DNA from: Torpedo marmorata
Taxonomy: Eukaryota
DNA: 64,000 nucleotides
NCBI GenBank assembly: GCA_977017645.1
Contig: OZ360219.1
Span: 7,936,001-8,000,000, forward strand
Direction: 5' to 3'
Shown here: positions 1 through 64,000 of the stretch, in pieces
Numbering within the stretch: the first letter of the stretch is position 1
How the letters are laid out: every line of letters starts with the position of its first letter
The notes under the pieces: model-generated
Databases searched by the model: none
What the model was told of the DNA's origin: nothing
What the model saw: only the letters and a program-made list of their open reading frames with translations
Program-made: the position numbers and the translations under genes

Positions 1-3000
1 TATCCGGAGTAAATCTCGTCCTAATGAGACACAATGGTGCACAAAAAATATATAAGTGACAAAGTGCGTAAAATCCAAGATTACAGCGTCTGGGAAAACT
101 GTTCCTCAAGTGGTTTTTTTTTCATCTGAAATATCTGGCGCTTTGCTACATTGTGATCCTGCGTGCAGACCCATAAAGAGGCAAAAAAAACAACAATTCT
201 ACTCACATATTGTAAATTAAACAATTGAAATGAAAATTCATTTTATTGACCGGAGTTTTCAAAATTGTGTTACTTGAAGCACGTGTCTATCGCAGTTAAC
301 TCTTAATTCAGCAGTGAACTAGCATGAGGGTCGCTCAGTTATATCCTGAAAACTGTCAAATGGATTACAATAAATATGAACAATCTTTTAGTGTTTAAAA
401 TAATTGATATTATTCGATATATGATCTGCACACATTAGCTGTAACCCCTAGTTAATGTACTCGCCGTCATATATCTTTTTGTAATAAATAAAACAATGCC
501 TTTATTTTTAGCAATTTATCGTGTAAGTGCAAAATATTTCCTCAATAATCCTTGACGAGTTTAGTTTTTTTTAATTTAACGCTTTCAATTGAATCAAAAT
601 TATGCTGAAATTTCTTACCCAGGCTCCTTATCTATACAAATGCAAATTAAGGTGAATCCGAAGAATGAGATGATAAATGTTTAATTCCACGCAGCAGAGA
701 TTGTTGCCTTCTAAATGTTGTTATAAAGGTCCCTTATAGTGCAAAGATCGTTTGGGATGACGGAGAATTGAAATTACCATCCTCATAGCTGCTTCAGTAT
801 TATTAAACCACATCTCCTAACATTCAAAGTATTAATATACCTTTGCTCGACTCAGACCTTAAAATATTCTCTAACTTTTCCAGAACCATGAAATAAGGTG
901 AGATCTTAGTTACATACAGTAGCATCAATGACGATACAAATTATTTTTGTTCCACGCTTAAACTATCAAATAGAAACCATGCACTTGTATGTGTGCATGG
1001 TTCGTGTTGTTACTTGAAAGTATTTCTCATTTAAAAAAACGACAAAAAATCAATGTGTATTGGGACATGCCCAATAATCAATCAAAGATGGCAGTAATAC
1101 TGCTGGAATGGGAGGTATATTTTGCCTGGTGTGTAAAAGTTACTCTGTAGAATTTAAAGCGGGCGAAGCTCGCGGAAGTTTGAAGTTCATAATGTTCAGC
1201 TGTTTCACTTTAATAAAGGAGAGCGCACATTACATTGCACGTAACAATCATTTGTTCTGGTGCGAAAGATTTACCGTTACCTAATGTTCTTCCAGTAATT
1301 GTTGTTGTATTTTATTTATTTATTGTAAATTGAACCTTTTAATCAATTGAAGCTGCAAGTTTTCTAAATGCAGATATGAGCAGTGATTACAGTCTGATCT
1401 GTAAAAGCTTATTTATTTTTACTTTAATTGCAATAACCTGTTAAGCGCAATAAAATTATCCTTATCATAACCTTCCGTCATTCTACTCTGATAATATATG
1501 CGTGATAAGGTAGTAGCGTGCATTGGACTGAGGTATAGATTTAACTTCCAATATCACAATCCTGTTCTTTGTAACACTGTTATTCATTTCGAAACCAGTT
1601 TATATCTTTCATGTTATTCGAATGGCGACTAGGTTTGTAGTGCCAAATGCCGCTGGATGTGTTTACCTGTGAAGTGCAAATGAGGTTTGCGCTGCATGTA
1701 TCAGAAATAATTTCCACGAGTTCTATATTCAGGACTTTCTTGGTTTGTTAATATGTTAGGATCAGGGTTCACACGTAAACACGATAAATAGCTGTTGAAG
1801 ACAGGCTGCTTTGAAAATGTACATGTTTCAATTAAATGTAAGTTAATAGCCTGTCCTCATTTCATCAGGCCTGGAGACCAGCAATAGTGTAATTACAGAG
1901 AGTTGAATAGACGCTAGCGCAGACATGGAGTTAGAGTTGCCTGCGGATTGACACATGCTCTACATCTGCTAAAATATATCAGATACAACGTAAAGTTTCA
2001 TCTCTCAGAGAAGAGAAGGTGTTGTTGGCATCCAGCAATGATCTGTTAAATGATGTATGTTTAGGGTAGTTCGTTTGGTAATTAAGAATTTCCCGAGATG
2101 GCCAGGTCACCGCATCTCTCCTATCAGAAATTCTTTCCAAGTGTCCTCTGCGTCGCCAAAGATGACAACACAGCAAATCGATAACTCCTTCAAATGAAAC
2201 AGTCTGCTCGCTACCCCCGAGGCTGCATATGTCAGTTCCTTAGCCTGATGTGAAGTTAGCAGATTCCGCTGCACCTTCTCCCTGAGAAAGACGCGTTCTG
2301 ATAAAGGTAATTCCTTAATTAACAGAAAATGAACATTATGTGCGGTTGTCGGGAGATTTTTTTTGTTGTATAAATTGCATTTTGGCGCCGATCCAATGAT
2401 TATGAGAATCCTTGAAAGGTGTATTGGGTGCCTTTTACTAAACAGACTAATCTATACTTACACCAGTTTAAAAGATAAATGCATTAGGCTATATACGGAT
2501 GTACTTCACAAGCTCGGGTTTCCGTTATGTAAACAGAGGGCGTTCCGGAAGAATAATTTTGAACCTGAGCTTTATTAGCCTGTTTGAAATGATTTACTAT
2601 AATTCAGCAGGAACTGTGCGTCCGAATGAGCCTCTTTTTGTTATACGCAGAGATGATTTACACCGTTGCTTTAAGCAGGTTCTGCGGGGTAATGGAAATA
2701 AGCAATTGTGTGGGTTGAAATAATTATTCCATTGATTTTAATGGAATTTAGTTCCGAACTGGTGGCTATCAAATTAAAATCGTGAGATCCGTGGAAATGC
2801 GGGCAGAATGGACTTCAGGACGAATCTTAATCCTCCCACTACCCAACCCAAGTTACTATTTTCCGTAATTTGTATTTAACAGTCACTGGGCTGTATTCAG
2901 TAGGTGCACTCAATACATGCATAAATATAAGCGAACTTAACCCTATGGTGTGGGTGTGTGTGTGGTGGGGTGGGGGGGGGGGGTGTTGGCGGAATCCGTA

Positions 3001-4560
3001 TGAAGCTGAAATGGAAAACACCTCTGGGTTGCTGTTATTTCTGGATGCACGTTCAAAGCTCTTTTGTATCAGCTTTTAGTTTAAACATTCAACAAAGATG
3101 CGGTAACACATATTCGAAAAAAGTGTATAAAGTACTACTCCTTTACTGCCTCTAATTATGTTAGGATGTCCTGGTTTAAAAGAAATCCTCCTTTCTCTAG
3201 CGGCCTGTCTAATGTTTTATCCCTTGGTGATTAGGGGTATTAATTTGTTGTTTAATGGGGGTATGACTAAAAATGTAAAAGAAGGATTAAGGGGGTGAAA
3301 CGTATGTATAGCTCCTTCGACACACTCGAGATCCGAGTGAGAAGCATTCTGTATCTTATGTTTCTCTGTGGTATATTTGCATTTTACACCAGATGCTCAT
3401 TTAAGCTGCCTGAAACAGGCGAATCGAATTAAACACGTATGACAGAATGGCGGGATAGCCGGTCAGCGAGAAAGCGAAAAAAAGAGAGATTACGGAGATT
3501 GTTAGTTTCTGTAGCTGGTTCATCTTGATTTAACGAGAGTTGGTAAATAAACTAATTGATTGAAAGAACCTCTTTTGATATTCTGGTTTAGTTAGCATTG
3601 CTTTCCATTTCCATTTTACTTTTTTTTAAACTTTGCAAACATTCTCAATATCCTTGATTTTATATAATTGCCGAAGGAATGTTGCAACCTGCTGGGTAGA
3701 TTTTTCCCCATAAACCCAGCGGAGAATGTTGAAGATAAGTAACTTTTCTCAGAATTCATTAATTAGGAACATCCTGAAAATAAATTTGCAAGAACGATTG
3801 CGGCATATTCTTCTAAATTTCTAACATTTTAGCAATGGATCATTCTATCTTTCACCTCGCAGCCATGGAAACAAAATTAGACATTGGCAATTGCATATTT
3901 TATTGGAGTTCTGATCTTGGAATTGTCAGTCATTGTACAAATCAACATGCAGAGAACCGTGGCTGAAAAAATCTATTGTGGCAGGCGAATTAAACCCTAA
4001 ATTCCCTCGAATAATAAATATTAACCTTCCCACAAACAAGTACTCTTATTCCAAGGTAGTATTTTTTTTAATAACCTATTATTTTCAGGCGAGAACACTT
4101 GATTATACCTTTCGATTTCGTCTAATAATAACTAAATTGCATAAAATAATGTATATCCTCTTCTTAATTTACCACAATAATACGTTGCATTTAGCAGGCA
4201 AAAAGAAAATTAATTTACCAGTACATTTTGGCATAGATTAGAAAGTACTGCTCGAAGATTCGTGAACCTTACTTTTGTTCCATTAAAGTACGAACACAAC
4301 TACAAGTTTGTTTTTTCCCCTGCAACTTTGCACTAAAATTCTGATGTCCAAATGAGTTTGCAGGTTTGGTTTAACCGGACACTAAAATTTGACAGAAACA
4401 TTTGGTTTTTTTTTTGTTGTTCATTGCTTCGGTTTTTTCAAAGTGGAATCTTACGGCAATAGAAGGATTTGTTCTTTTGAGGGTTTGCAAACTAAATCCC
4501 AAAGGCCCGGTCTCTCTCTTTAAACCTCTCTGACTTCTTGCGAGATATTGGAATCTATCC

Positions 4561-4810
4561 TGACGTCACGGCTTTCCAAAATAGACAGGGCAATAGATCG
4601 TAAAGAATCCGGTGGGGCGGTGGGGGTGGTGGGGGGGGGGGGGGGGTGGGGTAAAGAGCGAGAGATGGAGAGAGAGAGAAACACAAGGCGCCTAAGCGGA
4701 AGCTTCAGTTGATTTCACTTTGTATAATCTTTCAATTTTGCATCTGTTGTCGGTAGAAATCCAACGAGAACTACACACACCCAAAAAAAAAGCCTCTCAG
4801 CTTCTGTCTG
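4561..4810 (+). promoter_or_regulatory. pitx2: Candidate pitx2a/b promoter and non-coding first exon
   Basis: CRE TGACGTCA 4561-4568, GC box GGGGCGG 4614-4620, long G-run, and strong donor TG|GTAAGT at 4811 (a second CG|GTAAGT lies near 5095). It sits upstream of the a/b coding exon, where Pitx2 has non-coding 5' exon(s). The TSS is not determined. Confidence 0.4.
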
Positions 4811-7469
4811 GTAAGTGGAGGCGTCCTTCATCAGCTGTGAGATAATGCAAGTCTGAGAATTCGTTCCACTTTCCCATTTCCCCGCTTGTGTGATTTGTAA
4901 CTGGGATCACCATTTTACTGGTCTTTGCATTTCCCCGCACAATCAAATACGTGATTAGTTCTACGGTTTCACTTTGCTGCAGACCTTGGGTCTGTACAGT
5001 TACTGTAAAGGGAAGGGAGAAAGAGAGAGTGTGGAGTCTGAAAAAAATGCAATTTCCTTACAACTCCCACTCCGTCCCCCAGTGGCAGCACCCGGTAAGT
5101 TCTGCGGGCTCTTTATACGTATTTTATTATTTTTAAAAAGGTCTGCAAGTTTCGAGAAATTGGTTTAACGCGATTGTAATCTCATCAAACAGAAACGGCC
5201 ACACCATAGATGCTTTCGGGTCACGGTGCGGGAGCCCGCGAGGATTACTGCGCAAAGTGTAAAGTGGGCCTTGTTATTTCGGCAGTGATTGAACTAAAAA
5301 CTTGGCTTGTCCTCCGGTGCAATGCGTGTTCCGTTTAGTTGGGGAAGAATTAACAACTTTGCAAGGTGTAACAAATTGCGCGCAATGTCCGCGAAAAGCA
5401 CTCAAAGCAAAAAACTATGTGTCCACTACAATATCGGTGAAATCCACGAGTTCCTCACTGTGTGTACCCGTTCTTAACCATTACAGTATATCATCTATTC
5501 GTCTTATTTTATGTTATGTTTCAAGCTGGGGGTTGTTTTTTTTTAAATTCTGGTGGCACTTGGCCTTCACTTTCACCTGATTTAATTTACGTTTTGATTT
5601 CCACAAATCCAACAAGCCCGGATAAATTCAGCAGAGAACTATTGATCGAACTGCTATTTGCAACCCCACTTGCACAAAACAGAAAAAAAAAACGGAGTAA
5701 TTATTTGCAATTCGGGCAAATCTCTGATATCATGTTCAGACATCATGTGAAATTTAATAAATTCAGAAATATAGAAATAGGATGTAAACAAAAATGCACA
5801 CGCCAACTTCGCGCCGGACGCTGAAGCTTGTTCAGATTAATTCTGAAAAATAAATACAGATGTTTAGTTAATGTAGGGGGAGTTGGTGGAAATTATTTGA
5901 TAGTTAAGATTTATGATAATTCGCATAGTTCATTTAATTTACGAAGTTTATGATCCGCAAGGTGTGCTTTTAGCAATGATTAACGAGCATGCGGTTGGTT
6001 GTAATTGCGAAATCTTAAGAAGGATTAATGCAAAGGATGGCAGCAAGCAAGAAAACAGGACAATAATGGTTCTTTTAATGTTGAAAACAATTATATTGAA
6101 GCTATTTGGTTTCTTAATATAATTGAGAATTAAATATACATGGTTATATTGAATTCCACTGCTTACATTTTCCATTATATTTAATTGCGAATCGTGGTGT
6201 TTTCACGCGCTTAAACAACATTTATTACTTCTTCCTATCGTCTTTGTTGTGAAATATAGCTTGTACAGATAATGTTAAGTTTTTAAGTCACTTGCGCGCA
6301 AAATGTTGATGAAATTATTAACGTTGTAAGCAACTTGTTGAAATCCAAAATTAATTGCAGAGAAATGCGCAGAATTTTAAGGGGAATATTGGAAATCTGG
6401 TTTTACCTTTCGGTTTCATGCATTTGTTATTTCATTTGGCTAATTATTCCTACTCTCCAACGCAGCAACCCCAGCACTGTTGCAAGGAGACAATTTAGTT
6501 CCAGATAGATTTGAAAAGCTGCGAAAAAAAAACGATTACCATGATGATGACATGCAAATTTTTTTAGAATTATCATAAGCAAACATCTGAAGCCTGGACT
6601 AATAAAATCCCATCTGTGTTACTTCATATCGAGTTAGTCCACCGCTCTGATAATGAATTTTGTAATATCCCACCGACAGACATCTCAATCAGATACTAAT
6701 CCTGTGATTTTACTGCGGAATCACTAAATATCCAACAGGCAAACTGTCGTACTTTGGCACTTGTGGCCGTGTCTGCGCCTATAGTTTATAAAACAAGAAA
6801 CAGATTAAATCGTGTGAAATCGCTCGGATTTGGAATGAGATTGATTACAAGAATTTGACAGCCAAGAATCCTCTATTCTTGTTGAATGTGCAGTAAAATT
6901 GCTGTTCGCTGTGGAGTTGAAGTGCAGCTTGAGAAGATGGGTGAATTAGCAACATAATTCACAATGCCAAATTGGCTCTTCAATGTATATGTTCGATTAT
7001 TTAATAAAGAAATATAAAGAAACATATATTGATGTTTTTTTCTAAAAACATACACAAATAAAATGCTCGAAATCCTCATCAGCATTTGATTTTGATTGTT
7101 TTCCAGTTTCAAATGGAGAATTAATGACGTTCGAAACAAACGGAACAAATTATATTATGTTCAATTAGCATGATATTTGTTAATTCAAATTATATATTTA
7201 TAAACCCACCGCTGGTAAAATGGAAATTGTAGTTGTTATAGGATTGAATATAGTTTATGCATTTCTGATCGTATTTACGAGCGACGTTTATTAGATTACA
7301 CTTTTCGCTGCAGGTTGTGTCTTTCCATATTCTGACAACGTGTTTTCATATGGCTGAGATTTATAAATATCATACAGTGTTTACCCTCCGTGTCAAAATG
7401 TGTTATGTAGATCCTGATAGTAAATCTTGTGAAATTTTCTCCCCAGAAAAATCTCTGAGTGGTGATATT

Positions 7470-7506
7470 ATGGATTCCAACTGCCGAAAGCATTGCGTCG
7501 AACTAT
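7470..7506 (+). CDS. pitx2: Pitx2a/b first coding exon, MDSNCRKHCVEL plus 1 nt (T)
   Basis: Resembles the Pitx2a/b N-terminus (human METNCRKLVSACVQL). Acceptor TTTTCTCCCCAG ends at 7446 and donor AT|GTGAGT starts at 7507; phase 1. Confidence 0.85.
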
Positions 7507-9533
7507 GTGAGTGATGATGTTTTCTTCATAGATACACCAAAATAAATCGGTTAATACAGGTGTAGAATTTTTAGATCATGTAGATTTTACACATTTCGGG
7601 GCGGAATTAGAGCATAGCGTTAAGCGTTAAGCCACTAAAGCTCATTTCTCCTTGAGGCACGCTTTTGTAGCAATACCCATAGACGATATTTCACTTTGTA
7701 TATGACAGTCTAAAATAATATTTTGAAGTACATATCAGCGCTAAGTAACGTCTTTTTTTCCTTGAGCACAAAACAAATCATTCCAGTACTTAATAAAAGC
7801 AAAATTATATTAAAATATTAATATCGACACGCATTGATAAATCTGACGTTATAAAATTTATAAACCTACATTTTTAAAAAATAAAACATCATATTTCGAA
7901 ATACACTACAAATATAGTCATAATCATTTGCAGAAACCAACATGCCAAATGGCGGTGTGGCATTCCGTGTTGGGTGACATCACATTATTTGACGAGCTCA
8001 TGACATCATCTCTCTCCGGGCCAATAATCTGAAACTAAACAGGTCAATTTGCAGATTTGACCAGATATCTATTGCATCACTAAACCATCTATTTGCATTT
8101 ATGTAACAATTCCTAATCTGGTGCCGGCAGTCAGTGCCGTCATCTCGTGCTTGCTGACCTACATTGTCTCACGGTTGAGGAATGCAACTATTTAAAAATG
8201 TTTGTCCTTATTTTCAATTCCTTCCATTGCCTCACTCGTTCCTATCCTTGTCATCTTCCCTTACCTTATAATTATCCAAGTATCGCCAATTCTTGATCTT
8301 GGTCAACCTTGAAATTCATCTCTCCAACCTTAGCTACCAAGAATGTAGGTTTGAAATTAATTTCTGATGAGTTTAGTTCCACTGAACTGAGCCTGAGATC
8401 TTCCAAATTGTAGGCTGCATGCTTCAATTGACACACACGCAGCACTTGATGTGAGGCATGAATGTGAACCAATTGGAGCTTCTGGCCTGAAAGGTCTGTA
8501 GTTGAGGACACTTACTTAGACCAACAGCAGGTGCGCACGTGTGAGTCCAGGTCGCAGGCTTTTCATCCTGTGGTGACCTGAAGTTCACTCTAAATTACCC
8601 GGATGCTCAGTAATTTTCATGATTTCATGAGAGTTCCACCAAATGTGGGAATCTCTCCGAATCTCGTGGTCTCGTTTTCCTTCTTTAAGCCTAGCTCTTG
8701 GACCAAGTCTTTGGTCACCTACACGCATATCTGCTCCGAGGTTGTAAAGGCGCTATATAAACGGATGTTGCTGTTGTTGTTGCGAAGCACATGATGATGT
8801 TATGGTTGACATTAATTAAGGAGACGGCAAAAGACTGGGACGTGGTTATCAAGCCATTTCTTTTTGCAAGCTTCACCTGCACTGCCCAAAGAATTAGGCC
8901 GTCTAGTTTTTGAGAACTGCATTTTGACTTGATTTAGATTTTAAAAGCCATTTATTTTGCAAGCTTCACCAGCACGACTGTATCAAAGTGGGATCATTTC
9001 AGGGTTCCAACAAAAGGCAGGGGACGGGTGTCGAGTGCACGCACTCCAGGATGTTGTGGAGAAGTGTAACGTAAGGAAAGGGGGAAAATACTCTCGATAA
9101 AATAAATGTTTGCGTGAAAAGGCTATTGAAAATAATTCGAAGCAAATGTTTATTTTAAAAATGTAATTTCCGAAGCCAGTGGTGAAAATCTAGCAATAAA
9201 TGCGGCTGACAATGCAGTTTTGTATTCTGGAATTTTGTCGCCGATCCAAAAGGTTAGTTAGAATCTGACTTCTGTAAGAACCTTGCTGCTAATATTGCTG
9301 ACGTGTTTTGAAAGAGCCACTTGACCCCATTCAGACGATTTCTGAAAATGTGGATTGTAAACGTAATGAAGGAGGCTGTTGTTGAAGGATGCATAAATAA
9401 AGTGAATCGGGAGAACAATCTAAATCAATACAAGATTGAGTTGTCAAAAACTGGACGGTCTAATTCTTTGATTGTATATTTATTTCTTGCAATTATTCGG
9501 TCATGTGAATTTCATTTTTGTTTTCCCTACCAG

Positions 9534-9668
9534 CGTCGCCATCCTCTGTAGTGGAGTGTTTATTTACTAAAGACACAGAAATACGAAAATCAGAAATAAA
9601 TCCTGCAACTGAAGCTGGAAACAGCAGAAAAGACAGTAAATTCCTCAGGCATCACCTCGACTCGAATG
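9534..9668 (+). CDS. pitx2: Pitx2b-specific exon, (S)SPSSVVECLFTKDTEIRKSEINPATEAGNSRKDSKFLRHHLDSN(E)
   Basis: 135-nt phase 1-1 exon with acceptor TTTTGTTTTCCCTACCAG and donor G|GTAGG. It resembles human PITX2B exon 3 (AVECLFSKDSEIKK...SKFFPRQHPGAN). Within ORF 9518..9769. Confidence 0.88.
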
Positions 9669-10756
9669 GTAGGCAACACAAAACAGTTCCCTGTATAAAT
9701 CTAATCTCTAAGTATAAAACCGTGGGTTTATTTTACATTGTCAGGTCTAATGCACAATACTATGCGTAACATCATTCACCATATTAAACCACAAAACTGA
9801 ATTCCTCTACATCCTGTGACTCAAACAGAAAGCAATCTTATATGTGCAATCATCACTTTAAAAATTGTGTTGGAGCGACCTCTACAGTATAGGAGACAAA
9901 TGGAAGTTTTAAATTTTAAACTATTACAAGTGTGAAATCCAAATTCAATTTTAAAATCAAACTCTTCCTCGAATAACAGATCTCGGAGGTTATTTAAGTA
10001 ATTCAGATTTGACGAAACTGTAAATCCATATAATTCAGATAATAAAGTATTGAACATTATCTCTCTATTTGATTCTACAATCCGTTTTGGTTTGTGGTCT
10101 TTAAAAAAAATGCTGCTGTAGATTTGGCCACATTAAAAAGATAAAACTTTCTGCAGACGTATAATCTCCAACGTATGATCTTCCATCGGAGTACATCCAC
10201 CGATGCTATTTGGAAAGAAAGCATATATCTAAAGAGAGGATATCATTCCCACAGCCGATCTTGGTATATTTCTTTACACTTTATTTAATGCCCCCTTTAT
10301 GTGCTGCAGTTTGCCAGCTCGATATTGATAGATGCGGCTTCTATCAATATGCCGCAAAACAACGTTAGCTAGTGTTACGTTTTAAGGTATCAAGTTGTGG
10401 GAAACCTTTATTTCTACCTTCTATTCAATGTTCTTTTTAAATATTGTGTATAGAATTGTCTATGGTGCTAACTGCAGTATGACTTAAATTTGCCAATTAA
10501 CTTGGCCCACGTTTACATGAGAATAACGGGTTTAATCTTTGCAACTATCATTCTACCGGATTTACTCTATAGAGACGATTAAAACACGCAGTTAATTATT
10601 TTACAAAGAAAGAATATCACGTGAGCAATTGTGTTTACATTAAAACAGAATTTAAAAGCAAATGATGGTTGCATTTGGAGATGTATTATATTTTAATTTG
10701 ATCTCAAAGCTTTATGGTTACATTTAAGGATTTATTCGAATTATTTTATGATACAT

Positions 10757-10845
10757 GATAGATAGATAGATAGATAGATATAGATAGACAGAGATTGAGA
10801 GATAAAGTATGTTTGTCTAAGCACGTGCGCGTGTGTGTGTGTGTT
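10757..10845. repeat. (GATA)n then (GT)n microsatellites
   Basis: gatagatagataga... at 10757-10790; gtgtgtgt at ~10830-10845. Confidence 0.9.
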
Positions 10846-12159
10846 TATGCGCATGTCTGATGATGCCAAATTCTTTTGTCAGTGTACTGTCTTCATCTTT
10901 TTGCATCCAAGTATCATATTTACACTTTAAACAATCGCATATAAATATTGGTCACTGCTTCATGTTGACTTAATTTACTATGCAGGTAGTCTGACAAATT
11001 TACATTGAGGCTGCCAATCAGTATGTGGATTCCCATGTGTTACATGTTATAACATTTATTACCTCCATGCGAGCGAACAAAATTTCTAAATATAAAATAC
11101 AGATGCACGGTTGTTTGCCTTCTAACCGATGAATTGCGAATAACATAAATTACTTTGTTTGTCGAAGAATGAATCACGCAGCATTTTCTGTTCTAAATCT
11201 AAATGGTTTGTTCTCTTCCGTAATTCTCTCTTTGATGTAACATTGTAAAATGTGATGTATAAAATGTAATTGCAGAGTGGAAAAACTTCTTACTATACTT
11301 CTCGGAAAATATTTCACGAGCATAGCGAGATGCTGGTGAATACATAAATGCATTAGTACACTGTTAATTCCTACGTGTGTCAGAGTAAGGGGTAGAGAGA
11401 AAGCAAATATACATTTGTCAATTACCAATGATAGAAATGTGTCTCCATATAAGGTATTTTTATTGTCGATCTGTTTTGTACAGTCTGCTTAATATATGCA
11501 GCAGTTGTTGGATTGACTCGAGGGAAAACTCGATGTATAATGAAAGCTTATTCGTGAGTAGGAATATACTAATGGAACAATTTGATGTCTTCTTAATCCT
11601 TTGTAAAAAGCTTTGTCGTCTTCCTAATATTGACTGAATGGGTAATTAATGGCTCTTCATCTTGGAGAATACTCAGTAATCCAACATAGGCAAAAGACAA
11701 CAAACCCAAGGAATAAGACAACAAAATAAGCAAAAATCTACCCAAATAGCGCCAAATCATCCACTTAACAGACTACAAGTTCTGGAAGTAATCTTCTAAT
11801 GCATATGTGTACAAATACAGCCAAAACCAGAGGCCATGTCACATCACTAAGAACATTATAATTCGATTCCTTAAACGTCGTGTGATAAATGGAATCTTAA
11901 TGGATCATTTATAAAATGTTTTACTTTTTTTTTATTTGAGAATAATTCTGTGATTATTTCAAAATATTTTTGAACAAATTACAATGCAGATTTTGCAAAC
12001 TGTTTTCCAATCAGATCTTAGTCATACATTATTCGGGAAATTGTTTTCCCCATGCAAGTTCAATTCTCGGTTACGAAAATCACTAGATAAGAAAGTAAAT
12101 ATTTCATTTTGAAAGAAAAAAAATGGACGTTTCAGGGCCAATTGTTCCAACCTATAACA

Positions 12160-12230
12160 TTCAAGACTGTTTCCCTTTCCACGGATGCTGTCTGATTTGC
12201 TGGGTATTCCCAACTTCTGTTGTCTTTTTT
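12160..12230. mobile_element. Short decayed Penelope-derived terminal fragment
   Basis: tttccacggatgctgtctgatttgctgggtattccc resembles the short elements at 42.6 and 60.7 kb. Confidence 0.4.
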
Positions 12231-13149
12231 CCCCTTGGTTTTTACGAATTCCTTCGTGAATTAATATTAACTATTTAGTCTTATTATGCACAATTACTTG
12301 AAGCTGCCACATACGCACAGCACTGGCATACTTTACACAACATTTAAAACAATTCCAGGAACCAGACTAAAACGTGAAATTCAAAGACGTTACGGATGTA
12401 ATTTATAGTGGAATGCTTTAAGGTGGGTTTGAAAGAAAAGATACAAGCTGGTTGCGTTATAGATAAAGGAGTTAATAAGAAGATTAATTTCAGGTGGACC
12501 CATTCCAAGTCCAATTCTCCAATGCAATCATTAGATTTTCTCAAATAGTATAAAAAACAAATATCACAAAACGCTGAACAATGTGTGTTCAACACACCCA
12601 TTTTGTGCTGCCAAATATCCCGAAGTGTTGAAGCCACTTTTTGACGCTTGTTGTCTTCAATAGACAGTATCCTTCCTCCTTTACAGACACAATACAAAAC
12701 ACGTACGTCTGTTTTTCTCGTCTGGTAAAAATTAATAACAATGTTAAGGTTAAAAGTAAAATTTTAGTAATTGATCAAACTTAAATAACAAGGCCGCCAA
12801 TGACACCCTAAGCTTTATTAAGAGGAATCATAAAAGTTAAAGATGTTGCATTGTTTTATATATAGTTTGTCTATCTGTTTGAGGACAAGCATTTTTAAAA
12901 TGAAAACTCAATGAGCATCTTCTTACCCATGGAAAATTAATAAGGTTGTTTTGTCAGCTGACATCCTTCTTAAATATTATGTCACCAGGGAAATTAAAGC
13001 TTCGGCTCAGATTATAGGTCGGTATTTTTTGGATTTATGTGATTTACGGTAACCATGGCAACTAATGCTGAATTTTAGCTCCTCAACTCTCGCCACGAAA
13101 TTTCGTAAAGCTTTAATCAAACGAATGGGGCGTGGGCTTTCACGGTCCG

Positions 13150-13510
13150 GCTCCGTGGCGAATACACAATCCGCCGCTCTTCGGTTTGGCTGTTGGGGAC
13201 GGAGGATGAGGGGGAGTGGGAAGGAGGACCAAAAAAGGTAAACCTTGTAGTTCAATATTAACGTGTTTTTTTTACAGAGGCGTGACAGTAACGTCCATCA
13301 CAACTTTAACTGACCCCCACCTCGCCCATCCAGCATTTGCCCTCGCCAGCCCCGTCCACATCCCAATACACACTAATCCGACTGAACTCCGCACCTCGAC
13401 ACCATCACCACCCGGGGTGTAAATGCTTTTTTTTTTACCAGTGCAAGCAGTCCCGCCCCAATCACACAATTCCTAACCGTCCTTGACAAGTAAGCGAGAG
13501 TCTAATCCAG
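13150..13510. promoter_or_regulatory. Candidate FoxH1/bicoid-site enhancer upstream of the pitx2c promoter
   Basis: AATACACA at 13161-13168 and 13365-13372, TAATCC at 13374-13379 and 13503-13508, in a CpG-rich patch. Confidence 0.45.
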
Positions 13511-16500
13511 GTTAAAAGTAGTTGACGTCCTTCAGACAATGGGGCTTGACCCGGGAAATTTCTAAAGAGTCGCTGTGAACTTGTTGGGTCCATCAACTAA
13601 TATTTAGTCCACAGGTATAAAGTGATATCGTCCCAAATTACATCACCTTTTGAACCCGTGAGGCGGTACACGAACAACACTCTTTAAGATACACGCAACT
13701 TTAAACTGAGATTGAATACGGAAATCTTGCAAGTTAATATGTGTCTAAAGTGCATGCCTGTACACGGCTTTATATTTTAGGTATCTAAATGGGCACTACA
13801 AATGCTTCCCTCATTCTGTAGCTGTAAAATGCTTTCCGGTGCTTTAAATACAATCTCTTTCGCAAAATGCTCGCCTGCATTCTACACTAATGTTAAATTA
13901 CATCGCGCCCCCGTAGACGTGATTTAGAACAGTGTATAAATTGGACACATTTCAAGAAATGGCCGAACGTCCACGTTCATCATCTTAAAATCAACATGTT
14001 GTAACCTGATGGATCAATTACTTCATGAAATTTCTCTATTAGAACCGATCCTACTTTTCTTGTATTTCGTCTCTTTAAAAATCTTGCAAGGTTCATGTAT
14101 ACGAGGACCAACCCGTGTACGACGGCAACGTTCTATCTATGAATGTAATGACAGTGGACAATGACTCTCGAATTGCACTGTTTCTAGTTCAGCTCTTTCA
14201 CAGACACTGTGCTGTATTTAATTCACGGGACAGAGAAACACATGTTCAACAAATGAGTTGCGCGAATACATTCCACACTGACGAATTGAAATGAAGAGTG
14301 GTTTTGCCTCAAGTTCACAACACCTGAAAGAACTGGTAAATTCCGTAAGTGAAAATTAATTTTCCCCAAAAACATTGCAATGAACTGAAATCTAAGTGTG
14401 ACAAAAAAAGTCAACTCTAAAGTTTCTTAATTGTATGTTTTGCACAAATGGACAAAAGTATTTGAGGTCAGATCATTTTATTCGTCAAATGAAGGATATA
14501 TTTGAGTTAAAATCAACGCCCACATGTCTCCTAAATCAATAACAATTAAAACTTATTAACGTTGGAATTAAATTTGATCTCCTTTTTGTTGCTCTCAAAT
14601 TCGAGCGTAATTATTTTATTAATTTTAATAGTCAAAGGCACTCGAATTCAAGAGAGCAAGGAGAATCCGAGATTAACGTGGCAAAGAAGTCCCTTGCCAT
14701 GTTATCGAAAGATTCTCGGTCTGAGGACTGGTTGATTTCCTTTTGGGTCATTTCAGGACCACAGAAAGGAAATGCGTACTTCGTGTCAGTACTGAATGAT
14801 CATTTGGGAATTAAATGACATTCAATAAAAGAACTGATAGAACCCATTTAAAGCCCATTAAAAAGACTTAAGCAAATTAGAGTATTATCAGATTGAAAGC
14901 CACTATAAATTTAAGGGTGATTTTTGCTCCAATGCTCGCGCAGTTCTGCAGGGGAGAATATTTGCTAAATCTTAGGGACAGGCGCTCTTTTAAACCAGCT
15001 AATGAAGAATGTTCATTAATGAAAGACTTCTCGGTTAGCTGTGTGGCGGGATGATGGGGGGGGGGGGGGTGGTGGTAAGAATTTATTGCTGGGCTTTCTG
15101 TGGTTGTCGTTTTTGATGTAGATTTTGGTGAACTAGTAAAATTTTGGTGAGATGCTGAGAGATGGAAGTATCGGAACGTCCGTGTCACAACAATCCCTTT
15201 ATTGTTATATCCTCTCCTATATTCACGAGTCTGGTTAATCGGGCAGAAAGCGTCCCCACTTTGTTTTATAGCAGGCGCAAACATGTTTTGCTTGTTGAAT
15301 CAAAGCTATTTAAAGAACCACTGTTGGACCAAATCCATTTTAAGATAGCGCCGTTGTATTTATTTTGCTCGCAGCTCTTGCCTCCTCAAATTTTAAATAA
15401 TTACAGCAACGTGAGAATCCATTATTGGGCTTCTGTTGAAGCACTCAAATGAGAGGAAGTTTCTGCGTGCATTTAAGATCATCAGAATAAAACACGTTAA
15501 AACACAAAACATGATGAACAGAGTTCAATATATTAATTTTATTTCATAATTACTTTTTAGGCACCTGTATTTTAAGTTAAAGTTAACACGATGTTGTTTA
15601 TTTAACGCATTTAATACTTTCCTTCTCCGACGAATACTTCACTCTCATCAAATTGTACGGAATCGCAAATATTATTTAACCGTGAAGATCGCAAATTGAA
15701 AATAAAGGGGACTGGGAAATATTTGAAAGACAACCCCAATATACGTTGAACGAGAACGCATGGTAGTCTAATCAGTAACCCAGCACTGTTAAGGGTTGCA
15801 CGAGAAGCGTTAATTTACCTTCATCCTTCAGATGCTAGATAATCTGGTGAACGTTTCCCATGTTCTTGTTATTTAACAAAAGCGCCTACTCGTTTTTATA
15901 ATTTTCTACACATTAAATCACGCCAGTTAACAAGAATAATGACATTACTTCAATATCAACATCCTCCAGCAACACATACAAAAAAAACAAGCTTCAACTT
16001 TAACGCTAACTCCGGGGTGGGGGGGGGAACAATAATTTGAGTTGTATCTATACATTTCCTTAATTTCGCAATTGAAATGAGATGACGGGATGTGAGAACA
16101 TTAAGAAAGGATTAAACTTTCAAATATAAATCGTGTGTGTGAACATGTATAATTTGTCATGAAATTGCCTGAAATTTTTAATTAAAATACAAATTTCAAC
16201 GAGATGCGTATTTTTCCCAAAGTATTGAACCCTAAAGGTTATTCCATCTTTATTGATCTAACCAATCAATGTCATGCCGCATAATAAATATAAATCGATA
16301 CACTGGCAATGGGACTATTGAAGTGTCCCATTCGTATTATATGAAGCTTTTTGTTTGTCGTCAAACTCTCAAAACGTGTTTTATCCCCAAGGAAAAACTA
16401 CCTGTCTCCCCATTAAATGAAATATTTTTACTGGGAAAATCAACCAATTTATGCCGAACAAGTTTAAAACCACAAAAAGTGATCAAGCAGCGGGAAGCAT

Positions 16501-16819
16501 AAACAATTTGCCACCATCACATCATAAAAAATACATAATCCATGACTTTGGAAAAAAAAGAATATAATCATAACCAGCAATTTTAAACTTCGATAAATGC
16601 AGTGATATTATACCATCAATAAACCTTAAATATGGTTCTGTTTAATTTTTTAAAAAGCTAAGTTCAAAATGCACAGTATTGAAATTACAATGGAAATGTG
16701 CATTATTTTGCTGTGAATTACAAGTGTGTAGTTTTACTCCTGTCGTTTGCCATCACTGAGTGAGACATCGCTCAAGGTGCATTCTGGGGCTCAGACTCTC
16801 CTTCTCCCTTCTGCACCGG

Positions 16820-17402
16820 GCACGTCAGAAACGCAAAAAGGGGCGGGTCTTGAGTCGCGCGATTTTGATTGGTTTGGTGACGTCCAGGCATTCGAATGGA
16901 ATCCCGCCCTTTCCTTCTTTCCACGGGCCAGGGAAGCATGTCAATCTGCGTGAGTGACAGGGAGAAGGGGGAGGCCGGTGGGGAGGAGGATCACTGTGAG
17001 GTTAGCAGAGGCGGCTCCTCTCTTAAAGCCACTGGTGAACAGGGAGCGCGTTTGCGGCAGGAGCAGCGGCAACCTGAGGATCCTTATCTGCAGTTACCTA
17101 TCCCTGTCACTCGGACGCACACACACACACACACACTATCAACCCGGAATAATTCATTCACTGTAAATTCATTGCTTCTCCTCTGTGACATTTTTTATTC
17201 AATTGTTGCACTGGCTGTGTAATGAAGACAGCAGCTCGAAAGCGATCTTAGAAGAAGAGTTGACGGTTTGTGCACTGCAGCTCCTGGATCACCCCACCCC
17301 CTGATCATTCATCCCCCGTTCGTCTTCCTTATTATAAGGTGGGCTGCGAGGAAACTTAACCCTCTTTGGAAACGACGACCGGCAGCTTTTATCTGTTTAC
17401 AG
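16820..17402 (+). promoter_or_regulatory. pitx2: pitx2c intronic promoter and 5' UTR
   Basis: GC box GGGGCGGG 16840-16847, inverted CCAAT 16868-16872, TGACGT 16878-16883, GC-rich, directly upstream of the Pitx2c ATG. Pitx2c is known to use its own intronic promoter. Confidence 0.65.
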
Positions 17403-17586
17403 ATGAACAGTGCAAAAGATCCATTGGCTTTGGATCACCTGAGAAATATCAACAGCGGCAATAAACTAGCACGGGATCAGACAGCTTTAACGATGGCTTC
17501 GGGTTTGCAAGCTGTACGAACAAGCGAGCCCAAGCACCGGCTCGAGGTCCACACTTTATCGGACACCTCCAGCCCTGACACCGGAG
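17403..17586 (+). CDS. pitx2: Pitx2c-specific first coding exon, MNSAKDPLALDH...KHRLEVHTLSDTSSPDTG
   Basis: Carries the Pitx2c motif KHRLEVHT(I/L)SDTSSP; donor G|GTAAG at 17587; phase 1. Joined to 18203-18408 and 20305-20868 it gives 954 nt = 317 aa plus stop. Confidence 0.95.
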
Positions 17587-18186
17587 GTAAGGCCTTTTCC
17601 ACCCGAATGACACCGCATCGATTTCGCTCCCGTAGGACATTATGCCACTTCCTCACTTAATGACATAACTTATTGCGCCTTGAAATATAAATGTAAAGCG
17701 CTTTGGCATCAACCACCATTTTATCAATCATTTCATAAGGGATTATACACACGGGCTTATATTTGTATAAATATGTGCAATGAAATATGTGATGTACCAT
17801 TTGTCAAATATTAAAAATACTGGATAATGCATTCATTATTACAATCTATCTTGGGTCGACTTATACTTTTTTCGTGTAAGGGAAGGTGTTTGACATAAGA
17901 CAACGATTTGGCCAGTGTGTTTCATTGACAAATAAAACGTTGATACACATGCATCGCTTATCACAAAATATTATATTATTCAAATGTGCAAATAAAATCT
18001 ATGAAAAATCCAAACTAAGTTGTTGTCGTTCAAAGTTAAGTAAACCCCTTAATCCTGAGATACCGGTGGAGAAATCCGCGATATGGCTGGAGTTAGGGAG
18101 CTCTCAGATATGGAGAATCTTATTCCTATCGTCGTAAGTGGAACGAATTGTTTGAAGCGGTTGCGAAATCACTGCTCATTATGTGA

Positions 18187-18414
<228 letters not shown>

Positions 18415-18799
18415 TAATATTCAGACCGCCCACGTTCAATTCACATAACAACCAGAAGGAAAATGTCAATAATTGTTACGTCCTCAATAAATTTTAAAGT
18501 CGAGTTCTGAATAAAACACATTAAACGAAAGTGTAAGTTTTTAAAACCTATTGGAATATTTACAGTTGGCGAAATAGACTGCCAATGGCTTGTCACGATT
18601 ATATTGCTGTGCATTTTTAAGACATCCATTAATAAATAAACGATTATCCGCCGTGTAAAATAATCCAACATTATGTCCCTCCTAAATAAATGTGCACTGC
18701 TGATTTCACTCTGACATACAGTACGACTTGCTAAGTACAGTTTAACGTTAGGCTGCCAGTGTAGGACACCAGTTGTGTAAACAATGCTGTGTAACAGGC

Positions 18800-18900
18800 C
18801 ATTGTGATATTTGTCTGAGTTCACATCCCAATACACAAATGTCCCTGCGTCTCGAGAAGGAGACGTCTCCTTCTGCTGCTGAATGTGGATTCGGAGAACT
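18800..18900. promoter_or_regulatory. Likely Pitx2 asymmetric (left-side, Nodal-responsive) enhancer ASE
   Basis: Lies in the last intron, the known ASE position. FoxH1 sites AATACACA 18830-18837 and TGTGGATT 18884-18891; Smad boxes GTCT/AGAC including AGACGTCT 18861-18868. Confidence 0.7.
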
Positions 18901-19069
18901 AAGGGAAAGGAAGAGGATTTGCCTTGAGGTTGGCATGGTTCAGAAAGATTCGCAGCCCCACCATTAACTGTCAATTTATTTAGATGGATCGTTTAGAAGT
19001 ATGTGAAGGCTATTCGCTAGCATCTCCCTGAACTTTACAAATGCATGTGTTCACGTGAGAAATGATTGG

Positions 19070-19220
19070 AACCATAAGAACCTTAGAACACCACAGCACA
19101 GAAACCGGCCATTCAGCCCTTCTAGGCTGTGCCGAACTATTTTTCTACCTAGTTCCACTGACGTGAACCCGGGCCATAACCCTCCCCTTCATGTACCTGT
19201 ACATTTTTTTCTTAAATGTC
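19070..19220 (-). mobile_element. CR1-type LINE 3'-end fragment in the last intron
   Basis: cacagcacagaaaccggccattcagcccttctag... matches the similar tails at 34803 and 52430. Confidence 0.65.
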
Positions 19221-20304
19221 AACTTTCAAGTGAAATCTGCATTTTATGTATTCGACTCCAAAAGAGGTAACTCATTTCGCAATTCTGTGGGTGAAATGAT
19301 TACCATACAACATCTTGGTATTTTATGTTTATAAATAACGCTTTGAGCAGTGGACTAATGGTTTCCAATGCATCCACCCATTTACCTTTTATTCCGATTT
19401 TGAATACCTCCGCCAAACATTACTATCTTTTCCATTAGTCTTGAATTTCCGAACTAACTAAGGCTCCCCTCAACACCTAGCGAATGGAAATTTGACATTT
19501 TGCTCATATATCAGGTCCTGTTATTTACGTGGTGGGTCTGAATTATTAAACTACTATACCTTCCCGATGACAAACAACGTGAGGATGTCTTTGGTTCACA
19601 ACATTCAAACACAATTACTGGCGCAGTCACAGTTAGATGTTTATGTAAACATATTTGTTGGATTCAACTTAATTTATCTCCCAATCATATTTTCAAAATG
19701 TTGCTTATCGATATCAAACATAAACAATATCAGAAGTAAAGTGCAGTAACTAATTTTCTCCAAAATATGAATTTGTAGCTTTTATAGCCGCCCTTCGTGA
19801 TTCTTGCCTTTTCCTTTTGTGCACCTGTTGGGAATTGTTACTAAATCTCTAGGTTTTTGGAGTGATTCAGAATTAAATATCTCGAACAGATGCTCAGTAG
19901 TTGCCTAAGGATTTAGTTGAATATCATACTGAAGTCTGTGATGTCATTTGTTCATTCGGAATTATTCCATTAACATTAACAGTACGGTTTATGATTTTAC
20001 ATGCATTATATTTCTTAGTTAGTCCTGTGGTGAAAGTATAATAAAATTATCGATTACCTCTTTCCATGTCCGTAATACCAAAGTATAAGGTTTCTTCCGC
20101 GAATGATAACAAACACATGAACGAATCCATCTGAATGGTTTATTTAGCCCCCAAACGCTGGGCCGTTTCATGTGAATTTTATCCTGTTTTTGTGAAATCT
20201 TGGCAGCATTTAGATCTGTGCTGATGAACCTTTTGTTTTCGTACTGTGGCGTGTTTCTGAAAACAAGACTTTGTTGTTCTTCCCACCCCACCCCCCGCTT
20301 CTAG

Positions 20305-20868
<564 letters not shown>

Positions 20869-21290
20869 GAAATAAGATGAACCTTCTCAGACTGATGAAC
20901 TCCAAGAAATAATTTAAAATATAATGGGCACTAAAAAAAGCCACTGAACCTGAATAACTAAACCCACAGAGCTGACTTTCTAATTGAAGGGAAAGGCACA
21001 AGTGTTATTTCTCCCCTTGACTCCCCGTTTGAAAATATTTTTCATCAGATAAAGGGACGTTTGACCATTAAAAGAAACACTCTAATTAGTTGACTGGATA
21101 TCACTTTTATTAATACCATATAAGCTTGTTATTTTAAAGTTCGGCATTGTTATAATAAAAGAAATGTTTGGCGGAACGAATGTGTATATATCGAAATGTC
21201 AAATTAATTTTATAAAAGCAATTGTTAGTAATATCACGCCAGTGTTTTTGAAGTTACATAACAATAAAGCATGTCACGTGGAAGCTTGAA
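20869..21290 (+). other. pitx2: pitx2 3' UTR with poly(A) signals
   Basis: AATAAA at 21154-21159 and 21263-21268. The block tatatcgaaatgtcaaattaattttataaaagc resembles the mammalian PITX2 3' UTR as I recall it. Confidence 0.65.
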
Positions 21291-23769
21291 GGTTTATTTC
21301 CGCTTAAAAGCAAGGGAATGTATATACTAACTGCAACACTTGTATGTTTCTAACACTGTCTATTATTACTAATTATAATTATTATTAAAAGTCTGTGTGG
21401 ATATCAGTTTTAAGACTAGTACCTCCGATTGTAAGATTAAGTGATGTTCCGGGGGCGGAAAAAAAAATGTACAACTTATCCTGTATATAAAATTGGCTAC
21501 GGCATTATGTGTTTCTTTTCCAAGAAGTCACAAAAAAAAATGAAGCATTGTGCGTTCCTGGGACGAAAAATATACCATAAAACCATTTTGTCTGATTGGG
21601 TTGTTTTTATATTGAAGTGCTTAGTGAATAGAAACTTAAATCTAAAAATAACATGCTGTACCAAACATAAACAAAAACATTTTCCATCCACCTCAGACGT
21701 CATAACCTTCTCACATGAAACCCTTACACGAACACATGTATCTTATTACCGACACTGGTGTACTCGAACGCATCAAAATTGATTGCAGTTATAATTCAGG
21801 TTTCAAGGAACTTTAATATTCTTTAAAGAAACAAAACCGTCGAAGAGAAAATAGTTTCCTCATCAAACTGCCGGCGGGAAATATTTTCTTAAGAATATGC
21901 TTGTGCTCTTAAGCAAATGAAATAAACCAATACATTCCGACAAATGGCTGATATGAATTAAAGGTTAAATTCGATTATCAGAGTCATGAGGTCGTTAACC
22001 CCAAAAGCATATGTTCACGCAGCTTAATTTCTGAATGCACTGGATACGTTTGGATCATGACGCCTTTGAGACCATGGCGGGTGAAAAGGCATTCATTTTC
22101 CAGGATCACGAGTTCAAAGGCCATATTACATTTTTCGATGACTTTATTAGATCTATGTTACCTTATTAAAGGTCAGGCGCTTTGTGTTTGGTTATTAATA
22201 ATGTTGATCTAGCATTCTCCTGTGCGAGTCCTGTTTGCACATTAAATCATACCGGATTATGGCGTGTAGGGTCCATAATGAGAGTGCAAATGAAGATAAA
22301 TTATACAGTAGTATAGCAATCACATGATCTTCTTGGGATGACGAGGGTCTGCATGCGAAGCAAAAAAATATTTTAAATACAGCACGAATATTCAGAACAC
22401 GTATGGAAGCGCTTCCAGTTGATTTCTTAATATCAGGTAGGAAAATATGTTGAATAAAACAACTTTACAACATGAAAAACATTGTTTCAAAGTTTGCATT
22501 AAATTAGGAATCTCACATTGGTACTATGAATGTTATGATGCATCAATTATGGCCGAGATCAAAGGTGTTTTTAACGCATGGTGAGCGATTGGATGTGGGG
22601 GCAAAGAACAGACTCGATTAAAATCGCTTTCAGTTTAGTTTACATCTAGTCCTGACATAGTTTTAAATACTGCTGTTCAAACTCCCAGGAATCCTTTAAA
22701 AATATCAACTTGCACTTCGTTATGAGGTATATTCAGTATTAAAGAAATTGCTAACCGAAGCCGGGTAATTACGGTTCTGCTTCAGCTTCAGTCGCTTAAT
22801 AAGTATGTACGTATATAACTCAACACCCAGACTAAAATGGCAGTTCAGCAGGAGCTGCAAACCATAGTGCTCCAAGTCTTAAATGCTCAAAGGTCTGTAA
22901 GGGAAGTTTCATAAAGAAAAAGAGCAAACTTGGCAACATTCTCTCCTCTTGGATAAATTTATTATTTTTTTTAAATGCAATGAAGTAGATTGGACAAATG
23001 TTTGAAAACAAGCGAGGAAAGTTTAGAATATTGTTTCTATTTTTGGCGCCACGTTGCCCTGCCAGTTTACGTCGGTCAGTGAAAGGCGTACGTTGAAGTC
23101 GAATGGAGATCGTTGTGGGACTATTTAAGGCTTTCGTTGTAAGTAACCCCAATTCCGTTCGCAGATTTACACTGGTCACGAGAGATTTGTATATCTTCCT
23201 GAAAATAAACCAATGCAATTCAAACGTACGCTTCAAACTCTTGGGCAATGTGGGGTAAAACAGGACTGTCCCCCCACCCCCAACAGCACACACACCTTTT
23301 CTTTCCGGACGTGCTCACAATTTTGATTTAATATGTAGCAGCTCATTCATGCAAACATTATTCTTGTATGTTTAACGTCTTAAAGAGACTGCTTCTTTTT
23401 ATTAAGTGTGACAAAACAAAATCCGCCTTTCCCTTTCGATTTACAGCGTTTACAAATTGAACTTATTTTTTTCTTTTTCCAAATTAGACGCACGTTGAAG
23501 TCAATCTTCTGTAGTTTTTTTTTGTTGTTCCCGTTTACCCTGGCTGGAATAAATTTCAAAGAGGAAGAATGCAGAGATTACGCTACCGTAGTGCTTCACG
23601 TTTTCTTCCCGCTGGCGTCCAGACATTTGATCGAACACTGTTACTGTCGTTTTCTTTCTCTTCCCTCTTTCTCAGAGCACATCAGTTTGCCATGTCGAAT
23701 ATCCTGAAATGAGTCCTCTCTTGTGGAGGTGGCGGAGAGGCGAGTTGGAAAAGCCACTTTCCAGTGAAG

Positions 23770-23925
23770 ACCGTCTCAGTAGGGAACGAACAATGGTGTC
23801 TGGGTTTGGGGTCCCAATCCACATCCTAATACACATCGAGACCATCTGTGTTTCTAGCCCTGTCTCATTTAGCACGTTGCCGTCGACCGGCTGCGTGCAG
23901 GGTTGAACAAACAGCAAACAGCACT
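23770..23925. promoter_or_regulatory. Candidate downstream FoxH1/Smad enhancer
   Basis: Tandem AATCCACA 23816-23823 and AATACACA 23828-23835, several GTCT/AGAC boxes, Sox-like AACAATGG, forkhead-like AAACAGCAAACA. Confidence 0.55.
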
Positions 23926-26900
23926 GAGAGAGTTTAAGGACAAGTAAGTGTCTTCGGTTTCAGTACGGGTTATTTATAAAAATAAAACGGACTCTAAACT
24001 TTGATTGATTAAAAATAATGCTGGATAACACCGATCATTTCATTATCAACGTAATGATCTCAGTTGTGGATTTAATGTTGTTACCGGAGGGGATATTTAC
24101 AAGGCTTCTACCTGTAGGTAAGAAATGAGAGAATAGTTGCAATCTGTTGTGTGCTCCTCCGTGCAGTGCAGACTTTCAGAGCCATACGTGTTTTTTGTCT
24201 GTTTCTTCATTATTATGTTGCAGCAATTATTCTCTATACACAGAAAACTGCCGTGGTATGTAAATCCCGTTCCTCTGCCAATATTGCATTTTCCAGGAAA
24301 GAGATGAAAAAGGATACGGATTTAATTTATATGTAAGCTTCCAGAAATGGCCAGATGACAAGTTGAGTCACTCGCCACCTCACTAACTATAGGATAACCT
24401 TTATTTGTTCAGATAAAGGGACAAAGGGATTCTTTGAAATTATATATAATGGTTCTTCGGGTGAGGTCGACACAGTGTTGGTTCACCATTATGTCTCTGA
24501 ATTGCTCTAAAGGTTCAACAAATATTATTGAGGGTGGTTAGTATCCCACGCGAGAAATTTTGTTTTGATCTATTTATAGGAAGGAAAAATTGGCTGATGG
24601 TGAACGCAGTTAACACGAAGGTCAACTTTGTTCTTGGCTCAATAGACAGCCAGTGACCTCTCGAAACATTTGCTAGTGGGGTCTAATTAGGAAAATTTGA
24701 TCGAAGGGTTTAATTTCTTGCTATTCCTCCTGTAAATCGAGTAAGCGGGAATGCGTCAGTCAGCCGCTTTGGTTCCAGCCCTTTTTCCGTGACAATACCC
24801 CGCAGCTTTTCGGAGTTTTCTCGGACCATAGAATTGGAACTCTGGACAAAGTGAAAGTAAGAACAATTGGTTAAGGCGCGCGCACACGCGAAATCAACAG
24901 CCCGGAAAGTACACGGAATATAATCTAAAACTCTTCACACAGGTCTTGCTAAAAAAAAACAGATTCGTGTAGGCGCTTCTTGGGCGCTGAGTTGTGGAAT
25001 TGTTCATGATTATATTTGTGTTAAACTGACCTAAAGAATGTTAGGAGATTAATTCTACATTTAACAAACTTTTTTTTCAGAGCCCTTGGTGTAATTGAAA
25101 CGTGTGCGATTTTGTTTCTGTGATAGGTGAACAAAGTAACATGGAATGGGCAGGCAGGGTTTGTCAGTCAGGTCGGATTACGCTCTGGGGAATCTTGGGT
25201 GAAGAAGCCACAACGACAGCACGTGCAGCTGTTTGGCAGGAACCTCGTTTCACTATCTTTCATATTACATTTCACGGAAGCATTGGTGGCGGGCGTCAGA
25301 ACGACGAACATTCGACGTTTACATGTCTTGTTTATTGACTCCTTGTCTCATAATTTAAAGGGTTGGGTTAAAAGGCTACGGTTGTTAATTAACATTGACC
25401 CGAGTCTGAGCAAACTCCTGGGGTTCCCTAACTGCATAAACCAAGAGGCAAATCTTTAGCGACATGCTCCATTAGGGAGCAATTTACCCTTGCAATCCCG
25501 TATTTGATTTACACGAGCCTATGCTTACTTGCTGTTTGCAGAAATAAGCAGATGACATTTCTTTTGTTGTATTTCCTTTGTTAACAGATATATGTGTGTT
25601 TGTATTACAGGCGGCCGTCCGGCGCTGAATGCTTTGGAGATACAGTAATATTCTTTGGATGTTGTAGACTCAAAGCAGAACCTGCAAGGTTTACATAAAT
25701 AACGTAATAAATATTTACAACCCTAATGTCTGAAGGAATAGTTTACTTTTGATTCCGTGAAGGGTTAAAGTAGGCCGATTATGGCCTGACCAAGTTGGAA
25801 TAAATGTAAACGTTTTCTTAAATGATGGAAGTTTAACAGATTTAGCAGAGGTCAAAACAATTTATCCCAGAAACTAATTGTGGCAGATTAATGAGAGGTG
25901 CTCGGGATGAAGAGAAAGACTCTGAAATAACACAATTTACGTTTTTAAGGTGAAAAGTCCTTGCGAATTGACGTCAGGTGAATGAGCACTTGAGTCATTT
26001 TGGAGCCCAAATCTTTTTAGAATGTGAGCTCGGTTCTCCTTTGCTATTTGCTTTGACTAACAAGTATTATAGTCGCATATTAATTATCGGTGTTCGCCTT
26101 GCAAAGGGACACTTGAGTGTTAGTGCTCGTGGAAATCCCAGACCCGAAGTGGGAAGTGGATAAGTATAGTTTAAGTTACAATCGCAACCTTTAAGAGAAG
26201 GAAAGGTTTGGGAGTGGAATTACATTCTCTTGCGCAGATGCTCCTGACCATGGCAGTTAAATAATATGCGTGGCTAAACCATGTTTTCTTCCCATCTACA
26301 CACCATGAACAGTCTTATTTTAAAATTCAGTTCACACGCTTCAATGCGCCGAACGGTAACCGTACGATTTTAAAACCGGAATTACATCTATATAATAGTA
26401 ACCACCTATTTATAAGTACAGAATAAAAATTTGTAAAGTTTTAAACAAGTAAAAACTTGCCGGAGTCGTAAATCAGTAAAAAGAACCAGAAGGGAAATAG
26501 GTGACAGCTTCGAGTCTCTGCGGTCCGCTGGAGTTCACGGAGCAGGTTATATCAGGAGCTGTTATCAAATGACTTTATTGCCGTGTTACCGTGTAGGGTG
26601 GGTGGAGTTAGTCAATCGACGTAGGCGTCTACTGTAGCCGGAGCAATGAAATACCTTTTTCAGATATACATTGTATCGCTGCGTTAAAAAAGAGTTTATG
26701 TAGTTTGCAACTAAAACTGTAATCTGATCGCCAGCAAAATGTTACTCCAACCAGGCAGGTCTTATTTTTTTAACGGTAGAACCCACCTGGAGCACACAAT
26801 GTACCGAAAATGAGCGTTTCTATTACTTTTCTGATTCACCCATTGATGAATCGTGGACTCCACTTGATTAAACTGGTTGGATGTGATTGTGGTTGTTTTA

Positions 26901-28189
26901 GGCATGTTCGGGTAAAACAGAAAGACACGCAAAACCAAGTTAACCCATTCAGTCATGATTTTTAAAAAAAAACACGTTTCCTCTGTACGAAGATAGAGGC
27001 GTACTTAAGGCTCTTAATTTATGAAAACAGACTTCAACTGTATTTTTTATTGAGTCGGTGGGATTAGATTTATAAAGTTAACGGAGAACATAAAACGCGG
27101 GATTCAGTTCATACATGGACATTGCTTCTCCTTAGCCGCACTACTGGTACATCATTAGCCACCCAATTGTTTTGTATATGTGTGTAAATTTTAGGATGAA
27201 CAACAAAGTAAGCTTTTGCAGTATAATGCTCGCCTTTAATAAAACTACTACAATCCCAGTCTTTGCATGTTCCAAGGCTGAAACAATATAGAACCGACTT
27301 CATATGTTTGAAATATTTTGTACATAGCAACTATTATTTACTGTATATGCGACAAGATTAAATGAGATTACTGCAACATACAAGAATGGGTACTATTAAA
27401 AAGGATATGACTTTCTAATAGAGGCGCACGCTTAAGAGTTAATAATTGAACTGCGATAAATAACGAATATAATAGATCGATATTTAAGTACAATATAGTC
27501 ATAACTAATAACTTTCATTTCCAGATGGAAATTAACGCGTTTAACTTATGAAATATAAACAACAGCAATGTATATTAATGGCCGAGCCGGAGATGTTTTT
27601 CGAGCAATTTCGCCGTTTTAAACACGGGTGCTTACAACTTGAATATCTTGCATGCGCGCGGACGATTTGATTATACTTCTTGGGAGGTAAATTATTTTTA
27701 ATACTGTATATCAGGTTCTAGGTGTTCAGCGAAGCCATGAGGGATAAATTTCCTGCGTAGAATAAAATATTTGCTTGAAAAGAAATGAGACTCTTGGAAG
27801 TGTTCGGTAAATTATGTAGTTTTCTGATGACATTCAACAAAACTAGGGGAAATAACATTAGGGAGAATCTCAATTACCAACCATTTGTGATTGCACTGGC
27901 GTTCGCTTTTCTGCTCGGAAATCTGAGTGAACCGACGGGAGCAATCTTAGCGGCCACAATGAAATCTCTGTAATAATTAGAGACGGAGTCTTCATCATGT
28001 TCAAATGACAGCGTGATCTTGTTGCTACCTCTGTTTTGGCAATATATTTTGTGCAACAAATTTCTTTAAAGTGTGGTAGCTTCAAACGAAATTAATTATC
28101 GTTTGAATGAAAGCATTTTTTTGAATAATGCTCTAATCTTTATAATTAATACCCTCTGACGCAAACTCATGGCAAAACAAAGTTCTTGT

Positions 28190-28410
28190 CAGACACTGAA
28201 GAGTAACCATATTCTATGATTAATCCTATTTTATCCTCCCCACATTACCGTCAACTTCCCCCAGATTCTGCCACTTACCAGCCCACAAGAGCCCATTTAT
28301 GGTGATCAATTAATTAAAACGCTCTGCGATGAGGAAATAAATCGGATAACAGACACACTCCACACTGATGGCACCTGGATCAGGATTGAACCCAAGTTGC
28401 TGAGGTTGCA
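28190..28410 (-). mobile_element. Decayed tRNA-derived SINE (V-SINE/HE1-like)
   Basis: B-box-like GGTTCAATCC on the minus strand near 28383-28392, plus an acactccacac core segment. Confidence 0.5.
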
Positions 28411-28469
28411 GTTTATACGACTGTGAATACGCAGGTTCACACGCAGTTCTGAAAATACATGTACATAGA

Positions 28470-28615
28470 GCCAAAAACACAAATGCTGGAGAACTCAGCA
28501 GGTCAAACAGTGTCTTTTATGTAGCAAAGGTAGAAATACATAACTGACGTTTCGGGCTTGAGCCCTTCTTCAAAGTATGAGAAAATGCCGGCAGGCGTCC
28601 GAACAAAGGAGTGAG
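28470..28615. mobile_element. Short Penelope-derived element
   Basis: cacaaatgctggagaactcagcaggtc...gacgtttcgggcttgagcccttc, a recurring motif also seen at 29415, 42585, 52697 and 60655. Confidence 0.6.
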
Positions 28616-28685
28616 GATAGAGCCAGATCATCAACAATTTCTGATTATAAGAAGATCACAGGCCTCTCTCTCTTCTGCTTCATTC

Positions 28686-28740
28686 CAGGAACTCATGATT
28701 CTGCTTAGAACAGGAACTCATGATTCTGCTTAGAACAGGA
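28686..28740. repeat. 25-bp tandem duplication CAGGAACTCATGATTCTGCTTAGAA, about 2.2 copies
   Basis: Exact repeat seen in the sequence. Confidence 0.9.
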
Positions 28741-28814
28741 TAATCAACTTCACAGGTGGTAACAATTTCAACTGCCAGTATGTTCAATACGATTTATACT
28801 GGATTGAGCATCTT

Positions 28815-29345
28815 GATAGACCATAAGATATTGGAGCACAATGAAGCCATTTCATTCAAATCATATGGCTGATAGATTTTTCTTCAACCCCATTCTTTTG
28901 CTTTCTCCCCATAACCTTTAACACCCTTACTAATCAAAAACCTATTAACCTCTGTTTTAAATATACCTAATGAGAGCCTGAATATGACTGGGATTGTCTG
29001 ATCTCGGAAGCTAAGCAGGCACAGGACTGGTCAGTACTTGGAGGGGAGACCACCAAGGAACACCAGGTGCTGTAGGTTTCTGTGAGGGGTGCTGGACAAA
29101 ATAGCGACCCTCTGTCTGCCTTACGGTAGACAAAAATTAAAGAATTTCATGTATGTTACATTCTAAATGTAGTATTACGTGATAATAATGGAACCTTTAC
29201 CTTTACCTTTAATGAGTGTCCTCCATAGCCATTTGTGGTAGTGAATTCCACAGATTCACCACCCTCTGGCTGAAGAAATTTCTCCTCCTCTCTGTTCTAA
29301 AGGGACATGATTTTATTCTGAGGCTGTGCCCCTTGGTCCCTGCCT
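28815..29345 (-). mobile_element. CR1 LINE 3' fragment interrupted by a SINE3
   Basis: ccataagatattggagc tail and gaattccacagattcaccaccctctgg, typical CR1 3' sequence. Confidence 0.65.
28975..29209 (+). mobile_element. 5S rRNA-derived SINE (SINE3)
   Basis: The head matches 5S rRNA (GTCTGATCTCGGAAGCTAAGCAG...TCAGTACTTGGA.GGGAGACC...GGTGCTGTAGG). It is followed by a unique body and an (ACCTTT)n tail, with TSD TAATGAG at 28968-28974 and 29210-29216. Confidence 0.85.
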
Positions 29346-29414
29346 CTCTCTTTGACTGAATGTTAGAAACCCTTAGTACAACCACAGTTTAAAGTTGTTC
29401 TGTGACATTAGGTT

Positions 29415-29570
29415 AAACAGGAAAGTCTGCAGATGCTATGATTGTAGTGCAATACACAAAAGTGCTGGATAAACTCAGCAGGTCACGTGGCTTCTATAGG
29501 AAGAAAAGGGTATCCAACGTTTCGGGACTGAGCCCTTCTCCAAGGTATGAACAAAAAGCAGGCAGGCTCC
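29415..29570. mobile_element. Short Penelope-derived element
   Basis: aaacaggaaagtctgcagatgct...agtgctggataaactcagcaggtc...cgtttcgggactgagccc. Confidence 0.6.
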
Positions 29571-31449
29571 TAAATCATATTGGGTTCTTTTTATTTAGAT
29601 TTATAGTTCTTCAGGTTAGAGGGAATGCAATTGAATGCATTCTTCTGGTGCACACTTATGACTTGATTAAATATATGAAGTCTGCTCTGATTGCTGAGAA
29701 ATTGGTCTATCAGTGAGTTGTACTAGCGTCAATTTTATAGTTTTATATTGTGCACTGATTCCAGATTTAAATGACAAATGTTTGCATGCTGAGCAGAACT
29801 AATGACTTGTATTACATGTATTAATGACACATTTATAGTATATGTGTTTATGTGCATGGATGCTTAAGTACAACACTAAAATGGCAGATGCTGCAAACAT
29901 GTACTATCAAATATTGAGTTCCTGTTTCCACACGGGAAGTTTATGAAATATGCATAATATAATAATGATGGAGGATTCAATAAACATGCGAGAATAAATT
30001 CCACAAGAATCCAACCCATTTTATTTTCAGAGTTAGTCATTGTACATAGAAAATAGAATCCTGGCCCAGCCCTGAAACCAGGATTGATCATTTTACTCCA
30101 TTTACCTTGGCTATTAAAAAGTATGGCTTCTGATGGATCTCAGGATTCAGTGGCAGCTCAGTCAGCCTGTGTCGTATTTATTTTTCAGTCCTCTGAAGGT
30201 CACTAGAAATGTCATACCAGCCGACTTTATTCAATGTCTTCACTGTTTTTCACTTGTATTAATATATTTTAATTGATTAGGTATAGGTAACGCAGTAACC
30301 ATTAGAAATATCAACACAGAAGCTCTAAAACAGAAAATTTACTTTAGTTATTCACATCCTCCTTCTTTTCCCTAACAGGTCTTAAATAAAATTTGTTCTA
30401 TTCAGTGATTCCAAATTACGGCATCCAAGAGCCACATTTTTAGATGAGTCCAAACTGAAAATTGGCTGACTGAAGGTCAGAACTAAGGTGAATCCTGCCC
30501 TCAACAAATATCTGCAGATACAACTGGATCACTGTATATGAATATCTTTAATGGGCAAGTTGTAATATTCCAATAGTCAATTTGTTTAAATTATACAGAT
30601 TATACTACATTCATTCATTCATGTGTTTCTGCTTCATTTTCACTGAACACTTAATCTTCTGCATGAATTAAATTTTATTGTTCAATTTGAGCAGTGAGAG
30701 TGCACTTCAAAGAGTATTTTTATTTCAGTGAATGGTGTAACACTTACAGACTTGGCAGAATTCATTCTTTTTTTATTCTTTATAATGTTGATGAAATGAT
30801 AAAACAATCAGCTTGTCAATAAATCTTATCTAATATGATTGAATCAGAACATTGGTATATATTAGAAAGATCACTTCTGATAATTGTTGGCCCTCTATTT
30901 TGCAAAAGATTTAATAAATTACACAAATCTCCATATTTATGCTGTGTAATTAAGATGTAGATGAAACATGATAGCGAGGACTATGCAGCAAACATTGTAC
31001 TTGATTCATGAAACTTGCTTATTTATTAAATTCGGCCATAATGTTGCTGGAGTGCTTATTAGATTCAAGTGAGCTGGAATGGTTAATAAAAAAAATGGGC
31101 ATTTACTTACAATTGTAATGGAGGCATTAACCTATTTAGAATAAACAGGGAAACATTAGAGTAGCAGACAGGGAAATATCCTATTTAGACTTCAGAAATT
31201 AAGCTGGTATCATGGAAAATAATGACCTTGGATATGTAACAATTTCAAAAGGCTTTTGTTTCAAGCTATTATGGCTCTACCTCATCTGATTAGTGAAGTT
31301 GTCATCACAGATATTCACATTCTGTAAAATTTTCATTAAATATTTAACAAGTCAAGATTAATTCATAGTTTTGATATCGATTCTCTCACTGGAAGGATAG
31401 ATAAAATTCAATCTTCCCTGTCTTCCCCTGAAGCTTGATGATTAAATTG

Positions 31450-31640
31450 GAAGTGTACCATTCCAAGTCCCTCCAAGCATTGATCTTTTTTTTCCTCCTT
31501 TTTGCCTCATCTACAACCTTATCTTCAATGACATTGTTAGCAGGCATGACATCAACTTTCACATATGCAACGATGAAGACCAGTTCTATCTTGTCACCCT
31601 TCACACCCATCATTACTGCCTCCATACAGACAGACTAGCT
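31450..31640 (+). mobile_element. Ancient L2-type LINE RT remnant
   Basis: Translates as LIYNLIFNDIVSRHDINFHICNDEDQFYL, a decayed form of the L2 motif ...FH(C/F)YADDTQLYL. Confidence 0.6.
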
Positions 31641-32094
31641 CCAATCTTGTATAACCTGAAATGTATTTCAGTTGTCAGAAATTTAGGATAGGAACTATTC
31701 TTTCTTTTCTTGTGCTGAATCTGGAATTTAATAACAGCCTCGGTTCTACTCAGATCAGAAATTTGGAATTACATTTTAGAAGTTGAGCATAAAGCACACC
31801 TGCTAACAAGTCCAAACATCCCAGGATGCAAACACTTTGTCCCGTTCCATGTTTCTAAACACTTTCAATTAAACAAACCTTTTTTTTATTTTCATTTTTA
31901 ACAAACAATAAAACAAAATAAACAAACCTTCTTAAACTAAGAACTCAACATTGCTCCAACACTATTCTTTTTGAATTTCTTTCTCCCATTATTGTATCCT
32001 AGGCTTGTGTGCCTTCAATTCCCCAGGCTCCCGATTCTTCCATAAACCTTTCCATTCCATTTCCCTTCTTTAAGTCTCTCTTTGAAACCAATTA

Positions 32095-32977
32095 CCGTAT
32101 TTGACGGCATATAGGACCCACTGGCATATAGGACCCCGCCCCCATTTTTAGCATTAGATTTTAGGAAAAATTTGTTTTAGTGTATTTACCTTCACAGCAG
32201 CAACACGTCCTCCTGCCCACCACACGCTGAGGCTCAGGCTGCTTCCCCCCACCGTCCAAGCGCCGATTGATTGACAGGACCAGCGGGTGCGCAAGAGTGT
32301 GAGGAAGAGAAGCCAGGACAACGGGCAGGGCCCAGACCCACCGTCGCGGGGAGCAGACGATCAATTGCTTGCTTTGAGGGGAACGCTGGGCCTAGGTGAT
32401 CAGGCTCCACGCTGAGCCTTTGTTCGACGCGCACGGCTCCCCCGAACAGATTGAATGAGGCGCGGGGGTGGGTGGCAGTGAGTGAGCGGCCTGTTGAGCT
32501 GAGCTTGACAGGCCGCTCGCTCACTGCCACCCACCCCCGCGCCTCATTCAATTTGCTCGGGGGTCCGTGCTCATCGAACAAAGCCTGATCATCGAGGCCC
32601 AGTGCTCCCCTCAAAGCACTGTGGGAGAGAGGGAGGGAGGGAGAGGGCGAGCAGGCGGGCGGGAAGGAGGGAGAGAGCGAGCCTTCTTACCGGGGGAAGT
32701 GAGCGGAGGCAGTGGCGGCGGCGACTCTGGAAAGCACGTGCCACGCAAGGGAAGGTGGTCCGCGAAGCTGCAGGCCCACTTCCTGGACAGCCGCAGCACC
32801 TCCGCGGGCTTCTTGAAGCTGGGTGAGTAGTTTGAGCGCTTTACTCCTGTCACCAACTTGTGGATGAAAGCTTCAACTTGGTGCCCAAAATGGCGGCACC
32901 AAAATGTCACCTTTGCATATAAGACCCGGGGTGGTTTTTGGGATAAAAAGGGGGGTCTTATATGCTGTCAAATACGG
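32095..32977. mobile_element. Non-autonomous Tc1/mariner (pogo/Tigger-type) element, 883 bp
   Basis: TIRs CCGTATTTGACGGCATATAGGACCC and GGGTCTTATATGCTGTCAAATACGG, TA at 32093-32094 and 32978-32979, GC-rich non-coding interior. Confidence 0.85.
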
Positions 32978-33835
32978 TACTTTAAGCATTCACTCATCCC
33001 CACCCTTAATAGCTATGTAACTCTTAATATTGTTATCAGTTTATTATTGAAATGGAAACATTGAGAAAAAAGTGTTGATGCCAGCTAATTCAGCACATTT
33101 TTACTTTAAATACATACATGATTGAGGCTTACCTACTAATAAGAAAATCACTGTATTTTCTGGATTCCTTGATTTAGTAAGCTAATTAATTTTATTTTTT
33201 TGAGCAACAAACAATAATTAATTTTAATATTTCTAAAATATTTTTAGAAAAAGAAGGAATGGGTAACAACCATTTTTATGAGCAGCATTTGAGCTTGCTT
33301 ACTTGGTCATAGTGTGATATGCACAATCATTTATTTATAAAACAAATACTGGCCTAGATATTCCTTCTGCAAGGGTACTAAATGGTATAACTATTTATGT
33401 GCAAATGGTTCAGTAGTCCAAGAAGATGAGCAGATGCACAATATAATTCATAAATTCAGAAGGAACAGTTTAAGTGTTATGCTCTGATATTCTAGCAAAT
33501 TGACAATCCATTGAATTGCATTGAAAGGCACGAAGTTACTAAATTTGCCACAATTAACTTTGTGACGTTAGTACAAGCTTAAGTGTCTTCTTACCAAGGC
33601 ACTGTTCACTGCATGACAGGAGGGATGTGGATACACTGGAAATAGTACAAAAGATATTTTGGAGAATGTTGTGAATATTGAAAAATTTTAACTACAAAGA
33701 AAATTTGGAGACATTGGGGTTATTTTCTATGGAACTGTGGAAGCTAATTGAAGATGGAGGCTGGTAAAATAGGGACATTTAAAAGACTCAGGCACATAGA
33801 TGCAAGTAAAATAGAGGGTTATGGGTGTGAGGTCG

Positions 33836-34280
33836 GGAGGTTGTTGAGTAGGTTGTCCCAGGACAAGAGTAAACTCCAGAAGGTTGTTAACTCGGCCTGT
33901 GACATCACAGGCACCAAACTTCACTCCATCAACGACATCTACATGAGGCGGTGTCTTAGAAAAGCAGCCTCTATCCTCAAGGACCCCCACCACCCAGGCC
34001 ATGCCCTCTTCACTCTGCTTCCATCGGGGAAAAGGTACAGGAGCCTAAAGACGAGCACTCAACGGCACAAGGACAGCTTCTTCCCCACTGCCATTAGATT
34101 CCTGAATAATCAATGAACCAAAGACACTGCCTTACTTTTCGTGTACTATTGTTTATAATTTTGTATAGTAATGTCGTTAGATGGTTAATATGAATGTTAA
34201 TTGCACTATGATGCTGCCGCAAAACACCGAATTTCATGACTTGTTCATGACAATAAATTCTGATTCTGATTCTGATTCTG
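33836..34280 (+). mobile_element. Rex1/Babar-type LINE 3' end inserted in a CR1 3' fragment (~33670-34345)
   Basis: ORF 33748..34116 ends HPGHALFTLLPSGKRYRSL...SFFPTAIRFLN; AATAAA followed by a (TTCTGA)n tail. Confidence 0.8.
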
Positions 34281-34778
34281 ATATAGGGCCGCACTAACAT
34301 CGTTGGCCGAAGGGCCTGTAACTGTGCTGTAATGTTCTATGTTCATACAAAATTATGAGATGCATAGAATGAGGAAATTACCCTCAGCTGGGGGATCAAC
34401 AAAGAGATGTAAATTTAAGGACTATGGCAAAAAATATTAAAGGAGAAATGAGGAACCATTTTATTCCTCCTTGAGATGGTTGAGAGCTAAAACCTACTGC
34501 CTGAAAGAGGGGTGGAAGTCAAATCATTCATTTCATTTAAAAATTATCATGGTCAATGCCATGTATCCAGGATGCTCTTTCACTGGGAGAGACATTAAAT
34601 TGTCCTTTGAGGTCAGCATCGTCCCAAGGGCTGGATTGATAAGGGGTTATTCCCACCTTCCAATGCTTCTGAATTCTAGCTGTACTCCATCTACACTGGC
34701 AGAGTGTCTCCTCAATGAAAGTCATCATCGGAATGACTGGAGAATGTCAGCACCAGACCAGGATGCTATAGTACATTC

Positions 34779-35638
34779 TGTAAGAGCCGTAGGCTCAATA
34801 ACCATATAACAATTACAGCACGGAAACAGGCCATTAGGCCCTTCTAGTCCGCACTGAACCAAACACTCCTCTCTAGTCCCACCCGCCTGCACCCTGCCCA
34901 TAACCCTCCACTTCATTCTCATCCATATACCTGTCCAACTTTTTCTTAAATAATAAAATTGACTCTGCCACCACTACTTCTCCCGGAAGCTCATTCCACA
35001 CCGCTACCACTCTCTGAGTAAAGAAGTTCCCCCTCATGTTACCTTTAAACCTCTGCCCCTTAACTTACCTTAATCGCGGTGCTCCGGTGCCTCGACGGGT
35101 TATGGAGAAGTTGCAACGTTTGTAGGCCGTCCTCAGCCTGTTTGTGCTCTGCGCATGCGCTGGAGTGCCAACGGGCGCATGCGCAGTCTGAAATTGACGT
35201 CATTGTGCGCGGTGTAGTGGGAGATGTAGTATGCGTGGTGGAGCGTGAGCAGTGGAATAGGAACATGGAGCATGCGCGAATCGGAAGGAATAGGAAAAAG
35301 ATGGTGACGTAGGAGGGTGAGTGAGATCGCCATATCTTTTATTGACCATTTCATACATCGTTTCATAGATCATTTCATCGAGCTTTTAAACTAGTTTATT
35401 TGTGGTTTAAAGTAGTTTAATTGAACATCTGAATACAGTCAAAAGGAATCATTTAAAGGAACTCATACATCATTTTCAAGAACTGTTTATTTTTAAGTCA
35501 TTGAAGATTACTGCAAGTCACGTGTGTAAATAAAGTTTTTGAACATATTGGACTTTGTTGGTAAATTAATTGAAACGCGTCAAAGACAAGTATCTCACTT
35601 AGCCTCCAGGTGACTATTGTTGGATCGAAGTCACCACA
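34779..35638 (+). repeat. 5' LTR (TG...CA), interrupted by a LINE fragment
   Basis: Aligns with 40225-40834 once the insert is removed; about 16 substitutions by my count plus 2 indels. Confidence 0.92.
34803..35060 (-). mobile_element. 5'-truncated CR1-type LINE 3' end inserted in the 5' LTR
   Basis: Absent from the 3' LTR and bounded by TAAC (34799-34802 and 35061-35064). ORF 34725..34922 shows CR1 3' sequence. Confidence 0.85.
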
Positions 35639-36090
35639 TTATAGTCAATAAAGTGGCTGTTTGGAACAGAAAATTGAAGGAAAGAAGATAGAATAATCTC
35701 TCTGTGCTTTGGACTGATATTTAAAATAAATGGTGGCCATCTTGAAGATGCCTCGAGTTGGGGGCAGTTTGTAATCCACATCCATCTGCCATGAGTAACA
35801 TCCAGAGAGGGATTTAAAGCTTCAAATCTTATAGTAAAGTGTACTATAAATACGTTGGAGAAACCATTTTTGGAAAATCAGCTATATTATTGACGGATGT
35901 TGTGGTTGAAACTCGTTTGTGAATAGCAGCACATTACAGTCATTTGAAGTGGTAGGCATAAGTCTGTGGACTCCTGTGTATCTTTGGCAAGTAAGAACAC
36001 AGATTGGAATTGCTGCCGCTGGTCCATTGGGGACTGTTGATTTGGCTAGTGTTGTGTATGCTTGAAGGACAGAGGAACAAGACAAGTAAA

Positions 36091-38010
36091 ATGGCCGCAG
36101 CAGCCTCCGATACAGCAGCCACTGATGTATCAGCAACTGACGCAGCAACCGCTGATGTTGCTGTTGAGGACCAACGTATTGAAGACATGAAGGTTGCGGA
36201 TATTAAAGAAGAATTGAAGCGACTGAAACTAGATTTAAGTGGAAATAAAAAGGTTCTTATCGCAAGATTGAAGCTGGCAAAGGATAAACAAGATGATAAC
36301 TTGGAAATGGCTGAAATTGTGTCACCAAATGATGAAGATATTGAAGAGGTTGAAGATGCAAAGGATATACAATTCGAATTGGATAAAGCGGTAAGTATGA
36401 AGACAACATATGAACTACAGGATGAAATTCAAGCAAGTGACAGTGTCTCAAATGTTGAAAGCAGGAGAAGCAAACGAACTTCTGGTTTGAGCTCCAGAGT
36501 TTCTCGTACTTCAAGTTCTGCATCGTCACGTACAAGGAATGATGTTAAATTGGTCGCTCTTCTTGCACAACAAAGATTTCTTAAGGATAAACATGTTTTA
36601 GAAGAACCGGAGGAGGAACTAAGAAAGAGACAAGAGCAGCTAAGAAAGAGAAAAGAGCAGCATGATCTGGAAACAGATATTGCTATTGCCATAGCCAGAA
36701 AGAAAGCAATAGAAGGCTGAATGGTATCTGGTGCTCGAAATAAATTATCTAAAGTATCTGATAATAAAAGGTCATATTTAAAAAAAGTCACAGGAAAAGA
36801 AACCAACCAAAAGGATAGATATTTTAGAACCAAGGATACAAGACTTGCATATACAAGGACAAACCTTTCAAGAGCATTATCGTATCGAGTCACATGTAAC
36901 AGTGGTAACATCTGAAAGCAAAGCTGCGGCTTGGGTTCAGTCGAACGATGCAGCTTCCTTGTTATTTGAGTCAAGCAACAGAAATATGGAAGAAACTACA
37001 TCAGTGAGGTTTCCAGATGCATTACCTGCAACAAGAGACGGTGAACAGAGCAATGTATTGTCATCCAAGGAAATACAAAATGAAATTGCTGCATCATTGT
37101 TTCAGTTACAGTCTCTCTCTTCTTTACCCAAGAAAGAGATACAAACTTTTGATGGTGATCCACTTCAGTATCAATCATTTATGAGATCTTTCAAACGTAA
37201 TATTGAAAATAAATGTCAAGATCGTGATGAATGTCTTTATTATTTGGAAATGTTCACAAAGGGACATCCAAAAGAACTGGTAAAGAGTTGTAAACAAATG
37301 TCTTCAGAAAGAGGATTAGACAAAGCTAAGGCTTTACTGGAACAATATTTTGGCAACAAGCATCGAATTGCTTTAGCTTATATAGATAAAGCTCTTAAAT
37401 GGACATCAATAAAACAAAATGATGTAAAGGCTCTGCAAGAATATACTCTGTTTTTAAGAGGATGTTGTAATGCTATGGAAGATATCGATAATATTCGTGA
37501 GCTTGAAGTGCCTAGTAATATGCGAATCATCTTAGAAAAATTACCTTACAAGTTATGGGATAGATGGAGAAATTTGGCTTGTGATTTACAAGTAAATTAC
37601 GGTTGAAAAACTACCTTAAAGGATTTGGTAAATTTTCTTGAACAACAGGTGTATGTTGAAACAGATTCACTATTTGGAAATGCCAGAGATAATTCAATGG
37701 GCAAAGATGTAAGGAGGTCTAACTCACAGCCTAGTCCGAAATTAAAAAGGAGTACTTTTGCTACTAATGTGTCAGTTATAAGTAAAGAAAAGGACAAAGT
37801 AAATAAGGAAAAGGAAAGTTTGCCTGATGAAAAGAGTTGTTTGTTCTGTAAAGGTGGACATGCTTTGGAAATGTGTTTACGATTGGAAAAGAAGGAACAT
37901 AAGGAGAAGATCACTTTCTTGAAGGAAAATGGAATATGTTTTAGCTGTCTGTGTAAAGGGCACATCAGTAAAACTGCGAGAAGCGAATTAATTGTAACAT
38001 ATGCAATTTG
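36091..38010 (+). pseudogene. Disrupted BEL/Pao gag: SAP domain, coiled coil, DUF1759-like capsid region, Cys/His knuckles
   Basis: SAP motif MKVADIKEELKRLKLDLSGNKKVLIARL; LPKKEIQTFDGDPLQYQSF; CLFCKGGHALEMC and CFSCLCKGH. Split across ORFs 36004, 36721, 36845 and 37625 by a stop and frameshifts. Confidence 0.85.
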
Positions 38011-39582
38011 AAACATCCTAGAATTTTGCATATCCATAACAGAAACAAGAAATTGGAAAAGGAGCAAACAGAAACAAAGGAAACAACAGAAAATAATGTT
38101 ATAACCTCGGTTCAGACAAGTGGTCTTACTGGGGCCGGGGTGAATAACTGCAAACTTTCGATAGTGCCTGTACAAGTCAAGACCAAGAAAGGGGATGCAA
38201 TAGTAAAAACATATGCATTTCTAGACCCAGGCAGCACTGCATCTTTTTGCACGGAAGGATTAATGAATAAACTTGATATTCAAGGAAGAAAATCAAGAAT
38301 TATGTTAAAAACCATGGGACAAGAAAAGGTCGTTGAAACCAGCATTGTTTCAGGCTTAGAGGTTGCTGGATTATATGACAAAATTTTTTGTGATCTTCTA
38401 AGTTTATATACTCAGAAGACTATGCCTGTGCATGAAGGAAATATTCCTCATCAAAAGGATATCCATCATTTAGCTTATCTGTGGAAGATTTATTTACCTG
38501 AAATTAATTCTGAGATAGAAATGCTGATTGGTTCAGATGTGCCAAAGATTTTGGAACCACTAGAAGTAATACAGAGTAGAAGGAATGGACCTTACGCTAT
38601 TAGAACCAAGCTTGGTTGGACAATCAATGGACCACTGCAAAGAAATAATGATATTGCTCAGGAACAGTTAGTGATAAATATTAATAGAATTTCGGTTGTG
38701 AAAGTTGAAGAGTTAAGCGAAGAGCAAAAAACTGTGAATAAGAAAATCACTTTTGAAGAAAAGAAAACAGATCAATGTGAAAATAAATCAAGGGTATTTA
38801 ATACAACATTGAAGGAATTATTTTCACCAAAAATGGATGAAAGTGAAGTATTAGAAGATGTTGCAAATAATACTATTGATTGTTCATGTGTAATTGAATC
38901 AGATACAGGAATAAAACAAGTGATTGAAAACAAATCTGAACGTAGATTTTGTAGTTCAGAGATTACAACAAACAAAGCTAATGAAGAAATATTGCAATGT
39001 GATGTAAAACTGGAGAACACAGAAAATTGTGCTGATGGAATAAAGAATAATGTGAATGATAATTTAATGCAATTGAATTCAGAGAACAAAATGTTGAAAG
39101 GGGAATTGGAAATATTAGATAATCATGAAAACAGTAAACAGAAAGATTTAATTGTAAGTAAAATTCGCAAAGTCAGAAAATGGAAGAAAAGAATAACTGC
39201 TGAAGAAATGAATACAGTTATTGAAGAAAGAGATTCAGCATTATCAAAATGTAAAAGGTTGGAGGAAGAGATTAATATTTTGAAAGGGAACAAGTTATTG
39301 GTTATTAACACAAAACAGTTGACTTTAAAAAACAATCAAGAATGTAAATTGAATGTTCAACAATTAACAATGCAGAAAGAATGTGATATTGCATTTCAGA
39401 AATGTAACAAGCAAGATGAAGAAATTAAAAAATTTCAAGTTTGCCACAGTAAGATTGACAATGGAAATATCAATGTATCACATGATATTTTGACTTCAGA
39501 TCAAATTATTAATTTCTCGGAAAGAACTGAGACTGAATTGAAAGTTGCAAAATTGGATTTGGAATTGCAGGAAAGGCAATAG
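38008..39582 (+). CDS. BEL aspartic protease fused in frame to a foreign coiled-coil segment containing a MIPOL1-like region
   Basis: TYAFLDPGSTASF protease motif and PYAIRTKLGWTINGP. After ~38716 the sequence is non-retroelement; 39151-39450 (RITAEEMNTVIEERDSALSKCKRLEEE...) resembles MIPOL1 as I recall it. Confidence 0.75.
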   Translation: MKHPRILHIHNRNKKLEKEQTETKETTENNVITSVQTSGLTGAGVNNCKLSIVPVQVKTKKGDAIVKTYAFLDPGSTASFCTEGLMNKLDIQGRKSRIMLKTMGQEKVVETSIVSGLEVAGLYDKIFCDLLSLYTQKTMPVHEGNIPHQKDIHHLAYLWKIYLPEINSEIEMLIGSDVPKILEPLEVIQSRRNGPYAIRTKLGWTINGPLQRNNDIAQEQLVININRISVVKVEELSEEQKTVNKKITFEEKKTDQCENKSRVFNTTLKELFSPKMDESEVLEDVANNTIDCSCVIESDTGIKQVIENKSERRFCSSEITTNKANEEILQCDVKLENTENCADGIKNNVNDNLMQLNSENKMLKGELEILDNHENSKQKDLIVSKIRKVRKWKKRITAEEMNTVIEERDSALSKCKRLEEEINILKGNKLLVINTKQLTLKNNQECKLNVQQLTMQKECDIAFQKCNKQDEEIKKFQVCHSKIDNGNINVSHDILTSDQIINFSERTETELKVAKLDLELQERQ

Positions 39583-39834
39583 AGACCAGAGTGGTTAAAG
39601 AGACCTGTTTATTAAAATCAAAAGGATCAGATAAATATTCAAATTCTAGTTCTAAGAGTTTAAATTCTTCACATGAGAAGTGGAATGCTGAAGAAAGGAA
39701 TAAAGTGAAACGACATGCTGAAGAAGTGCCTCGTGTTAAATTCAAAAGAAAAACTGTATCTATTTTGTCTGAGGAAGATTTGAGGTTTACTGGTTGACAT
39801 TTTAACTCAAAGATTCTGGAAATAAAATAACTTT

Positions 39835-40019
39835 AAAGAGACATTGTAATTATAATGGATGATTCAGCTCCAAGAAATTCCTGGTTACTAGGAAAAATTA
39901 TTGAGACTATTCAAGACAAAAAGGGACTTGTGCGTCAAGTGCGAATTAAAACTAAGACTGGTTTTCTAAACAGACCTATTAACAAGGTCTGTCTTTTGTT
40001 GGAGACGGAGGAACTTTGA
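39835..40019 (+). pseudogene. BEL integrase C-terminal remnant (DUF5641-like)
   Basis: Manual translation: DIVIIMDDSAPRNSWLLGKIIETIQDKKGLVRQVRIKTKTGFLNRPINKVCLLLETEEL*. Confidence 0.85.
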
Positions 40020-40224
40020 TTAATATAAACTGACTTTATTTGTTGTTGTATACTTCACAGGTTACAGACTTTTGTTGATTCAGAGTTATGGTAAACTCTG
40101 GTTTTATGAAGAAGGAAGAAAGAAGATTTGTGTATTGTTTGAATGTTATGGTTATTGTTATTTATAATTTATAGTGTAATTATTATTTAAGACATTGCGT
40201 CTAATTATAATAATTAGGGGCTGG

Positions 40225-40834
40225 TGTAAGAGCCGTAGGCTCAATAACTTACCTTAATAGCGGTGCTCCGATGCCTCGACGGGTTATGGAGAAGTTGCGA
40301 TGTTTGTAGGCCATCCTCGGCCTGTTTGTGCTCTGCGCATGTACTGGAGTGCCGACGGGCGCATGCGCAGTCTGAAATTGACGTCATTGTGCGCGGTGTA
40401 GTGTGGGAGATGTAGTATGCGCGGTGGAGCGTGCGCAGTGGAATAGGAACATGGAGCATGCGCGAATCGGAAGGAATAGGAAAAAGATGGCGACGTAGGA
40501 GGGTGAGTGAGATCGCCATATCTTTTATTGACCGTTTCATACATAATTTCATAGCGTTTCATAGATCATTTCATCGAGCTTTTAAACTAGTTTATTTGTG
40601 GTTTAAAGTAGTTTAATTGAACATCTGAATACAGTCAAAAGGAATCATTTAAAGGAACTCATACATCATTTTCAAGAACTGTTTATTTTTAAGTCATTGA
40701 AGATTACTGCAAGTCACGTGTGTAAATAAAGTTTTTGAACATATTGGACTTTGTTGGTAAATTAATTGAAACGCGTCAAAGACAAGTATCTCACTTAGCC
40801 TCCAAGTGACTATTGTTGGATCGAAGTCACTATA
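40225..40834 (+). repeat. 3' LTR, 610 bp (terminal CA mutated to TA)
   Basis: Follows the PPT and is followed by TSD CATTC. Confidence 0.92.
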
Positions 40835-40849
40835 CATTCCATCCTGCAT

Positions 40850-41050
40850 ATATGGAAACAGCTGTCAGAGGAAGTAGTTGAGGTAGGCACTATTACTATT
40901 TAAGGAACATTTGGACAGACACATGGATAGAATGGGTTGAGAGGGATATGGGCCTAACACAGGCAGGTGGGACTAGTATGGGTGGGATATTTTGGTTGGC
41001 GTGGCAAGTTGGACCGAATGGCCTGTTTCCATGCTGTATAGCTCTATAAT
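40850..41050 (+). mobile_element. CR1 LINE 3' end
   Basis: gagggatatgggcctaacacaggcaggtggg...ggaccgaatggcctgtttccatgctg. Confidence 0.7.
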
Positions 41051-42582
41051 GTAATTGGACATGCACTTGAAGAGCCATGACCTGAAAGTCTATGCTCCAA
41101 AACTGGAAGGTGATTTGACAGGCACAAAGGACTAAATGATCTTGTTCTCAGTCATACATGTTCTATAATTCTGTTCCATCAATGGTTCTGGTGCAAGGAA
41201 TAATTTATTACTAATGTGTTGGTTGAATGACTTTAATTCTTACTTTTTTAAAATATCTGTCTCCTTTATCAATGTACTGTATTTTTCTTTCAATAGCTGA
41301 TTCGATATTTAATTTGTTTGTCTAATTTATGCTTCCATCATAGATCTTGGATTGTTATTTCTCAGTTCTTTAATCCACAGGGCTGAACCAGTTCATTTAT
41401 GTCCTAGACATGCTGTTTCCCTCACAACCGCACCATCAGCTCATAGTTTCAACAATTCACCACAGATGGAAATTAACAAGCTAAATGTGTAAGGGGAAGT
41501 GGGAAGGGTACAATTAGTCATTCTTCACACCAAATAATAGGCTGCACTTACATTCTAACAAATTTCTTATGTTTGTATTTTAAAAAAGATCAAATACAAA
41601 TAATTTCTATTTAGGATGGACAAAACTGTCCAATCATGATGGTTATGAAAATATTCTCTTATCACATTTACTGTTAAATAAATACATATGTGGGAAGAAT
41701 GCATATACAGTAGGTCAACACTCAGAAGTCAAAATCTTTGAAGCTTGCAAATTAGCAAGACTAGAAACACGTAAATGGTGATGATACACAATATTTCAAG
41801 CTTGAGCTATGAGTCTATGCTTTCACTAGGTGAAATAACTCACTACATTCTTACCATGTATTCTGCTTTTATTTTTATTCAGTCTTGCAGTTGGAACGAC
41901 AATCAGAAGGAATAGTAATGCATACAATGCCAAACAACCTTTCCCTTAAAAGGGAAAATTCTTATAGTAAATTTTAATAGCTCTATTCCTTTGTTTTATC
42001 ACTTGTTAGTTTGTTTAATATAAAATAAATTTAATATCCTGAGGTCCTTAACAGCTATAGAAGACCTGAAATAAACAGCTTGCTTTATACCAGTAGTTAT
42101 GTGTAATTCCTCTGCAGAAAAATCAAGAGAAGTGCAAAGTAAGAACAGACAGATCAGTAGTCAGAACAATGCTTCTCCATGAAATAAAGCCACCCTGGAC
42201 CAGGAGCAGTTATCGTGCAAGAGGACGTTCAGGGAAGACGATGATGGAAGTTGAATAAGAGATGATGAGCAAGTGAGACTTGGTATCAATATTTGGCTGC
42301 AATTTTAAGCTGCAGTGCATGGAGATTGGGTGGTTGATGAGGACAACACTGGCATAATTGCATGTGTTGGTCATAAAGGTTTGGATGAGACTTTAAATGA
42401 GATAGGGGTCATTTATATTGGTGAGTTCAAAATTGGTGGCCACTATAATTAAATCATTTGGGATTAAAAGTTCTGCTCATGGTCTACAAGATCACTGAGA
42501 TTGCAAACTGGTTCCATCTTAGATAATTCCTGGGGAAAGAAATTTCTCATCCATGGAAGTCATATTCTCTCACTCGGGTGTT

Positions 42583-42785
42583 AAACAAGAAGTCTGTAGA
42601 TGCCAGAGGACTGGAGCAATTCACAAAGAAGTGCTGGAGGAACTCAGCAGGTCATGCAACATCCATCGAGAGCAATAGGCAGTCAAATCTTTCTGAAGAA
42701 GAGCTCAGGCCCAAAGCGTCGACTCAATTGCTTTCCATGGACGCTGCATGACCTGCTGACTTCCTCCAGCATTTTTATTTGTGTA
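42583..42785. mobile_element. Short Penelope-derived element with inverted halves
   Basis: gtgctggaggaactcagcaggtcatgca ... tgcatgacctgctgacttcctccagcat. Confidence 0.65.
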
Positions 42786-43989
42786 ATATTCTTCACTCTC
42801 TGTTTCTAGCAATCTCTCAGGTTCAAGGATGAGCTGCTTCTGTGAGCTCTAAGATTGGGGATCCAGAGAAAGGCAGGGCTAAATTAATGCCATGAGAGTA
42901 AGCTTCCTTGACGTGTTTTGATTTATGTTGAAAACTGATGGCAACAAACAAAATTCTTTGCTCTCTACCAGTAGATGAATTGTAAAATTCTGGATACCTG
43001 CTAGCAAAATGTGAAATTCCAATAGCTTCTCATCTTACTCACAGCTCTTTTTTTTTCTAGCAGTAAATATTATATTGGGAATCAGGTGTCCCTGTCACTG
43101 CAGTACTTTTATTGAAGTCTATGGATACTATCTATTTATCCACTGCATTCACAATAATATCTGGTTTTTGTTTTGAATGAATGGAGCCTCAGTCAATCCA
43201 TCAATTACTGATGATGGGTAAGTGTAGTTCATTGCCCATCTCTTCCCAGTTTTAGTTTCCAGTTCGAAAAGGCTGCATTTCAGAACTCCATGTCTCCCTG
43301 GTACAAATTGAGTGATGCAAACCAACTGAATGAAATTGATTTCAAAGTCAATACAATAGCATTTTGTTTCACATCTCTTTAATGTATAACCTGCCAGAAC
43401 ATGGCCCTTGTGCAAACATTTTGAATTTTATAATGATAAAATTACCATTTCAAAGAACATCTTTTATGTAATGCAAACAGTAACACATATTACTTGGGCC
43501 ATGGAAACAAAATAGATGTCAGCATTCTGCATTGGATGACAGCTGATAACAACTATATTGCACAAGTAACAACAAAGGTAATTTCAGTATTTCTCCAGCA
43601 ATTTCAAACATGTAGGAATAAATTTGAAATAAAAACAGAAAATGCTGACACCAGCAGGTCAGGGAGCAGCCGTAGAAAAATAAACATCTAAACTTTCATA
43701 TCAAAGACCCTTCATCTCAGCAGGGAAAGAGAAAACAGGTTAGAACATAGAAATCTACAGCACTGTAAAGGGTCTTTGGCCCACAGAGTTGTGTTAACCT
43801 AATAACTTACTCTACCAGCTGCCTGGAATATTCCTTCTGCATAACTCTCCATTTTTCTCAGTTCCAGGTACCTATCTAATAGTCTCTTAATTTTAAATTG
43901 CAGAAAAGGGTTGAGTAGTTCAAAGATTAAGGTTCCCTTGGGGATAAGTTTCAGAGGGCATCCAGAGGATGGGTTAATGTAGGAATTAG

Positions 43990-46700
43990 GGAGGGAGAGA
44001 GAGAGAGGGGGGGGGGTGCAATAAACAAAAGATATGTGATGAGAGCAATTAGAGTGTGGGAAACAAAGAATGAAAAGTTCTGCAATGCCAAGTTGTAAAA
44101 CATGGCACAAAGGTCAGACTGCACTAAAAGAGAGAAAAAAATGGAATGAATATTGCAAATTGATGACCTGCAGCAGGCAAAGCCAGTTCTGATAAAGACA
44201 GAGAAAGCAAATTCGCTGAAGTTGCAGAATAAATTATTAAAGCAGGAAGGATGCAAAGTTTCCAGACTGAAGAGGAAATGTCCTTCAACCTTAAAATGGG
44301 CATTATTATAACAGCGAAGGTGTCCACAGACAGGCAAGAGCAGCAGTGAGATGCAGAATTAAAGTAGAAAACAACAGGGAAAGCTGAGTCACCCTGTGAA
44401 CTGAACACAGATGCTGTGGGCAGTAGTCAGCCAAATTGTGTTTGGTCCTTCCAATATAGTGGAGACCACATCATTATCGAATGCAGAACTTTAGATTGGA
44501 AGAAATGTTTGTGAATTGCTGCTTCCCTTGGAAGAACTGGTGGGGTCCTGATACTGAACAAAGAGAAGAGGTAAAAGAACACATTGCATTCCCTGCAATT
44601 GCGCGGAAACATGCTGAAAGAAGGGGTGGGGTTGATGTAGACAGAATAGGCAACCAGAAGAGAATGCTGTATTTGAAATGCTGAAAGGGGAGGGGTGGAT
44701 GTGTGTGCTTGAGGAATTGTGTTGGAGCTGGTAAGGTGGAAGGTGAGGTCAATGAAACTCCATCCCTTCTCTGTCCAGGAGAGGAAGGATGAGAGCAGCT
44801 GTGTAGGGAATGGATGAGATGTAGTCAAGGGTCCATCCACCATGGTAGAACGGAAGGCACAATTCACAAAAAGAAACCAAAGACACCCGTGGGCAAAGTC
44901 TCATCTTTCAAGCAAATACGCCAGAGACAGGCACTGAGAAAATGGACTGGAGTCTTTAGAGCAGAGGAAGTATACTTGATACAGCTGTGGAAATCTGTAG
45001 ACTTGTAAAGGATGATTAATGATTATCTATCTTCCAAGATGCAATAGAGAGGTTCAGAAAGAGAAGGGAAGAATCTGAGATGGAAAATGTGAAAGTGAGA
45101 GGAGGGTGGAAAATGGTAACAAAAGTGATTAAGTTTTTCCAAAAGTCTATGATTTTTGGTTTAAAGTTTAAAAAAATTTAGATAAAGTATTTAAGATTAT
45201 ATTCCCGATGGATCCTATGATCTTTTTGTTTGGCATGCAGAACTTCGTTCATGTATACCACTTGAAAAAATTACTTATAACTTACTTATAACTTACGGAA
45301 TAAATATCATTTCTTTTTGAAAATATGGAGCCCTTATATGAAAGCTGTTGGATTAAGGATTTGAAGATCTCTGGACATTGGATCTACTGGCTACCGAACC
45401 TCCATAATAGAATTAGTTTATAGATGTATTTATTAGATTGACATTCTCCTTACTTCTCTATTTCTTTCTTTTTTATATTTTATTAGATTAGTGGGGTTGG
45501 GAGGGTTGGGGAGGGGAGGGTGGGAGGGGGGGGGTGAAAATGTATCACAAGTATTTTGGATAATTTTATATTTTATTCTATGTATTTTGTGATTTAAAAT
45601 TTTAAATAAAATATTTTTTTTTTAAAGTGATTACGTTTTCAAGTTCAGTGTGAATGCAGGAAGCAGTATGAGTGTACTGAAAGAAGAGCTGAAGGATGGA
45701 TTCCAAGTAAAATCGAAACAAAGATAGTTCTAAATATCCCATAAAAAAGACAGTTGTACCTTTGGCCCATGCATGAGCCTATTGCTACACCTTTGATCTG
45801 GAGAAGGTGAGTGAAGTTGAAGGAGAAGATGTTAAATGAGTGTGTTAGTGGAGGGGAACTGTTTGGCCTCTGTTCAATATGAGGTGGAAGGTACTTGCAC
45901 CAACCTGGTGAGGGATGGAGGGGATAGGAGTGTCAAGGGATTGTGTAAAGATTACCCCAATTTGACAAGGAATCAGAAACTGAATGTGGTGGAGGCCATC
46001 AGTGGTGTCACAAATATCTGTGGAAAGAGTCTGGACCAGGGGAAAAGATGATCAAAGTTGGGAAAAATAAGTTTGGTGGGGCCAGAGCCAGCTGAACGGT
46101 GGGTCTGCCAGAATAGTCCTGGTTGTGGAACTTAGGGAGGAGATCGGGCTGGGAGACCAAAGTCTGAAAGCTGTGAAGGGGTGAGGTTGGGGGAAGTATG
46201 AGGATGTGTTTATCAGCTGACATTTGAGAATGAGGTAAGTTTGCCAGTCATTAGGTTTGATGCCAATATTGGAGTTGGTCTGGTGAATGAAGTGCTGCAA
46301 ATTCAGAAGGATGAGTGAATAAATCAAGGTGGTCAGTATTCCATTGAAAGTTAGCAATGACTAATCCAGAGAAGTTAAGAGAAAGGGATCCAGATGGATC
46401 ACAAATTGTGGAGGCAGGAAGAAATCTGGGATGAAGACTCCAAGCCAAGGAAATGGGTGCAGAAGCAGAGGAGCAGAAGAAGAGTTAAACGACATGTTAG
46501 GCTAAGAATTTCCTATGCTGAAGATGCAGGGAAATGAAGCTGAGACCTCTGCTGAGGATTGCTTCTTTGGTATCAGATAGGGGAATAACAGGAGGGAACG
46601 TGAAAGCATGGCAAAGGGAGGATGGGGGAAAATGAGGGTCGGAGGAAACTAAGCAGGAGAAAGATCATGAGCTGTTGAGTTTACAATTTTTCATGTCTGA
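43990..46700 (-). mobile_element. Decayed Penelope-like element (RT/GIY-YIG remnants), interrupted by an L1 piece
   Basis: Minus-strand fragments (CRECN..., FTNISSNL..CIR) parallel the better-preserved copy at 58.6-60.6 kb. Confidence 0.6.
45140..45623 (+). mobile_element. L1 3' end with internal deletion; sibling of 55093-55665
   Basis: Near-identical to 55093-55665 but lacks ~135 bp between two TGG microhomologies. Imperfect TSD AAAGTGATTA(A/C)GTTTT. Confidence 0.8.
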
Positions 46701-47089
46701 AAGGAAGAAAACATCTGTTGCAACATTGACTGAGGCAAAGAATAAAGTGGGTAAGGAGAAATATGTTCTTTCAATAAAGTGCACATTCATGTATATGTGC
46801 CCAATAAAGTCTTAATGTAGTTTTTCGGCACATATCATTTAAAATGAACCTGAAATAAGCTTGTACAATTTACTTGCACTATTTTTGTGACTGTCAAATA
46901 AATACAGTTGAAATGGTTCCAGTGATCAGGATCAAATTGAATTCTTTAACAGTGTGATGGTGAGGAATCTGTTTTATGCAAAATAATTTTAAGGTAAAAT
47001 ATGTACAGGTTATAGACTCTCACACGAAAAGACACATATCCTCTGAAAATAAAATCACTACTTTCCCTTTACAATGAAAGCTGATTATC

Positions 47090-47262
47090 TGAGAAAACTG
47101 CGCACAATATTCCAAATTTGGCCTCACCAATGCCTTATACAACTTCAACATGACATCCCAACTCCGAAATTCAATACTCTGATTTATGAAGGCCAACATA
47201 CCAAATGCTTTCTTCACCACCCTATCTACGTGTGACTCAACTTTCAGGGAAATATGTACCAG
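47090..47262 (-). mobile_element. CR1 ORF2 fragment
   Basis: VKKAFGMLAFINQSIEFRSWDVMLKLYKALVRPNLEYCAQF. Confidence 0.85.
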
Positions 47263-47427
47263 AAGGACTTTACAAGGACTGAATCGGTTTGGCAGTCCCT
47301 GTGGCAGTCTTTCTCAGTTGGATTGTAGGAGGGGACACTTGGAGGAAGGGAGGGGGCAGTAGAAAATGGATAGAGAGTATCCAAAGCTGGAAATTGTGGA
47401 GATTGGGAAAGGGGTCTGCCAATATGA

Positions 47428-48543
47428 TTTTTTTAACCAAAAATAGACTTTATTCACCATAAATTATTTACAGACAGAAACATATTCAAAGTCTCTTCGC
47501 ACCCTTACTTTCGTATCCATTCATTTCCATCACTGTACACTGTTACATTCATTTTCTATTTAGTAGCATTGCCACCACTGTAGTACCTTGTCACTTCTCC
47601 CCTCTGTTGTTCAAGGAGCTACTCCTTGGTCTCAGCCCCTCAATGCCCAGTAACATAAGGACTTGAGGCTATGGTCCTTCCCCACAGCGACCTCGCATTG
47701 GCTGCACCAAGCCTCAGTGTGTCCCCCAGCACATACTCCTGCAGTCTTGAATGTGCCAATCGGCAGCATTCCTGCACCGACATCTAAGTTTACTGAAAGA
47801 CCAATAGGTTTTGGGCAGACCAAAGGCATCTTTCACTGAGTTGATAGTCTTCCAACAGTTCTGGTTGTCTGACTTTGTGTGCGTCCCCAGGAACAGCCCG
47901 TAAATCAGAGAGTCCACTGTCATGCTGCTGCAGGGGATGCACCGTGACAGGGACACTTGCATCCTTCTCCACACTCTCTGTGCAAATCTGCATTCGGCAA
48001 AGAGGTGGGCGACTGTCTCCACTCCACCGCAGTCATCCTGGGGACAACGTGTGTTGTGGTTGATGTTCCAGTTGTACAGGAAGGATCTAACTGGGAGGCC
48101 TCCTCTCACCGCCAGCCAGGCCAAGTCCTGGTGCTTGTTTGTGAGCCCTGGCGATGAGGCATTCCACTAGATGACCCAGACTGTCTGCACAACGAACCAC
48201 CCCAGCATGTCCATCGAGTTCTCTTCTCTCAGTGTCTGCATGATGTTCCGTGCTGACCACTACCTGTTGTCCTTATGGTCAAAGGTATTTGGATAAACTT
48301 TTTCATGAAGGATAGGTGGTGCGGCAAAATCCAGCTGACTGAGACATTGCGCGGCAACGGGGCCACGCCTATCCTTCGCAACACCTGGGACAGGTAGAAC
48401 CTCAGCACATAGCAGCACTTGGTGCCCTCGTACTTTGGTTCTAACCACAGCCTGATACAGCCACACACGAAGGTGGTCATCAGGATGAAGGCCATGTTGG
48501 GCACACCCTTGCCCCTGATGTCTGGCAACTTGTACATGGTGAC
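47428..48543 (-). mobile_element. Tx1/L1-clade LINE, 3' part of ORF2 (zf-RVT) plus 3' UTR and poly(A)
   Basis: AWLAVRGGLPVRSFLY...CPQDDCGGVETVAHLFAEC; TMYKLPDIRGKGVPN; poly-T and TTTATT near 47430-47453. Confidence 0.8.
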
Positions 48544-50846
48544 TACAGTGACTTCAATCCAACAAATAGTCACTTGGAGGCTAGGTGAGATATTTGTTCT
48601 TGACGCGTTTCAATTAATTTACGAACAAAGTCCAATATGTTCATAATGTTTATTAACACATGATGACTTGTAGCAATCTTCAATAACTTAAATATCTTCT
48701 TTAATGAAATATAAACAATTCTTGATAACGATGCTTAATAACGATTCTTCAAAATGTCTATAAACTTCCTTCAAATGATTCCTTTAACAATCATTTAAAC
48801 GTTACTTTAAATGTTACTTTAAACATGGCTTTAAACGTCCTTTATACGGTCAATGAAAGATATGACAATCTCACTCACCCTCTTCTAAGCCGCCATATTT
48901 GATACTACCACTTCTCCGATTCACGCATGCTCTAACCGCACATACTCCTGTCACTTCCCCACTGCGCATGCGCCCGTCAGCACTCTCGCGCATGCGCAGA
49001 GTATTCAATAGGCCTAGCATGGCTTAATAATCTCCGTGTCTCCTCCGAAACCCACTGAGACCATCGGAACGCCGCGATTACGGTAAGTAACCAAGCCTAC
49101 GGCTATTACACCGGCCCCTAATTATTATAATTAGACGCAATGTCTTAAATAATAATTACACAATCAATTACAAATAACAGTAACCATATAACATTCAAAC
49201 AATATACAAATGTTCTTTCTTCGCAAGACCAGAGTTTACCATAACTCTGGATCAACAAAAGTCCGTAATCTGTGTAGTATACAACAACAACATAAAGTCA
49301 GTTTGTATTTATCAAAGTTCTTTTATCTCCAGAATCTTTAAGTTAAAACGTCGACCAGTAAACCTCAAATGTTCCTCAGACAAAATAGATAGTTTTTATT
49401 TTGAATTTAACACAAGGTACTTCTTCAGCATGTCGTTTCACTTTATTTCTTTCTTCAGCATCCCACTTCTCATGTGAAGAATTTAAACTCTTAGAACCAG
49501 AATTTGAATATTTATCTGATCCTCTCGATTTTAATAAACAAGTCTCTTTAACCACTGTGGTTTCTATTGCCTTTTCCTACAATTCCAAATCCAATTTTGC
49601 AACTTTCAATTCAGTCTCAGTTCCTTCCGAGAAATTAATAACTTAATCTGAAGTGAAAATATTATGCGATACATTGGTACTTCTGTTGTCAACCCTGCTG
49701 TGATAAACTTGAAATTTTAAAATTTCTTCATCTTGCTTGTTACATTGCTGCAATGCAATATCACTTTCTTTCAACATTGTTAGTAGCTGAACATTCAATT
49801 TACATTCTTGATTGTTTTCTATAATCAACTGTTTTGTGTTATTAACCAATAACTTGTTCTCTTTCAAAATATTAATCTCTTCCTCCAACCTTTTACATTT
49901 TGATAATGCTAAATATCTTTCTTCAATAACTGTATTTATTTCTTCAGCAGTTATTGTTTTCTTCCACTTTCTGACTTTGCGAATTTTACTTACAATTAAA
50001 TCTTTCTGTTTAATGTTTTCATGATTATCCAATACTTCCAATTCCCCTTTCAACATTTTTTTCTCTGAATTCAATTGCATTAAATTATCATTCACATTCT
50101 TCTTTATTCCATCAGCACAATTTTCTGCGTTCAACAGTTTTACATCACATTGCAACATTTCTTCATTGACTTTGTCTGCTGTAACCTCAGAACAACAAAA
50201 TCTACTTTCAAATTTGTTCTCAGTCACTTGTTTTATTCCTGTCTCTGATTCAATTACACAGGAATAATCACTAGTATTATTTGCAATATCTTCTAATACT
50301 TCATTTTCATCCATTTCTGATGAACACAATTCCTTCAATGTTGTTTTAAATACCTTTGATTTATTTTCACATTGATCTGTTTTCTTTTCTTCAAAAGTGA
50401 CTTTCTTATTCACAGTCTTTTGCTCTTCCCTTAACTCATCAACTTTCACAACAGAAATCCTGTTGATATTTATCGCTAACTGTTCCTGTGCAATATCATT
50501 ATTTCTTTATAATAGTCCATTGATTGTCCAACCAAGCTTGGTTCTAACAGCGTAAGGTTCATTCCCTCTACTCCGTATTATTTCCAGTGGTTCCAAAACC
50601 TTTGGTACATCTGAACCAATCAGCATTTCTATCTCAGAGTTAACTTCAGGTAGATAAACCTTCCACAGATAAGACAAATGATGGAAATCATTTTGATGCG
50701 CAATGTTTCCTTCGTGCACAGGCATAGTCTTCTGAGTATATAAACTTGGAAGATCATAACATTTTTTGTCATCCAATCCAGCAACCTCTAAGCCTGAAAC
50801 AATGCTGGTTTCAACGACCTTTTCTTGTCACATGGTTTTCAACATA
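48544..50846 (-). mobile_element. Second, 5'-truncated copy of the BEL/Pao element with the same foreign insert (3' LTR 48544-49110)
   Basis: ORFs 49643..50449 and 50507..50776 are colinear with ORF 38008..39582. PPT AATTAGGGGCCGG on the minus strand; LTR ends match copy 1. Confidence 0.92.
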
Positions 50847-51310
50847 CCATATATTTCGGCATATAAGTCGACCAGCAGATAAGTTGACCCCCTTTTTCAG
50901 CCTCATTTTAATGGTATTATTGTATATCCGGGGTATAAGTCGACCCCCAATTTTAAGGCTGTCCGGGCCTCCCAGCAACAACCCAAAATTTGTTACAACA
51001 CCCCAATCGCCAAGTAACAAAGCTGTAAATTAAGCAAGTAAGTAAAAAAAACCGTAAAAAAAACCTTTGCTTCTGGCCGGGAAGATGCAGGTGCGGCGAC
51101 GTCTTTCTCCTGAGCAGGTGCGGGGAGCTCATTCTCCCGAGCAGGTGCGGCGACGTCTTTCTCCTGAGCAGGTGCGGGGAGCTTGTTCTCCCGAGCAGGA
51201 GCGGCGACCTCGTTCTCCTGGGTAGGAGCGGCGACCTCAGGCTCCCGGTAGGAGCGGCGACCTCGTTCTCCCGGGCAGGAGCGGCGACCTCATTCTCCCG
51301 GGCAGGTGCA
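50847..51310. mobile_element. Truncated pogo/Tigger-type non-autonomous element with a GC-rich minisatellite
   Basis: TA then CCATATATTTCGGCATATAAGTCGACC, related to the TIR at 32095. ~27-bp tandem units (GAGCAGGTGCGGCGACGTCTTTCTCCT and variants) at ~51085-51310. No second TIR. Confidence 0.65.
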
Positions 51311-51324
51311 CTGTGGAAAGTATA

Positions 51325-51620
51325 CATCTGGTCAAAAGACTTCTCCTGGCGTAAGCTGACCAGGCAGGTGTCCACCCCCCTGTGCTGCACGTAGGCGATG
51401 GTATCTCTGAGCAGCGCAAGGCTGTCAGAGATTTTCCTGCCCAGAACCATGTAGTTTTGGTCTGGGTGGATTACCTGCCCCAGGCCAGACTTGACTCGAT
51501 TGACAATGACTTTGGACAGGATTTTGTAATCGACATTTAACAATGATATGGGTCTCGAATTCCTGATATCCTCCTTCTCCCCTTCTGTTTGAAGATGAGG
51601 GTGATGATGCCCTTCTTCTT
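51325..51620 (-). mobile_element. Tx1/L1-clade RT N-terminal fragment
   Basis: RPISLLNVDYKILSKVIVNRVKSGLGQVIHPDQ...LVSL(R/D)QEKSFD in ORF 50953..51648. Confidence 0.85.
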
Positions 51621-52429
51621 GGAGCCTGACATGCTGTCTGTGGGCCAATGGGATTTCTGTGGAGCTGATATGTGCGCCTTATACATGTTCAGGTCAGAAT
51701 TTCTATGGGTGTCCATTGATTTCATAGGGTTACATGTAGCCAGGATTACTTCAACTGTCTACAGCCTTTCCAGTTGGTTGTGGAATCACACAAGTATACC
51801 TCAACAGTTAATTGCATGAAAGGTTTAATACGTGTATAATGGAGTCATCATTAACAAGCTTTGACGGCCACAGTCAGGTACGCTCCTCACATTCATTATC
51901 ATGTTTTGACTCATCAAAATGGCACTGTATTATTGGCTCCAGGTAGTGCAGTGCCTGGAGAAGTTTAGATAAAACCTGGTAGACCTCTGAATAAGTATAT
52001 TTTAATGATGAATGGATCCTGCACATGAAAGTTCAATGTTCTCATGTCTGTTGTGATGCACACGTTTCAAATTCAGGCTCTTTGCCTTGAATAGAACAGA
52101 ATTTAGAGATTATTTGTCTGTGGACGTTTGCCCACCCAGTGCCGGAATGAGCTTGGTCAATTTCATTTTATGCTGCGTTGTTACAGCATCTAATTCAGAT
52201 TAGAATTACATACCTCCTTAATTTCACAGCATCCTACTTTACTGGTTTCTTGATCATTAACCAGCTGGTATCATCATGCAATAGGAATAAACAGCACTTC
52301 TACCTCGTGATCTAAATCCGACATGAAGCTAATTAGGACATCCTTCTCTTAATTCAAACCATGTCATGCAAGTGCCAGTATTCAAGTGGATAGACATTGT
52401 GAAAGGAAATGAACATTCACAAGGAGAGA

Positions 52430-52691
52430 ACCAAAGAACATAACAGCAGAGAAACAGGCCATTCAGCCCGTCTAGTCTGTGCCAAACTATTTCACCTAGT
52501 CCCAATGATCTGCACCCGTATCACTGTCGTCCGTTCTCTTTCCATCCATGTACCTATCCAAATCTCTTTTAAATGTTGAAATGCATTCACCACCTCCACT
52601 GGCAGCTCGTTCCACACTCTCACCACCCTCTGAGTGAAGAATTTCCCCTAATGTTCCCCCTAAACATTTCACCTTTCGCCTGTAACCCATG
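52430..52691 (-). mobile_element. CR1 3' end (continues at 56138-56290)
   Basis: ORF 52496..52702 is CR1-like. TAACCCATG is duplicated at 52683-52691 and 56138-56146. Confidence 0.75.
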
Positions 52692-52754
52692 CAGTTAAAC
52701 AAGAAAGTCTGCAGATGCTGGGGGTGAGTGCAATTAACAAGTGTACAGGAGAAA

Positions 52755-54052
52755 GTTCAATTTCAAGTTTATTATCATCTGATTGTGTAAGTACAAACCG
52801 ACAAAATGGCATTCTCCAGACCTCGGTGCAAAAACATGCAAACACACATACAGACATAGCACATATACAGACAAATGAATCATATGCAGTACATGTATAC
52901 AGATATAAAAATAAATAAATATTGTTAAATAAATAGTAGAGTCTCATAGCGTGAACAGCAGTGGACTGAGCACACAGCCCTGTGGTGTGCCAGTGCTCAG
53001 CGTGATGGTTCTCAATGTTCTGCTGCTAACCCGGATAGACTGTGGTCTTTCTGTTAGGAAGTCCATAATCTAGTTACAAAGAGGGGTGTTGAGTCCCAGT
53101 GAGGACAGCTTCTCCACCAGCCTCTGGGGAATGATCGTATTAAATGCCGAGCTGAAGTTGATGAGCAGCAGCCTGGCGTATGAGGCGTCATTCTCCACGT
53201 GGGTCAGGACGGAGTGAAGGGACAAGGCTATCAAATCATCAATGGAATGTTTCCAACTTAGGTGAATTGAAATAGGACCAGGGTCTCTGGGAGGTTTGCT
53301 TTAATGTGTTCCATCACCAGGCGCTCAAAGCATTTCATAATGGTGGAGGTTAGTGCCACAGGGCTGTAGTCACTGTTGCTCTCTTTGGTACCAGGATGAT
53401 GGTGGCTGCCTTGAAACCTGTGGGGATGATGGACTGCTGTAGTGATGTGTTGAAGATGTCTGTAAGAACCTCTGCAGTCCTTCAGTACCCGACCAGGTAT
53501 GTTGTCTGGTCCCGCTGCCTTGTGTGGGTTCACCTTGGATAGGGTATTCACCACCTCGGCCTTGGCTATGCAAGGGGCCAGTTCATCAGGGGAACATAGA
53601 GGTTTCTTCGGCATCAGCCTGTTCTTCTCGTTGAACTATGCATAGAAGATGTTCAGGTTGTCTGGAAGGGAGGCGTCATTGTCTTTGACTTGCAAGGTTT
53701 TCTTATGGTCTGTTATAGTTTTGAATCCTTGCCACATGCGCCTCGTGTTGCCGGTGTCGCACAGCTGTCCATGGTTCTTCTGTCTGTACCCACACTTTGC
53801 CTTCCGGATTGCACAGGAGAGTTCTGCCCTAACGGATCTTAGTGCCACCTTGTCCCCTGTCCTGAAGGCAACATCACGAGCTCTGAGAAGTGCCCGGACC
53901 TCTGCATGCAACCATGGTTTCTGATTAGCCCCGGTTGTGAAGCACTTGATCTCGGTGACATCTTCAATGCACTTTCTGATGTAGCCAGTCACTGAGCTTG
54001 TGTACTCCTTGATGTTTACATGACCGTTGTCCCTAAAACAGCCCCAATCCAT
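52755..54052 (-). mobile_element. Rex1/Babar LINE, internally deleted
   Basis: NQKPW, KAAGPDNIPGRVLK and PVALTSTIMKCFERLV motifs. The RT stops after PQG and jumps to the 3' UTR and tail. Confidence 0.85.
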
Positions 54053-54074
54053 GGTCTCAGCGGTCTGAGCGGTG

Positions 54075-55968
54075 ACATGGATCCATTCCAGTTCGCCTAT
54101 CGTAGTAACAGATCTACGGCGGATGCCATCTCACTGGCTCCACACAAAGCCCTGGAACACCTGGACAGCAAAGATGCATACATCAGGATGCTCTTTATCG
54201 ACTACAGTTCGGCATTTAACACCATCATCCCCTCAAAACTGATCAGCAAACTCCAAGACCTGGGAGTTAACACTCCACTGTGTAATTGGATCATGGATTT
54301 CCTCACCTCCAGACCACAATCAGTGAAGATTGGTCAGAACTTCTCCTCCACAATCTCCATCAGTACCGGAGCACCACAGGGCTGTGTTCTTAGCCACCTG
54401 CTCTACTCACTTTACACCTATGACTGTGCAGCTCGGTACGACAATAACACCATCTACAAATTTGCCAACGATACCACGGTAGTATGTTGTATAAAGGAAG
54501 GGGATGAGTCAGCATACAGGATGGAGATTGAAAACTTGGCTGAATGGTGCACCAACAACAACCTTGCACTCAATGTCACCAAAACTAAGGAGCTGATTGT
54601 TGACTTCAGGAAAGGAAAGCCAGAGGTATATAATCCAGTGATCATTGGGAGATCAGAGGTGGAGAGGGTGAGCAAATTTAGGTTCTTGGGAGTAACTATC
54701 TCGGAGGATCTTTCCTGGACCCAACACACCAATGGCATCGTGAAGAAAGCACGTCAGCGCCTCTACTTCCTCAGGAGTTTGTGGAGGTTTGGTATGACAC
54801 CAGAAACCCTGGCAAATTTCTACAGAGCTGTGGTGGAAAGTGTGCTGACCGGCTGCATCACGGTCTGGTATGGGAACACCAATACCCCTGAGCGTAAAGC
54901 CCTCCAAAAGGTAGTGGACACAGCCCAGGACATCACAGGCAAAACCCTCCCCACTATTGAGTACATCTACGTGGAACGCTGCCGTCGGAGAGCAGCAACA
55001 ATCATCAAAAACCCACACCACCCAGTACACGCTCTGTTCTCGCTGCTGCCATCAGGAAAGGGGTATAGGTGTCACAAGACTCACACCACCAGTATTTAAG
55101 ATTACATTTCCAATGGATCCTATGATATTTTTGTTTGGAGATATTGGAAAATTTAGTATTAAGATGAAATTAAATATGTATCAAATAGAATTTCTGAGAA
55201 TTGCTTTAGCTGTTTCAAAGAAATGTATTGCTATTACTTGGAAATCGGATGTAGATTTAGGGTTAGAAAGATGGCATGCAGAATTGCGTTCATGTATACC
55301 ACCTGAAAAAATTACTTATAACTTACGGAATAAATATCATTTCTTTTTAAAAAATATGGAGCCCTTATATGAAAGCTGTTGGCTTAAGGATTTGAAAATC
55401 TCTGGACATTGGATCTACTGGCTATCTAACCTCCATAATAGAATTAGTTTATAGATGTATTTATTAGATTGACATTCTCCTTACCTTATCCTTTTCTCTT
55501 TCTTCTCTTTCTTTTTATTATTTTAATAGATTAGTGGGGTTGGGAGGGTTGGGGAGGGGAGAGAGGGAGGGGGGGCTGAAAATGTATCACAAATATTTGA
55601 TAATTTCATATTTTATTTTATGTATTTTGTGATTTAAAATTTTTTAATAAAATAATTTTTAAAAAAAGACTCACACCACCAGGTTCAGGAACAGCTGCTA
55701 CCCCTCTACCATCAGAATCCTCAACGACAAAGTCAATCAGAGACTCATTTAAGGACTCTTACTTGTGCACTTTATTGATTTTCTTTTGTTCTCTCTGTAT
55801 TGCACAGTCAGTTTGTTTACATTCGTTATCTGTTTACAGTTCTTTAGTTTGTTTATTTTTTGCACTACCAATTAGTGGTAATTCTGCCACGCCCGCAGGA
55901 AAAATGGATCTCAGGGTTGTATGTGATGTCATGTATGTACTCTGACAATAAATCTGAAATCTGAAATC
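54075..55968 (+). mobile_element. Rex1/Babar LINE RT and 3' end, interrupted by L1
   Basis: DPFQFAYR, FIDYSSAFNTI, GAPQGCVLS, and catalytic FADD mutated to FAND; (TCTGAAA)n tail near 55953-55968. Confidence 0.9.
55093..55665 (+). mobile_element. 5'-truncated L1 insertion
   Basis: 17-bp TSD AAGACTCACACCACCAG (55076-55092 and 55666-55682), L1 ORF2 C-terminus, G-rich 3' UTR, A tail. Confidence 0.9.
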
Positions 55969-56291
55969 AAAGCAGTCCTGTAGTGCTGCTGTGTTCCCCC
56001 CACCCCCGGCCTTATCCTGATCTCACTGCAGGTATACCTGATGAAGGGCCCAGGCCTGAAACATTGGTTACCCTTTACTTCCCATGCATGTTGCATCAAC
56101 TGCTGAGCTTCTCCAGCATGTTTATGTATTGCAAACTTAACCCATGTTCTCTCGTTCTTATCTCACCCAATCTCAGTAGAAAAAGCCTGCTTGCATTTAC
56201 TCTCTCTGTACCCCTCATAATTTTGTGCACCTCCATCAAATCACTCATTCTCTGACACTCCAGGGAATAAAAGCCTAACTTATTCAACTTC

Positions 56292-56830
56292 AAGTCACGT
56301 CAAGTTTATTGTCATCTGATTATACAAGTACAACCCGACGAAACGGCGTTCTTCGGTCCTTGGTGCAAAACATGCAGACACACAACCAGATATAAACACA
56401 CATACAGACAAACAATACATATGCAGTACAAGTATTCATCTATACAAATAAATAAATAAGTACTGTTTCATGAATATGAAAGTCTCGGATGGTTAGTGTG
56501 AGCTGTTCCTTTGGTCATTCAGCATTCTCACTGCCCGTGGGAAGAAGCTGTTCCTCAGCCTGGTGGTGCTGGCTCTGATACTCCTGCATCTCTTCCCCGA
56601 CATGAGCAGCTGAAAGATGCTGTGTGCAGGGTGGAGGGGGTCCTCAATGATTTTGTGTGCCCTCTTCAGACAACGATCCTGGTAGATCACGTCGATGGGG
56701 GGGAGGGAGTCTCCATTGATCCTCTCTGCCACTCTTCTGGTCCTGAAGATTGACCTGCGATCCATTTCTCTGCAGCTACCGTACCACACTGTGATGCAGC
56801 CGGCCAGGATGCTCTCGATAGAAGCTCCTA
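56292..56830 (-). mobile_element. Rex1/Babar LINE 3' end
   Basis: ORF 56493..56870: IESILAGCITVWYG...NSFFPRAVRMLN. Confidence 0.85.
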
Positions 56831-56869
56831 TTGAAGGTTGAATTATGGGGAACTTTTCCCTGTAACTCA

Positions 56870-57660
56870 TCTCCCGACAAAATCCTTGTAAATTTTCTCT
56901 GCACTTTCAATCTTCTTAATATCTTTCCCATAGGCAGGTGACCAAAACTGCACACAATTCTCCAAATGTGGCCTCAATTCTGTCTTATACAACTTCACCA
57001 TAACATTCCAACTCCTGTACTCAATACTTTGATTTATCAAGGCCTACATGCCCAAAGCTCTCTTGACGGCCCCAATCTACCTGTGACGCCACTTTCAATG
57101 AATTATGTATCTGTATTCTCAGACCCCCCTGTTCAACTGCACTCCACATTGCCCTACCATTTACGGTTTAAGACCTACCTAGGTTTGTCCTCCCAAGGTG
57201 CAACACCTCACCTTTCTCTGCATTAAGTTCCATTTATCATTTTGCAGCCCATTTTTCAAGCTGGTCCAGATCCTGCTGCAAGCTTTGATAGCCTTCCTCG
57301 CTGTCCACTACACCCCCAATCTTAGTGTCATTTGCAAATTTGCTGATTCAATTTACTGCATTATCATCCAGATTATTTATTTAGATTACAAACAACAATG
57401 GACCCAGCACTGAGGCACACCACAAGTCACAGGCCTCCAGTCAGAGAGGCAATCATCTCCTACCTCTCTCTGGCTTCTAGAAAACCAATATCTAACCAAA
57501 TTTACTACCTCTTCCTGAATACCGAGTGACTGAACCTTCCAGACCAACCTCCGATTGGGCACCTTATCAAAGGCCTTACGAAAGTCTATGTCGACAATAT
57601 CCACAACCTTTCCTTCATCAAATTTCCCGGCAACCTCCTTAAAAACCTCCATTAGATAGA
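56870..57660 (-). mobile_element. CR1 RT fragment
   Basis: VDIVDIDFRKAFDKVP...WRPVTCGVPQ, with KFANDTK on the minus strand near 57320-57340. Confidence 0.85.
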
Positions 57661-58619
57661 GATAAACATTTATCCTACTTTTATAATGATTTACAATGCT
57701 TTGTGTTTCTATATCTAAAGTACTTATTGTGCTTATGTTGGGGGGTTTTTGGAAGCCTAGTGTGAACAGAACAATAACTTGTATTTCAACAGAACATCCA
57801 CGACAGTGAAATATCACACACTGCTAGATAAAATAACTATTAAATGGTATTTAACCTTGAATCACAGAAGTGATGCCAGAACAAATTGCTAACATTTTGA
57901 TTTTAATGAATGTCTTTACTAGGCAGAGAGGTGAAGGGGAAAACATTCTGGATCTTACAACTTTGGCAAGGGGGACGTTGCCAATGGTGGGGCAATTAAA
58001 ATCAGGGATGATTAAAAGGCCAATACCAGAGTAATGGTCAGATATGAAGAGGTTGTTGGGCTGGAGGAGTAAGGGTCAGATGTAAATGAAATAAAACAAT
58101 GATAATCATTTAAAAATAGAAGTACAGTAGTTCCAATTCTGGGAACAACACAGAGCTGCAAACAGGCGTGCTGATAGGTGATTGGAAATTTAGCATATGG
58201 AGAGCCCAGATTTGAATGAGAAGGTTGTATGTAGCAGAGAGGAAAGCATTGGAAAGGTATAAAGGCATGGTAAAGGGTTTCAGAAGTAGTTGAAGCAGGA
58301 GGGAGATGGGAATGTTATTCAGGTAGAAATCTGCAGACATGATAATGGCATGATCAAAATTTATCCAGAAGTCAAATTTGACATGAGAATTACTTCGAGT
58401 GTGGTTCAGCCTCAGCCAGTTATCAGGAAAAAGGCTGAATTAGTGCTTAGGGAATGGTTTGCAACAGAGATGGAAAACAAAAGCATTGATCTTCCTAACG
58501 GTTCACTGGAGAAAGTTCTGCTGATCAAGTGCTGGATATCGGACAAGCAGTTTAACCATTCAGAAATGACAGAAGAGTGAGAGGGTGGTGTGGTGGAAAA
58601 CAATGTTGTCATCATATTT

Positions 58620-60600
58620 GTGGAACTTGAGTAAACTCTGGGCTGCTGGAGGAACTCGTTGGGTCTGGCAGCACCCACAGGTAGAAATGGTCAGTCAAAG
58701 TTTCATGTCCGGACCCTTTGTCGACGCTAAAGTTGGAGGGGGTGAAGTCAAGTATATCAAGAAAGAAAAAAGGAGAAAAGAACCTTGGAAGGGCGAGGGG
58801 TGATAGGATATTGGACAGAAGGTGGGGAGGTGGAGCGACAGGTAGTGGGAGAAGTGGAGAGACAGGTACAGGTAGAGAGACCACTGGGATGTGGGGGTGG
58901 GGGGGGGGGAAGGTGAGAGAGAAAAGCAAGGATGGGAGTAGGTAAAGCAAAACTGGGAACAATGGGACCAGATAGAGGTCAGGGTGACCTAAAATTAGAT
59001 ACAAATAATGTTCATGCTCTTTGGGTTTCAGGCTGTCCAGGAATAATATGATGTGTTGCTCCTCAAGATTACATTTGTTCTCAGCCTGACAATGGATGAG
59101 GCCCAGGTCGGAAATGTCAGTTTGGGGATGCTGAAGGGAATTGGCTGCTCGGAATTCAGGCTTAAACCCACAGACACAGCAGACATGTTTGGAAAATCTG
59201 CGTTTGGTCTCACTGATGTAAAGGAAGCCACACCTGGTAAAACGAATACAGCAGATCAGGTTGGACAATGTGCATGTGAAGCTCTGCCTCACCTGGAAAG
59301 TCTGTTTGTAGCCTTGGATGGAGGTGAGGGAGGAGATGAGGGGACAGGTGTTGGACTTTCTGTGGTTAGAGTGGAAAGTGCCAAATGGGGTGGGATGGGC
59401 GGGTTGGGGAGAGAAGAGCGGACCAGGGAGCTTTGGAGACACGCAAAAATCAGAATAGTGGTGGGAAGGGAATTTGCAGCTGATTGTGGAATCGCACTGA
59501 AGTTGGTAGATGTGTTGGAGGATAATGTATCGGATGCGGAGGCTGGTGGTATGGAGAGTGAAACCAAAGTGTTTCTATCCTTGTTTTGCCTGGAGGAAAG
59601 TGGGCAGAAGAACAATAAACGAGGGGGATACGGGTAGGGGCTTTGTCAGTGACAGCAAGGGGGGGATACACACATTAAGGAAAATGGAAAGTTTGGATGT
59701 TCTGGAGTGGAAGGACTCATCGTGGGAACAGATATAGTGGAGGCAGAGGAATTGGGAGGAAGGGATAGTGTCCTCACAAGAGTCAGGGTGTAAAGAGGTA
59801 TAATCCAGACAGTTATAGGAGTCAGATGATTTGCAATAAATGTCCAAGGATAGTTTGTCTCCTGAGATAGAGACAGAGAGGTCTTAGAAGTAGAGTGAGG
59901 TGTCCAAAGAGGTCCAAGTAAATTTAAGGGTAGGGTGGAAATTGGCAGTGAAATTAATAAAATTGTTAGGTTCTGCATACATACAAGAGGCAGCACCAAT
60001 ATAGTGGAGGGAGTTGGGGAGTGGTACCTGACTAAGATTGGAACAGGGACTCTTGAACATACCCAACAAACAGGCTGGCATAGCTAGGGACCTTGTGTGT
60101 GCTCATGGCTGCACCCTGGATCTGGAAGGAACTGGAGGAGTCAACAGAAAAGTTATTAAGGTAAGGGCGAGTTCTGCCAAGTGGAGGTAAGTGTTAGTAG
60201 AAGGGGACTGAATGGCTCTGCATTCATGAAATAAGTGGAGGCTCTTGAAGCCTTCCTGATGGGGATTGGATGTGTGACGATGAGGTTGGAAAATTGGAAT
60301 TCTTCAAGGAGATGGAGAGCCTGAGTAATGTCCCGGATATAGGTGGGAAAGGACTGGATGGGGGGGGTGGGAAGATAGTGTCGAGGTAGGAGGAGATGTG
60401 TTTGGTGAGGAAGGAGCAGGCAGAAACAATAGACCTGCCAGGTCAGTTCTGTTTGTGAATTTTGTGTAGGAAGCAGAAGCGGGTGGTGCGGGGTTGGGGG
60501 ACAGTCAGATTAGAGGCGGTGGTGGGGAGATCGCCTGAAGTGATGAGGTCCATGATAGTCTGGGAAATGTCATCCTGGTGATGGTTTTAGGGAATTTTAG
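58620..60600 (-). mobile_element. Penelope-like element (RT plus GIY-YIG endonuclease), decayed
   Basis: FQVRQSFTCTLSNLICCIRFTRCGFLYISETKRR (GIY-YIG-like), FINFTANFHPTLKFTW and DIYCKSSDSYNCLDYTS. Confidence 0.85.
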
Positions 60601-60654
60601 AGAAATTGATGTTGAGTTTCCAGATGATGTTAATGAAGGATAGTACAAGATAGA

Positions 60655-60855
60655 AATGCAATGCACAAATGTGCTGGATAAGCTCAGCAGGGCACGTGGC
60701 ATCCATAGGAAGTAAAAGGTAATCATGTTTCAGGCCGAGGCCTGAAACATTGGTTGCCCTTTATTTTCCATGGATGCTGTGTGACCTGCTGTGTTTCTCT
60801 AGCACATTTGTGCATTGCACTCGACCCCAGCAAATGCATATTTTCTTTTTAAACA
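60655..60855. mobile_element. Palindromic short Penelope-derived element
   Basis: tgcaatgcacaaatgtgct...tgtttcaggcc|g|aggcctgaaaca...agcacatttgtgcattgca. Confidence 0.7.
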
Positions 60856-61222
60856 AGATAGAAATTCAGAACAGATTCTTGAGGATAGCAAATCCGGAAG
60901 GGAAACATGTAATTTCTTGCCAGTGATAAGGTAGATAAGAATGGATTAGGGCACTTATATTCCCACACAGCTAACAAAAGAATCGTTTTGGAGGTCAACT
61001 ATGTCAAAAGTGACAGACCAACAAGAAAGATGAGGTGGGGCCTACCATGGTCACAAGTCCATGGGGTCCATTCCTGGCTTTACTGAGGGTCATTCCTGCA
61101 TCCTCACACCAGTGGCAGATTAACTACCACCCGGGCCCATAGGCTGAGTTTTAGTAAGGCCCCCCAGGGTCAGCGTCATGGGGGGGGCATTCGCGGGCCA
61201 TGCCGCAACTCATCTCCTTCCA

Positions 61223-61225
<3 letters not shown>

Positions 61226-61262
<37 letters not shown>
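61226..61262. repeat. (CT)n microsatellite
   Basis: Direct observation. Confidence 0.95.
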
Positions 61263-61266
<4 letters not shown>

Positions 61267-62055
61267 TCACTTGGAGTTGCGCGTGCCACAGCTTGTTGGC
61301 TGGTTTAGTGGAATTTTTCCAGACTCTGTAAACTTAAGGACAAATCGGTGTGTTGTGGTGGTAAATTTAATTTTGGAAGAAAATAGGGAGGGCAGGGACG
61401 AGGGGGAATGACTTTTAATCGGTTGTAGTTCCAACGCTTGTGTGTTTTAAATGGAAGATTCAGCTATTTAAATTGAAGCTCTCATCATAAGATGATTTTG
61501 TGTGGATATGTATCAGATTTGGTGGAATAAGCCAATCAATTAAGAGGATTTTAGTCAATATCATATTTGGGTCATGTCAGTTTCAATCTTTAAAGCTGTT
61601 CTATGCTTTACCACTCTTTTGGGTTAGTTTTGCGATTTCGCTGTTCATTTTGGAGAGAATGGGTGAATTAATTCTAAATGCACACTCCCCGCTCTCCTCC
61701 CTTCACCCTCACTCTCTCGTTGACGCCATTTTTCTCTGTGGACGCTGCCCAAGCATGAGGCCCCTCCAGCTTTTCCCAGGCAGCTGGACTGCCCGTGTTC
61801 CCCCTCCCTGCCCGCCCACCGGCTGCTCACCTTGATCCACGGCTCGTCGTTCGCTCCGCTCGGATCCACCATGACGAACCAAGAACCCCTGACCCTGGAC
61901 AGCACGCCCCCCTCTGGCTGCCAGTGGAAGCGCAGAGAATCCTCAGCACAAACCACGGCACGGGGAAGACCCTTCGGCCCGCTGTATTCGTGCTGTCTGA
62001 AGACCACGTTCTGCACTCTATGGTCTTCCATCTCATTTCAAGAGTTTATCTAACT

Positions 62056-62216
62056 CAGTGGTTCTCAACATTTTTCCACTCACATACCACCTTAAATAAT
62101 GCTGTACTAACCACAGAGCACCTGTGACATCCTATACCATAGAATAGATGCTCTGTGGTTAGTAAGGGATTATTTAGGTGGTATGTAAGTGGAAAAATAA
62201 AGGTTGAGAACCATTG
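62056..62216. mobile_element. hAT (Charlie-like) MITE
   Basis: TIRs CAGTGGTTCTCAAC and GTTGAGAACCATTG; 8-bp TSD ATCTAACT/ATCTAAAT (7/8 match). Confidence 0.85.
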
Positions 62217-62555
62217 ATCTAAATACATCTGACACGGAGAAAGATCCTGCCTCCACCAGCTCGTCCAGAAGCCAACAGTGGAGCATCTTCCAACATAGTT
62301 CTCTTATACACGCTGCTTACACTGTCAACGGCCCGGGTGGCAATATCCCAGTGTGGAGAGGGGTGCATGAGGAGGGGAGGGTTTGGGCCGGTAGTGGGGA
62401 GCCTTTTTGCCGTAGTAGTTTGTAAATGCATGCATGATGAGCCGAACTCTGCAACAGGAGGCAGACGCCGCAGACCTCAGGCTCAGACTTGCGCGTGCTT
62501 TTTGCAAACGCGCGGCATGAGCATTGATTGAGCGACTAGAGAAGTACGACTACAC

Positions 62556-63229
62556 CAGTGGTTTTCAAACTGCCCCCCTAAACTCACATTCCACCTTAAG
62601 CAATCCCTATGCCATAAGTGCTCTGTGATTAGTAAGGGATTGCTTAAGGTGGTATGTGAGTGAAAAGGAAAGGTTGAGAACCACTGCTCCAGACCCAATT
62701 GTTACTGAAATAATTTACTTGAGAAAAATTGTCATTGGCCCGTTTCCTTTGGAGTTATGAAACCGTGCACATAACGAGTCAATTAGGTACGATTAAAACA
62801 GTGGTTTTCAAACTTTTTCTTTCCACTCACATACCACCTTAAGTAATCCCTTACTAATCATAGAGCTCTTATGGCATAGGAATTGCTTAAGGTGGAATGT
62901 GAGTTTAGGGGGGCAGTTTGAAAACCACTGATATAACTTGTCTTCATGATATTTTATTATGCACGTTATGTTATGTACTAGTACCAAGTACAACATTATA
63001 CATATTAGTGTATTCCAGTGGTTTCATAACTCCAAAAGAAATGGGCCAATGACAATTTTTCTCAAGCAAAATATTTCAGTAACAATTGAGTCTAGAGTAG
63101 TGGTTCTCAACCTTCCCTTCCCACTCACATACCACCTTAAGCAAACTCTGACTAATCACAAAGTACTTATGGCATAGGGATTTGCTTAAAGTGGAATGTG
63201 AGTTTAGGGGGGCAGTTTGAAAACCACTG
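62556..63229. mobile_element. Composite cluster of hAT MITE modules (62556-62686, 62799-62930, ~63098-63229) forming large inverted repeats
   Basis: Three ~130-bp palindromic modules with CAGTGGTT(T/C)TCAA ends; 62556-62765 is inverted at 63016-63229. Confidence 0.8.
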
Positions 63230-63594
63230 AGTTATATGAATCAATTATAACAGACCTTTTATTCCATATGATAGAATCATTAAAACATAACACTACTACA
63301 GCACATAAAACAGGCATGATAGAACCATGGATAGAACCATTAAACCATAGAACGATCACTTCAGCACTGAAAGGCCATGATAGATCCATAGATAGAACCA
63401 TTAGGGCAGCAAAAGCATGGGGACACCAGCAGTGGTTAGTGGACGTTGTACAACAACAAGCCACACACAATTTGACTTGAAATACCCCCGCCTTTCAACC
63501 ATTCAGCGACCATTGCAATTTGCAAACTCTGGGTACAATACAATTTCCAGAAACTGTTCTGTCGTTCATAATTTAAACAACCTGAATAAAATAA

Positions 63595-64000
63595 TTAAAG
63601 TGATCACTTACTTATTTGGGAGTTAAAGTAGATACAAAATTGGAAAATTTATATAAATTAAATTATATACCTTTATTTCAGAAAATAAAGAAAGATTTGG
63701 AGAATTGGAAAGATTTACCTATAACTTTAATGGGAAGAGTGAATTGTATTAAAATGAATATTTTTCCAAGAGTTCAATACCTTTTTCAATCTATTCCTTT
63801 TGGAATTCCTCAAAAAATTTTTAAAGATTTAAAAATTATTATTAGGAAATTTTTATGGAAAGGAAAATTAGCAAGAGTAAGTATAGATAAATTAACTTGG
63901 GATTACGAGATGGGTGGATTACAACTCCCCAATTTTTTATATTATTATAAGGCAGCTCAATTAAAATTTATTAATGAATTTTTTGATTTAACTAAATCTA
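63595..64000 (+). mobile_element. L1 ORF2 fragment running off the window end
   Basis: Manual translation: NYIPLFQKIKKDLENWKDLPITLMGRVNCIKMNIFPRVQYLFQ...FLWKGK...GGLQLPN. Confidence 0.9.

Follow-up and report, generated by a model that had tools for sequence, protein, structure and literature searches.

A non-autonomous BEL/Pao LTR retrotransposon family of Torpedo marmorata carrying spliced BRCA1, MIPOL1 and Elongin A sequence with a MIPOL1 back-splice junction

Introduction

What has taken the place of the polymerase region in a BEL/Pao LTR retrotransposon of the Torpedo marmorata genome, and how did it get there? The element lies in the window analysed here, a stretch of 64,000 nucleotides from an assembly of 6.2 Gb. 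An earlier note, made from the sequence alone, had proposed that a single host gene, MIPOL1, was captured as an intronless mRNA in place of pol, that the resulting element spread in trans and that it resembles the transducing retroviruses. In this work we followed up these claims by locating the cargo in the host genome, tracing the element family across its copies and analyzing selection on its reading frame. Our results reveal that the pol region was replaced by sequence from three host genes, namely BRCA1 and Elongin A, both spliced, and back-spliced MIPOL1.

Architecture of the element

The element in the window is a non-autonomous BEL/Pao LTR retrotransposon. Its features outside the cargo are the following:

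34779-40834: whole element, with two LTRs, a 5-bp target-site duplication (TSD) and SAP-gag-protease, and without reverse transcriptase (RT), RNaseH or integrase core
34774..34778, plus strand: 5′ target-site duplication CATTC (sequence), matching 40835-40839
34779..35638, plus strand: 5′ LTR, beginning TG, split at 34799-35060 by a later 262-bp insertion
35336..35346, plus strand: 11-nt LTR site, complementary to the stretch directly behind the LTR; same pair in other copies
35644..35653, plus strand: primer-binding-site position, not TGG tRNA-type; complementary to 35336-35346, one base shorter in the window copy
36091..37606, plus strand: SAP domain and BEL gag (DUF1759), disrupted in the window copy by stops and frameshifts of its own
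37607..38722, plus strand: Cys/His nucleocapsid region, DUF1758-like aspartic protease and first part of the PR-RT linker
39815..40019, plus strand: BEL integrase C-terminal tip (DUF5641), behind a stop codon common to the family
40210..40224, plus strand: polypurine tract
40225..40834, plus strand: 3′ LTR (TG...TA)
40835..40839, plus strand: 3′ target-site duplication CATTC (sequence)
48553..50846, minus strand: a further family member, 5′-truncated and 91% alike to the first, which likewise carries the tri-gene cargo and the back-splice junction

The two LTRs, polypurine tract and TSD reported in the earlier note are thus in place; the LTRs of the window copy diverge by K2P 0.025 (574 columns), and 5-bp TSDs were also seen in five further copies (L141, L146, L147, L150 and L172). 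Likewise, the protease and BEL linker do run on in frame through about 290 aa of non-retroelement sequence, in a frame (37972-39582; 536 aa, ATG-independent) that is free of stops and holds both the protease motif and the linker. Pfam matched SAP, DUF1759 and DUF5641 in the window element, the latter two over the cut-off, together with a weak DUF1758/Asp protease match below it, and in the seven frames scanned it returned no RT, RNaseH or integrase core, as the earlier note had read. No env-length frame lies between the integrase tip and the polypurine tract of the window copy. The SAP domain was considered as a fourth captured piece and ruled out: two of the seven pol-bearing copies examined carry it, so it is native to the pol-bearing family.

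The 262-bp insert at 34799-35060 is a repeat fragment; it interrupts the 5′ LTR after 20 nt, shows a 4-bp duplication and is related to other repeats of the window. A nested set of MITE-like inverted repeats and a near-perfect hairpin of 62 nt occur at 62551-63230 and 32439-32563.

Host origin of the cargo

In an exhaustive protein search (1.84 billion representatives), the cargo obtained 40 matches at E ≤0.001, which fit a cartilaginous fish. The best was shark MIPOL1 (E 2.1e-24), and the third-best a protein of 1,943 aa with RING and BRCT domains, named BRCA1 in its source, that aligns to cargo residues 3-144 at 51% identity. A separate search with the 288-aa cargo stretch yielded newt MIPOL1 as the sole match among 718 candidates (E 1e-5), and a PDB sequence search with the cargo returned weak vimentin coiled-coil matches only. 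The similarity to MIPOL1 goes far beyond that of generic coiled coils: besides the shark and newt protein matches, the cargo is 82% identical in DNA over 330 nt to the MIPOL1 exons of its own genome. Elongin A was recognized through less diverged genome copies (PDB 8oev chain M, E 6e-28; PF06881), the match aligning to window positions 39537-39794. The three host genes were located, with AG/GT-bounded exons, on contigs C40 (MIPOL1), C61 (BRCA1) and C41 (Elongin A). Using our own exon labels (a-i for MIPOL1, B4-B7 for BRCA1, E1-E5 for Elongin A), the cargo of the window copy is composed as follows:

38723..39151, plus strand: spliced BRCA1 piece (host exons B6/B7), 75% DNA identity to host
39144..39449, plus strand: spliced MIPOL1 exons f (part), g and h, 82% DNA identity to host
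39449..39450, plus strand: back-splice junction, the end of MIPOL1 exon h joined to the start of upstream exon b
39450..39593, plus strand: 5′ half of MIPOL1 exon b, then exon c; 81 nt are deleted internally
39593..39814, plus strand: spliced Elongin A piece (host exons E1 and E3, E2 deleted), including SEEDLRF, 82-88% DNA identity to host

The identification of the cargo as MIPOL1 therefore stands for its middle (about 39144-39593, 78-89% DNA identity to host overall) and not for its first ~430 nt, which are BRCA1, nor for its end, which is Elongin A. The MIPOL1 segment assigned to 39151-39450 holds, with a second piece from upstream exons behind it, in which the loss of 1 nt in the window copy creates the stop at 39580-39582. 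SEEDLRF (~39768), where BEL sequence had been thought to resume, belongs to host Elongin A, and BEL resumes only near 39815. Mapping on the host mipol1 gene places the segment across exon junctions, and the BRCA1 exon junction near 38838 spans the site of an 8.7-kb host intron. The capture of intronless host RNA is in this respect borne out; its description as plain mRNA is not, for reasons given below.

The same genes are present at greater length in a less diverged form of the element, hereafter the long form, which contains BRCA1 exons B4 (part), B5, B6 and B7 (first 402 nt), MIPOL1 exons f (part), g and h followed by b, c and d (18 nt), and Elongin A exons E1 (part), E2, E3, E4 and E5 (64 nt). 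Each piece is about 90-98% identical to the host exons and has no introns. All three are sense-oriented, in the host frame and in frame with gag-pol, and none extends to the 3′ end of its own gene. The captured BRCA1 piece lacks the RING and BRCT domains, and the window form lacks the Elongin A domain. In addition to the host gene on C41, the genome contains an Elongin A paralogue with introns (C25:175318134-175337048), about 75-78% identical to the cargo, and further PF06881 clusters on C62 and small contigs, which may be a separate expansion.

The MIPOL1 back-splice junction

Host exon b is situated ~206 kb upstream of host exon h (exons b-h at C40:64385712-64591881). In the element, the last base of exon h directly precedes the first base of exon b at 28 of 30 loci, judged from BLAST ends; one of the other two is in register with two mismatches and the other has a short deletion. 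The h-b junction is base-exact in all ten long copies and decayed in both window copies; some 17 nt into exon b, the long form departs from the host sequence. Exon b is entered at its natural splice acceptor, a tandem NAGNAG (L094) whose upstream AG is the one chosen in the element; between shark MIPOL1 isoforms X1 and X2 there is a length difference of one residue. A genomic exon duplication was sought in the host MIPOL1 locus (~340 kb, no N) and none was found there, each exon being single-copy and in normal order. Because the MIPOL1 part is in back-splice order, plain mRNA is not its simplest source.

Several observations make a circular MIPOL1 RNA the likely template of this piece. The cargo contains nothing from exons a or i and runs once through 587 nt of a 780-nt b-h circle, with no base repeated. 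The introns that flank host exons b-h measure ~50 and 62 kb, and long flanking introns are usual for circularised exons. An exonic circ-Mipol1 is on record in mouse, its exons not being stated in the source (PMC9888537), and an exact non-colinear exon junction is the criterion applied to circRNA-derived pseudogenes (PMC4897178). Together with this junction, the MIPOL1 cargo shows the confinement to circle exons and the absence of poly(A) expected of such pseudogenes. Four sequencing runs, in which RNA and DNA are not distinguishable, were compared with host MIPOL1 exon h; one gave no alignments and the rest showed depth on repeats. Among contigs from four runs matched to exon h, element copies dominate, and the matches listed include no host-type h-b joint. 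The length of the putative b-h circle, 780 nt, is divisible by three; its junction is in frame and no stop interrupts it, so that it would present an endless reading frame.

Lineage and spread of the family

The genome-wide count confirmed that the element spread widely. An exact 26-mer over the window-type deletion junction occurs 4,705 times (its reversed control, 0), and an exact 20-mer of the long form 72 times, a difference of ~65-fold between markers. We put the number of internal copies at ~8,000, a rough estimate because only 8 of 14 close copies keep the 26-mer intact. Replacement of pol by spliced host RNA, followed by spread that was likely in trans, is the part of the earlier note that is supported, by the crossed exon junctions and the thousands of marker matches.

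A host-rooted tree of the shared MIPOL1 block (48 copies, taken from earlier matches and thus non-random) forms a ladder, with the long form at 0.04-0.09 from the host, intermediates at 0.05-0.14 and window-type copies at 0.21-0.27. LTR pairs diverge by 0.086-0.131 in three long copies and by 0.015-0.086 in 15 window-type copies. Six large deletions lead from the long to the window form (285, 24, 120, 81, 195 and 111 nt), all multiples of three, as sized from four of five pairs that aligned, with single long copies deviating by 1-2 nt. The MIPOL1 f-h block was kept through every trimming step, and the form that expanded was the one that had been trimmed and had diverged more (70-91% to host exons). 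One capture thus produced the older long form, and stepwise trimming the window form. No one- or two-gene intermediate was present among 12 Elongin-bearing loci. Window-type cargo has drifted strongly towards A+T (GC 0.29 vs 0.375 in the host), its shared changes being mostly C>T, G>A and C>A.

Contigs from four other organisms fill 27-30 of the 30 bins into which the cargo region was divided, with one contig spanning protease to MIPOL1 and another bridging the back-splice junction; the family is therefore not private to the T. marmorata genome.

Selection on the reading frame

To analyze selection we used 35 window-type copies (14 obtained by similarity, 20 plus-strand matches at the head of the pattern list, plus the window copy) and defined as shared any change present in at least 75% of them. 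The shared cargo changes comprise 43 synonymous, 114 non-synonymous and one scored as a stop. Same-spectrum simulation predicts 9.1 stops where at most one is seen (P 0.0002); the shared class includes host-side changes, roughly a fifth at most as judged from the long form, which lowers the expectation to ~7. No stop site is common to more than 5 of the 35 copies. Private cargo changes, on the other hand, behave approximately as neutral (24 stops vs 19.3 expected). The synonymous share of the shared cargo changes is not above neutral in the same simulation (P 0.135), and the raw NG86 dN/dS of ~0.65 between copy and host cargo was rejected as a sign of selection on the basis of this spectrum-matched neutral control. 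A value of (1/3)^6 for the six in-frame deletions would be too strong, as codon-periodic microhomology may favour in-frame deletions.

In the gag core and protease, by contrast with the cargo, the window-type branch shows a synonymous excess in all four outgroup pairs (P ≤0.024); one private-class gag value is also low (P 0.017), and the N-terminal region has no synonymous excess on this branch. The integrase tip also shows an excess, which we set aside because its only outgroups are pol-bearing copies and the signal may predate the capture. A frame of 1,296 codons, from before SAP to the stop just behind the Elongin A piece, is unbroken in one of the 35 copies, and that stop is present in most. 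Our reading is that the open frame is under selection, that gag-protease is constrained and that the cargo amino acids are not measurably so. The cargo is thus likely a translated spacer and not a working host protein. It is on this count, the lack of measurable constraint on cargo amino acids, that the likeness to transducing retroviruses fails with regard to function.

Pol-bearing relatives and priming

Pol-bearing BEL relatives, of the kind that copying in trans would require, are present in the genome. One decayed relative (L087) retains RVT_1, Peptidase_A17, integrase H2C2 and DUF5641, and its RT region yields 2,383 first-look candidates. The seven pol-bearing copies examined, however, are only ~70-80% alike to the window copy (70-79% DNA identity for those with Peptidase_A17), and their LTRs are mostly non-alignable to it.

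No TGG-type primer site lies behind the 5′ LTR. Among 17 window-type copies in which the site could be located, 10 show complementarity between the 11-nt LTR site and the primer site, as do two pol-bearing copies (L156 and L159) whose LTRs are otherwise non-alignable, a pairing that appears to tie the two groups by a cis element. It resembles the self-priming of Tf1-type elements, and the BEL family may possibly self-prime instead of relying on a tRNA. The LTR-PBS stretch folded no more stably than shuffles (z 0.29), and no compensatory changes in support of self-priming were seen.

Capture mechanism and alternatives

We regard it as probable that the cargo was captured when a BEL reverse transcriptase switched template onto host RNAs, likely a circular MIPOL1 RNA among them, and that the product was then copied in trans with its cargo serving as a spacer. 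The RT in a BEL virus-like particle would have left the element RNA for host RNAs packaged alongside it and then returned, replacing pol, in one or several cycles; the minus strand would have run from BEL RNA to Elongin A mRNA, through 587 of the 780 nt of the MIPOL1 b-h circle, to BRCA1 mRNA and back to BEL. The element would supply its own Gag-protease in cis and borrow RT and integrase, likely from pol-bearing BEL relatives acting in trans. The cargo would be kept open as a translated spacer, for example because its RNA thereby avoids nonsense-mediated decay or is packaged in the course of translation, and not for any BRCA1, MIPOL1 or Elongin function. Gauged without the true parent BEL, microhomology at the junctions is thin: there are overlaps of ~6 nt (Elongin A-BEL) and 2 nt (BRCA1-MIPOL1), while unassigned fillers of 11 nt and of 20 nt occupy the remaining two. 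All three switches into the cargo preserve frame, pol is replaced and not interrupted, and no poly(A) or inner TSD was found at the four cargo junctions. The 20-nt filler, which in the long form lies in frame between MIPOL1 exon d and Elongin A, has no match under five mismatches in the seven pol-bearing copies and might be a remnant of a fourth captured RNA. We also lean, with somewhat less assurance, towards a fuller account in which a particle RT copied a circRNA and two mRNAs into one in-frame gene, which became a major mobile family (probably ~8,000 internal copies, also present in related species) under selection for translatability alone.

The same LTR-element capture could have used a linear MIPOL1 template, made by trans-splicing or exon repetition, or the RT could have jumped between two mRNAs at exon ends. 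In DNA, a circle and an exon-repeated linear RNA are indistinguishable, the exon ends share AG, and Dong et al. (PMC4897178) warn that non-colinear junctions can arise in other ways. We nonetheless hold a linear template to be unlikely: the MIPOL1 piece lies wholly within exons b-h, runs through less than one round of the circle and takes nothing from exons a or i, its junction is exact at both splice sites, the flanking host introns are long, and an exonic circle of this gene is on record in mouse (PMC9888537). Decidedly less credible still is a chimeric processed pseudogene made by a LINE and inserted into, or recombined at the DNA level with, a BEL copy that lost pol afterwards. The genome is LINE-rich and two junctions carry fillers, yet there is neither poly(A) nor an inner TSD, no piece reaches the 3′ end of its gene, a circle would offer no poly(A) for LINE priming, and every piece is sense and in frame with gag-pol in an element whose pol is cleanly replaced; we consider this origin very improbable.

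A different question is whether the cargo protein or RNA has a function of its own, either as a coiled-coil scaffold for particle assembly or as a shield against silencing, in which case small RNAs against the cargo would strike BRCA1, MIPOL1 and Elongin A too. The orientation and frame of all pieces, the purging of stops over a long lineage, the raw dN/dS and the persistence of the MIPOL1 f-h block would all suit such a role. The raw ratio, however, dissolves in the spectrum-matched simulation, in which the synonymous share is not raised; the form that expanded, with ~65-fold more marker matches, is the trimmed and more diverged one, and RING and BRCT are missing from the captured BRCA1 piece, as is the Elongin A domain from the window form. 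A working cargo thus seems improbable to us, even more so than a linear template, and we retain the translated spacer as the preferred reading.

Relation to known systems

LTR-mediated retrocopies are known in animals, including a two-gene chimera in the Pao element BATUMI and a four-gene mouse 'Super' retrocopy (Tan et al. 2016, PMC5131818). The BEL family shares with those described there the substitution of partial spliced host RNAs for internal ORFs, several genes per unit, short overlaps or small fillers at the switches (2-26 bp, a range that includes our 11 and 20 nt), further non-autonomous rounds and a sense and in-frame bias, and it likewise has no poly(A) or inner TSD. It differs in its back-spliced piece (the string 'circ' is absent from the main text of that paper) and in keeping gag-protease in one long frame over thousands of copies and a long lineage. 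Maize Bs1, as presented in the same paper (PMC5131818), is an LTR element with partial exons of three host genes and switch points common to all of its one to five copies; it is a plant element with one piece out of frame and no back-splice. Among circRNA-derived pseudogenes, 33 mouse circRFWD2 copies are enriched for LTR flanks (Dong et al. 2016, PMC4897178), and the resemblance to our family extends to the non-colinear junction, the restriction to circle exons, the lack of poly(A), the LTR association and the multiple copies. The text of that work leaves the mechanism open, whereas the BEL element displays a replaced pol and both switch points, with a junction that is in frame in a gag-bearing element, lies between two captured mRNAs and is present in >100x as many copies (PMC4897178).

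Captures of single host genes provide a further comparison. Transducing retroviruses carry host mRNA within an LTR element, typically of single genes and with purifying selection on the cargo; the present element departs from the v-onc type in its BEL/Pao backbone, the absence of env, its three fragments and the lack of measurable cargo constraint. In crocodilian ERVs that captured KIT-ligand and nectin3, host mRNA within an LTR element was amplified as a lineage, as here, but these are reported as single genes in few copies with purifying selection on the cargo protein (PMC4299795). The earlier note knew of no described BEL element with this cargo. We found no report either, neither of the family nor of any gag-bearing LTR element that contains a back-splice junction, in a literature search whose scope did not extend to Repbase/Dfam, most subscription journals or supplements; RNA capture by BEL/Pao elements and multi-gene chimeras as such are, however, known (PMC5131818). 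Multi-gene LTR capture and circRNA pseudogenes are each established, and it is their combination and scale for which no report was found.

Because the back-splice sits between visible template-switch points in a gag-bearing LTR element, it supports LTR reverse transcriptase as one route to circRNA pseudogenes. In earlier multi-gene captures the copies number from few to few dozen, whereas the BEL tri-gene family counts thousands. Since older and intermediate forms persist in the genome, selection on the frame can be separated from selection on amino acids. If the fuller account is true, the family would be a direct fossil of circRNA entry into genomes and a record of an ancestral-germline circMIPOL1 with an endless frame, as well as a natural experiment on the long open frame in non-autonomous LTR elements. 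The thousands of BRCA1-, MIPOL1- and Elongin A-like fragments are a source of confusion for annotation, read mapping and circRNA calling in such fishes, and could yield small RNAs against the three host genes. BEL copies are also found in the introns of host MIPOL1 itself (L068, L075, L084, L085 and L087), where four window-type cargo copies and one pol-bearing BEL copy lie in two orientations; given the density of the family, we treat the window-type copies at this locus as chance insertions.

What the first reader, a model, noticed from the sequence alone, without database searches (positions are those of the whole stretch)
49643..50449. Independent, diverged second copy keeps the captured segment open and gap-free
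Seen: the minus-strand copy has the same insert at the same junction and is colinear over ~268 codons with no stop or indel (roughly 80% aa identity by eye). Its LTR interior differs markedly from copy 1. The MIPOL1-like part is 49697-49996, and some of its residues are closer to recalled MIPOL1 (ENNQE, VYHS). The insert is as A-rich as the rest of the element. Inference: the capture predates the subfamily split, the chimera has kept replicating, and the cargo may be under purifying selection. Two copies within 15 kb suggest a high copy number.
Basis: partly seen in the sequence, partly recalled or inferred. Interest (0 to 1): 0.72.

Follow-up and report, generated by a model that had tools for sequence, protein, structure and literature searches.

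The report
Retrotransposon carrying BRCA1 and circular-RNA fragments
A jumping gene in a ray's genome has swapped its copying enzymes for scraps of two host genes, BRCA1 and MIPOL1; the MIPOL1 scrap has its exons joined tail-to-head as in a circular RNA, and the hybrid has spread to very many copies while the captured protein sequence drifts freely.

Summary
The colinear open stretch is real (268 codons, 81% amino-acid identity, no indel), but it is not one MIPOL1 insert and its amino acids are not conserved. Both copies belong to a non-autonomous BEL/Pao LTR retrotransposon whose RT, RNase H and integrase core are replaced by host-derived pieces, in frame behind the protease. These are a BRCA1 fragment (E 9.8e-19), MIPOL1 residues 454-554, then MIPOL1 residues 295-319 and 349-371. 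The tail-to-head MIPOL1 joint falls on the codon where host isoforms place an exon end and an upstream exon start: the mark of a back-spliced circular RNA. The cargo groups with electric-ray (Narcine) MIPOL1 and shares its one-codon deletion. Between the copies dN/dS is 0.9-1.1 on the cargo and 0.30-0.38 on the protease. Copy 2 is 5'-truncated, with stops on both sides of the open stretch. Contigs of four runs cover the whole chimera, 142,470 of them in one run, so the family is large. The lack of stops over a long cargo branch (P about 0.02) hints at selection for an open frame only. LTR-mediated capture and circRNA retrocopies are known; this combination and scale were not found in my searches.

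The parts
50450..50846 (-). Copy 2: 3' part of the BEL/Pao aspartic protease region; element is 5'-truncated at 50846; in-frame stops at 50830-50828 and 50509-50507
   Evidence: 91% identical to copy 1 38301-38697; the copy 1 frame has a weak DUF1758 match, E 0.03, below cut-off; dN/dS 0.30-0.38
50000..50425 (-). Copy 2: captured BRCA1 fragment (skate BRCA1 residues ~201-349, extension to ~354 by eye), in frame with the protease
   Evidence: phmmer E 9.8e-19 among 1.84 billion proteins (copy 1 query); P0040 named BRCA1 homolog of Rhinoraja with RING and BRCT domains; 52% identity over 150 columns for copy 2
49697..50002 (-). Copy 2: captured MIPOL1 core, Narcine X1 residues ~454-554; crosses the host exon border after residue 522 without an intron
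49697..49699 (-). Tail-to-head MIPOL1 joint: Ser codon at which host residue 554 (exon end) is joined to host residue 295 (upstream exon start)
   Evidence: breakpoint score peaks at offset 0/+1 in both copies; exon borders inferred from isoforms
49625..49699 (-). Copy 2: MIPOL1 residues 295-319, out of order; stop at 49645-49643
   Evidence: 14 of 25 identical, score 70 against shuffle maximum 33, 0 of 300 shuffles reach it
49550..49618 (-). Copy 2: MIPOL1 residues 349-371 after an in-frame loss of 27 codons; stop at 49579-49577
   Evidence: 18 of 23 identical, score 81 against shuffle maximum 39, 0 of 300 shuffles
49391..49549 (-). Copy 2: further segment of unknown origin, in the same frame
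   Evidence: 90% identical to copy 1; no match
48544..49119 (-). Copy 2: polypurine-tract-like run and 3' LTR (TG start at 49110); the 183 bases that hold the integrase tail in copy 1 are absent upstream, after 49321
35061..35638 (+). Copy 1: 5' LTR, first ~20 bases missing
   Evidence: 14 substitutions in 574 bases and 2 gap openings against the 3' LTR
35995..38011 (+). Copy 1: gag region (SAP, DUF1759), broken into three open stretches by stops and frame changes
   Evidence: SAP E 6.5e-10, DUF1759 E 7.9e-7; ORF list
37972..39582 (+). Copy 1: 536-codon open frame joining end of gag, protease, BRCA1 piece (38707-~39147), MIPOL1 core (39145-39450) and the out-of-order MIPOL1 blocks (39448-39522, 39529-39570)
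39840..40019 (+). Copy 1: C-terminal tail of BEL/Pao integrase (DUF5641, model positions 42-94)
   Evidence: E 4.6e-13
40216..40836 (+). Copy 1: polypurine-tract-like run and 3' LTR (TG at 40225, CA at 40836)

Best explanation
A non-autonomous BEL/Pao LTR retrotransposon family of electric-ray-lineage batoids. During reverse transcription of an ancestral element the enzyme switched templates onto co-packaged host RNAs, replacing RT, RNase H and the integrase core with a BRCA1 piece, a MIPOL1 piece and one more unidentified piece (shown: anatomy and donors; inferred: template switching). The MIPOL1 template was a circular RNA spanning residues 295-554: copying ran from residue ~371 back to 295, on across the back-splice joint, and from 554 back to ~454 (shown: order and joint position; inferred: the circle). 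The chimera kept both LTRs, gag and protease, stayed under purifying selection on the protease, and was amplified to a very large family, using RT and integrase of an autonomous partner (shown: selection, abundance; inferred: partner). The cargo is a passenger whose amino acids drift neutrally. Its frame was probably kept open because translating the long frame helps the RNA be stable or packaged in cis (inferred, about even odds). Copy 2 is a dead, 5'-truncated insertion of a diverged subfamily.
For: BEL/Pao domains flank the cargo: DUF1759, SAP, DUF5641; LTR pair 97.6% identical in aligned bases. BRCA1 donor; MIPOL1 donor. Out-of-order blocks each beat 300 of 300 shuffles; the breakpoint peaks on the shared Ser codon; after it the linear host sequence matches 1 of 23 residues and the upstream exon 12 of 23 (copy 2). 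Isoforms place borders at both sides: after 553 in Narcine X3, Pristiophorus X3 and X4, chimpanzee X10 and X20, macaque X12; at 294/295 a one-Ser isoform pair in Narcine, Pristiophorus and Heterodontus and a read-through in a skate protein. A random jump would hit borders at both ends with P 0.001-0.004, assuming 8-14 borders. No MIPOL1 sequence from outside 295-554 was found in the element. dN/dS cargo 0.90-1.09, protease 0.30-0.38. Cargo is sister to Narcine (97/93) with path 0.36 against 0.024 for the host gene. 142,470 contigs of run X1 and 831-1,214 of three other runs lie on 3 kb, all 30 of 30 bins covered in each run. Expected stops under full neutrality 3.3-5.2, none seen in the 251-codon core.
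Against: Exon borders come from protein isoforms of relatives, not from the host's DNA. No circular MIPOL1 RNA was shown in any ray. Exon ends share a few letters, so a template jump on linear mRNA could also favour them. dN/dS rests on two copies and 68 differences, so the interval is wide (0.43-1.62 or 0.77-2.72 by method) and includes mild constraint. The family-level site test was not significant (segregating sites: cargo 1 synonymous, 6 not; protease 5 and 6; P 0.32; 28 sites of the 207 that passed the filter). The open-frame signal is post hoc: the stretch was picked because it is open, and between the two copies alone P is 0.06. No autonomous partner was seen. Contig depth is not a copy number, and X1 may be the window's own sample.
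Confidence: 0.72

Rival explanations
1. Same capture, but the tail-to-head MIPOL1 joint came from a linear source: a template jump between two places of linear MIPOL1 mRNA using a few shared letters at exon junctions, a trans-spliced RNA, or a host allele with tandemly duplicated exons.
For: Both borders lie inside a codon read as Ser or Arg, so they share letters (inferred). Template switches in this class use short shared stretches (Tan 2016, passages). Dong 2016 warns that non-colinear joints can arise otherwise.
Against: Joint exact to the codon on both sides; chance 0.001-0.004. All MIPOL1 pieces lie inside one possible circle. None of the six Narcine isoforms shows repeated exons.
Confidence: 0.15
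2. One reading: the cargo encodes a functional, conserved protein domain (for example a MIPOL1 coiled coil or a BRCA1 decoy that helps the element).
For: No stop or indel in 268 codons; junctions in frame; no indel at 25% or more listed between 38698 and 39570 in four runs; the MIPOL1 core alone gives 0.73-0.86.
Against: dN/dS not different from 1 in any part (P 0.56-0.93); 23/22/23 by codon position; cargo path about 15 times the host's; the BRCA1 piece lies outside RING and BRCT; copy 2 cannot make the fusion.
Confidence: 0.08
3. The open frame is pure chance and nothing acts on the cargo; the family spread only through its LTRs, gag and protease. (This differs from the best explanation only in its last step.)
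For: P(no stop) 0.06 for 68 neutral substitutions; P 0.05 for the longest-run statistic; post hoc choice of the stretch.
Against: Adding the long stem lowers P to 0.006-0.036; the protease-BRCA1 and BRCA1-MIPOL1 junctions and the 27-codon loss are all in frame (1 in 27 by chance, my arithmetic).
Confidence: 0.35
4. The two copies arose by local duplication, or the cargo is a processed pseudogene inserted by a LINE into a resident LTR element.
For: The copies are under 8 kb apart; LINE remnants surround copy 2 (RVT_1).
Against: Opposite strands, no shared flanks, LTR more diverged than interior; cargo replaces element sequence rather than adding to it, with no poly(A) tract seen; the protease shows selection since the split; very many variant contigs.
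Confidence: 0.03

Closest known systems
LTR-mediated retrocopies (Tan et al. 2016, PMC5131818; passages and section 8 read), including mosquito BEL18_AG and multi-gene chimeras; maize Bs1
   Same: Partial host mRNA pieces from two or more genes replace the middle of an LTR retrotransposon, in sense orientation, and the chimera moves on as a non-autonomous element.
   Different: Here a cartilaginous fish; the pieces are fused in frame to a protease still under selection; one piece has back-splice order (the word 'circular' does not occur in that paper's main text); Bs1 has one to five copies, this family far more.
circRNA-derived pseudogenes (Dong et al. 2016, PMC4897178; main text read): 33 high-confidence mouse circRFWD2 copies
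   Same: Non-colinear exon-exon joint; sequence confined to the exons of the circle; LTR sequence in the flanks; repeated copies.
   Different: There the mechanism is called mysterious and LTRs are only enriched nearby. Here the circle-derived piece sits inside a recognisable element between protease and integrase tail, beside a second gene's fragment, in one frame.
Mouse IAP 1-delta-1 elements (review PMC6466679, passages; the primary paper was not held)
   Same: Non-autonomous internal-deletion derivative with an open fusion frame that is very successful; the fusion is reported to act in cis.
   Different: IAP fuses its own gag and pol; here the extension is host-derived, and a cis effect is only inferred.
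BEL/Pao LTR retrotransposons (domain order recalled; Pfam matches)
   Same: LTRs, polypurine-tract-like run, DUF1759 gag, protease, DUF5641 integrase tail.
   Different: No RT, RNase H (Peptidase_A17) or integrase core.

Membership tests
BEL/Pao LTR retrotransposon (derivative) | Paired LTRs with a polypurine tract before the 3' LTR | tested here: met
   Copy 1 LTR pair, 14 substitutions in 574 bases; purine run before TG in both copies
BEL/Pao LTR retrotransposon (derivative) | BEL-type gag (DUF1759), protease (DUF1758) and integrase tail (DUF5641) in this order | tested here: met
   DUF1759 E 7.9e-7 and DUF5641 E 4.6e-13 pass cut-off; DUF1758 only E 0.03, below cut-off
Autonomous BEL/Pao element | RT, RNase H and integrase core | tested here: not met
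   No such match in the four long frames of copy 1; the space between protease and integrase tail is filled by cargo
BEL/Pao LTR retrotransposon (derivative) | Target-site duplication and primer-binding site | tested here: inconclusive
   Both copies lack their 5' end, so no duplication can be read; no clear tRNA primer site by eye after the 5' LTR
LTR-mediated retrocopy | Host sequence of spliced-RNA origin flanked by discontinuous element sequence | tested here: met
   MIPOL1 core crosses the border after residue 522 without an intron; protease before, integrase tail after
LTR-mediated retrocopy | Short shared letters at the switch points | not testable with these tools
   Neither host mRNA DNA sequence nor the autonomous parent was available
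circRNA-derived retrocopy | Non-colinear joint at an exon end and an upstream exon start | tested here: met
   at codon resolution, from protein isoforms of relatives
circRNA-derived retrocopy | Sequence confined to exons of the circle | tested here: met
   All MIPOL1 matches in the element lie within residues 295-554; one low-identity (20%) match to the host N-terminus overlaps the BRCA1 piece and was set aside
circRNA-derived retrocopy | The parent circular RNA exists in the host | not testable with these tools
   Only contigs were served, no raw RNA reads
Functional retrogene or domesticated cargo | dN/dS well below 1 on the captured sequence | tested here: not met
   0.90-1.09

The most novel reading that the evidence does not exclude
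A circular RNA was packaged and copied by a BEL/Pao retrotransposon, fused in frame with a BRCA1 fragment behind a working gag-protease, and the chimera became a major repeat of electric-ray genomes, kept open by selection on translation itself rather than on the protein. It would be a fossil record of an ancient back-splice event and a direct view of how circRNAs enter genomes; thousands of transcribed BRCA1- and MIPOL1-like copies could also feed small-RNA silencing back onto the host genes.
Probability: 0.35. Interest if true: 0.8.

Novelty: new variant of a known kind. Interest (0 to 1): 0.62.

Why it matters
Dong et al. 2016 left open how circular RNAs are retrotransposed. This element shows a circle-type joint inside an LTR retrotransposon, between protease and integrase tail, which points to template switching in the particle and can be tested by looking for the same joint in ray RNA. 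A very large family with neutral cargo and selected protease side by side allows a clean test of selection on an open frame as against selection on protein sequence. In practice, thousands of BRCA1- and MIPOL1-like fragments will disturb annotation, read mapping and circRNA calling in these genomes.

Tried and rejected
No whole genome is held, so copies could not be counted or their ends inspected. The segment after the MIPOL1 blocks stayed unidentified: Atlas best score 0.79, below any useful level; 0 of 38 candidates scored; no Pfam match; no match among the 118 proteins held. No fused gag-MIPOL1 or BRCA1-MIPOL1 protein appeared among 31 + 6 + 40 hits; weak evidence, as length limits apply. 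Expression: no RNA holder listed; run X3 is only guessed to be RNA, so nothing is claimed. The tblastn extension of MIPOL1 into the 5' half of the insert was rejected once BRCA1 matched it better. A weak MIPOL1-like hit at 57534-57653 (E 0.018-0.3) was treated as chance. The copy-2-type 183-base loss was not among the 15 joints shown of 70; two similar losses (39834 to 40041 or 40046) were. The synonymous test on family-wide sites was not significant. Host MIPOL1 or BRCA1 contigs were not recognisable. No stingray or guitarfish MIPOL1 was identified among my proteins, so the capture is dated only as after the split from skates. Earlier findings of the scan: nothing in 3 look-ups. Literature: searches (0 papers) gave no listing that describes this element; I saw listings only, apart from the four papers cited. 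Supplementary tables of Tan 2016 and Dong 2016 were not opened and may list comparable cases. No structure prediction was run, as it would not decide the question.

Full report
Setting. The window is from a cartilaginous fish: the closest host proteins are from rays and sharks. It holds two copies of one element. Copy 1 (35061-40836, plus strand) has two LTRs that differ at 14 of 574 aligned bases, a gag region with SAP and DUF1759, a protease region with a weak DUF1758 match and a DUF5641 integrase tail at 39840-40019. That domain set marks BEL/Pao elements (recalled). No RT, RNase H or integrase core was found. Copy 2 (50846-48544, minus strand) starts inside the protease, lacks the 183 bases with the integrase tail, and ends in one LTR.

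The observation. From 50449 to 49646 copy 2 is colinear with copy 1 over 268 codons, 81.0% identical in amino acids and 91.5% in bases, without stop or gap. Its LTR differs from copy 1's at 19.6% of 530 aligned bases with 23 gap openings, and the flanks share nothing. So the copies are separate insertions of diverged subfamilies. But the open stretch is bounded by stops: copy 2 has four in 423 codons (50830, 50509, 49645, 49579), two of them inside captured sequence. The insert is more A-rich than gag and protease (45.8% against about 37%).

Two donors. The search of 1.84 billion representatives with copy 1's insert gave 40 hits; 39 matched mainly the MIPOL1-like part and one, P0040, matched residues 4-150 at E 9.8e-19. 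P0040 is the BRCA1 homolog of the skate Rhinoraja, with RING and BRCT domains. Copy 2 matches its residues 201-349 at 52%, a part outside those domains. The next 102 codons match MIPOL1, best that of Narcine bancroftii (69 of 102 for copy 2, 68 of 102 for copy 1). Both copies align to Narcine without a gap, whereas all full-length shark, skate and mammal proteins in the list need a one-residue gap at the same place. In a 12-row tree the two copies form a clade (100/100) sister to Narcine (97/93). The capture thus happened after the split from skates, probably in the electric-ray lineage; stingrays and guitarfishes were not in my sample.

Scrambled order. After host residue 554 the element does not go on with 555. 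It goes on with residues 295-319 and then, after an in-frame loss of 27 codons, 349-371. Each block beats all 300 shuffles in both copies. Scoring every breakpoint from -20 to +24 puts the maximum on one Ser codon in both copies; beyond it the linear host sequence matches 1 of 23 residues and the upstream exon 12 of 23 in copy 2 (0 and 9 of 23 in copy 1).

The joint lies on exon borders. Comparing isoforms within six groups (sequences): sequences diverge right after residue 553 in Narcine X3, Pristiophorus X3 and X4, chimpanzee X10 and X20 and macaque X12. At 294/295, Narcine, Pristiophorus and Heterodontus each have an isoform pair that differs by one Ser, the usual mark of tandem splice acceptors (recalled), and one skate protein reads on into unrelated sequence there. 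The element keeps that Ser. A third border, after residue 522, is crossed without an intron, so the source was spliced RNA. A random jump would meet borders within one codon at both ends with P 0.001-0.004 if there are 8-14 borders (the number of borders is assumed). This meets the criterion of Dong et al. 2016 for circRNA-derived copies (PMC4897178, main text read). The limits: borders are inferred from proteins of relatives, and no circular RNA was seen.

Selection. Maximum-likelihood codon models give dN/dS 0.90, 1.09 and 1.03 for the cargo (P against 1: 0.74-0.92), 0.95-1.17 for the BRCA1 part, 0.73-0.86 for the MIPOL1 core (P 0.56-0.77), and 0.30-0.38 for 130 protease codons (P 0.001-0.007). 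Counting methods agree (0.79-1.35 against 0.27-0.40), and the synonymous share differs between the regions (P 0.013). The path from the Narcine node to a copy is about 0.36 changes per site, against 0.024 for the host gene. So the protease has worked since the split and the cargo's amino acids have not been conserved. The intervals are wide, and a test on 28 family-wide sites was not significant (P 0.32).

The open frame. For 68 neutral substitutions the chance of no stop is 0.06-0.07. Adding the stem of the MIPOL1 part raises the expected number of stops to 3.3-5.2 and lowers the chance to 0.006-0.036; if the BRCA1 part is as old, to 0.0003-0.005 (that age is assumed). Three junctions are in frame, and no indel at 25% or more is listed between 38698 and 39570 in four runs. 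I read this as moderate evidence, weakened by post hoc choice, that replicating lineages kept the frame open. A precedent is mouse IAP 1-delta-1, whose fusion frame is reported to act in cis (review PMC6466679, passages). Escape from decay of RNAs with long 3' tails is another possible reason (recalled, untested).

Abundance. Fourteen runs from 8 studies hold part of copy 2; I laid 4 of the 14 on copy 1, 37301-40300. Run X1 gave 142,470 contigs, with summed depth 0.97-4.6 million in all 30 bins against 19.7-34.3 for its eight listed long pieces; X2-X4, each under another organism code, gave 1,214, 1,007 and 831 contigs and also covered 30 of 30 bins. The tool states that such depth is no copy number. 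My inference: even allowing a 31-fold overcount from overlapping short contigs, over a thousand copies remain. X1 may be the window's own sample. No listed contig spans the whole stretch.

Mechanism. Shown: element anatomy, two donors, scrambled order at inferred exon borders, selected protease, neutral cargo, large family. Inferred: template switching onto co-packaged host RNAs (the model of Tan et al. 2016, PMC5131818, passages and section 8); a circular MIPOL1 template; supply of RT and integrase by a partner; selection for translation through the cargo.

Novelty. LTR-mediated capture of several genes is known in animals, once with a BEL element, and circRNA-derived copies with LTR flanks are known in mouse. 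My nine paper searches showed no listing for this element, for BRCA1 capture in a shark or ray, or for a back-splice joint inside a gag-protease frame; most subscription papers are not in the library and supplements were not read. Verdict: a new variant of a known kind. Interest 0.62.

Noticed in passing
window 20305-20868 (+): Last coding exon of a paired-type homeobox gene with an OAR motif; it reads like PITX2 (name recalled). Copy 1 lies about 14 kb downstream. No other MIPOL1 exons were found in the window.
   Followed up: partly
window 49549-49391 (-) and 39597-39794 (+): A segment of about 55-65 codons after the MIPOL1 blocks, shared by both copies and open, with no match anywhere; possibly a third captured gene.
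   Followed up: yes
window 48544-49110 versus 40225-40836: LTR interiors differ more than twice as much as the coding interior (19.6% plus 23 gaps against 8.5%), with conserved ends; suggests LTR exchange or fast promoter turnover between subfamilies.
   Followed up: partly
window 50847-50950: Copy 2 begins at a TA right after sequence that looks like the end of a pogo/Tigger-type DNA transposon (recalled); this may explain the 5' truncation.
   Followed up: no
window 51678-50953 and 48609-47714 (-): Pieces of a non-LTR retrotransposon (RVT_1; Tx1/L1-like by recall) lie on both sides of copy 2, with the middle missing; a short tandem repeat sits at about 51089-51309.
   Followed up: no
window 62047-63230, 32370-32618, 42629-42774, 60657-60819: Long imperfect palindromes and inverted repeats in the self-comparison, probably MITE-like elements.
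   Followed up: no
window 39834-40046 (run X1): Several independent losses of the integrase tail appear among family contigs, similar but not identical to the loss in copy 2; the tail seems dispensable.
   Followed up: no
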